Positions 1-32,000 of a stretch of 32,000 bases of DNA are shown here, one piece after another (within the stretch, counting starts at the first letter, position 1; every line of letters begins with the position of its first letter). This DNA is from Candidatus Paracaedimonas acanthamoebae (GTDB lineage Bacteria; Pseudomonadota; Alphaproteobacteria; Caedimonadales; Caedimonadaceae), in NCBI GenBank assembly GCA_000743035.1, contig CP008936.1, positions 1,290,001-1,322,000 on the forward strand, written 5' to 3'. Under the pieces are notes generated by a model, which was given only the letters and a program-made list of their open reading frames with translations, had not been told where the DNA came from and searched no databases. Position numbers and translations under genes: made by a program.

Positions 1-342
1 CATCATTATGCATGCGCCCCCCTTTATGGTTGCAGATTCCTTTCTTTGTCTGAATAAATCTATAGGACAATCAAGGCATTTGAGCAATATGAATAAAAAG
101 AGTCAGCGCTTAAAAATGCCGTCCCTCAATAGACTCCAACAAAAACTAAGGGCGGGAATAGATAATCACCAGAACCGCATAAGTCACTTGCATTCCCCCT
201 ATCCGCATAACAATTTTTCATAAAACCTATACATCCTCCTTTGTCATTAAAAAATAAGATAATTATGTAAGATTTTAAATGCATGAATGTAGGATTTAGG
301 ATACTTTGTATGCTTGTAACAATTATTAAGACATGCAAGCAT

Positions 343-1449
343 ATGAAATCCCATTATTTCCATCTTATTTCTATTTTAAGCTTTATTACCATAGCCACAC
401 CACAACCCAGCTTCTCATATTCTAAAGATTATTATATCGGCTATGCGCGCTCGATAACCGATGATGCTATTCCTGAAGAAGATGTAAAACTAACAATTAC
501 AAATCATATTCTTGATCTTACAATTAATGGTGATCCTCTAGATATTCATGTTGAACAAAGACTAAAAGAACGCCTTTCAAGAACAAAATATTTTAGAAAA
601 ATTAATATCCAATACAAAAATAACGCGTGTATTGCAGCTAATAATTTGTCTTTGCCCGTTGAAAAAGAAAAACCTGCTTTAAATGACTTTATGCCTTCTG
701 GAACGATTTATAACGCTCCTATTGCTGATCCTAAATGGCCCAGATTTTCTGTAGGATATCAAAATCATTTTAAAAAGAACCATGCTAGAAGTATTTATTT
801 CTTATCTTTTGGAGAGAATTTAGCTCTCTTCCGTCATAAGAATAATAGTGAAGTATATGAATTAGGCATTCAAGCAGGGCTCTTTGGAGCGATGGATATC
901 TCCTCAAATCCGACTAAATTAATTAACTCTGACTATTTTGTAGGTTTAGGACTTTCAATTGTGAAAAGTAAAAAATGGCAAAATATGATACAATTTTCCC
1001 ACCTTAGCTCACATTTAGGAGATGAACTTATCGTTAGCGACCCTACGATTACGAAAAAAAGGATCAATCTCAGTTATGAAACACTTAAATGGCTTACAGC
1101 CTATAAATTTAATAGTTTAAGACCTTATTTAGGCATCGGATATATTGTACATCGAGACCCTTCATCTCTCAAACCTCTTACGTTTGAAGGTGGGATTGAT
1201 TATATCTCTGAAGATAAATTTATATTACCTACAACAAGGGCTGTGGCAGGCGTCCATATACATAGTTGGGAAGAAAATAAATTTAAGCCAACGCTCAATG
1301 TGAGGGCTGGTTTGCAATTAGAAAATCCTGTTTGGCAGGGAAGGTTCCTGCAAGGACTCATTGATTATTCTTATGGGAAATCGCGGCATGGCCAGTTTTA
1401 TAAACAAAAAGAGCATTATATTGGCTTCTTAATATCTCTTTCAAGTTAA
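343..1449 (+). CDS. Secreted or outer-membrane protein, possibly DUF1207-like
   Basis: Long ORF (track 283-1449). The internal Met at 343 gives a signal-peptide-like N-terminus (MKSHYFHLISILSFITIATPQPS). The later part alternates hydrophobic and polar residues like a beta-barrel and ends in aromatic-rich segments. The motif NAPIADPKWPRFSVGY resembles what I recall of DUF1207 proteins, but that family assignment is from memory only. The start codon is uncertain (283 or 343). Confidence 0.6.
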   Translation: MKSHYFHLISILSFITIATPQPSFSYSKDYYIGYARSITDDAIPEEDVKLTITNHILDLTINGDPLDIHVEQRLKERLSRTKYFRKINIQYKNNACIAANNLSLPVEKEKPALNDFMPSGTIYNAPIADPKWPRFSVGYQNHFKKNHARSIYFLSFGENLALFRHKNNSEVYELGIQAGLFGAMDISSNPTKLINSDYFVGLGLSIVKSKKWQNMIQFSHLSSHLGDELIVSDPTITKKRINLSYETLKWLTAYKFNSLRPYLGIGYIVHRDPSSLKPLTFEGGIDYISEDKFILPTTRAVAGVHIHSWEENKFKPTLNVRAGLQLENPVWQGRFLQGLIDYSYGKSRHGQFYKQKEHYIGFLISLSS

Positions 1450-1831
1450 GTTATAATTTGAATAAATTTGCCTTGAAGGATCAGCTGATGTATCAACTGC
1501 GCATAAGTTATGAAGCTAATTGCACAAGATAACTCATCTTTATCATTTTCTTTTAACATTCTTTAAGTTGCATCAAAAGGGTAGGAGAGGCTGTCCCCCG
1601 TATCAAAATATTCATCCTAAATTTGTTTAATACTTTTCCATTTTTAGGTTATTTAATCTCTCTACTTGATTAAGACTTATCTTTTAAAAGTTATCTCATA
1701 TATCCATAATTGACTTGATTGAGAAAGCTCTTCCTATAACACTTATGCTCCATGGGGACTTTATAAAAATGCCTTTATTTGCTTTCAAAGATTTTCAGGA
1801 AAATTTTATAGTCAAGAAATGACTTATAAGA

Positions 1832-1906
1832 TGGTGGGCGATGAGGGATTTGAACCCCCGACCCTCTCGGTGTAAACGAGACGCTCTCCCGCTGAGCTAA
1901 TCGCCC
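1832..1906 (-). tRNA. tRNA-Val (anticodon UAC)
   Basis: The reverse complement reads GGGCGATTAGCTCAGCGGGAGAGCGTCTCGTTTACACCGAGAGGGTCGGGGGTTCAAATCCCTCATCGCCCACCA. The acceptor stem is GGGCGAT/ATCGCCC and the D-loop is AGCTCAGCGGGAGAGC. The anticodon stem TCTCG/CGAGA encloses the loop TTTACAC (anticodon TAC). The T-loop is GGTTCAAATCC and the 3' CCA is encoded. Confidence 0.93.
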
Positions 1907-2058
1907 TGAATTGGCCACACCATACCTAAAACTTTCACAAGAGAAAAGAAGAATATTACATTAAAATAATTTTTTATCTTTTCAAAGGAAAGTTTTGCAT
2001 CTCACCTTCCAAAAAATCCAACGCCATAAAGATCTTATAGAACTATTGACCAACTACT

Positions 2059-2946
2059 TTATAAAATAAGGCTTTCTTTCTTCATTTTATACTCAAGAAA
2101 ATCTCCTAAAGAAGTAATGCGTTTTGAATCACTCATATTCGCTTTATAAATATAGTATAAATCGACAATAGGAACATTTAGTTGCGGCAACACATTGACA
2201 AGGTTTGAATTCTTAATGCTCGGCAGTTCTCCTGAGATTTGAGCTATTCCAAGACCTTCTTTTGCTGCATTCACCAACCCCTCTAGACTATTAACCTTTA
2301 AGTAAGGACGATCAATTAAATAAGGCGTCGCCCCAAGCTCTAAAGCCCAAGACAAATGACCATATGGACTTAAAATATCTTCCCCATAAGCCAACATTTG
2401 ATGATCCTTTAAAGATTCTAATGTTTTTGGAATACCATGTTTTTCAAGGTAGCAAGGACTTGCCCATAATCCTAGTTGAAAAGACTTAAGGTAGCGCTGA
2501 ATAAGATTAGGATGATGTGGCACTTTAGTACAAATTGCGACATCTGCTTCAACAATATTTATTTTCTCTGTCACACCAATAATTGTAATACGAACTTCCG
2601 AATGAAGCTCTAGATACTCTCGAAGATAGCTCATTAGCCAAGAAGCCCCCATATGAGGCGAGGTCACAATTTTTAATTCCCCATAAGCGTCATTATTACT
2701 TAAACAGTGAATAATGCGTTCTGCTTCATGGATAAATCTATGAGCAAAGTTATAAAGTCTCTCCCCCTTCTCTGTCAGCATTAACCCTTTAGAAGTTCTT
2801 TTAAAGAGAGAAACATTTTCTCGATATTCAAAAAGCTGAACTGAACGGCTTAAAGCTGATTGACTTATATGTAGCACTTTAGACGCTTTGCTGAAGCTGC
2901 CAGCCTTGGCCACGACATAGAATATTCTTAATTTTTCTAAATCCAT
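2059..2946 (-). CDS. LysR-family transcriptional regulator
   Basis: The 295-aa ORF has a typical LysR N-terminal wHTH (LRIFYVVAKAGSFSKASKVLHISQSALSRSVQLFE). This is followed by a substrate-binding-domain-sized C-terminus. Confidence 0.85.
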   Translation of the reverse strand: MDLEKLRIFYVVAKAGSFSKASKVLHISQSALSRSVQLFEYRENVSLFKRTSKGLMLTEKGERLYNFAHRFIHEAERIIHCLSNNDAYGELKIVTSPHMGASWLMSYLREYLELHSEVRITIIGVTEKINIVEADVAICTKVPHHPNLIQRYLKSFQLGLWASPCYLEKHGIPKTLESLKDHQMLAYGEDILSPYGHLSWALELGATPYLIDRPYLKVNSLEGLVNAAKEGLGIAQISGELPSIKNSNLVNVLPQLNVPIVDLYYIYKANMSDSKRITSLGDFLEYKMKKESLIL

Positions 2947-3092
2947 GATGCCACCCTATAGTTAATTGTTGTTATGTAGAATCAGTCAAATCGTAATTTA
3001 GGGCGGTGTTATAAGGTGATTTCTTCAACAAGTCAAACTGATAGATAAGAAAATAAAGAAGACAATCTTTAAAAAACAGGCTTTAAATATTA

Positions 3093-3155
3093 GGCTGTGT
3101 GCACTTATCTGAGCTAGAGGACAATAGATCATCAGCTATAATTCCTGCTATATGC
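3093..3155 (+). mobile_element. Relic left end (solo terminal inverted repeat plus ~40 nt) of the same IS5-family element found at 4112-4952
   Basis: GGCTGTGTGCACTTATCTGA at 3093 matches the reverse complement of the intact IS right end (GGTTCTGTGCACTTATGTAA) at 16 of 20 positions by my hand alignment. It shares CTTATCT.AG with the intact left end and is preceded by TA like the intact copy. Weaker similarity continues for about 40 nt into the IS interior and is then lost. Confidence 0.55.
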
Positions 3156-3422
3156 TATACACCACTTTTCTTCTCATTAAACTCCTCCCTTTTTGGGAGT
3201 AATCTTACAATATTTTGAGCCTCATATGTCAGGCGTTAAGCCTGGCCGTCACCTTGACCTTTGTGGAGAGATGTATTACAAATGTGTTATACTAACTCCC
3301 AAGTTTAATTCTTGCATACTATATCCTGTAAATAGCTCAAGAAAACGTATCCATGGAATGGTTTGTTCAATTTATTCTTACATTTTATATTATTATAAAC
3401 TATAATAAAAAGGAGTAATCTT

Positions 3423-4112
3423 ATGAAAATAAGTGAAATTATATTCATTGTTTCTTTTCTAAATTTTTGTATAAGTGGGAATCTCCAAGCTACTGATTCT
3501 TTACTTATCGAGACTTTTCCTGATGAAACATTGGTAAATATTGCTTCTTATGTTACAAAGCTCAGAGATAATAGGAACTTATCCTTCGTCTCAAAAAAAT
3601 GGAAGAATATAGCTAACGATGACCAAGTTATAAGATATATTAAGACTGATCTTTCCCACAGAGACGCGGAACACCAAGATCATGTAAGGCTCAAAAAACT
3701 TCTTCAAACGTTTCCGGCTTGTGTAAAAATCCTAGACTTAAGTTTCGTTGATCTTGATAAGTTAAGAGAGAATTTCTATCTTTCTCATTTGCCCCCTTCC
3801 CTGATAGAGCTTCATCTGGGTAATACGTATGGGTGTGAGGAGGATGTAAGTGATTCCGATATAATACACGTCGTTGCCAGCTGCCCCTACCTTCAAGTCC
3901 TTCATCTTGCCTCTTTAAACAAAGTAACAAAAGAGGGCTTATGTGCTCTACGTTCCCTCACAAGTCTGAAAAAGTTAGAGCTTTATTTTATGCTTCATAT
4001 TAAGTCAGAAGACGTAGCTGAGTGCCTTCCTAGTTTACAAGAGTGGAATATTAATGGAACAACGTTTCTGCGCTCTGGACAAGAAACCCATAAAAAGTCA
4101 AAGAATAACTAG
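3423..4112 (+). CDS. Eukaryote-like F-box / leucine-rich-repeat protein (candidate secreted effector)
   Basis: The SD AGGAG lies 6-7 nt upstream of the ATG. The N-terminus is hydrophobic. FPDETLVNIASYVTKLRDNRNLSFVSKKWKNIANDDQV fits the F-box consensus (LPDEIL..I.SYL......L..VSKRW..L..D). Downstream are FBXL-type repeats (ILDLSFVDLDKL, LIELHLGNTYGC, CPYLQVLHLASLNKVTKEGLCAL, LTSLKKLELY). Confidence 0.75.
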   Translation: MKISEIIFIVSFLNFCISGNLQATDSLLIETFPDETLVNIASYVTKLRDNRNLSFVSKKWKNIANDDQVIRYIKTDLSHRDAEHQDHVRLKKLLQTFPACVKILDLSFVDLDKLRENFYLSHLPPSLIELHLGNTYGCEEDVSDSDIIHVVASCPYLQVLHLASLNKVTKEGLCALRSLTSLKKLELYFMLHIKSEDVAECLPSLQEWNINGTTFLRSGQETHKKSKNN

Positions 4113-4952
4113 GTTCTTGTTCTTATCTAAGCCATAGGATAGTAGAAGCATAAGCAAGGAATCCCATAAAAGAAGAAGCTTTTTTGTCAAAGCGAGAGAA
4201 GACTCTTCTGAAGTATTTGATCTTATTAAAGAAACACTCGATAAGGTGTCTTTCTTTATAAAGATGTTCATCATACTCTCTTGGCTCTTTTCTGGAAGCA
4301 CGTGGAGGAATAACCGGGGTACAACTCTGTCGTTTAATCTGCTCAATAAAGGTATTTGAATCATATGCTTTGTCGGCGATAATGTTGGAATTCTTCATCC
4401 CCTCAACAAGATAGGGTGCTTGGGTGATATCATGTCTATGTCCACCTGTCAGGGAAAACCTCAGGGCTTGTCCTAAAGCATCGACAACAACATGAATTTT
4501 TGTTGTAAAACCACCCTTACTGCGACCCAAAGCTTGTTCTTCTTGAGAACCCTTTTTATATCCTGCAGCACAAGGATGAGCTCTGACAATACTGGCATCA
4601 AGCACATGGTTTTCTCCATCTTTATCTGGAGTAAGGTATTGTAAGATAAAATTCCAAAAATCTTTACAGCACCAAACTGCATAACGCTTGTGAACACTGC
4701 GCCATTTTCCGTAATAGGTAGGCAGCTCCCGCCATTGGGATCCAGTCCTCATTATATAGTAAATACCTTCGAAAAAACGTCTCGTTTTAGTTTCATTCTT
4801 GACGCGAATCTGTCTCATCCTCTTGAGAATTTCATAAATCTTTGACCACGCTTCTGGCTTGATGTAATACTTATACATGGTAATGCTCCTTTAAATTACA
4901 ATAGAACATTACCACTTTTTTTGATTTAATTTTTACATAAGTGCACAGAACC
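4112..4952 (-). mobile_element. Intact IS5-family insertion sequence (IS427-like group), 841 bp
   Basis: The imperfect terminal inverted repeats are GGTTCTTGTTCTTATCTAAG (4112 onward) and the reverse complement of 4931-4952, GGTTCTGTGCACTTATGTAAAA. By hand they match at about 16 of 21 positions with one gap. TA flanks both ends (4110-4111 and 4953-4954). A single DDE transposase ORF fills the element. Confidence 0.85.
4123..4878 (-). CDS. IS5-family DDE transposase
   Basis: The 251-aa ORF has the N-terminal region typical of IS5/IS427-group transposases (FEGIYYIMRTGSQWRELPTYYGKWRSVHKRYAVW). A DDE-domain-like remainder follows (LDASIVRAHPCAAG, ADKAYDS, YKERHLIECFFNKIKYFRRVFSRFDK). Confidence 0.9.
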   Translation of the reverse strand: MYKYYIKPEAWSKIYEILKRMRQIRVKNETKTRRFFEGIYYIMRTGSQWRELPTYYGKWRSVHKRYAVWCCKDFWNFILQYLTPDKDGENHVLDASIVRAHPCAAGYKKGSQEEQALGRSKGGFTTKIHVVVDALGQALRFSLTGGHRHDITQAPYLVEGMKNSNIIADKAYDSNTFIEQIKRQSCTPVIPPRASRKEPREYDEHLYKERHLIECFFNKIKYFRRVFSRFDKKASSFMGFLAYASTILWLR

Positions 4953-5154
4953 TAATAATTTTCAAAGTGTTAAATCTTACCTATGCATTCATTTCATAGG
5001 AAGAGCACTTTAAGTATGATTAAATTATATTTGAACTTATTGAGTGATACTCATAATTTTAAGAAATTGAGTTGAATTAAAAATTTAATTTAAACTCAAT
5101 ATTGTCGTGAAGTTTTTTCTAACTAACAAAAATTTCACGTCTCCCTGTCAACTT

Positions 5155-5179
5155 GGTCAGAAGATTTTATCTTCTGACC
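5155..5179. terminator. Perfect 11-bp stem / 3-nt loop hairpin, one copy of a repeated terminator-like module
   Basis: GGTCAGAAGAT-TTT-ATCTTCTGACC. Near-identical copies with similar flanks occur at 7671-7694, and in degenerate form at about 6413-6439. Confidence 0.5.
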
Positions 5180-5430
5180 TCCTTTTGAGAAAAAATTTCT
5201 GCTACTTATGATATTTCAATACTTAAATTTTTAAAATAAGGTAACTATTAATACTCTTCCTTCTTATCAGCAAATGCTATCTATTCCTTGATATAAATCA
5301 CCTAAAATTTTGATGCCTTATTACAAATTGAGTTGGCAGCCTCGCTTAAAGTTTGTTGCTTTCCTGAGCTAAGGTTTGTATGTAAGTGGGTACATCGTTA
5401 ACCTGTGCGTTTAGAAGAAATAAAATCATA

Positions 5431-6303
5431 ATGAAGATTACTAAATCAGTTATAAGTTATATTCTTACTTTTTTTTTAATTGGCACTATTGCAATCATTT
5501 GTTTGGCAACAAGCGATATATCTTCAGTAAGAAGGTTTAGAAAATCTAGCGACCCTTTTTCAATCAATTTCAAACAACAACCGTCACGTAAAGGCTTAGA
5601 TGATCTTAGAATCTCAGGCAGTAGTTACCTCTCTCAACTAGCAATAAAAAAAGCCTTAGCTAACATCCCTTTTCCTGTATATATCGTTGATTTACGATCA
5701 GAGCCCCATTATTTCATCAATGGATTACCTGAGCGTTGGTATGGGTATAAAAAAACTGAAGTTACTCAAATTCCACAAGAAACTAAAAATGTTGACATAC
5801 TGTATCTTTTACGTCGGCTCGTAAAAACAGGCAAAATCACCCATTCATCCCAGGATACTAAATCTGAAAAAGAAATCGTCGAAGCACTTGGTTATTCCTA
5901 TGTAAACATTAATCAGACACGCCACGATGTTAACGATAGAGATTTTGTCGATTCATTCGTGAATTTAGTTAATCACATTCCCCCTAAAAGTTGGATCCAT
6001 TTTCACTGCGCAGCTGGGCGAGGACGCACAACAACTGCAATGGTGATGTTTGATATTTTAAAAAATAGAGATGTTCCTCTTGAAGATATCGTAGCACGCC
6101 AACATCTCATAGGAGGACAAGATTTGTTTAATACAACAGTGTGGGAAAATGGAACATATGCAAAAGAGAGGCTAGAAAAAAGAAAGAATTTTATTATTCT
6201 TTTTTATCAATATGTACATGATCCCAAAGGTTTAGGTCATATATCTTGGACAGAATGGTCGAAGGATAAAATTATAAACCAACGCTCATGTCTTACGTCT
6301 TAG
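5431..6303 (+). CDS. Membrane-anchored CX5R phosphatase, PTP-like (cysteine) phytase family candidate, copy 1
   Basis: The active-site signature HCAAGRGRTT fits HCxxGxGR(T/S), as in the PTP-like phytase signature HCEAGVGRT of Selenomonas PhyA. The N-terminal TM segment is ISYILTFFLIGTIAIICLA. The track ORF begins at GTG 5386, but ATG 5431 (MKITKS) is more plausible and matches the paralog. Confidence 0.75.
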   Translation: MKITKSVISYILTFFLIGTIAIICLATSDISSVRRFRKSSDPFSINFKQQPSRKGLDDLRISGSSYLSQLAIKKALANIPFPVYIVDLRSEPHYFINGLPERWYGYKKTEVTQIPQETKNVDILYLLRRLVKTGKITHSSQDTKSEKEIVEALGYSYVNINQTRHDVNDRDFVDSFVNLVNHIPPKSWIHFHCAAGRGRTTTAMVMFDILKNRDVPLEDIVARQHLIGGQDLFNTTVWENGTYAKERLEKRKNFIILFYQYVHDPKGLGHISWTEWSKDKIINQRSCLTS

Positions 6304-6458
6304 ACAACTAAAATATAATATTAACTGTTTAAATCATAACATAAACATTCGCCTCAAGCTTAATTCGAAGAGGACATTTTTTGATATATAAAAATTTAGT
6401 TCTTCCTATCAACTTGAACAGAAAATTCCATCATCTGACTTTTTTCGTAGAGAACCCA

Positions 6459-6552
6459 CTTATTAAATGTCAAAAGACCTTTTTCTTCCAAGAGAGTTTT
6501 TAGTTCCCCAGATTCATAAATTCCTCGCACCATCCCAACTCTACCAATAATC
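6459..6552 (-). pseudogene. Relic of the 3' end of grxD left by the tandem duplication
   Basis: The minus-strand translation IIGRVGMVRGIYESGELKTLLEEKGLLTFNK aligns with the C-terminus of the intact Grx4 at 7712-7810 (FIGGADIIREMYESGELKTLLEEKGLVTVNN). There is no upstream remainder and no start codon. Confidence 0.8.
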
Positions 6553-6680
6553 TTAATATAAATTATTAAAGTAATTCTTCAATTTTATAGATCTTGTATA
6601 AAGTTTATTGCTTTCTTAACCTAAGGCTTGTATGGAGTAAGAACATTTTTAACCTAGGTATTAGAAGAAATATAATTAAA

Positions 6681-7556
6681 ATGAAAATAACTAGATCAAT
6701 TATAAATTATATTCTTACTTTTGCTTTAATTAGCATTATTGCAATCATTTATTTCATAGCAAACGATATGTCTTCCGTAAAAAGGTTTAGAAAATCTAGC
6801 GACGATTTTTCAATCGATTTCAAGCAACAACCGTCGCGTAAAGGATTAGATAATCTTAGAATCTCAGGCAGCAGCGCACCATCACAGCCCGTAATAAAAA
6901 AAGCCTTAGCTAACATTCCTTTTCCTATATATATCGTTGATTTACGATCGGAACCTCATTATTTCATCAATGGGTTACCTGAGTATTGGTATGGGTATAA
7001 AAGAACTAAATTTACTCAAATTCCACAAGATATTATAAATGTTAGCCCAAAATATCTTTTACGTCGGCTAGTAAAAACAGGTAAAATCACCCATTCAGCC
7101 CAGGATACTAAATCTGAAAAAGAAATTATCGAAGAGCTTGGTTATTTCTATCTCCACATTAATCAGAAGCGCCACCATGTGGATGATAGAGAGTTTGTTG
7201 ATTCATTAGTGAATTTAGTTAATCAAATTCCCCCTAAAAGTTGGATCCATTTTCACTGCGCAGCTGGGCGAGGACGCACAACAACTGCAATGGTGATGTT
7301 TGATATTTTAAAAAATAGAGACGTTCCTCTTGAAGATATCGTAGCACGTCAACATCTCTTAGGTGGCGAGAATTTGCTTGATACGACAATATGGAAAAAA
7401 AATAGCACATACTCAAAAGAGAGGCTAGAAAAAAGAAAGAATTTTATTATTCTTTTTTATCAATATGTACATGATCCCAAAGGTTTAGGTCACATATCTT
7501 GGACAGAATGGTCAAAGGATAAAATTATAAACCAACGCTCATGCCTTACCTCTTAG
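6681..7556 (+). CDS. Membrane-anchored CX5R phosphatase, PTP-like (cysteine) phytase family candidate, copy 2
   Basis: This is a paralog of 5431-6303 with the same HCAAGRGRTT signature and the TM segment INYILTFALISIIAIIYFIA. The track ORF begins at TTG 6594, but ATG 6681 (MKITRS) is more plausible. Confidence 0.75.
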   Translation: MKITRSIINYILTFALISIIAIIYFIANDMSSVKRFRKSSDDFSIDFKQQPSRKGLDNLRISGSSAPSQPVIKKALANIPFPIYIVDLRSEPHYFINGLPEYWYGYKRTKFTQIPQDIINVSPKYLLRRLVKTGKITHSAQDTKSEKEIIEELGYFYLHINQKRHHVDDREFVDSLVNLVNQIPPKSWIHFHCAAGRGRTTTAMVMFDILKNRDVPLEDIVARQHLLGGENLLDTTIWKKNSTYSKERLEKRKNFIILFYQYVHDPKGLGHISWTEWSKDKIINQRSCLTS

Positions 7557-7670
7557 GTACTTATCGACAACTAAAAATAATATGGATCCCTAATTAACCT
7601 TAACGTAAAAATATTCGGCTCAAGTGGTAAGCTTTTTGACCAATCAAAATTTAGATTTTCTTATTAGCTT

Positions 7671-7694
7671 GGTCAGAAGATTTTATCTTCTGCC
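7671..7694. terminator. Hairpin between the convergent phosphatase copy 2 and grxD (likely bidirectional terminator)
   Basis: GGTCAGAAGAT-TTT-ATCTTCTGCC, a stem with one bulged base. It lies between the stop codons of two convergent genes (7556 and 7712), with T/A-rich flanks. Confidence 0.5.
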
Positions 7695-7711
7695 CCTTTA
7701 TTGTAAAGGAT

Positions 7712-8044
7712 TCAATTATTAACTGTCACAAGGCCTTTTTCTTCTAAAAGAGTTTTTAATTCTCCAGATTCATACATTTCTCGTATAATATCTGCCCCCC
7801 CAATAAATTCGCCTTGAATATAAAGTTGTGGGATGGTTGGCCAATTTGTAAAATCTTTTATTCCTTGGCGAATTTCAGGATCTTCAAGTACATTCACATC
7901 ATGAAATTCGGCACCTAAGCGAGTTAAAATCTGAGCAACTCCGCCTGAAAAACCACAAAGAGGCGCTCTCTTCGTGCCCTTCATATACAAAACGATAGGA
8001 TATGTCTTAAGGTGTGTTTGAATTGTCTCAAAAATAACTGTCAT
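7712..8044 (-). CDS. grxD: Grx4-family monothiol glutaredoxin
   Basis: 110 aa with the CGFS active site (KRAPLCGFSGG). WPTIPQLYIQGEFIGGADI is typical of monothiol glutaredoxins. Confidence 0.93.
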   Translation of the reverse strand: MTVIFETIQTHLKTYPIVLYMKGTKRAPLCGFSGGVAQILTRLGAEFHDVNVLEDPEIRQGIKDFTNWPTIPQLYIQGEFIGGADIIREMYESGELKTLLEEKGLVTVNN

Positions 8045-8055
8045 CTATTGCTCCT

Positions 8056-8295
8056 TTATGCAGAGTGTGGCACTTGTGTTTTAAGGCTTAAAGCGTGAAG
8101 CTCAGCTCCCATTCGTCCCTGAAGCGCTTTATAAACCATTTGATGCTGTTGTATCTTTGTTTTCCCTTCAAATGAAGATGCGGTCACAATCGCAGCATAA
8201 TGATCTTGGTCTGCAACAAGCGATTTTAATTGCACATCAGCATCAGGAATCTCTTGCTTAATTAAATGAATAATATCTTCAGCAATCATAGGCAT
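8056..8295 (-). CDS. bolA: BolA-family protein
   Basis: 79 aa of BolA/IbaG size with matching motifs (DHYAAIVTASSFEGKTKIQQHQMVYKAL, LHALSLKT). It lies immediately upstream of grxD, and BolA-Grx4 is the classic partner pair. Confidence 0.85.
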   Translation of the reverse strand: MPMIAEDIIHLIKQEIPDADVQLKSLVADQDHYAAIVTASSFEGKTKIQQHQMVYKALQGRMGAELHALSLKTQVPHSA

Positions 8296-8635
8296 TGAAT
8301 ATTCTCTTCGTCATAATAAAACTTGCAGAAAATTAACTCTTTCCTTCATAAAATGCAAGACTTGTCCATTAAATAGCTTCAGCAAGGCCTATAACACTAT
8401 TGTGACATGTAATAAACCACCGAGTTCAATAATTTCATAATAATTTAATTATTTATTAAGTTATTAGAAAGAAAATAAATAAAAAAACACGTATATTTTC
8501 AATTATTTAAAATTTTGTTTAATATTTTTTTCGTCGTTTACCGCTTTTTAATTAAATTCCTTTTAAATTAAATTAGACAATAAGAATAGAAAAACAGCAA
8601 CCCACGTTTAGGTTTGCGATATAACAAGGGAGATA

Positions 8636-10534
8636 ATGATGAGAGAAAGTATACAACATGTTATAGATAATGTCCGCCCGCCACGCGTACAAATCACGTA
8701 TGATGTTGAAATTGGTAATGCGGTTGAATCACGGGAGCTCCCATTTGTTCTCGGATTGATGGCTGATCTATCTGGTGCCTCTGAAGTTGCACGCCCTCCA
8801 CTAAAAGAACGTAAATTCGTCGATATCGCAAGCGATATGATCCCAGATGTCATGGCTGCCATCCGCCCAAGAGTAAATATTCTCGTTCCGAATAAATTAG
8901 GCGGCGACGCTAAAGAACTAAATGTTGATTTAACATTTCTTACAATGGATGACTTTGAACCTCTCCAAATTGTTGGACAAACTCCTGTTCTTAATGATCT
9001 TTATACAACAAGAACTCGACTTAATGATTTGCTCGGAAAACTAGAAGGTAATGAAGCCCTAAATAAAGCTATGGATGAAATCATGACCAATAAAGGGGCA
9101 AATACTGATGTCCCAAGTTTGATTCAATCAACTCAAATGGTCAGAGATTCTTCTCAAGAAAACTATGCTGGTATATTAATTAATGAATTTATCACACTTG
9201 TCAGTAAAGCAGATAAAATGCCTGCGGATTGTGTTGCCTTAGTTCAACAAAAAATTGCTGAACTTGACATCACGGTTAGTGCTCAACTTAATGAAATTTT
9301 GCACCACCCAGATTACCAAAAACTTGAAGGAAGCTGGAGAGGTCTATGGCTTTTAATGACAACAACAACTCAAAATGCCCACATTAAAATTCGACTTCTC
9401 AATGTAACGAAGACAGAGCTTATTCTCGACTTGGAAAAAGCTTGTGAATTTGATCAAAGCCAGTTGTTTAAAAAGGTTTATGAAGAAGAATACGGTACTT
9501 TTGGTGGTTCACCATACTCTTTCTTAATGGGTGATTTTGAGTTTGGCCGTAATCCGCAAGAGATAGAGTTATTAACAAAAATTTCTCAAGTTGCTGCTGC
9601 TGCTCATGCTCCGTTCATTGCCGCTGCAAATCCAAACTTATTTGACCTTATCAGTTTTTCTGAACTAGGCCACCCAAGAGATTTGTCCCGCATTTTTGAC
9701 TCAACAGAGCTTGGCAAATGGGCTTCATTCCGTGAGACTGAAGACTCACGTTACGTTGCTATTACCCTTCCCCATATCTTGATGCGCCTACCTTATGGCG
9801 GTGAAAATGGCCAAATGGTGATGGGGTTGAACTTTATTGAAGATGTTGATGGAACGGACAATTCCAAATTTTGTTGGGGAAGTTCAGCATGGGGACTTGC
9901 ACAAAGAATTCTTCATGCAGCAACAGAGTATGGTTGGCCAGCTGCAATCCGTGGTGTTGAAGGTGGTGGTATGGTTGAGGATCTTCCTTACTATACCTTT
10001 AAGACAACAGATGGTGATATTGCTCTTAAATGCCCTACTGAGATCTCAATTACTGATCGACGTGAGAAAGAGTTGAGTGATCTTGGATTTATTGGACTGA
10101 TTCATTGCAAAAACCGTGACTATGCAGCTTTTTTTGGCTCACAAACGTGCCAGAAACCTAAGCTTTACAACTTGGATGAAGCAAATTCAAATGCGCGACT
10201 TTCTGCTAGATTGTCTTATATTTTAGCAGCTTCACGATTTGCTCACTATATCAAGGTGATTATGCGTGACAAAATCGGCAGCTTCATGTCTAGAGCAGAT
10301 GTCGAGAACTATCTCAATAACTGGATTGCCTCTTACGTCCTTTTGACAGACGAAGCAAGCCAACCCGTGAAAGCGCGTTATCCTCTTCGTGAAGCACGCG
10401 TCGATGTGTATGACATCCCTGGGCAGCCTGGAAGTTATAGAGCCGTTGTTTTCTTAAGACCTCATTTCCAAATGGAAGACTTAACAGCATCCATTCGTCT
10501 TGTGGCTGCCCTACCAAAGCGGGCTGCAGGCTGA
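8636..10534 (+). CDS. tssBC: Fused type VI secretion contractile sheath protein: TssB (VipA)-like N-terminus plus TssC (VipB)-like C-terminus in one 632-aa frame
   Basis: SD AAGGGAG is at 8626-8632. Residues 1 to about 150 carry TssB hallmarks (PPRVQITYDVEIG, ELPFVLGLMADLSG, KERKFVDI, LTFLTMDDFEP). From about residue 160 onward there are TssC hallmarks (ILHHPDYQKLEGSWRGL, EEEYGTFGGSPYSFLMGDFEF, AAAAHAPFIAAA, EDSRYVAITLPHILMRLPYG, SRFAHYIKVIMRDKIGSF, PGQPGSYRAVVFLRPHFQ). There is no stop or frame change between the two parts. Confidence 0.88.
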   Translation: MMRESIQHVIDNVRPPRVQITYDVEIGNAVESRELPFVLGLMADLSGASEVARPPLKERKFVDIASDMIPDVMAAIRPRVNILVPNKLGGDAKELNVDLTFLTMDDFEPLQIVGQTPVLNDLYTTRTRLNDLLGKLEGNEALNKAMDEIMTNKGANTDVPSLIQSTQMVRDSSQENYAGILINEFITLVSKADKMPADCVALVQQKIAELDITVSAQLNEILHHPDYQKLEGSWRGLWLLMTTTTQNAHIKIRLLNVTKTELILDLEKACEFDQSQLFKKVYEEEYGTFGGSPYSFLMGDFEFGRNPQEIELLTKISQVAAAAHAPFIAAANPNLFDLISFSELGHPRDLSRIFDSTELGKWASFRETEDSRYVAITLPHILMRLPYGGENGQMVMGLNFIEDVDGTDNSKFCWGSSAWGLAQRILHAATEYGWPAAIRGVEGGGMVEDLPYYTFKTTDGDIALKCPTEISITDRREKELSDLGFIGLIHCKNRDYAAFFGSQTCQKPKLYNLDEANSNARLSARLSYILAASRFAHYIKVIMRDKIGSFMSRADVENYLNNWIASYVLLTDEASQPVKARYPLREARVDVYDIPGQPGSYRAVVFLRPHFQMEDLTASIRLVAALPKRAAG

Positions 10535-10586
10535 GGGTAAACAGAAATATAAACGAAAAAATAGAAAGAAATTATAGGAGGTAACA

Positions 10587-11171
10587 ATGTCAACTGGAAT
10601 AGGAAACTTCTCAAGCGTTTCAGCATCCGCAGAGAACTGGGCTAGAGGCGCAACTCAACCTGATCAAATGGTCCCTTCAGAAGCTTATCGTAATGTAACG
10701 GCAACGCCAGAATTTATGATTAAGATTGATAGTGTCGATACGAAATCAACTTTAGAGAATTTTACAGACCATGTGCAATTATTTCACTTCAATTATCGAA
10801 TTAGCCGTCTTACAAACCCTAATGCTGCTGATCAGCTCTACACATCGGCACGCGTTATCATTGAAGACCCTGTGATGGTCATCCCTAACGGTAACTTTGC
10901 ACCTATCATCTTAAATAAACTCATGAAAGGTGATAAAATTGAGACGATTCACATTGCACGCTTAGCCAACATTGCTCAAGTAAATGTGGTTGTCCAAGAA
11001 TTAACTTTTACCAACAACTACTTCCAAACGTATGAACCGAAGTATGATACCGTGGTTGTTACTTTCAGACCTGCCACTATTGAGAATAAAATCAACAGTT
11101 ACGATCAAGGTGGTACAAATACGGGTTCAACTTCAGTGAAGTTTGACTTTACTACAGGACAATTAGTATAA
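10587..11171 (+). CDS. hcp: Divergent Hcp (TssD)-like tube protein with an N-terminal extension of about 42 aa
   Basis: A strong SD AGGAGG lies 5 nt upstream of the ATG. FMIKIDSVDTKSTLENFTDHVQLFHFNYRIS resembles the Hcp N-terminal strands (FLKIDGIKGES...H...IEVLSFSWG.S). The C-terminus VVVTFRPATIENKINSYDQGGTNTGSTSVKFDFTTGQ resembles the Hcp terminal strands. Its position between the sheath gene and tssE supports the call. Confidence 0.65.
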   Translation: MSTGIGNFSSVSASAENWARGATQPDQMVPSEAYRNVTATPEFMIKIDSVDTKSTLENFTDHVQLFHFNYRISRLTNPNAADQLYTSARVIIEDPVMVIPNGNFAPIILNKLMKGDKIETIHIARLANIAQVNVVVQELTFTNNYFQTYEPKYDTVVVTFRPATIENKINSYDQGGTNTGSTSVKFDFTTGQLV

Positions 11172-11178
11172 TTAAATA

Positions 11179-11685
11179 ATGAGTAAACGCCAAAATTTAG
11201 AACAATCGACGAAACAAACAGGGGTGCTCGCGCCTCTGTTTGATCGTTTAACAGATCTTGAACCTCATTTAATTGCAGAGCCGAGTTCTTATCAAATGCT
11301 TGGCCCTCAAGAGTTAAAAGAATCTGTACAACGAGAACTTGAACTAGTTCTTAATACGCGCCCTACCGTGCAGCGCCCTCCTGAAGATGGTCATGGGGAA
11401 TTTATTTCTGACTTTGCACTTCCGCAATTTTTTGGGTTAAGAGATTTTTCATGGTTTGACGGAGCAAGCGATCTTGGAAGACGCGCTATTGGAACAGAAA
11501 TCGAGCGTGTTGTTACCTATTATGAACCGCGCCTTAAGAATGTAAAAGCTCGAGTCAATAAACACCCTCAAGATCCTTTAGCTCTTATTGTTGAAGTCAC
11601 AGGGGACTTAAAAATCGGCGAGGTCCTTGAGCGCTTTACGTTTCCGATTACGATTCAAAATTTACTTCAACGGAATGAGCTATAA
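11179..11685 (+). CDS. tssE: TssE-like baseplate wedge protein (gp25/GPW family)
   Basis: 168 aa. LAPLFDRLTDLEP and ELKESVQRELELVLNTRPT match the conserved TssE N-terminal motifs (LLDRL.D, V.RDLE.LLNTR). The start is 7 nt after the hcp stop, suggesting translational coupling. Confidence 0.78.
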   Translation: MSKRQNLEQSTKQTGVLAPLFDRLTDLEPHLIAEPSSYQMLGPQELKESVQRELELVLNTRPTVQRPPEDGHGEFISDFALPQFFGLRDFSWFDGASDLGRRAIGTEIERVVTYYEPRLKNVKARVNKHPQDPLALIVEVTGDLKIGEVLERFTFPITIQNLLQRNEL

Positions 11686-11768
11686 TTTATTAGCTTATTA
11701 AAAATGATAACAACATTTTAAAAATAGCCTTTTTCTGTTAGGCTTATAGAAGAAGGTGATGATCCATC

Positions 11769-13763
11769 ATGAGCTTATTTTCTCTTAAATCAAATTTCCA
11801 ACCTGCCGGCGATCAGCCTGAGGCTATTCAGCAATTGCTCGCGGGACTTCAAAAAAACGAGCGTAATCAAGTCCTTCTTGGCGTCACAGGCTCAGGAAAA
11901 ACATTTACAATGGCCCATGTTATTGCCACCAGTAATCGTCCAGCGCTCGTTTTAGCTCCGAATAAGACACTTGCTGCCCAGCTATATGGAGAAATGAAAG
12001 AATTCTTTCCTGATAATGCTATTGAGTATTTTGTTTCGTATTATGATTATTATCAGCCTGAAGCTTATGTCCCTCGATCAGATACTTATATTGAAAAAGA
12101 AGCAACAATTAACGAGCAAATTGATCGCATGCGTCACTCTGCAACAAGAGCTCTTCTTGAAAGACGCGATGTCATTATTGTTGCAAGCGTTTCTTGTATT
12201 TATGGTATAGGCGCTGTTGAAGATTATGGAAGGATGATTATAACCTTACGTCCTAATGAGATGGTTAATCAACGAAGTTTGTTACAGCAGCTTGTTGAAC
12301 TTCAATATAAGCGAAATGATATCAATTTCCAGCGCGGAACCTTTCGAGTAAGTGGTGATACAATTGAAATATTTCCCTCTCACCTCGAAGATCGAGCATG
12401 GCGACTTTCGTTATTTGGCGATGAAATTGAAGATATTCATGAAATTGATCCTCTTACAGGCGAGAAAATTGGCCTTCTTTCGGAAGTACGTATCTTTGCA
12501 AATAGTCACTATGTCACACCTAAACCTACTATTATGCAAGCAATCAAGAAGATTCAAGGAGAGCTAAAAGAGCGACTAATTGAATTCGAACAACAAGGGA
12601 AACTTCTTGAAGCTCAGAGAATACGAGAGAGAACAAGCTTTGACCTTGAAATGCTTGAAACAACGGGTTTTTGTTCAGGAATTGAAAATTATTCACGGTA
12701 TCTTACAGGTCGTCAACCTGGCGCACCACCTCCCACCCTTTTCGAATATTTACCCTCTGACGCTCTCTTAATTGTCGATGAAAGCCACGTTGCAATTCCG
12801 CAGTTGAAAGGAATGTATCGCGGGGACTCTGTCCGAAAAGGAACGCTCGCTGAATACGGCTTTCGGCTCCCTTCTTGCCGAGATAATCGACCTTTAAAAT
12901 TTGAAGAATGGGATACAATGCGTCCTCAAACAGTTTTTGTTTCTGCGACACCGGGTCCCTGGGAACTTGAGCAAACCCAAGGCATCTTTATTGAACAAAT
13001 CATTCGCCCAACAGGCCTCGTTGACCCCATTTGTATTATCAGGCCAACAACTCACCAAGTGGATGATCTGATTGCAGAATGCGTTGACGTCACTAAAAAA
13101 GGTTACCGCTCTCTTGTTACCACTTTAACAAAGAAAATGGCTGAAGCTTTAGCTGAGTATCTTAACGAGGCAGGCGTTAAAGCCCGCTATTTGCATTCTG
13201 ATATCGATACCCTTGAGCGGATTGAAATTATACGTGACTTGCGATTAGGTATCTTTGATGTTCTGATTGGTATTAACCTTCTACGGGAAGGATTAGACAT
13301 CCCTGAATGTGCTTTAGTTGCCATTTTAGATGCAGATAAAGAAGGGTATTTAAGATCGAGAACTTCTCTGATCCAGACCATCGGCCGTGCAGCACGTAAT
13401 GTAGAAGGCCGAGCAATTTTGTATGCCGATACCATGACTGGCTCTTTAAAGGCAGCCCTTGAAGAAAGTGGGCGACGGCGTGAAAAGCAGCAAGCTTATA
13501 ATGCCAAACATGGAATCACCCCTGAAAGCGTTAAAAAATCAATTGGAGACGTCCTCTCCAGCGTTTACGAGCGAGACCATACCACCATCACATTACGTGA
13601 AGAAACGCAGCATCTTGTGGGCAAGGATCTCGAAAAATATAAGAAAGACCTTGAGAAAAGAATGCTCCTCAATGCGGCTAATCTTGAATTTGAAGAAGCT
13701 GCAAGGCTAAGGGACGAACTTCGCAAACTAGAAGCTCGAGAACTGGAATTGCTCAACTCTTAA
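11769..13763 (+). CDS. uvrB: Excinuclease ABC subunit B
   Basis: 664 aa with Walker A ([12 protein letters not shown]), [17 protein letters not shown], helicase C motifs and the C-terminal UVR domain ([11 protein letters not shown]). Confidence 0.97.
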
Positions 13764-13841
13764 CTCTTCCTTTAAGACATTTTTAATAAATTGTAGCTTA
13801 GTGTAATATTTATAGATCACAAACTTTTGAAAAGTTTAACG

Positions 13842-14666
13842 ATGGATAATATAAAACACTACAAACATCCAATAATTTTTTATTTCTTATCAATTTCTAT
13901 TACCTGGTTATTTTGGTTTATTGCAGCTTATTTGAGCCATATAAATTCCCCCAATAATCATTATAGTTATATGTCTGGCATATTAGAAATAATCGGTTTA
14001 ATTAGCCCTATGGCAATCGCTTTTACAATGATGTATTTAGATCCTCATTTACGTCATGACCTACTGAGTAGGATTTTCAGTGTTTCTAATGTAAAATTTT
14101 CATATATCTTGATAGCATGTTTTCTTATGCCTATAAGCATTGTCTTGGCACAAGGAATATCAATTTTTTTTGGGTATAGTATAGACCAATTTAAATTATC
14201 CAGCGTAACGTCTTTTTCATTTAGTCTATTTTCAGCATGGTTCATGCTTTTTCTTGCCCCAATATTAGAAGAATTGGCATGGCACTCTTATGGCACAGAT
14301 TGCCTGCGTGCACGATTTAATCTTTTTACCACATCCATAATATTTGGGATGTTTTGGGTGCTTTGGCATTTGCCGCTATCATTCATTAAAGGTTACTACC
14401 ATAGCAATACACTTAAAACTGGTTGGCTTTATTTATTAAACTTTTCATTGAGCCTTTTCCCTTTTGTCTTGTTGATGAATTGGTTATATTATAAGGCAAA
14501 TAGAAATATTTTAATTGCCGTTGTTTTTCATATTACTGCTGGTTTTTTTAATGAAATTTTTTCAACTCACCCTGACAGCAAGATCATGCAAACCGCGATT
14601 TTAATCATTCTCTCATTCTTTATAATTTATAAAGAACAAGACTTATTTTTTAAGAGAGAGTTCTAA
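13842..14666 (+). CDS. CPBP-family intramembrane protease (CAAX/Abi-like)
   Basis: A polytopic membrane ORF carrying the three CPBP motifs in order: LEELAWHSYG (EExxxR-like), FGMFWVLWHLP (FxxxH) and VVFHITAGFFNE (HxxxN). The track start is TTG 13827, and ATG 13842 is the alternative. Confidence 0.7.
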   Translation: MDNIKHYKHPIIFYFLSISITWLFWFIAAYLSHINSPNNHYSYMSGILEIIGLISPMAIAFTMMYLDPHLRHDLLSRIFSVSNVKFSYILIACFLMPISIVLAQGISIFFGYSIDQFKLSSVTSFSFSLFSAWFMLFLAPILEELAWHSYGTDCLRARFNLFTTSIIFGMFWVLWHLPLSFIKGYYHSNTLKTGWLYLLNFSLSLFPFVLLMNWLYYKANRNILIAVVFHITAGFFNEIFSTHPDSKIMQTAILIILSFFIIYKEQDLFFKREF

Positions 14667-15004
14667 TTTCAAGCATCAATGCTCTGCACACAATAATCAT
14701 TGCGTAATAACTGGATTTTACTTTTAGGGATAATTTAACTAAAAATACGACGATAATCAGGTGCCTCATAAAACTAAAAAATACCAAAATGGAAAAATAT
14801 CCGTATTTAAACTTGGAAGACAGTTAAAATAAAAATATCATGCTTACAGTTGATAAGGTTTAAAGTTAAATAACACTTATTTTAAAACAGGAAACAAATA
14901 GTATATTTATAAATACTTAAATATTTTACTTATCATAAATACTGATACTTATTGTATTAATATTATTATATTAACACTTTGATTTTTAAAGAGTTATAAA
15001 AGTA

Positions 15005-15032
15005 TTGACACAACCGTTTTTATCCATAGAAT
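15005..15032 (+). promoter_or_regulatory. Sigma70-like promoter upstream of the Nfu-type gene
   Basis: TTGACA (15005-15010), a 16-nt spacer, then TAGAAT (15027-15032). This lies about 35 nt upstream of the SD AAGGAG (15057-15062) and the GTG start at 15068. Confidence 0.5.
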
Positions 15033-15067
15033 GGTATCATAAAAAAGTTTGATTGAAAGGAGATCGC

Positions 15068-15616
15068 GTGTTTATTCAAACAGAAGAAACACCTAATCCA
15101 GCAACTCTTAAATTCCTTCCTGGACGAACAGTCCTTGAAAGTGGAACGGCAGACTTTCCAACAAAAGAAAGCGCTGAAAGGTGCCTTCTTGCAAAGACTC
15201 TTTTCACAATTAATGGTATTGCAGGTGTCTTTTTTGGGTCTGATTTTATTACGCTAACAAAGCAGGATCAATATGATTGGCTTGTCCTTAAACCAAAAGT
15301 TCTTGGTTTTATCATGGACTATTTTCTGCACCATGAGAAAGTAGAAATAAACCAAGAAAACGTCCCTAGTTCTAGAGAAGAAGATACTGAGATCGTCAAA
15401 GAGATTAAAGAAATTCTTGATGGTCGTATTCGTCCTGCTGTGGCTATGGATGGTGGAGATATTGTTTTTAATCGGTTTGAAGATGGTATCGTTTACCTTG
15501 AACTACAAGGTTCATGCTCTGGCTGCCCAAGCTCCACTGCAACTCTTAAGACAGGAATTGAGAATATGCTAAAACATTATATTCCAGAAGTTCAAGAAGT
15601 TCGAGCTGTTAACTAA
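15068..15616 (+). CDS. NifU/Nfu-family Fe-S cluster scaffold protein
   Basis: From GTG 15068 the product starts (M)FIQTEETPNPATLKFLPG, the canonical Nfu_N start. The C-terminal NifU domain carries CSGCPSS. The track ORF starts at TTG 15053. Confidence 0.9.
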   Translation: MFIQTEETPNPATLKFLPGRTVLESGTADFPTKESAERCLLAKTLFTINGIAGVFFGSDFITLTKQDQYDWLVLKPKVLGFIMDYFLHHEKVEINQENVPSSREEDTEIVKEIKEILDGRIRPAVAMDGGDIVFNRFEDGIVYLELQGSCSGCPSSTATLKTGIENMLKHYIPEVQEVRAVN

Positions 15617-15656
15617 GCGCCTACTTTAATTACTTAACCCATTATTGAGAAAAAAA

Positions 15657-16598
15657 ATGATAAGAACCCCCCAAAAAGCGTTTAAGCATTTCTTCGATCG
15701 TAGTTTTATCATTGCCATAAGCGCTATGGTCACCATTCTTTATGGAACCTCTCTTACATGGTCACCTGAAATATTCTTTTTATCAACCTCAAACGTAGAG
15801 CCCAATAAAAATGCTGCGCCCTCTATCCTGCCACAAAATGAGACGTTTACGCTTGCGAAGAAAATAAGCCTTTCACATAATCGTGTTGTTGAGAATGCTT
15901 TTGATAAGGACTCATCTGCTATACACAAAAAAACAATTTCTATTGAAATTCCTCGCGTTTTTGCGGCTCATCTTCCTGCAGAACTTGGCATCATTACTAA
16001 CATAAAAAACAAGCAAGAAATGTTTATTGAAACTTTACTGCCTCATATTTTGAAATATAATGAAGATATTCTTGCAGACCGAACCTACCTCTTGCGCTTA
16101 AAGCGTATTGTTGATAATGGCAATTCTTTAAGTTTTGAACAACGCTTATGGCTCCAAGATCTCGCTAAACGCTACAACATCAAACACATCTCTTTTGATG
16201 AGCTATTAAAACGCGTTGACATCATTCCACCTTCTCTTGCTTTAGGACAAGCCGTTGTTGAGAGTGGCTGGGGGGGATGCAAGTATGCCCGCAAACAAAA
16301 CTCTCCATTCGGCTTAATGCGGGATAAAACGCGCCTCATGACATTTGATTCCTTATATGAAGGAGTTAAAACTTATGTGGACACACTCAATAAGCATCCT
16401 GCCTACGATTCATTACGTCGTATCCGCGCACAACAACGACAAGATGGCATACATCCTTGCAGCTTAAAGCTTGCAGATGGGTTAATATATTACTCAACAA
16501 GACGACAAGCTTATATACGCCAGTTAAAGCAACTTATTGGTCTTCATTCTTTTAAGAAATATGACCATGCTCGCTTCATAACTGATTTGAGGTCTTGA
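15657..16598 (+). CDS. Glucosaminidase-domain protein (Bax-like peptidoglycan hydrolase)
   Basis: There is an N-terminal TM segment. LALGQAVVESGWGGCKYARKQNSPFGL matches the mannosyl-glycoprotein endo-beta-N-acetylglucosaminidase motif (A..ESGWG.S..A...NN.FG). The start may be ATG 15657 or TTG 15645. Confidence 0.75.
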   Translation: MIRTPQKAFKHFFDRSFIIAISAMVTILYGTSLTWSPEIFFLSTSNVEPNKNAAPSILPQNETFTLAKKISLSHNRVVENAFDKDSSAIHKKTISIEIPRVFAAHLPAELGIITNIKNKQEMFIETLLPHILKYNEDILADRTYLLRLKRIVDNGNSLSFEQRLWLQDLAKRYNIKHISFDELLKRVDIIPPSLALGQAVVESGWGGCKYARKQNSPFGLMRDKTRLMTFDSLYEGVKTYVDTLNKHPAYDSLRRIRAQQRQDGIHPCSLKLADGLIYYSTRRQAYIRQLKQLIGLHSFKKYDHARFITDLRS

Positions 16599-16655
16599 CA
16601 AACAACCTTATTCGCTTCTCTATAAAGAGAAATTAAAAAGAAGGTTTTTGCTGGC

Positions 16656-17924
16656 ATGAAGCCATTTTTTTCAGAATTTTTAAAAGAGTCTCACGCCCGT
16701 GGTTTTATTCATCAAGGAACTGATTTAGAAGGGTTGGATCAGCTCCTTAATTCTCAAATTGTCGTTGCTTACCTAGGATTTGATGCAACGGCTAAAAGTT
16801 TACATGTCGGTAATCTTGTTCAAATCATGCGTCTCCGACTTTTGCAACGCTCAGGCCATAAACCAATCGTTCTTATGGGAGGCGGTACAACTCGTATTGG
16901 CGACCCTTCTGGAAAAGATGAAATGCGCCAAGTCCTTGATGAAGCTAAAATCTCTGAGAACCTAGAGAGCATTAAAAAAATCTTTGCAAAATATCTTACA
17001 TTCGGAGATGGCGCAACGGATGCCATCATGGTGAATAATGCAGATTGGCTTAATGACTTAAATTACCTTGATTTTCTAAGGGATTATGGGCGTCATTTCT
17101 CCATCAATCGGATGCTGACGTTTGATAGCGTACGTCAACGTTTGGAGAGAGAACAATCTCTCAGTTTCCTTGAATTTAACTATATGATTTTACAAGCTTT
17201 TGATTTTCTTGAGCTTCATCGGCGTTATGGCATTAAATTGCAAATGGGGGGCGCAGATCAATGGGGTAATATTATAAGCGGTGTTGATCTAATCCGCCGC
17301 CTCACCCAACAAGAAGCCTTTGGCCTAACATCTCCGCTGATTACCACAGCTTCAGGTGCGAAAATGGGAAAAACCGCGCAAGGCGCTATTTGGCTTGAGA
17401 AAAACTTATTGTCTCCTTACGACTTCTGGCAATACTGGCGCAATACAGCCGATCGTGATGTTGGCCGCTTTTTACGGCTTTTTACAGATCTCCCACTGAC
17501 AGAAATTGAACGACTTGAAAAACTAAAAGATGCAGAAATAAATGAAGCTAAAAAAATTCTCGCTGATGAAGCAACCCGGCTTTGTCATGGAGAAAACGCT
17601 GTTTTAGAAGCACGCAAAACGGCTGAAAATCTTTTTGAATACCCTGAAGGGAATATTTTAGAATCTGCTATTCCAACCGTCTTTATTGGGGAAAGTTTGC
17701 TTTCTCAGGGGCTTCCAGTTTATGAAGTCTTTCGTCTAGGAGGCCTTGCTGAAAGCAATGGCGAGGCTCGCCGCCTTATTCGAGGTGGAGGCGCTCGCAT
17801 AGATGATCAAAGCATTACAAGCGAATCCCTCTCATTGAATTTAAGCGATTTTAAAGATAAAGATTATCTCAAGCTTTCAGCAGGCAAGAAACGACATGCT
17901 CTTTTGAAATTACAAAAAGCTTAA
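16656..17924 (+). CDS. tyrS: Tyrosine--tRNA ligase
   Basis: 422 aa with the HIGH-type motif (SLHVGNL), KMSKS-type motif (KMGKT) and a C-terminal S4-like domain ([16 protein letters not shown]). Confidence 0.95.
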
Positions 17925-18015
17925 CAAATTGGAACACTAGGGACACAACCTTGACATTGCTGTCATTCCAACGTTTAATTAAAAAATAGAAACAATAAAG
18001 TAGCTTATATAAACA

Positions 18016-18765
18016 ATGAAAATTCTTATCGCTGTTAAACGGGTGGTTGATTATAACGTAAAAATCCGCGTCAAATCTGATCACACAGGAGTGGAGCTCA
18101 ACAATATCAAAATGAGCATGAATCCCTTTGACGAAATTGCCGTTGAAGAAGGTGTAAGACTTCGTGAATTAGGGGCCGCCTCAGAGCTTATTGCTATTTC
18201 TATTGGCTCTCCTTCTTGTCAAGAGGTCTTGCGATCAGCGATGGCTTTGGGTGCCGATCGCAGCATTCTTGTTGAAACCGAGCAATTTCTAGAACCACTG
18301 GCGATTGCTCATATTCTCAAGACGATTGCTGAGCGTGAAAAACCTGATCTTATTATTTTAGGAAAACAAGCGATTGATGATGACTGTAACCAAACAGGAC
18401 AAATGCTTGCAGGCCTTTTAGGATGGCCTCAAGGCACCTTTATTTCAGACCTTAAATTCGAAGATCATTGCGCCCACGTTATGCGTGAAGTCGATGGTGG
18501 CCTAGAAAAGTTAAAACTTAAATTGCCTGCCGTAATAACTACAGATCTTCGCCTCAATACGCCGCGCTATCCCAAACTTCCCAACATTATGAAAGCAAAA
18601 CAAAAACCCTTAGATATATTTAAAGTCAACGACTTAGGCATTGACATTACACCACGCCATCAAACGCTTAAGGTGACTGAGCCCTCCAAGCGCAAAGCAG
18701 GCATTAAAGTTAAGGACGTTCAAGAACTTGTTGAACGTCTACAACAAGAAGCAAAGGTAATTTAA
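18016..18765 (+). CDS. etfB: Electron transfer flavoprotein subunit beta
   Basis: MKILIAVKRVVDYNVKIRVK, MSMNPFDEIAVEEGVRLRE and 249 aa, immediately followed by etfA. Confidence 0.95.
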   Translation: MKILIAVKRVVDYNVKIRVKSDHTGVELNNIKMSMNPFDEIAVEEGVRLRELGAASELIAISIGSPSCQEVLRSAMALGADRSILVETEQFLEPLAIAHILKTIAEREKPDLIILGKQAIDDDCNQTGQMLAGLLGWPQGTFISDLKFEDHCAHVMREVDGGLEKLKLKLPAVITTDLRLNTPRYPKLPNIMKAKQKPLDIFKVNDLGIDITPRHQTLKVTEPSKRKAGIKVKDVQELVERLQQEAKVI

Positions 18766-19719
18766 ATGAACATTCTTGTTATTGCTGAGCATGATAATCG
18801 GATTTTAAAACCTTCCACTCTTAATACGGCTGCGGCAGCCCAAAAGATTTCAGCTAATGTTGATCTCTTGGTTGCAGGTTCTAAAATTGACTCTATTGTA
18901 CAAGCAGCCGCTTCTATTGAAGGGCTAGAGCGTGTTCTTTATGCAGATCACTCTGCATTAGGGCAAAATTTAGCTGAACCTCTTGCAGAGCTTATCGCAA
19001 CTCTCGGCAAAGGCTATACACATATTCTTGCACCTGCTTCTGCTTTCGGGAAAAATTGCCTACCCCGCGTCGCGGCTCTGCTTAATGTTGGACAACTCTC
19101 TGATATTATTGCGATTGAAAGTCCAGATACTTTCATTCGACCAATTTATGCAGGAAATGCTCTAGCAACTATAAAGTCTAGCGATCCTATTAAGGTCATT
19201 ACCATTAGAACCACCGCGTTTTCGTCTGCTCAAAAAGGAAATAAAACAGCCCCTATTGAAAAAATATCCCCATCTCTTTCAATAACTGAACTTTCTTCAT
19301 TTGTTGAGCGGATTGAAATACCCTCAGAACGTCCAGAACTGACCACAGCAAAGGTGGTTGTATCAGGAGGTAGAGCTTTAGGGAGTAAAGAAAATTTCGC
19401 GCTTGTAGAGCAACTTGCCGACAAATTGAAGGCCGCTATTGGCGCTTCGCGCGCAGCTGTCGATGCTGGTTTTGCGCCAAATGATTATCAAGTCGGGCAA
19501 ACTGGAAAAGTCGTGGCTCCCGATCTTTATATCGCTCTTGGCATTTCTGGCGCTATTCAACATCTAGCCGGCATGAAAGATAGTAAAGTAATTGTTGCGA
19601 TCAACAAAGATGAAGAGGCCCCTATCTTTCAAGTGGCCGATTACGGCCTTGTTGGAGACATCTTTGAGCTTGTCCCTCAATTAATTAATGCTTTAGACAT
19701 TGCAAAAGGTAATCCCTAA
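18766..19719 (+). CDS. etfA: Electron transfer flavoprotein subunit alpha
   Basis: 317 aa with the FAD-binding C-terminus ([45 protein letters not shown]). Its start abuts the etfB stop. Confidence 0.95.
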
Positions 19720-19813
19720 TTTAATGATAATCAACAATCCCAACATTATGCGCCCCTATGCCTGTTTCCCATGAAAAACAAAGACACTATTGATTATTTA
19801 CGCGCAAACTTAT

Positions 19814-20281
19814 CTATCCTTTTCGGTCTCCTTTTAAAATCTCAAGCTTGGTTCCAGGATTTAATTTTTGCCGTAGTTTATAAATACTTGAAGACTGATT
19901 AAGAGCTTGCATAATTTCAAGAGAACTTGGGAACTTTGCATCGTTTCTTTGCTCCCAAATTTGTTGCGCAAGATTGCGATTCTTGAAAAATTTTATCGCT
20001 AAAGTTTGAGATGAAGAGTTACCAGCCTTGTCACTCTCTTTACTTTCAAGATCTTTACCTTTATCTTGCGAACTTTTTTAAAGTTGTATTGAGGATAAAG
20101 AACTCGATGAAAAGGATTATATTTCTAACTTTACTTTTGTTTGAGCACTATTAGAGGACTCACTTGCCCGTTCGTGTCGCTGGTTTTCAATATCTCGATA
20201 TAAAGATTTCAAATTTTCATGTTCATAATTAGGCCATAAAACCATAGGCACCTCATGACTTGATGTTGCTTGTTCTTGTTT
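19814..20281 (-). pseudogene. In-frame continuation of ORF 20282-20740, interrupted by TAA codons (decaying 3' part of a secreted-protein gene)
   Basis: Hand translation of the minus strand in the same frame as 20282-20740 stays otherwise open down to the TAG at 19814-19816. The only interruptions are TAA at 20282-20284, 20117-20119 and 20078-20080. Confidence 0.5.
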
Positions 20282-20740
20282 TTACCTCAATTCACGTAGT
20301 TCACTATCAATCTTTTTTGTTTCTGCAGAAAATTGAGTTACCAAATTTTTAAATGATCTTAAATTATTCTCTATGGTTGAGATCTTTTCATCTGCTTTTG
20401 GATTTTCTAGAAGTGCAATAGCGCACTTATAAACTTCCTTTTCTAGAAAATTTTGTTTTGCTTTTCTTAGATCTAAATCTGTTGAAATCATATAATAATC
20501 TAAACAAGTTGTTATAAAATCTACAACAACTGTACGAACATTTACTTCAGAATCAAAAGAGCAATTTACTAATATTCGCCTTGCCTGTTCTAGACTTAAT
20601 TCACTTTCATTTTTTTTACTGCTTGTAACGGATAAACTATTTTTTAGAGAGTAATCTTCGTGACTTGGTTTTTCCGAAGCCAATATTTGCTGAGAAAAGA
20701 ATAATATTAAGGTGATATAAAGACTTATGTAATTTAACAT
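20282..20740 (-). CDS. Hypothetical secreted protein (possibly the truncated 5' part of a longer ancestral gene)
   Basis: 152-aa ORF with a signal-peptide-like N-terminus (MLNYISLYITLILFFSQQILASE). I recognise no family. Confidence 0.5.
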   Translation of the reverse strand: MLNYISLYITLILFFSQQILASEKPSHEDYSLKNSLSVTSSKKNESELSLEQARRILVNCSFDSEVNVRTVVVDFITTCLDYYMISTDLDLRKAKQNFLEKEVYKCAIALLENPKADEKISTIENNLRSFKNLVTQFSAETKKIDSELRELR

Positions 20741-20916
20741 GGTTATGTTTTCCAGAGATATTAATACCTAAATGTCAAATATTTACCATTATTTGCTCAT
20801 TAAAGCAACAAAACACCTATTCGAAATCTAAAGGTTAAAGATGACTAAAAAAAACTTAGGATGACTCTTTTATACTTTTAAAGTAAGATACAGGTAAAAT
20901 AATTTAGGTTTCAATC

Positions 20917-21162
20917 ATGACAAATGAACTTTCTAATCTTCCTTTTGAAGAAGCTATGCGTGAATTAGAAGCAATCGTGCGTAAGCTTGAAGAAGGCCGT
21001 CTTCCTCTTGATGAAGCCATTAAGAATTATGAAAGAGGTGCTGTTTTACGGACTCATTGCGAGACCTTGCTGAAAGAGGCCAAACTGAAGGTGGATCAAA
21101 TCGTTGTTTCGCCTGATGGCACACTGTCTTTAGAACGTTCAACCCTTGAAGATGAACTTTAA
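20917..21162 (+). CDS. xseB: Exodeoxyribonuclease VII small subunit
   Basis: 81 aa. FEEAMRELEAIVRKLEEGRLPLDEAIKNYERG is the typical XseB helix-hairpin, and the gene is followed by ispA as in many bacteria. Confidence 0.92.
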   Translation: MTNELSNLPFEEAMRELEAIVRKLEEGRLPLDEAIKNYERGAVLRTHCETLLKEAKLKVDQIVVSPDGTLSLERSTLEDEL

Positions 21163-22069
21163 AACAAGGCGTTTAAAGGTGGAAGAGCTAACATTCCTGC
21201 TTCAAGAAACGCGACTCAAAGTTGATGAAAGCCTGAAAAACATCCTTGCCACATTTCGTGATAATACGCCAGACCGCCTTTACAAAGCCATGGAATACAG
21301 CGCTCTTTCACCCGGGAAACGTTTTCGAAGTTTTTTACTGTTAGAGTTCGGACAAGCGTTCCAAGTTCCCGAAAAACAACTTCTTCAGGTTGCTATGGCA
21401 ATAGAGTTTGTGAACGCCTATTCCCTTGTGCACGACGATTTACCTTGTATGGATGATGCCGCATTAAGGCGGGGGCAGCCAACTACCCATCTCAAATTTG
21501 ACGAAGCGACCGCCCTTCTTGCTGGAAATTCTCTCCTTACAGCAGCATTTCAGCTTTTAAGCAGGGAAGGCACCCATCCAGACCCAACTATACGCTTACG
21601 TCTAATTATGGCGCTTACACAAGCATGTGGTTCTCAAGGAATGATGGGAGGGCAAATGTTGGATCTTTTAGGAGAAACTCAAAAATTTAATGTCGATGAA
21701 ATTAAACACATGCAAGCCCTAAAAACAGGTGCTCTTCTTATTTTTTCTTGTGAAGCAGCCGCTATCTTAAGCAACAAAGAAATTGATACCATAAATAAAG
21801 TTCGTAGCTTTGGCGCTCATTTAGGCCTCGCTTTCCAGATTACAGACGATTTGCTTGATTATGAAGGATCAATAGAAAAGGCAGGTAAACCAATCGGTAT
21901 TGATCAACAAACGGGCAAATCAACCCTTGTAAAGCTTCTAGGGTTCGAAGAAGCGCGTGTACGCGCTAAAGAAGAAGTTGAAAATGCCTTGCTCGCACTT
22001 CAAAAGATTGGGTTTTCTTCTTCTAAGCTGGAAAAGGCTACACGAGCTCTTTTAATACGTAGCATTTAG
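21146..22069 (+). CDS. ispA: Polyprenyl (farnesyl/geranyl) diphosphate synthase
   Basis: FARM is LVHDDLPCMDDAALRRGQPT and SARM is FQITDDLLD, with KTGALL between them. The start is uncertain (TTG 21146 overlapping xseB, or ATG 21152). Confidence 0.9.
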   Translation: MKMNFKTRRLKVEELTFLLQETRLKVDESLKNILATFRDNTPDRLYKAMEYSALSPGKRFRSFLLLEFGQAFQVPEKQLLQVAMAIEFVNAYSLVHDDLPCMDDAALRRGQPTTHLKFDEATALLAGNSLLTAAFQLLSREGTHPDPTIRLRLIMALTQACGSQGMMGGQMLDLLGETQKFNVDEIKHMQALKTGALLIFSCEAAAILSNKEIDTINKVRSFGAHLGLAFQITDDLLDYEGSIEKAGKPIGIDQQTGKSTLVKLLGFEEARVRAKEEVENALLALQKIGFSSSKLEKATRALLIRSI

Positions 22070-22520
22070 TAAAATTAACTACCTCATTCCCTCTTTTTTT
22101 CTGTATTGGTTTCTTTGCTTGAGCTACTTTCTTGGTCAGCAAACTTTTTTCCATGATCAGATCCTAAAAGCCCGCCACAAAGAAGAAAAAGGGGAAGGAA
22201 CGGCAATGCAATTAAAAGAATTTTAACGTCATGGATAGGGATTTTCCCTTCTAAGGCTTTTATTAATACACTTCCAAAATAAAGGGAATATTGCTGCAGC
22301 TATCGTTGATATACCTGTCTTTCTTGAAAACGAAGGCATAATCCAATAATACTTGTTGAGGAGCTAATGCTAAAACTTGCTAACAATAAAATAACTTCAT
22401 CCTGAATAGCAATAATATGCGCAAAAAAGAAATAATGCTGTAAAAAATATAGAGCCTACTAAGGGATCTCTTTGTAACGGCAGTTTTATGCTAGAAAGAA
22501 ACTTACACAAAAACATATTC

Positions 22521-22790
22521 TCATTCTTCACCATGGAATACCTTTTTCTCTGCTCGTCTTAATTGTTCAACTTGTAGTTTATCTTTATCTCTTAATATTT
22601 TGGATGTTTCATGAAAAGATGATTGAGGAATAGGATGAGTGTCTTTTTTATGCAATACTACCTTTTGTTTTTCCGACTTCTCAATAAACACTGATGCCAA
22701 TTGATTATCTTTTGTTGTATTACGCACATCATATGCCAACAAGGAATAATTACACAAAAGAAGACCGACGACTAAGGGTAACTTATACAT
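22521..22790 (-). CDS. Small hypothetical secreted protein
   Basis: ATG at 22790 is preceded by AGGAGG with a 6-nt spacer. The signal-like N-terminus is MYKLPLVVGLLLCNYSLLA. No family recognised. The track ORF extends to GTG 22805. Confidence 0.45.
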   Translation of the reverse strand: MYKLPLVVGLLLCNYSLLAYDVRNTTKDNQLASVFIEKSEKQKVVLHKKDTHPIPQSSFHETSKILRDKDKLQVEQLRRAEKKVFHGEE

Positions 22791-22903
22791 TGTAAACCTC
22801 CTCACAAATTTGAAGATAACTTACCTATTAGTATAAATTAAATTTATTAATATTCGGTTAATAGCTTATTGCTTGCTATGGAACATAAACTTGCCTTCTA
22901 GAA

Positions 22904-24262
22904 CTAAGCCGCTTTCAACCCTTGTCGCTCTACAAGCATCCCTTCCAACCAATGGATATCATAATTACCTGCAATAACGTCAGGATGGTTAGCTAACTGT
23001 TGGTGCAGAGCTAAATTGGTTTGGATACCACCAATAACATATTCCTGAAGCGCCCGCCTTAAGCGCATCAGACAAGCCTGACGATTCTCCCCATATACGA
23101 TGAGTTTTGATACCAAGCTATCGTAATGAGGTGGAACGGTATATCCGTTATAAAGATGGCTATCAACCCGTACATGTAGCCCCCCGGGCGCATGATAGTT
23201 TGTAATTTTTCCAGGGCTTGGGATAAAGGTTTCAGGATCTTCAGCATTAATCCGACATTCAATCGCATGTCCTTTGAAATCGATATCTTCTTGCGTTAAG
23301 GTCAGTTTTTCGCCTGCGGCAACCTTGATTTGTTCACAGACGAGATCAACACCCGTAATCATCTCTGTGATTGGGTGCTCAACCTGAAGACGCGTGTTGG
23401 TTTCAATAAAATAGAATTGTCCATTTTCATAAAGAAACTCAAACGTCCCAACGCCACGATATCCCATAGCACTTACCGCTTTAGCAACAAGAGTGCCAAG
23501 CTCATGACGTTGTTGAGGACTAATAGCAGGAGAATTAGCTTCTTCCCATACCTTTTGATGGCGTCTTTGAATAGAGCAGTCTCGTTCCCCTAAATGAATA
23601 GCATTGCCGTAATTATCTGCAAGAACTTGAATTTCAATATGGCGAGGGGTTTCAAGATACTTTTCCATAAAAACTTGTTCATTACCAAAATTAGCTTTAG
23701 CTTCACTACGTGCAATCGAGAGCGCTTCCGGAATATCTTCCAAGCGACGAACAACTTGCATACCTTTACCACCGCCACCACCTGCAGCCTTAATAAGCAC
23801 AGGAAGACCAATCTTCTCTGCAAAAGCAAGTCCCTCCTCATCAGAAGAAATAGGGCCATCTGAACCAGGAACCACTGGAATTCCTAAAGCTTTCACAGCA
23901 TTTTTTGCTGTAATTTTATCTCCCATGATGCGCGTGTGTTCAGCACTAGGTCCAATAAAAGTAAACCCATGTTCTTCAACCATTTGAGCAAATTCATGAT
24001 TTTCAGAAAGAAAACCAACACCAGGATGAATCGCATCAACACCAGCAACTGTGGCCGCTGAGATAATGGCCGGCATATTGAGGTAACTTCCTTTAGCTGG
24101 AGCTGGCCCAACACAAAGACTCTCATCCGCTAAACGGACATGCATCGAATTTGCATCTGCCGTTGAATGTATAGCAACCGTGCCAATTCCCATCTCACGA
24201 CAAGCCCTCAGCACGCGAAGGGCAATTTCACCGCGATTTGCAATTAAAATTTTTTTAAACAT
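22904..24262 (-). CDS. accC: Acetyl-CoA carboxylase biotin carboxylase subunit
   Basis: 452 aa. [26 protein letters not shown], the ATP-grasp glycine loop ([11 protein letters not shown]) and EMNTR-like [16 protein letters not shown] are present. Confidence 0.97.
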
Positions 24263-24267
24263 TTTGC

Positions 24268-24726
24268 TTACTCAATGATTAATAAGGGTTGGTCAAATTC
24301 AACAGGGTCACCATCGTTAAATAAGATTTGACTTACTGTCCCCTCTTGAGGTGCGCGAATTTGATTCATAACTTTCATTGCTTCAATAATAAGCAACGTT
24401 TGGCCTTGAGTTACTTTTGCGCCCACTTTCACAAATGGTTCTGCTCCTGGCGTAGAAGCTGCATAAACCGTTCCCACCATAGGCGCTTTTACTGTTCCAG
24501 GATGGCGTGCCACATCAACCGGCACAACCTCCTGGGGAGCAGACGCTGCCATAGCTTGAGTAGAAGTTACTGTCGGTGCCTCAACTGTCGCTACAGCAGT
24601 TAAATTTCGTGCAACCCTTAAACGACTATTTTCTTGTTCTATTTCAATTTCTGAAAGACCCGTCTCATTAAGGATTTCTGCAAGTTTACGAACAATTTTT
24701 TCATCAAAAGACAAAGGGTTTGCCAT
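24268..24726 (-). CDS. accB: Acetyl-CoA carboxylase biotin carboxyl carrier protein
   Basis: Biotinyl-lysine motif EAMKVMN, a Pro/Ala-rich linker and a position directly upstream of accC. The start is probably ATG 24726 (MANPLSF). The track ORF starts at TTG 24744. Confidence 0.93.
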
Positions 24727-24859
24727 GCGTTTCTCTCGTGTCAAAAGTTATTAACTTGATGGCTTATACCATGGACAGAAGCAAAAAGCCAAATAGTATC
24801 AACAAGACAAGCCAATTATAAATTTAACTTATTGTAAAATAATAATTTTAATTTCTAAT

Positions 24860-27800
24860 TTAAATTTCTTTTAATTGGCACGTCTCAGTCCATAAAAGGA
24901 CAATTTTAATTTCCTTATCGGAAAAAATATTCCGAATAACTCCTTTATAAATAGCGATTTTTTCGCTATCTTCATCTGAAATCTCACCTATAGATTGCGG
25001 CGCGATAGCACCAGTTTTATAAACAACGACATAAACAACTTGATCCTGCACAACGATTCGATCAATTCGACCAGTGACTTGTTTCCCTTGATGATGTCCT
25101 GCGAAAGAAACTTCAGCATACGATGCGTTGGTAAATAAAAAACGTAAATTTGGATGATTTAAAATATTTGTCGCAGCTTTATAACACTTTTCAAATAATT
25201 CATGAGAAACAAAAGAAAAATATAACTTAAAAATACTTTGCGTTTCCTTTTCATAGGATTCCGGAACACAAAGGGGTAAATTTTTAAGCAGTTTACGAAG
25301 GATTTGTTCTCGAAGCATCTCGCCTGTATACTCTTGACTAAGCATCTCATCCTCAATTATAGAAGAAATAGATGGCTCAGAGGACTCTTCTTGGGAAGGA
25401 GGATTTTGTAAATACTCGGGGAAAGAAGCAAGCTGATTATTTAATACGGCATGATTTAAATTAATGTCACACTCCTTCCAACCACTTCTACAAAGTAGCA
25501 ATCCTTGCCCTTTAATGACCCCATCATCAAATTCTATTTTTTGAGAAATTGGCTCTAAAGCTTTCGAGAGTACTTCATACCAAGAGCCTTTTGCTGCCGC
25601 TCTAGACTTAATACCTACAATATAAAGATGCTCCTCAGCTCGAGTCATAGCAACATAAAGGAGACGCCAGTATTCAGCTTGTTGCTCTGCTTGTAACGTC
25701 TCTTTAATTCTTTTCAAATGATATGGTAATTCTTCATGAGAAGACGCCCACAACAAAAGCGGCCTTGGTTTTTCTTGCCATAAGAACTTATCCCGCCATA
25801 CAGGTTTTGTTGTCGTATCAGCCAAAATCACAACTGGCGCTTGCAACCCTTTTGCCCCATGAACTGTCATTACTCGAACACCACTATTTGCTTTTGAAAA
25901 GTCTCTCTTCACCTTAATATCAGTTGCTTTTATCCATGTTAAAAATTCCTGAAGAGATGCACAGTGAGTATTTTCATAATCTAGACAAAGAGTTAAGAAC
26001 TCTTCAATAGCATCAAGACACTCTTCCCCCAATCGAGCCTGAAACTTTTTACGTCCTTCTAACCGATTTAAAAGATCAGAATACAAAGAAAAAGGCCCTA
26101 CACAATCAACCTTGTTCCGAAGCTCAGAAAGAAAAAGATATTGATTTTGATATTTTAAATTTTTTTGAAGTCGTCCCCAAAGTGTCTCTCCTTGGCGATT
26201 ATAAGCAAGGTTAAAGAGATCTTCTTCATCAAGCCCCACAAGCGGGCTCTTAAGAACACATGCTAAATTTAAATCATCTTGTGGTAATAATAAAAACTCC
26301 CCTAAAGCAATTAAGTCTTGAATTGCAATCTCACTTAAAAGTGACAATCGATCTGGCCCCGCAACAGGGATTCCTTGTGTTTTCAATGAGGCGATTAAAG
26401 AAGACATTAAAGAACTTCTTTCTCGAAGTAGAATCAAAATATCTGAGGGTTCTACGAAACGCCCTTGAACTTCTAAGTAAATTTTTTGTGTAAGCCATTT
26501 TTTAATCTTCTGGGCAAGACATATGCTCAGCTGTTCTCGACCAGTAGTTTCTTTATCTTTGAATTCAAGTAAAGGCCAAAGCTCAACTGTGCCCCCCTTA
26601 TGCTCATGATGACTGATATGTTTTACTTCATCCCCCATCATATTGATAGCGGACTTTACCTCTTCATAAGAACAAAGCGCGTTTACCGCCTCTAAAATAA
26701 TTGACGTTGATCGATAAGATTTTTCAAGTGAAAGCCCATAAAAATTCTTCTGGGAAGCTTGGATTGTTTGTTGATAAAAGGTGCTCTTTTTCTCAAAAAT
26801 CTCAGGGGATGTCCCTTGAAAACTATAAATTGACTGTTTCGGATCACCAACAGCAAATAACGTACGACTTGTTGTTCGCGCACTCACACCAGCATAAAAT
26901 TCTTCAGTTAACGCTTGGACAATAGCCCATTGCACATCGTTTGTATCTTGCGCTTCATCAATCAGGATATGGTCTACCCCTCCATCAAGCTTATATAAAA
27001 CCCAAGCTGATAATTCCGCATCTGTTAAAAGAAATTTGGTTTTTTGAATAAGGTCATTGTAATCAAGAGTGTGTTTTGCATTTTTCAGACGCTCATAATT
27101 TTCTAAGATAGCTGAACCCAAGGTATACAAAGCTCCCGTCATTTTCATGCTAAATAGTTTTTTTTGTCTCTGAAAGATATCTTGAAGAAGATGAGCTTCT
27201 TTGACCAAAACATCTAAAATGTGTGGGGCATCCTGACAAATTGCTGTAGATGCTAAATTTTTACGAACTTCTCCCTCTAACGTTAAAAAATGACTCACAT
27301 AAGAATCAAAATCTTTTGCTGTGAGAGGACTTTTTAAAGTAACCAAAGTTTGTATAGCTTCACCTCGCGCAATATCTGTTTTCCCCCCCCTTACCAAATA
27401 AGCACTAGCATTTCTCAAGCTATCTAAATGCTCTTTTTGAGCTTTTTGAAATTGTTTTAGGTAATCTTCAACTGTATCCGTATGACGACACCCAAAAACC
27501 TCTTCAAGTTTATGATGTGCTATCTCAAGCCCTTCTGCTAAGATTCTCTGAAGACGCTCAGGTCGTTCAATGAGACTCTCGATTATTTCTTGAAAGGTTG
27601 AAATATGTAAACGCGCCGTTAAAAGCGTGATTGACTGTTTAAGTACTGAAGAAGTTGAAGAAATCGCCAGAACCTCCTCAACAGCCTGTTTTAAAAGCGC
27701 TTGGCTCTCATGCTCTGCTAGAATTTTAAAAGTCGGCGTAATTCCTGCTTCCACAGGAAATTGTACAAGTAAAGACTGACAAAAACTATGAATAGTCGTA

Positions 27801-28162
27801 ATTCGTACGCCAGGCACAACGTCTATAAGGTTCATAAAAAGAGAGCGTGCTTTGGTTTGTTGATCTTGAGAAGGAAGATCCCCTAGAAATTGACTAAGGC
27901 TCTCCTTTAACTTTTCTTCTGAACATGTTGCCCATTCTAGAGTATACTGAAGAAGACGCTCTTTCATTTCTGCAGCAGCTGCTTTTGTAAAAGTAAGGCA
28001 TAGAATTTTTTGTGGCTCAGCTCCTGTTAACAATAACATGAGAAGTCTATCTGTAAGAATTTTAGTTTTTCCCGTCCCCGCAGAAGCAGACACCCACACA
28101 TTAAAATCTGGATGGAGAGCTACATGCCTTGGATTACAAGTTTGTGTTACAATCGTTGCCAT
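24860..28162 (-). CDS. addA: Double-strand break repair helicase AddA (UvrD/Rep-type helicase with C-terminal RecB-like nuclease domain)
   Basis: 1100 aa with Walker A (ASAGTGKTKIL), motif II (LIDEAQDTN) and a C-terminal GRIDRI...VYKTG block. It is paired with addB, with an overlapping stop and start. Confidence 0.9.
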   Translation of the reverse strand: MATIVTQTCNPRHVALHPDFNVWVSASAGTGKTKILTDRLLMLLLTGAEPQKILCLTFTKAAAAEMKERLLQYTLEWATCSEEKLKESLSQFLGDLPSQDQQTKARSLFMNLIDVVPGVRITTIHSFCQSLLVQFPVEAGITPTFKILAEHESQALLKQAVEEVLAISSTSSVLKQSITLLTARLHISTFQEIIESLIERPERLQRILAEGLEIAHHKLEEVFGCRHTDTVEDYLKQFQKAQKEHLDSLRNASAYLVRGGKTDIARGEAIQTLVTLKSPLTAKDFDSYVSHFLTLEGEVRKNLASTAICQDAPHILDVLVKEAHLLQDIFQRQKKLFSMKMTGALYTLGSAILENYERLKNAKHTLDYNDLIQKTKFLLTDAELSAWVLYKLDGGVDHILIDEAQDTNDVQWAIVQALTEEFYAGVSARTTSRTLFAVGDPKQSIYSFQGTSPEIFEKKSTFYQQTIQASQKNFYGLSLEKSYRSTSIILEAVNALCSYEEVKSAINMMGDEVKHISHHEHKGGTVELWPLLEFKDKETTGREQLSICLAQKIKKWLTQKIYLEVQGRFVEPSDILILLRERSSLMSSLIASLKTQGIPVAGPDRLSLLSEIAIQDLIALGEFLLLPQDDLNLACVLKSPLVGLDEEDLFNLAYNRQGETLWGRLQKNLKYQNQYLFLSELRNKVDCVGPFSLYSDLLNRLEGRKKFQARLGEECLDAIEEFLTLCLDYENTHCASLQEFLTWIKATDIKVKRDFSKANSGVRVMTVHGAKGLQAPVVILADTTTKPVWRDKFLWQEKPRPLLLWASSHEELPYHLKRIKETLQAEQQAEYWRLLYVAMTRAEEHLYIVGIKSRAAAKGSWYEVLSKALEPISQKIEFDDGVIKGQGLLLCRSGWKECDINLNHAVLNNQLASFPEYLQNPPSQEESSEPSISSIIEDEMLSQEYTGEMLREQILRKLLKNLPLCVPESYEKETQSIFKLYFSFVSHELFEKCYKAATNILNHPNLRFLFTNASYAEVSFAGHHQGKQVTGRIDRIVVQDQVVYVVVYKTGAIAPQSIGEISDEDSEKIAIYKGVIRNIFSDKEIKIVLLWTETCQLKEI

Positions 28163-30852
28163 TCTTGAATCCTTGACAAGTGAGAATAAGGCGAAAATGC
28201 CGGCGCAATTTCAGGATTAGGACATGATAAATAAGGTTTTTTAGGATCATCATACTGATTAATCATAGTTTGAAGTGATTCTAAAGCCTTTTCAATAAGA
28301 GTGCCTCCTGGAATGTCTAAGATCATGCCTGGGGGCTGTCCTCCTGATAAATGCATATACCGCATCACAATCGAAGTATGAGGATCGATCTCCTGAAAGC
28401 CACCCTTTTGTAAAATAGCAGCCTCAAGTGGAAGCTGCGGCATTACCCCTTGTTTGATTTCTTTTCGGGTTGGTAGCCCTCCAGTTTTATAGTCAACAAT
28501 ACAAGCTGTACCATCAATATTGAGATCAATTCTGTCTGCCGTCGCTTTAAGTTTAAAAAGTCCTTGTGGTCCTTTAAGAAAAATTTCACCGCGAACTTCA
28601 GCAAACCTTTTTGATGGCGATAAAGCTCGCTCAACTTCTAAGAACCAGGCGATAAGCCGATTAAAACGAGTCCACCAAAATGAAGAAACAACAGGATGAT
28701 TTAAAGATTCTCCAAAAGTGTGCTTCCCTAAATTACGAAGAATTTCATACGCTTGTTGATCTTGTACTTCATATCCTTGCTTAAAGAATGCTTCGAGAAT
28801 CTGATGTATCATGACCCCAAATAAAGCTGGTCCTAGCGCTGGTTCTAAAGATGCAAGAGGCTTCAAATTTAAAATTTCTCGCGCATAGATAGAATAGGGA
28901 TCACGAATCCACGTTTCAATTTGTGTTGCACTCAGAGTACGCGGCCGTGCTTCAAGAGGAGGACAAGGCGCTGGCCGAGATAATACTTTTCGTTCTGCAG
29001 GATAATCTAATAATCTTGCCCATTGTTGATAAACAGGATTTAATTGATGCCTTTCGTATTGTCCTTTGGCTTTGAGTCTCGCCAATAACCCTAGCCACCA
29101 TCTTGATGCAGCTTCAAGTTGCCCTTCTTCGCGTAAAGCTCTCGTCAAGATAACTTCAGGCGCTCTTAAAAGGTTAATCCACAAGCGCTTTTTTAGCTCA
29201 TACCACATGGTTCTCGTTTGAAGACCTAGAATATTGCGCATACTTTCATTCAACCAAGCACTTTGTTGATAGTACCCTGGCCAATTTTTCTCATTCATTC
29301 CACCAACAATTATACAATCAACTGACTGTAATTGGGCTTCAAGAGGCCCCCAAATATGCAGCCTTGGATGGACCCCATAAAGTGGCCTAAGTGTTACTTG
29401 GCTGAGTAATTTTTCTAAAATAAATGGATAATCTGTCCCCTTTATTTTAAGATTATTTAAAGCCCCCTCCAGCCCTTTTAGTTGCTCAGTAAATTCTTTA
29501 TAGCCTCTATGATGTTCAAAAGTATTACGCGACAAAATCTCAATAAACTGCAGATGTGCCGTGACTAAATCTTTTAATATAATAGTTTTCTGAAAGAGTA
29601 AGTGTTTTAATGGCGCGGCCCATTCTTGAAGAGAGAGTAAAAATTTATAGAGTTCTGTTCCTTTAGGAATTTCCTTTAAAAGAGAAAATATATTGCTTGC
29701 AAACAACTGACCACGTAAATACTGTGTTTCAAGCTTTCCTATATGCATCTTATAGGTTTGTGACATATATGGGTGTTTAAGAAAGCTTAAAAAGGGAATA
29801 CTTTCGAAATCTTTTAAAACACATTTAAGTGATAATCTCAAAAAAACACCTAAAGGTATATCGGATAAACTCTTACCATAAGAGTCATCAACATTTAGAT
29901 TCCAACGGGCCAGTTCTGAAATAACACGTTGTGCTAGAGCACGCAGAGGAGTCACTAAGGCTATTATTTTATCAGTTTCCTCAAGGCGCTCTCTCATCAA
30001 GATTGCAATGACTCTCGCCTCTTCTTCTAGAGAGGAAAATTCTCCTAAATGAAGTTTTTGAGTAAGCATATCTGTTTGAAATACTTCTTCTTGTTTTTCA
30101 GCTTGAGGGGTTTGCATCTTACAAGAAAACAAATTAAGAATCGTTTTTTCCTCAGAGTTATTCCAAAAATTTTCTTGATATACTTTTCCTTTGGGTAGTT
30201 GTTCAATTGCCTCAAGAAACCTCCCCACAACTGGAATATCCGCCTCAAAGCCTGCAGCAATTACGGGCGCCTGTGGAGGATTGTCTTTCCACGCCTCAAT
30301 CTGTTCATTAAGTAGCTGCACAAAATGCACACATGGGTCACTTCGACCTATTCTTCTTAAAAAATGAGGCCATTGATCTTTAATAACTTCCAAGTACTTT
30401 AAATTCTGTTGCCAGTGAGCGGCAAAAGTCTCAGGAATTAAATTTTTTGTCTTCTCAAAGGGTACTTCAGCAAAAATAAATTCATCATGTAAAGCCGCAA
30501 GAGATTCTGCAAACTGGCCTGCTTGTGATTCCTCGCGTACATACGGCTTTAAAAGGTGAATATAATGTAATTCACGCTCAAAAAAAGAAACTGGAGGAGG
30601 CAACATGCATGGAAGACTATCCGTTTGATTGACCCAATCTCTTAAAGTGCTAACGTGAGGAAAAATAAACGTCATCTCCGGAAAAAAACTTTGTAATTCT
30701 TCAATAAATTGTCGTTTTGCACGGCGAGAAGGAAGAAAAACAATAGCTTTAGAAATCTGCAAGGGTTCCTCTTGGCACATATGATAAAGCTGCCAAGAAA
30801 GTTGTTTTAAAGGAGCAAAACGAAGCTTAGATGGCGCCAGAATCATAGACAT
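28147..30852 (-). CDS. addB: Double-strand break repair protein AddB
   Basis: 901 aa with a C-terminal PD-(D/E)XK nuclease block (ADRIDLNIDGTACIVDYKTGG, PQLPLEAAIL). It overlaps the addA start, the alphaproteobacterial addB-addA arrangement. Confidence 0.85.
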   Translation of the reverse strand: MSMILAPSKLRFAPLKQLSWQLYHMCQEEPLQISKAIVFLPSRRAKRQFIEELQSFFPEMTFIFPHVSTLRDWVNQTDSLPCMLPPPVSFFERELHYIHLLKPYVREESQAGQFAESLAALHDEFIFAEVPFEKTKNLIPETFAAHWQQNLKYLEVIKDQWPHFLRRIGRSDPCVHFVQLLNEQIEAWKDNPPQAPVIAAGFEADIPVVGRFLEAIEQLPKGKVYQENFWNNSEEKTILNLFSCKMQTPQAEKQEEVFQTDMLTQKLHLGEFSSLEEEARVIAILMRERLEETDKIIALVTPLRALAQRVISELARWNLNVDDSYGKSLSDIPLGVFLRLSLKCVLKDFESIPFLSFLKHPYMSQTYKMHIGKLETQYLRGQLFASNIFSLLKEIPKGTELYKFLLSLQEWAAPLKHLLFQKTIILKDLVTAHLQFIEILSRNTFEHHRGYKEFTEQLKGLEGALNNLKIKGTDYPFILEKLLSQVTLRPLYGVHPRLHIWGPLEAQLQSVDCIIVGGMNEKNWPGYYQQSAWLNESMRNILGLQTRTMWYELKKRLWINLLRAPEVILTRALREEGQLEAASRWWLGLLARLKAKGQYERHQLNPVYQQWARLLDYPAERKVLSRPAPCPPLEARPRTLSATQIETWIRDPYSIYAREILNLKPLASLEPALGPALFGVMIHQILEAFFKQGYEVQDQQAYEILRNLGKHTFGESLNHPVVSSFWWTRFNRLIAWFLEVERALSPSKRFAEVRGEIFLKGPQGLFKLKATADRIDLNIDGTACIVDYKTGGLPTRKEIKQGVMPQLPLEAAILQKGGFQEIDPHTSIVMRYMHLSGGQPPGMILDIPGGTLIEKALESLQTMINQYDDPKKPYLSCPNPEIAPAFSPYSHLSRIQEWQRL

Positions 30853-31312
30853 CTAATTGAATCTTCTCTAAACGACTTACCCACTCTCCATAAGGTGTTA
30901 GGATCAATTCACGTGTTTCGTCACCCCTATGCAGTTTCAATGAAACCTCAAGATAATTTTTAAAAACAAAATCTTGGCCTAATCTTTCTGGCCATTCTAA
31001 AAGGGTAATTCCTCTGGCAAAAGCTTCCTCTATTCCTAAATCCCAAATTTCAGGCGCTGATTTAAGGCGATAAAGATCAAAATGCCAAATATCTCCACTT
31101 ATCGCTTCATAAATTTCGACAAGCGTAAAAGTAGGGCTTGGCACCGTCATTTCCTGATGCGTAAGTTCTCGGATGAAAGCACGAGCAAACTCTGTTTTTC
31201 CTGCCCCTAAATCTCCTTGCAACATAATAACGTCTTTTGGCCTTGAGAGCCGCGCAAGCTGTTGAGCAATTTCTTGCGTTTTTTGAAGTGTGGGTAAAAA
31301 GAAAGTCTTCAT
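30827..31312 (-). CDS. tsaE: tRNA t6A37 threonylcarbamoyltransferase complex ATPase subunit TsaE
   Basis: P-loop LQGDLGAGKTEFARAFI, SPTFTLV and HFDLYRL motifs are present. ATG 31312 (MKTFFLP) is the likely start. The track ORF begins at TTG 31342. Confidence 0.9.
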   Translation of the reverse strand: MKTFFLPTLQKTQEIAQQLARLSRPKDVIMLQGDLGAGKTEFARAFIRELTHQEMTVPSPTFTLVEIYEAISGDIWHFDLYRLKSAPEIWDLGIEEAFARGITLLEWPERLGQDFVFKNYLEVSLKLHRGDETRELILTPYGEWVSRLEKIQLDVYDSGAI

Positions 31313-31319
31313 TTGAAAC

Positions 31320-31712
31320 TTATTGCCCTTCAATAACAACAAAGGCCAATGCTTGAGTTTGAGTGTCTGATAAACTTAAATGTAAAAGCTCCTTTTGATA
31401 CCCTTGCAAACGTTGTTGTAAAATTTTCTGCGCAGTACCATAAAGATGAAGACGTGGTTGTCCTGTGGCTTCATTATAAACCTCAATTTCAGTTAATAAA
31501 ATTCCCTGAGAAAACCCTGTTCCTAAAGCTTTTACAAACGCTTCTTTTGCAGCAAACCTCTTTGCAAATGATGCCGCAGAACGAGATAAAGCCAAAGCTG
31601 TTGCGATTTCAACAGGTGTAAAAACTCGCTTCATAAATCTATCTTTATGACGACTTATTAAGTTCTCTATACGTTTAATTTCTACAAGATCAGTCCCAAT
31701 ACCAATAATCAA
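31320..31712 (-). CDS. acpS: Holo-[acyl-carrier-protein] synthase
   Basis: IIGIGTDLVEIKRIE and FAAKEAFVKALGTG motifs are present. TTG at 31712, preceded by AAAGG, would give the canonical MIIGIGTD start. The longest ORF extends to ATG 31781, which adds an atypical 23-aa leader. Confidence 0.88.
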   Translation of the reverse strand: MIIGIGTDLVEIKRIENLISRHKDRFMKRVFTPVEIATALALSRSAASFAKRFAAKEAFVKALGTGFSQGILLTEIEVYNEATGQPRLHLYGTAQKILQQRLQGYQKELLHLSLSDTQTQALAFVVIEGQ

Positions 31713-31805
31713 TTTAAGCCTTTTGATTTTAAGGATATGTTTTTTGTATTTATCATAGAATGGCTCACGGGTCATTAGCAATACTCGAAATGGCGCAAAA
31801 ACCTC

Positions 31806-32000
31806 TTACTGCAAGAAACCGATAAGACGATGAACATCTTTAAGTGTTGAGGAAGCTTTTGCTGTTGCCTGCTGTTGCCCCACTCGTAAAATAGTTTCTA
31901 GCTCAACTTTATCTTGCAACCATTTTTTTGTTTCTTCACGGATAGGACCTAAAATGGATATCATCAGTTCTGCGAGTTTGGGCTTAAAGGCTGAGAACAA
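31806..32000 (-). CDS. trpS: Tryptophan--tRNA ligase, 3' end only (runs off the window)
   Basis: The C-terminal segment FKPKLAELMISILGPIREETKKWLQDKVELETILRVGQQQATAKASSTLKDV fits the class-I TrpS anticodon-binding tail (FK..la.....l.PI......l......l..il..Ga.kA...A). The ORF is open to the window edge. The TrpS versus other class-Ic assignment rests on this tail only. Confidence 0.6.
   Translation of the reverse strand: MFSAFKPKLAELMISILGPIREETKKWLQDKVELETILRVGQQQATAKASSTLKDVHRLIGFLQ

What the first reader, a model, noticed from the sequence alone, without database searches (positions are those of the whole stretch)
8636..11685. Orphan three-gene T6SS-like contractile core (sheath, tube, gp25 wedge) stranded between housekeeping genes
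Seen directly: three co-directional ORFs separated by gaps of 52 nt and 7 nt. They encode a TssB+TssC sheath protein, an Hcp-like tube protein and a TssE-like wedge protein (motifs are listed under features). The order B-C-hcp-E is the canonical start of many T6SS-i clusters. One example is P. aeruginosa H1, where tssB1, tssC1, hcp1, (tagJ1), tssE1, tssF1, tssG1, clpV1 and vgrG1 follow each other. Here the series stops after tssE. uvrB starts 83 nt later, and bolA-grxD lie divergently upstream across a 340-nt AT-rich spacer. No tssA, tssF, tssG, tssK, tssJ/L/M, vgrG, PAAR or clpV candidate appears anywhere in the 32 kb. No IS or tRNA borders the module, and by eye its composition matches the neighbouring genes. 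Inference: there are three possibilities. The apparatus may be scattered across the genome, which would be unusual for T6SS. This lineage may run a strongly reduced or rewired contractile system. Or the module may be a remnant. In an intracellular symbiont a T6SS-like machine could serve host-membrane interaction or vacuole escape, as in Francisella, but that is speculation.
Basis: partly seen in the sequence, partly recalled or inferred. Interest (0 to 1): 0.88.

Follow-up and report, generated by a model that had tools for sequence, protein, structure and literature searches.

The report
Sheath-tube-wedge module of a dispersed T6SS
The three genes are real and strongly conserved, but they are one piece of a type VI secretion system whose genes are known to be scattered around the genome in Holosporales, the group of protist endosymbionts this sequence most likely comes from, so this is an ordinary member of a published arrangement with a fused sheath gene and a hard-to-recognise tube gene.

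Summary
Window 8636-11685 holds three co-directional intact genes. The first is a single 632-aa protein that is TssB fused to TssC. The second is a 194-aa protein. The third is a TssE baseplate wedge protein. The middle protein fails the Pfam and NCBIfam Hcp models, but profile searches, profile-profile comparison and a predicted structure all identify it as a divergent Hcp tube protein with a disordered N-terminal extension of about 40 residues. No other T6SS gene lies in the 32 kb.

The "orphan" reading is only locally true. The closest genomes are the "Caedibacter sp. 38-128" and "37-49" MAGs, which group with Holosporales (Alphaproteobacteria). Published work (Midha et al. [quoted passage not shown] dN/dS of 0.02-0.08, no higher than uvrB for the sheath and tube genes, rules out a decaying remnant. 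Natural TssB-TssC fusions were noted in 2013. I could not show directly that the other modules exist in this genome. Verdict: a new member of a known kind, of modest interest.

The parts
8636..10534 (+). tssBC: a single 632-aa contractile sheath protein. The TssB part (about residues 2-156) is joined directly to the TssC part (about residues 162-631).
   Evidence: Pfam VipA 11-157, VipB 205-506, VipB_2 515-626. TIGR03358 and TIGR03355 score above cutoff. Residues 2-156 match 9n4v_B TssB 1-155 (E 5e-43) and residues 162-631 match 9n4v_A TssC 23-492 (E 5e-201). The GGGAG ribosome-binding site lies upstream of the start. dN/dS is 0.017-0.027.
10587..11171 (+). hcp (tssD): a divergent 194-aa inner-tube protein. 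Residues 1 to about 40 form a poorly conserved, disordered extension and residues 42-194 form the Hcp beta-barrel.
   Evidence: The family profile hits solved Hcps at E 7.5e-10 to 1e-8. hhalign against syntenic canonical Hcps gives 99.0% probability, E 4.9e-18. The AlphaFold2 model has pLDDT 84.2. Foldseek's top hits are Hcp1 4w64 (E 1.9e-12), 8yun (TM up to 0.91) and 1y12. A perfect AGGAGG Shine-Dalgarno sequence precedes the start. dN/dS is 0.030-0.033.
11179..11685 (+). tssE: a 168-aa gp25-like baseplate wedge subunit.
   Evidence: TIGR03357 scores 77.5 bits against a cutoff of 53.2, and PF04965 gives E 7.8e-12. dN/dS is 0.070-0.084.
8296..8635 (+). AT-rich divergent control region between bolA and tssBC. 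It contains a block (about 8528-8585) that is nearly invariant in four genomes.
   Evidence: Alignment of the window with L004, L001 and L005, set against dS of 0.65-1.1 in the adjacent gene. A promoter or operator function is inferred. The consensus promoter scan was not above chance.

Best explanation
The three genes are the sheath-tube-wedge module of a type VI secretion system of the proteobacterial T6SS-i kind. The host bacterium is close to the MAGs 'Caedibacter sp. 38-128' and '37-49', which group with Holosporales (Alphaproteobacteria). In these families the core genes are published as dispersed over four or more loci, not held in one cluster. Shown here: the fused TssBC protein carries all sheath domains; the next gene encodes an Hcp-fold tube protein; the third encodes TssE. 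All three are intact and under strong purifying selection, and the same module recurs in different genomic neighbourhoods in related genomes. Inferred from established knowledge of T6SS: TssE sits in a TssEFGK-VgrG baseplate docked to a TssJLM membrane complex. Hcp hexamers stack on VgrG, the single-chain sheath polymerises around them, and contraction expels Hcp, VgrG and effectors. The baseplate, membrane-complex, TssA and VgrG genes needed for this would lie elsewhere in the genome, as published for related families. The fusion fixes TssB and TssC at one copy each in a single chain. It also removes the flexible TssB C-terminal tail and TssC N-terminal tail.
For: Domain and family hits support the sheath and TssE assignments. 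Hcp identity rests on profile, profile-profile and fold evidence. The nearest genomes are Caedibacter sp. 38-128 (98% aa identity) and 37-49 (95%), with the same bolA-grxD/uvrB synteny. A relative at 68% identity (L002) carries the same three genes in a completely different neighbourhood. 17 of the 80 genome loci have a fused tssBC, and 14 of these have the divergent Hcp directly downstream; none has TssA/F/G/K/L/M or ClpV within 10 kb. All 120 best database hits are fused proteins, many named Holosporales or Holosporaceae. dN/dS is 0.017-0.033 for the sheath and tube genes against 0.029-0.038 for uvrB. The published dispersed arrangement and low-level transcription are in PMC8163844. The system is described as conserved across Holosporineae in PMC11909080. 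UvrB relatives are Alphaproteobacteria, including Ca. Bealeia.
Against: I could not scan the rest of this genome or of its closest relatives, so the presence of tssF/G/K/L/M/A and vgrG elsewhere is taken from the literature on related families and was not shown here. The published module is written [tssB-tssC-hcp], with separate tssB and tssC and with tssE elsewhere in Ca. Bodocaedibacter, so the match to the published pattern is not exact. My HMMs came from canonical clusters and could miss very divergent components, although Pfam accounted for nearly every large ORF in the window. No expression data exist for this organism.
Confidence: 0.85

Rival explanations
1. The module is a decaying remnant of a lost T6SS and is no longer functional.
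For: No other T6SS gene lies in the 32 kb. The host lineage undergoes genome reduction.
Against: All three reading frames are intact. dN/dS is 0.017-0.084 at dS of 0.35-1.6, as low as or lower than the neighbouring uvrB for the sheath and tube genes. The module is conserved across many genomes. hcp keeps a perfect Shine-Dalgarno sequence, and the upstream non-coding block is conserved.
Confidence: 0.03
2. The lineage runs a strongly reduced or rewired contractile system. It would use the single-chain sheath and the long-N-terminus Hcp but lack some canonical parts, such as ClpV and a recognisable TssJ. It would therefore work differently from textbook T6SS-i, for example with ClpB-dependent recycling or none.
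For: Reviews call the Holosporales T6SS reduced or non-standard. No ClpV/TssH or ClpB appears in the T6SS table of Ca. Bodocaedibacter. The fusion deletes the tails next to the TssC N-terminal helix that ClpV binds in other systems. Hcp is divergent enough to fail the curated models.
Against: The reported absence of Hcp is at least partly a detection failure, as shown here. TssC is 61% identical to a conventional solved sheath. The helix that aligns with the ClpV-binding region is still present. TssK, L, M, A, F, G and VgrG are reported in relatives. This rival overlaps with the best explanation and does not replace it.
Confidence: 0.1
3. The module is a redundant extra copy beside a complete conventional T6SS cluster elsewhere in the same genome.
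For: Many bacteria carry orphan hcp or vgrG islands. I could not inspect the whole genome.
Against: Ca. Bodocaedibacter lists a single tssB, tssC and hcp set. The isolated module is the only form seen in all related loci. Purifying selection is as strong as on housekeeping genes.
Confidence: 0.02

Closest known systems
Dispersed T6SS of Holosporales endosymbionts, as described for Candidatus Bodocaedibacter vickermanii, Paracaedibacteraceae and Caedimonadaceae (Midha et al. 2021, PMC8163844)
   Same: It has a sheath-plus-hcp module isolated among housekeeping genes, with the other core genes reported at separate loci. Its Hcp is divergent and was seen there only as an 'Hcp1-like superfamily' protein. 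The bacteria are intracellular in protists.
   Different: Here tssB and tssC form one reading frame, whereas Ca. Bodocaedibacter has separate genes of 513 and 1455 nt. Here tssE is attached to the module, whereas there it is elsewhere (CPBP_00258).
Canonical clustered T6SS-i, for example the Azotobacter vinelandii sheath-tube complex (PDB 9n4v), P. aeruginosa H1 TssB1/TssC1 (5n8n) and V. cholerae VipA/VipB/Hcp (5mxn)
   Same: The sheath sequence is very similar: 61% identity in the Foldseek alignment to the 9n4v TssC chain, phmmer E 5e-201. The gene order sheath, hcp, tssE is the same. It has the Hcp fold and a gp25-like TssE.
   Different: It is not followed by tssF, tssG, clpV and vgrG. The sheath is a single chain. 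Hcp has an N-terminal extension of about 40 residues and falls below the curated Hcp thresholds.
Natural TssB-TssC (DUF770+DUF877) fusion proteins noted by Lossi et al. 2013 (PMC3597794), e.g. the 622-aa protein of gamma proteobacterium HdN1; also Planctobacterium marinum (locus L081)
   Same: Both sheath subunits are in one polypeptide of about 620-700 aa.
   Different: L081 sits in a canonical cluster with an ordinary Hcp, TssE, TssF, TssG and VgrG and branches apart from the alphaproteobacterial clade, so its fusion is probably independent.
Francisella T6SS-ii (IglA/IglB, PDB 3j9o)
   Same: It is the contractile system of an intracellular bacterium and has no dedicated ClpV.
   Different: IglB is a much weaker match (E 4e-68 against 5e-201 for T6SS-i TssC). 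The window proteins pass the T6SS-i equivalog models.

Membership tests
T6SS-i contractile sheath (TssB/TssC) | TssB domain (PF05591, TIGR03358) above the curated cutoff | tested here: met
   PF05591 E 2.1e-45. TIGR03358 scores 153.6 bits against a cutoff of 97.25.
T6SS-i contractile sheath (TssB/TssC) | TssC domains (PF05943 + PF18945, TIGR03355) above the curated cutoff | tested here: met
   TIGR03355 scores 640.1 bits against a cutoff of 271.5, covering model positions 5-473 of 473. The match to 9n4v_A has E 5e-201.
T6SS-i contractile sheath (TssB/TssC) | Small and large subunits encoded as two separate adjacent genes (the usual state, not a functional requirement) | tested here: not met
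   There is one 632-aa ORF. The same holds in all 120 best homologues and in 17 of the 80 genome loci.
Hcp / TssD tube protein | Match to PF05638 or TIGR03344 above the curated cutoff | tested here: not met
   PF05638 gives E 0.041 and 14.6 bits against a cutoff of 23.5. NCBIfam gives no hit.
Hcp / TssD tube protein | Homology to Hcp detectable at profile level | tested here: met
   The family profile hits PDB Hcps at E 7.5e-10 to 1e-8. hhalign gives 99.0% probability, E 4.9e-18. An HMM of syntenic canonical Hcps hits the window ORF at E 9e-10. 44 of 104 family members touch PF05638.
Hcp / TssD tube protein | Hcp beta-barrel fold | tested here: met
   The AlphaFold2 model has pLDDT 84.2. All top Foldseek PDB hits are Hcp chains, with E down to 1.9e-12 and TM on target of 0.8-0.9.
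Hcp / TssD tube protein | Assembles into hexameric rings and a tube inside the sheath | not testable with these tools
   Needs biochemistry or cryo-EM.
TssE (gp25-like baseplate wedge) | TIGR03357 or PF04965 above cutoff | tested here: met
   TIGR03357 scores 77.5 bits against 53.2. PF04965 scores 45.3 bits against 27.2.
Complete T6SS-i (13 core components) | TssA, F, G, K, L, M, J, VgrG and ClpV encoded with the sheath genes in one cluster | tested here: not met
   None is present in the 32-kb window or within 10 kb of the module in related loci, except a VgrG in L075.
Complete T6SS-i (13 core components) | The remaining core components encoded somewhere in the same genome | not testable with these tools
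The components are reported for related families in PMC8163844.
Holosporales dispersed T6SS | Sheath-hcp module isolated from other T6SS genes and recurring in related genomes | tested here: met
Holosporales dispersed T6SS | Host bacterium belongs to Holosporales (Alphaproteobacteria) | tested here: inconclusive
   The sheath's closest named relatives are Holosporales and Holosporaceae MAGs. UvrB relatives are Alphaproteobacteria, including Ca. Bealeia at 74%. The window has an AddAB-TsaE gene set. NCBI files the nearest MAGs under the gammaproteobacterial genus Caedibacter, which I read as a naming artefact. No rRNA or multi-gene phylogeny was done.
Phage-like extracellular contractile injection systems / tailocins | Phage-type sheath, tube and baseplate genes (e.g. 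Phage_sheath families) without T6SS-specific domains | tested here: not met
   Only T6SS-specific sheath families match. Only T6SS sheaths match in the PDB.

The most novel reading that the evidence does not exclude
The fused single-chain sheath with trimmed tails, the long-N-terminus Hcp family (203 clusters at 50% identity) and the apparent lack of ClpV could together mark a distinct, streamlined sub-type of T6SS-i. This sub-type would be specialised for life inside eukaryotic cells, and its firing and recycling cycle would differ from the textbook one. The literature's claim that Holosporales lack the tube protein would then be a detection artefact that this work corrects.
Probability: 0.25. 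Interest if true: 0.5.

Novelty: new member of a known kind. Interest (0 to 1): 0.3.

Why it matters
The T6SS is the leading candidate for how Holosporales endosymbionts manipulate their protist hosts, yet nothing about it has been tested experimentally. This analysis has two small practical outcomes. First, the tube protein that a recent review lists as apparently missing is present next to the sheath gene across the clade. It is missed only because it fails the curated Hcp models, so a family alignment or HMM would fix annotation. Second, a large part of the clade uses a naturally fused TssB-TssC sheath. That makes it a convenient natural test of whether sheath assembly, and any ClpV-type recycling, tolerates a covalent link between the subunits. 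Neither outcome changes how T6SS is understood.

Tried and rejected
**Exact look-up.**
- An exact look-up of the window's sheath protein found no record.

**Search for the other T6SS modules.**
- I tried to obtain a low-GC TssK with a codon-biased DNA pattern in metagenome contigs.
- I mis-framed the pattern (14 N instead of 13), so the 36 hits were irrelevant.
- The two hits that did carry TssK were not useful. L100 is a canonical cluster with FHA and Ser/Thr kinase genes, not Holosporales-like.
- The corrected pattern found nothing in viral contigs.
The other T6SS modules therefore could not be shown directly in the nearest genomes.

**Fused sheath structure.**
- The AlphaFold2 model of the fused sheath, built from a 10-sequence alignment, was poor (pLDDT 62.6).
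- I use it only to note that the junction region (residues 40-280) is modelled confidently as helices and that Foldseek returns only T6SS sheaths.

**Promoters and terminators.**
- The consensus scan found no more sites than shuffled sequence.
- An 11/12 promoter-like match just before tssE lies in conserved coding sequence and is uninformative.

**Spurious ORFs.**
- A conserved "family" of minus-strand ORFs opposite tssC (my cluster c7, and window 8608-8862) is a shadow of the coding strand and not a gene.

**Literature.**
- Searches found no paper that describes the fusion specifically in Holosporales.
Full report
**1. The observation**

- tssBC runs 8636-10534 (632 aa).
- The tube gene runs 10587-11171 (194 aa), after a 52-nt gap.
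- tssE runs 11179-11685 (168 aa), after a 7-nt gap.
- uvrB starts 83 nt later, at 11769.
- bolA (8056-8295) and grxD (7712-8044) are divergent across a 340-nt AT-rich spacer.

The first protein carries the TssB domain and both TssC domains in one chain.
- Pfam gives VipA at residues 11-157, VipB at 205-506 and VipB_2 at 515-626.
- TIGR03358 scores 153.6 bits and TIGR03355 scores 640.1 bits. Both are far above cutoff.
- Against solved structures, residues 2-156 match TssB of the Azotobacter vinelandii sheath (9n4v_B residues 1-155, E 5e-43).
- Residues 162-631 match its TssC (9n4v_A residues 23-492, E 5e-201).
- The two subunits are therefore joined almost end to end.

The third protein passes the TssE equivalog model, with 77.5 bits against a cutoff of 53.2.

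**2. The middle gene**

The 194-aa protein fails the curated Hcp models. There is no Pfam or NCBIfam hit at default thresholds, and PF05638 reaches only 14.6 bits against a cutoff of 23.5. The word-indexed search found only 8 homologues. A profile search of 1.84 billion cluster representatives found 203 clusters, mostly about 190 aa long.

Four lines of evidence identify it as Hcp.
- A 104-sequence family profile hits solved Hcp proteins at E 7.5e-10 (7fcf), 1.1e-8 (9qpe) and 3.3e-8 (5xeu).
- hhalign against the canonical Hcps that occupy the same position in related clusters gives 99.0% probability and E 4.9e-18. It aligns residues 42-194 to Hcp columns 8-170.
- The AlphaFold2 model has mean pLDDT 84.2, with residues 1 to about 40 disordered.
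- That model retrieves only Hcp chains at the top of a PDB fold search: 4w64 at E 1.9e-12, 8yun with TM up to 0.91, and 1y12.

So it is a divergent Hcp with an N-terminal extension of about 40 residues. The extension is kept in length across the family but poorly conserved in sequence.

**3. The surroundings**

Pfam annotation of all 25 ORFs of 100 aa or more shows housekeeping and accessory genes only. They include a LysR regulator, Nfu, TyrRS, ETF, AccBC, AddAB, TsaE and AcpS.

I built HMMs for TssA, F, G, K, L, M, ClpV and VgrG from canonical clusters among the fetched loci. I labelled them with NCBIfam. They find nothing in any six-frame ORF of 50 aa or more in the window. The small intergenic ORFs hold nothing PAAR-like or TssJ-like.

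**4. Who carries it**

- The closest genomes are the MAGs "Caedibacter sp. 38-128" (98% aa identity, about 87% nucleotide identity) and "37-49" (95%). Both have the same bolA-grxD / module / uvrB synteny.
- All 120 best sheath homologues are fused proteins. Those with names are Holosporales, Holosporaceae or Alphaproteobacteria MAGs.
- Named UvrB relatives are almost all Alphaproteobacteria (one MAG labelled Janthinobacterium aside), including the Holosporales member Ca. Bealeia.
- NCBI files these MAGs under the gammaproteobacterial genus Caedibacter. I take that to be a naming artefact of a polyphyletic genus. I made no rRNA or multi-gene tree.

**5. Is the module an orphan?**

Published work answers this. 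Midha et al. 2021 state that T6SS core genes in Bodocaedibacteraceae, Paracaedibacteraceae and Caedimonadaceae lie at four or more separate locations, in a conserved arrangement. [quoted passage not shown] A 2025 review calls the T6SS conserved in almost all Holosporineae and the best candidate for host interaction. The same review lists the tube protein as apparently missing (PMC11909080).

My own comparison agrees with the dispersed arrangement.
- A relative at 68% identity carries the same three genes in an unrelated neighbourhood (L002).
- Among 80 genome loci, 17 have a fused tssBC, and 14 of these have the divergent Hcp directly downstream.
- None of the 17 has other core genes within 10 kb, apart from a VgrG in L075 and the separate case of Planctobacterium marinum.
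- tssE is attached in the window's own subgroup and in some unfused relatives. It is absent from the module in others and in Ca. Bodocaedibacter.
- A basal alphaproteobacterial MAG (L057) still has a contiguous tssB-tssC-hcp-hcp-tssE-tssF-tssG-clpV-vgrG cluster. This suggests that dispersal came later.

**6. Not a remnant**

| Gene | dN/dS against three relatives |
|---|---|
| tssBC | 0.017-0.027 |
| hcp | 0.030-0.033 |
| tssE | 0.070-0.084 |
| uvrB | 0.029-0.038 |

dS ranged from 0.35 to 1.8 across these comparisons. In addition, hcp has a perfect AGGAGG ribosome-binding site. A block about 60-110 nt upstream of tssBC is nearly invariant in four genomes even though synonymous sites are close to saturation.

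**7. The fusion**

Natural proteins that combine the TssB and TssC domains were already noted in 2013, for example in gamma proteobacterium HdN1 (PMC3597794).

In a neighbour-joining TssC tree the fused forms fall into three groups inside one alphaproteobacterial clade. They are interleaved with unfused forms, and Planctobacterium branches apart. Junction lengths differ between the groups. The window's group has lost the TssB C-terminal tail and the TssC N-terminal tail. The helix that aligns with the ClpV-binding region of other TssC proteins is kept.

Whether there was one fusion followed by fissions, or several independent fusions, is not resolved by this tree.

**8. Mechanism**

Shown here: the identity, integrity, conservation and synteny of the three parts.

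Inferred from established T6SS biology:
- TssE joins a TssFGK-VgrG baseplate on a TssJLM membrane complex.
- Hcp rings stack on VgrG.
- The single-chain sheath polymerises around the tube and contracts to fire it.

No ClpV is listed for Ca. Bodocaedibacter, so sheath recycling may use another unfoldase or may not occur. This is speculation.

**9. Limits**

- I could not show the other modules directly in this genome or in its nearest relatives.
- My one metagenome scan was wasted on a mis-framed pattern.
- The AlphaFold2 model of the fused sheath is of low confidence.

**10. Verdict**

The arrangement is the known one for this clade. The fused sheath and the hidden Hcp are worthwhile annotation points and not a new kind of system.

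Noticed in passing
window 3063-7667: This stretch is an insertion relative to Caedibacter sp. 38-128, where the LysR gene abuts grxD. It carries an F-box-like protein (3423-4112), an IS4/IS5-family DDE transposase (4123-4878, minus strand) and two paralogous PTP-like phytase/phosphatase genes (5386-6303 and 6594-7556). This is eukaryote-directed, effector-like cargo about 1 kb upstream of the T6SS module.
   Followed up: partly
window about 8528-8585: A non-coding block (TTTTTTTCGTCGTTTACCGCTTTTTAATTAAATTCCTTTTAAATTAAATTAGACA) upstream of tssBC is nearly invariant in four genomes whose synonymous sites are close to saturation. It is likely a promoter or operator.
   Followed up: partly
loci L004 and L005 (MKUU01000052, MKUV01000049): NCBI taxonomy places 'Caedibacter sp. 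38-128' in Gammaproteobacteria/Thiotrichales. The sheath and UvrB relatives and the AddAB gene set point instead to Alphaproteobacteria/Holosporales. L006, labelled 'uncultured Thiotrichales', looks affected in the same way.
   Followed up: partly
proteins P0185, P0243, P0274; P0149, P0192, P0202, P0207: The divergent Hcp profile also hits very long proteins that carry six or seven partial Hcp-like stretches (2164, 1032 and 2604 aa). It also hits Hcp proteins of 330-437 aa with extra sequence beyond the Hcp domain, which may be effector-fused Hcps.
   Followed up: no
L033 12130-13556; L039 12105-13451: Two tandem copies of the divergent hcp follow the fused sheath gene, and no tssE is adjacent.
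   Followed up: no
L057 8981-20665: This alphaproteobacterial MAG branches at the base of the clade in the neighbour-joining TssC tree. It keeps a contiguous canonical cluster: tssB, tssC, two weak hcp-like genes, tssE, tssF, tssG, clpV and vgrG. It may represent the state before dispersal.
   Followed up: partly
L081 10001-18683 (Planctobacterium marinum): This gammaproteobacterium has a fused tssBC inside an otherwise canonical cluster with an ordinary Hcp. It is probably an independent fusion.
   Followed up: partly
window 13764-14900: The spot just downstream of uvrB is variable. The window has a CAAX/Rce1-like protease gene (13827-14666). L001 has an unrelated 379-aa minus-strand gene there. 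The region does not align with L004 or L005.
   Followed up: no
window 19720-21145: This is a low-GC stretch (about 0.30). It holds a 152-aa minus-strand ORF (20282-20740) with no Pfam match.
   Followed up: no
window 1832-1906: tRNA-Val (anticodon TAC) on the minus strand is the only tRNA in the window.
   Followed up: yes
window 8608-8862 (minus strand) and antisense of tssC in many loci: Long open frames opposite tssBC recur across genomes and cluster as a false 'family'. They are shadow ORFs of the conserved coding strand and not genes.
   Followed up: yes

Follow-up and report, generated by a model that had tools for sequence, protein, structure and literature searches.

Contractile sheaths of one and two chains

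To our knowledge, every characterised type VI secretion system (T6SS) has a two-chain sheath and every other contractile injection system a one-chain sheath, and the reason for the split between TssB and TssC has never been tested. T6SS sheaths carry a surface domain of their own, domain 3, in which the TssB C-terminus and the TssC N-terminus naturally lie side by side. In the window analysed here, a DNA stretch of 32 kb, a single gene, tssBC, encodes both proteins as one chain.

The closest solved relative of TssBC is the Azotobacter vinelandii sheath (PDB 9n4v, an extended sheath-tube complex released in 2025). The TssC part aligned with 9n4v_A at 672 bits and 62% identity (TssBC residues 162-631 to 23-492), the TssB part with 9n4v_B (187 aa) at 150.8 bits (residues 2-156 to 1-155), and the fold is shared, with a Foldseek TMt (TM-score normalised by target length) of 0.90. 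However, the A. vinelandii proteins are separate chains of 187 and 493 aa, whereas TssBC is covalent and lacks the last ~32 TssB and the first ~22 TssC residues. In Vibrio cholerae the sheath is a VipA/VipB heterodimer, domain 3 consists of three N-terminal VipB helices and two C-terminal VipA helices, and ClpV grips the free N-terminal helix at VipB residues 15-28 (PMC4632598). TssBC resembles this three-domain protomer, with predicted counterparts of all five domain-3 helices and an identity of 37-40% to VipB in its TssC part, but its equivalent of the ClpV-bound helix is internal, the 'SLLD' half has become 'TDVP', and no clpV lies alongside the fused genes. Francisella IglA/IglB (T6SSii), the sheath of an intracellular bacterium whose T6SS has no dedicated ClpV, is also made of two chains and is distant from TssBC (IglB match 233.7 bits, 30% identity). 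Brodmann and colleagues are said to have reported in 2017 that the Francisella sheath is taken apart by the general chaperone ClpB, which by analogy would be the likeliest functional parallel for the turnover of a fused sheath.

Phage, R-pyocin and eCIS sheaths (T4 gp18, R2 pyocin sheath, Afp/PVC) have one polypeptide per protomer, like TssBC, and share its domain 1 and 2 fold (Foldseek E-values 1e-5 to 1e-3); they are not recycled (PMC5807055). They nevertheless show only ~10% identity to it, a best TM-score of ~0.3-0.5, and no T6SS-type domain 3, and the sole profile matches of TssBC were to the TssB and TssC families. TssBC is a secondary re-fusion inside the TssB/TssC family and no member of the phage, pyocin or eCIS sheath family.

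Within the Holosporales, Candidatus Bodocaedibacter vickermanii has its order-level lineage, a dispersed T6SS layout and a tssB-tssC-hcp module in common with the tssBC locus, but it has tssB (513 nt) and tssC (1455 nt) as two genes; its published T6SS gene list holds no tssH (PMC8163844). As separate tssB and tssC are here combined with an apparent lack of tssH, ClpV loss does not require fusion. The module was also described in Paracaedibacteraceae and Caedimonadaceae, the one-gene state not being remarked on (PMC8163844), and many genomes of these two families have tssB-tssC as one gene.

One reading frame and a seven-residue junction

Features of the locus are given in Table 1. The tssBC frame opens with an ATG behind the Shine-Dalgarno sequence AAGGGAG (8626-8632) and runs unbroken, with zero internal stops. 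TssB-type and TssC-type motifs in one frame had been taken in the earlier note as a fusion, and full family matches within this ORF showed that it is genuine. On the TssB side these were Pfam T6SS_VipA (PF05591; residues 11-157, 154.7 bits, cut-off 24) and NCBIfam TIGR03358 (residues 7-159 on model positions 1-153 of 160, 153.6 bits, cut-off 97.25), and on the TssC side TIGR03355 (residues 159-627 on model positions 5-473 of 473, 640 bits, cut-off 271.5), Pfam VipB (PF05943; residues 205-506, 406 bits) and VipB_2 (PF18945; residues 515-626, 154.8 bits). Scores so far above the curated cut-offs place the resemblance to TssB and TssC beyond chance, and by model coverage the TssB part is complete and the TssC part nearly complete within one gene. 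Both halves of the T6SS sheath family are thus represented, the TssB/VipA domain and the N-terminal and gp25-like C-terminal domains of TssC/VipB. At the gene level tssBC does not encode a heterodimer separately: the two parts share one ORF, and the junction has no stop, no frameshift and no internal Shine-Dalgarno plus start. The ILHHPDYQKLEGSWRGL block begins at residue 221, as had been counted earlier.

Table 1. Coordinates of tssBC, its parts and its neighbours in the window
Feature	Position	Strand	Description and basis
Upstream intergenic region	8296..8635	+	AT-rich, 340 nt; presumed to hold the promoter of the tssBC-hcp-tssE module
tssBC, single-chain type VI secretion sheath gene	8636..10534	+	632 aa + stop; ORF, domain matches, predicted structure
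TssB (VipA-like) moiety	8636..9088	+	Residues 1-151; PF05591 and TIGR03358 matches
Junction loop N152-K-G-A-N-T-D158	9089..9109	+	7 residues linking TssB to TssC; AF2 model
TssC (VipB-like) moiety	9110..10531	+	Residues 159-632; TIGR03355 match, junction alignment, Foldseek
Probable highly divergent Hcp (inner tube)	10587..11171	+	194-aa ORF; profile matches and synteny
tssE (gp25-like baseplate wedge)	11179..11685	+	168 aa; TIGR03357 77.5 bits (cut-off 53.2) and PF04965

An AF2 model of TssBC (mean pLDDT 83.4, pTM 0.85) was used to locate the junction. TssB residues 1-151 and TssC residues 159-632 are joined inside domain 3 by the 7-residue loop, which lies between helices 140-151 and 159-166 with pLDDT 83-89 over this block, and which maps within the interval of nt 9080-9130 proposed earlier. 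All five domain-3 helices were predicted (117-138, 140-151, 159-166, 172-191 and 199-222), the first two being the last helices of the TssB moiety and its share of the domain. Compared with solved TssC chains, the model gave Foldseek TMt values of 0.84-0.91, with 9n4v as the best match; the predicted single chain fits the three-domain fold with its T6SS-specific helical domain 3.

The TssC N-terminal region had been suspected of being shorter than expected. A substantial truncation was ruled out, since the match to the TssC model starts at its position 5 and all three N-terminal helices are predicted. It did turn out, as anticipated, that the fusion makes the TssC N-terminus internal, residue 159 being preceded directly by the loop. 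In the junction alignment, the homologue of the TssC N-terminal helix is shortened to 8 residues, VPSLIQST, and the conserved 'SLLD' start of Dyella and Paraburkholderia TssC is absent; what TssBC lacks against its unfused relatives comes to no more than ~30 residues from the TssB tail, ~20 disordered residues and half of helix 1, namely its first. The docking site of ClpV is therefore no free N-terminal helix here, being internal and shortened, but its second half is kept, so that some unfoldase docking may be possible.

Conservation of the junction was examined in three independent related Caedibacter-like Holosporales assemblies (L001, L002 and L029), which share the same frame with zero indels at the junction. 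Against these, the whole gene gave a dN/dS of 0.017-0.027 at dS 0.65-1.28, and codons 140-200 a dN/dS of 0.03-0.10; across the four assemblies the loop codons showed mostly synonymous changes and no indel. The best 120 database homologues (54-97% identity, 627-762 aa) were all single chains with PF05591, PF05943 and PF18945; clustered at 90% identity, the fused proteins from NCBI, JGI, ENA and Logan form >120 clusters. The 150 nearest TssB representatives include at least 13 full-length fused forms and 5 truncated ones. Databases name the fused proteins "sheath large subunit" (NCBI name 'large subunit'). Searches of the open-access literature for a natural TssB-TssC fusion found no description, and returned engineered GFP fusions or unrelated work only. 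The fusion is not rare: natural TssBC fusions are already public in numbers, yet unremarked.

Two ways in which the single chain could be apparent were weighed. One is an error of assembly or sequencing, or a pseudogene, with a stop or frameshift at the tssB/tssC boundary having been missed; it draws only on the general prior that errors occur in single MAG contigs. This we regard as negligible, given the unbroken frame in the window and in three assemblies at such dS values, the many clusters with the fusion from four sources, and a dN/dS of ~0.02; an assembly error was dismissed on the cross-assembly conservation and the dN/dS. It is also very improbable, if less so, that the product is cut in its linker, or initiated internally near the junction, so that the mature sheath is an ordinary heterodimer. 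Relatives with long linkers carry >100 residues of low-complexity Ala/Gly/Thr/Pro sequence that would be accessible to proteases, but the linker here has just 7 residues and is predicted to form a tight loop between two helices, and it was probably actively shortened in this lineage, which is not expected of a cleavage site. Nor was a Shine-Dalgarno sequence with an in-frame start found near the junction: the only ATG behind AAAGGGG (9092-9098) is out of frame, and M168, in the TssC moiety, has no Shine-Dalgarno upstream. The tight loop and this absence disfavour both a cleavage site and an internal start.

Gene neighbourhood, clpV and apparent recurrence of the fusion

The genes upstream of tssBC, bolA and grx, are encoded on the other strand. 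The T6SS neighbours of tssBC in the window are tssE and the 194-aa ORF, with no other T6SS gene. This ORF matched Pfam T6SS_HCP weakly (E=0.041, below the cut-off), and it had no similarity to the Hcp of cluster L033 in pairwise BLASTP and no phmmer match in the PDB; its single-sequence structure model (pLDDT 32.6) was unusable. A profile of 5 syntenic orthologues did match PDB 3v4h_A (E=5e-4) and the Hcp 9qpe_A (E=1.3e-3), and in the fused clusters L033, L050 and L092 this place is taken by a bona fide Hcp. Profile-level matches and synteny thus suggest that the ORF is probably a divergent Hcp. The order tssBC - 194/206-aa ORF - tssE is kept in L029 and L030, so that tssBC stands within a conserved three-gene module, tssBC - divergent hcp - tssE, of a Caedibacter-like (Holosporales) symbiont. 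By analogy with the order, in which T6SS genes are spread over at least 4 loci, the remaining T6SS genes would be located elsewhere in the genome (PMC8163844).

The earlier note had pointed out that no clpV lies nearby. In the window this stands, none of the 25 ORFs of 100 aa or more encoding a Clp/AAA+ unfoldase, but it says little for the genome, because Holosporales T6SS genes are scattered in this way (PMC8163844). The link to altered disassembly suspected in that note gained support from comparison instead. Scored in the 10-kb flanks of six metagenomic clusters, the source genome of tssBC not being among them, clpV was carried by 0 of 6 readable fused clusters versus 43 of 44 unfused relatives (Fisher p=4e-7, phylogeny uncorrected); the six represent ~3-4 independent contrasts on an unbootstrapped NJ tree. 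On this tree fused lineages adjoin clpV-positive unfused sisters, and in clpV-positive unfused relatives the gene has a fixed position directly after tssG. The other content of the fused clusters was hcp, tssE, F, G, K, L, M, A or vgrG.

Fusions were found in further lineages, namely gammaproteobacterial MAGs and the named isolate Glaciecola sp. KUL10 (WP_110429784.1). Counted from where the 'LxGN' motif of TssB ends to the 'ILH' motif of TssC, fused proteins have 77-213 residues (81 in TssBC of the window), while the same distance summed over unfused pairs is 117-137. Linkers are non-homologous across lineages, and this together with the scatter of the lineages makes the fusion look recurrent. 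A single origin was set aside for a recurrent one on these linkers and on NJ trees without support values.

Proposed assembly, turnover and origin of the fused sheath

We consider it fairly likely that, taken as a whole, the following explanation holds: the tssBC product is a functional single-chain sheath protomer that contracts ordinarily, arose by stop loss and is not recycled by a dedicated ClpV. In solved sheaths, the strands that link subunits come from the N-terminal TssB and C-terminal TssC regions. Since these regions of TssBC were matched to the ends of the family models, the chain would polymerise and contract as an ordinary TssB/TssC heterodimer would. The fusion most likely began when tssB lost its stop codon and translation ran on through the short tssB-tssC spacer; two disordered tails would have merged into a long linker, which this lineage would later have trimmed to its present length. 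ClpV loss probably came first, lifting selection for separate chains. Because the helix that ClpV grips in V. cholerae is internal and half-deleted, and because the fused clusters are without clpV, recycling by a dedicated ClpV is improbable for this sheath; either a general unfoldase would dismantle it, for instance ClpB as in Francisella, or there would be no active recycling. Judged on sequence, tssBC is a real and presumably functional form of a known machine that had gone unremarked, and it is probably linked to sheath turnover without ClpV.

The fusion could also be a selectively neutral by-product of genome compaction and drift in endosymbionts, a stop codon having been lost between translationally coupled genes with no effect on assembly or recycling, and the association with clpV would then be coincidental or phylogenetic. 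The genes are certainly close, often just 3-50 nt apart, and in the unfused L046 a single in-frame codon stands between the TAA of tssB and the ATG of tssC, so that one substitution would be enough for fusion. The Holosporales-like clade holds a mixture of fused and unfused forms, the unfused Ca. Bodocaedibacter also lists no tssH, and linker length varies freely, from 5 to >130 residues. We nevertheless find neutrality unlikely, as free-living, non-reduced lineages with full clusters have the fusion too (L033, L063, L092; Glaciecola sp. KUL10), all readable fused clusters lack a gene that 43 of 44 unfused relatives keep at a fixed position, and the junction is under purifying selection and free of indels. 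A wider reading of the functional single chain, which we put forward tentatively and with some doubt, is that the TssB/TssC split is kept by selection for ClpV recycling, which needs a free domain-3 chain end, and that ClpV loss leads to repeated, independent re-fusion into a phage-like single chain. If this were true, a fused tssBC would mark a distinct functional class of T6SS, recycling with another unfoldase or firing without recycling. Some members of this class would go further and trim domain 3 or duplicate the fused unit in tandem.

Reviews treat the T6SS as the main candidate host-interaction machine of Holosporales symbionts. These systems are reported as 'modified', their firing not having been experimentally demonstrated (PMC11909080). 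Because a probable divergent Hcp adjoins tssBC, the reports of them as 'incomplete' may be overstated. Automated pipelines built around TssB and TssC as two genes (TXSScan-type rules; the NCBI 'large subunit') can mis-score fused systems. For engineered single-chain sheaths, linker designs have already been validated by nature. A natural, strongly conserved single-chain TssBC means that a sheath protomer can be encoded without the split, and the apparent restriction of the fusion to clpV-less clusters offers a testable explanation for it, namely that the split serves recycling.

One reading frame for both sheath subunits

The earlier note had described tssBC as a TssB-TssC fusion without stop codon or frame change, and its factual statements on this point all proved correct. 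A single 632-aa ORF starting with ATG was found, with a Shine-Dalgarno sequence (AAGGGAG) 4 nt upstream, itself preceded by a 340-nt AT-rich intergenic region. Its product matches the Pfam and NCBIfam models for both sheath subunits, the two NCBIfam matches directly following each other (see the table). The ILHHPDYQKLEGSWRGL block begins at residue 221, and nt 9089-9109 encode the junction loop between the two moieties.

An assembly artefact was rejected on several grounds. The identical 632-aa frame is present in three related Caedibacter-like (Holosporales) assemblies, L001, L002 and L029 (Logan assembly), and over the 150 nt of the junction region their alignment contains zero indels, the differences being mostly third-position. 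Nei-Gojobori dN/dS values were 0.017-0.027 for the whole gene (dS 0.65-1.28) and 0.03-0.10 for the junction-spanning codons 140-200. Finally, in a 5.8-billion-protein collection, PF05591, PF05943 and PF18945 lie on one chain in 120 of the 120 best matches (identity 97% down to 54%, length 627-762 aa). We conclude that tssBC is a conserved, selected single ORF containing both moieties.

Features of tssBC and its surroundings (nucleotide positions of the window, or residues of the tssBC product)
Feature	Position	Description
tssBC	8636..10534 (+)	
T6SS_VipA	residues 11-157	Pfam, far above gathering score
VipB	residues 205-506	Pfam, far above gathering score
VipB_2	residues 515-626	Pfam, far above gathering score
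TIGR03358 (TssB equivalog)	residues 7-159	NCBIfam, model positions 1-153/160
TIGR03355 (TssC equivalog)	residues 159-627	NCBIfam, model positions 5-473/473, 640 bits
194-aa ORF	10587-11171	immediately downstream of tssBC
tssE	11179-11685	TIGR03357; after 194-aa ORF
PTP-like phytase / dual-specificity phosphatase genes	5386-6303; 6594-7556	paralogous; just upstream of T6SS module
F-box-like protein; IS4/IS5-family DDE transposase	3423-4112; 4123-4878	side by side
G+C dip	14001-15000	29%
G+C dip	20001-21000	30.5%
152-aa ORF	20282-20740 (minus)	no Pfam match

Junction anatomy and origin of the fusion

The closest solved structure is that of Azotobacter vinelandii (PDB 9n4v), to which residues 2-156 of the tssBC product align over TssB 1-155 of 187, and residues 162-631 over TssC 23-492 of 493. 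The fused chain thus lacks about 32 C-terminal TssB and 22 N-terminal TssC residues that the separate Azotobacter proteins carry. An alignment-based AF2 model (mean pLDDT 83.4, pTM 0.85, block pLDDT 83-89 across the junction) contains helices at residues 117-138, 140-151, 159-166, 172-191 and 199-222, with loop 152-158 (NKGANTD) between the second and third. These five match the described composition of domain 3, two C-terminal VipA helices and three N-terminal VipB helices (PMC4632598), so domain 3 is complete in the model and the product is predicted to be an intact three-domain protomer; the suspicion that the TssC N-terminal region was too short was not borne out. By Foldseek, the model resembles solved TssC chains (TMt 0.84-0.91), whereas its likeness to phage and eCIS sheaths is at fold level only, with about 10% identity.

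The first TssC helix is whole in Dyella and Paraburkholderia, where it opens with 'SLLD(S/R)I...', whereas that of the window protein reads 'TDVPS-LIQSTQMVRD' and retains only the second half in the junction alignment. ClpV binds VipB residues 15-28 (PMC4632598), and the 'SLLD(S/R)I...' start is the counterpart of this region.

Measured from where the TssB 'LxGN' motif ends to the TssC 'ILH' motif, the distance is 77-213 residues in fused proteins, the window protein (81) being among the most compact class, and 117-137 when summed over unfused TssB and TssC pairs. In long-linker relatives an extra terminal TssB helix is followed by an Ala/Gly/Thr/Pro low-complexity stretch and then the full TssC helix ('REILKEMFIDGKLARD'). 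Both patterns are consistent with loss of a stop codon, read-through that would have joined two disordered tails, and later trimming of the linker. At the unfused locus L046 (572-631), tssB ends GGA GAG TAA and a single in-frame codon, AAA, precedes the tssC ATG, so that one stop-codon substitution would fuse the genes. The two chain ends lie next to each other in the structure, which makes the fusion less surprising than the earlier note suggested.

Recurrence of the fusion and distribution of clpV

When the TssB part alone was searched against 1.84 billion 50%-identity cluster representatives, the best 150 matches included 13 full-length and 5 truncated fused proteins, and several further fragments that also carry TssC N-terminal sequence. 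Among the carriers of fused proteins are gammaproteobacterial MAGs and a named isolate, Glaciecola sp. KUL10 (WP_110429784.1, 603 aa). In neighbour-joining trees of the TssC core, which have no support values and make the number of events approximate, fused lineages branch off in no fewer than four or five distinct places, always next to unfused relatives. Fused and unfused forms are intermixed in the Holosporales-like clade; tssB (513 nt) and tssC (1455 nt) are separate genes in Ca. Bodocaedibacter, as they are in the rumen alphaproteobacterium L005. These separate positions, together with the non-homologous linkers of the different fused lineages, argue that the fusion is recurrent, the event count being approximate.

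Some fused relatives are unusual. P0143/P0284 (L036 10001-13384) is a TssB-TssC-TssB-TssC tandem in one 1127-aa protein, an orphan gene adjoining PKS genes, and P0208 (2151 aa) combines a pair of TssBC units with TPR repeats and a C-terminus that resembles a Ser/Thr kinase. In P0216, P0143, the first unit of P0208 and P0237, the TssB core almost directly joins the helix before the TssC 'ILH...WRGL' motif; most domain-3 helices appear deleted, and these proteins look like pyocin-like two-domain sheaths of T6SS descent. Besides the fusion, the proteins of L092, L094 and L103 (781-861 aa) have a large helical insertion of ~150-250 residues within the TssB moiety. The metagenomic L092 cluster, whose tssBC encodes 781 aa, also has a 635-aa ORF (6242-8149) with DotU (TssL) and IcmF-related_N (TssM N-terminal) domains, which would be a second core T6SS gene fusion within one cluster.

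TssA/B/C/E/F/G, Hcp, VgrG and ClpV served as phmmer queries to annotate 117 loci, of which 28 came from genomes, 80 from a scan of metagenomes and 9 from contig look-ups. With flanks of 10 kb, clpV was counted in the loci that have a readable tssG and at least 2.5 kb downstream. It was present in 43 of 44 unfused clusters, nearly always directly after tssG, the exception being a planctomycete locus in divergent orientation, and in none of the six fused clusters (Fisher p=4.4e-7, a value that ignores phylogeny). The six amount to roughly 3-4 independent contrasts, every one in the same direction, and are otherwise complete-looking: σ54 activator-tssBC-hcp-tssE-tssF-tssG-(173 aa)-tssK-tssL-tssM in L063 and L070, tssK-tssL/M-tssA-tssBC-hcp-tssE-F-G-vgrG in L092, tssBC-hcp-tssE-F-G-vgrG-DUF2169 in L033 and L074, and tssBC-hcp-tssE-F-G in L050. 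Fusion may have caused the loss of ClpV, or loss of ClpV may have relaxed a constraint and fusion followed. The latter order is the more economical reading, because the unfused Ca. Bodocaedibacter likewise lists no tssH (PMC8163844).

The earlier note had also mentioned that no clpV lies nearby. The 32-kb window indeed contains no Clp-type ATPase, but this means little by itself, since T6SS genes of Holosporales, where the closest genomes place the window (MAGs 'Caedibacter sp. 38-128', 98% aa identity, and '37-49', 95%), are scattered over at least four loci, one being [tssB-tssC-hcp] (PMC8163844). After tssE comes uvrB, and the remaining genes are housekeeping and alphaproteobacterial in character (bolA/grx, nfu, tyrS-like, etfBA, accBC, addAB, tsaE), apart from candidate host-interaction genes for one F-box-like protein and two PTP-like phosphatases. 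The F-box-like domain is eukaryote-type and typical of amoeba and protist symbionts. The phosphatases, the second with an N-terminal hydrophobic segment, are candidate eukaryote-directed effectors. Local G+C dips interrupt surroundings of about 38-42%, the second overlapping the 152-aa ORF.

Function and meaning of a fused sheath

The fused chain would polymerise and contract like TssB/TssC, the covalent link fixing 1:1 stoichiometry and cis-folding. Its sheath may do without dedicated ClpV recycling, with turnover by ClpB-type unfoldases, by proteolysis or dilution, or with single use. Functional sheaths tolerate C-terminal VipA tags, e.g. sfGFP, and Francisella relies on ClpB; both would fit this mechanism. 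The 194-aa ORF had no family match above threshold (Pfam T6SS_HCP, E=0.041), and a profile from 5 syntenic orthologues matched Hcp-like PDB proteins (E=5e-4 and 1.3e-3). The ORF probably encodes an Hcp of very divergent sequence, and this could be the reason that papers give the inner tube as 'missing' from Holosporaceae T6SSs.

Searches of the open-access full-text literature yielded no account of a naturally occurring TssB-TssC fusion; in papers on the T6SS of Holosporales the system is termed 'modified', and tssB and tssC are listed as though separate. Public databases contain many fused proteins, filed under a generic name, and we rate TssBC as an undescribed variant, not as categorically new. 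The gene alone is a modest curiosity; recurrent fusion coupled to the absence of clpV is a specific and testable clue to why the T6SS sheath is divided between two proteins.
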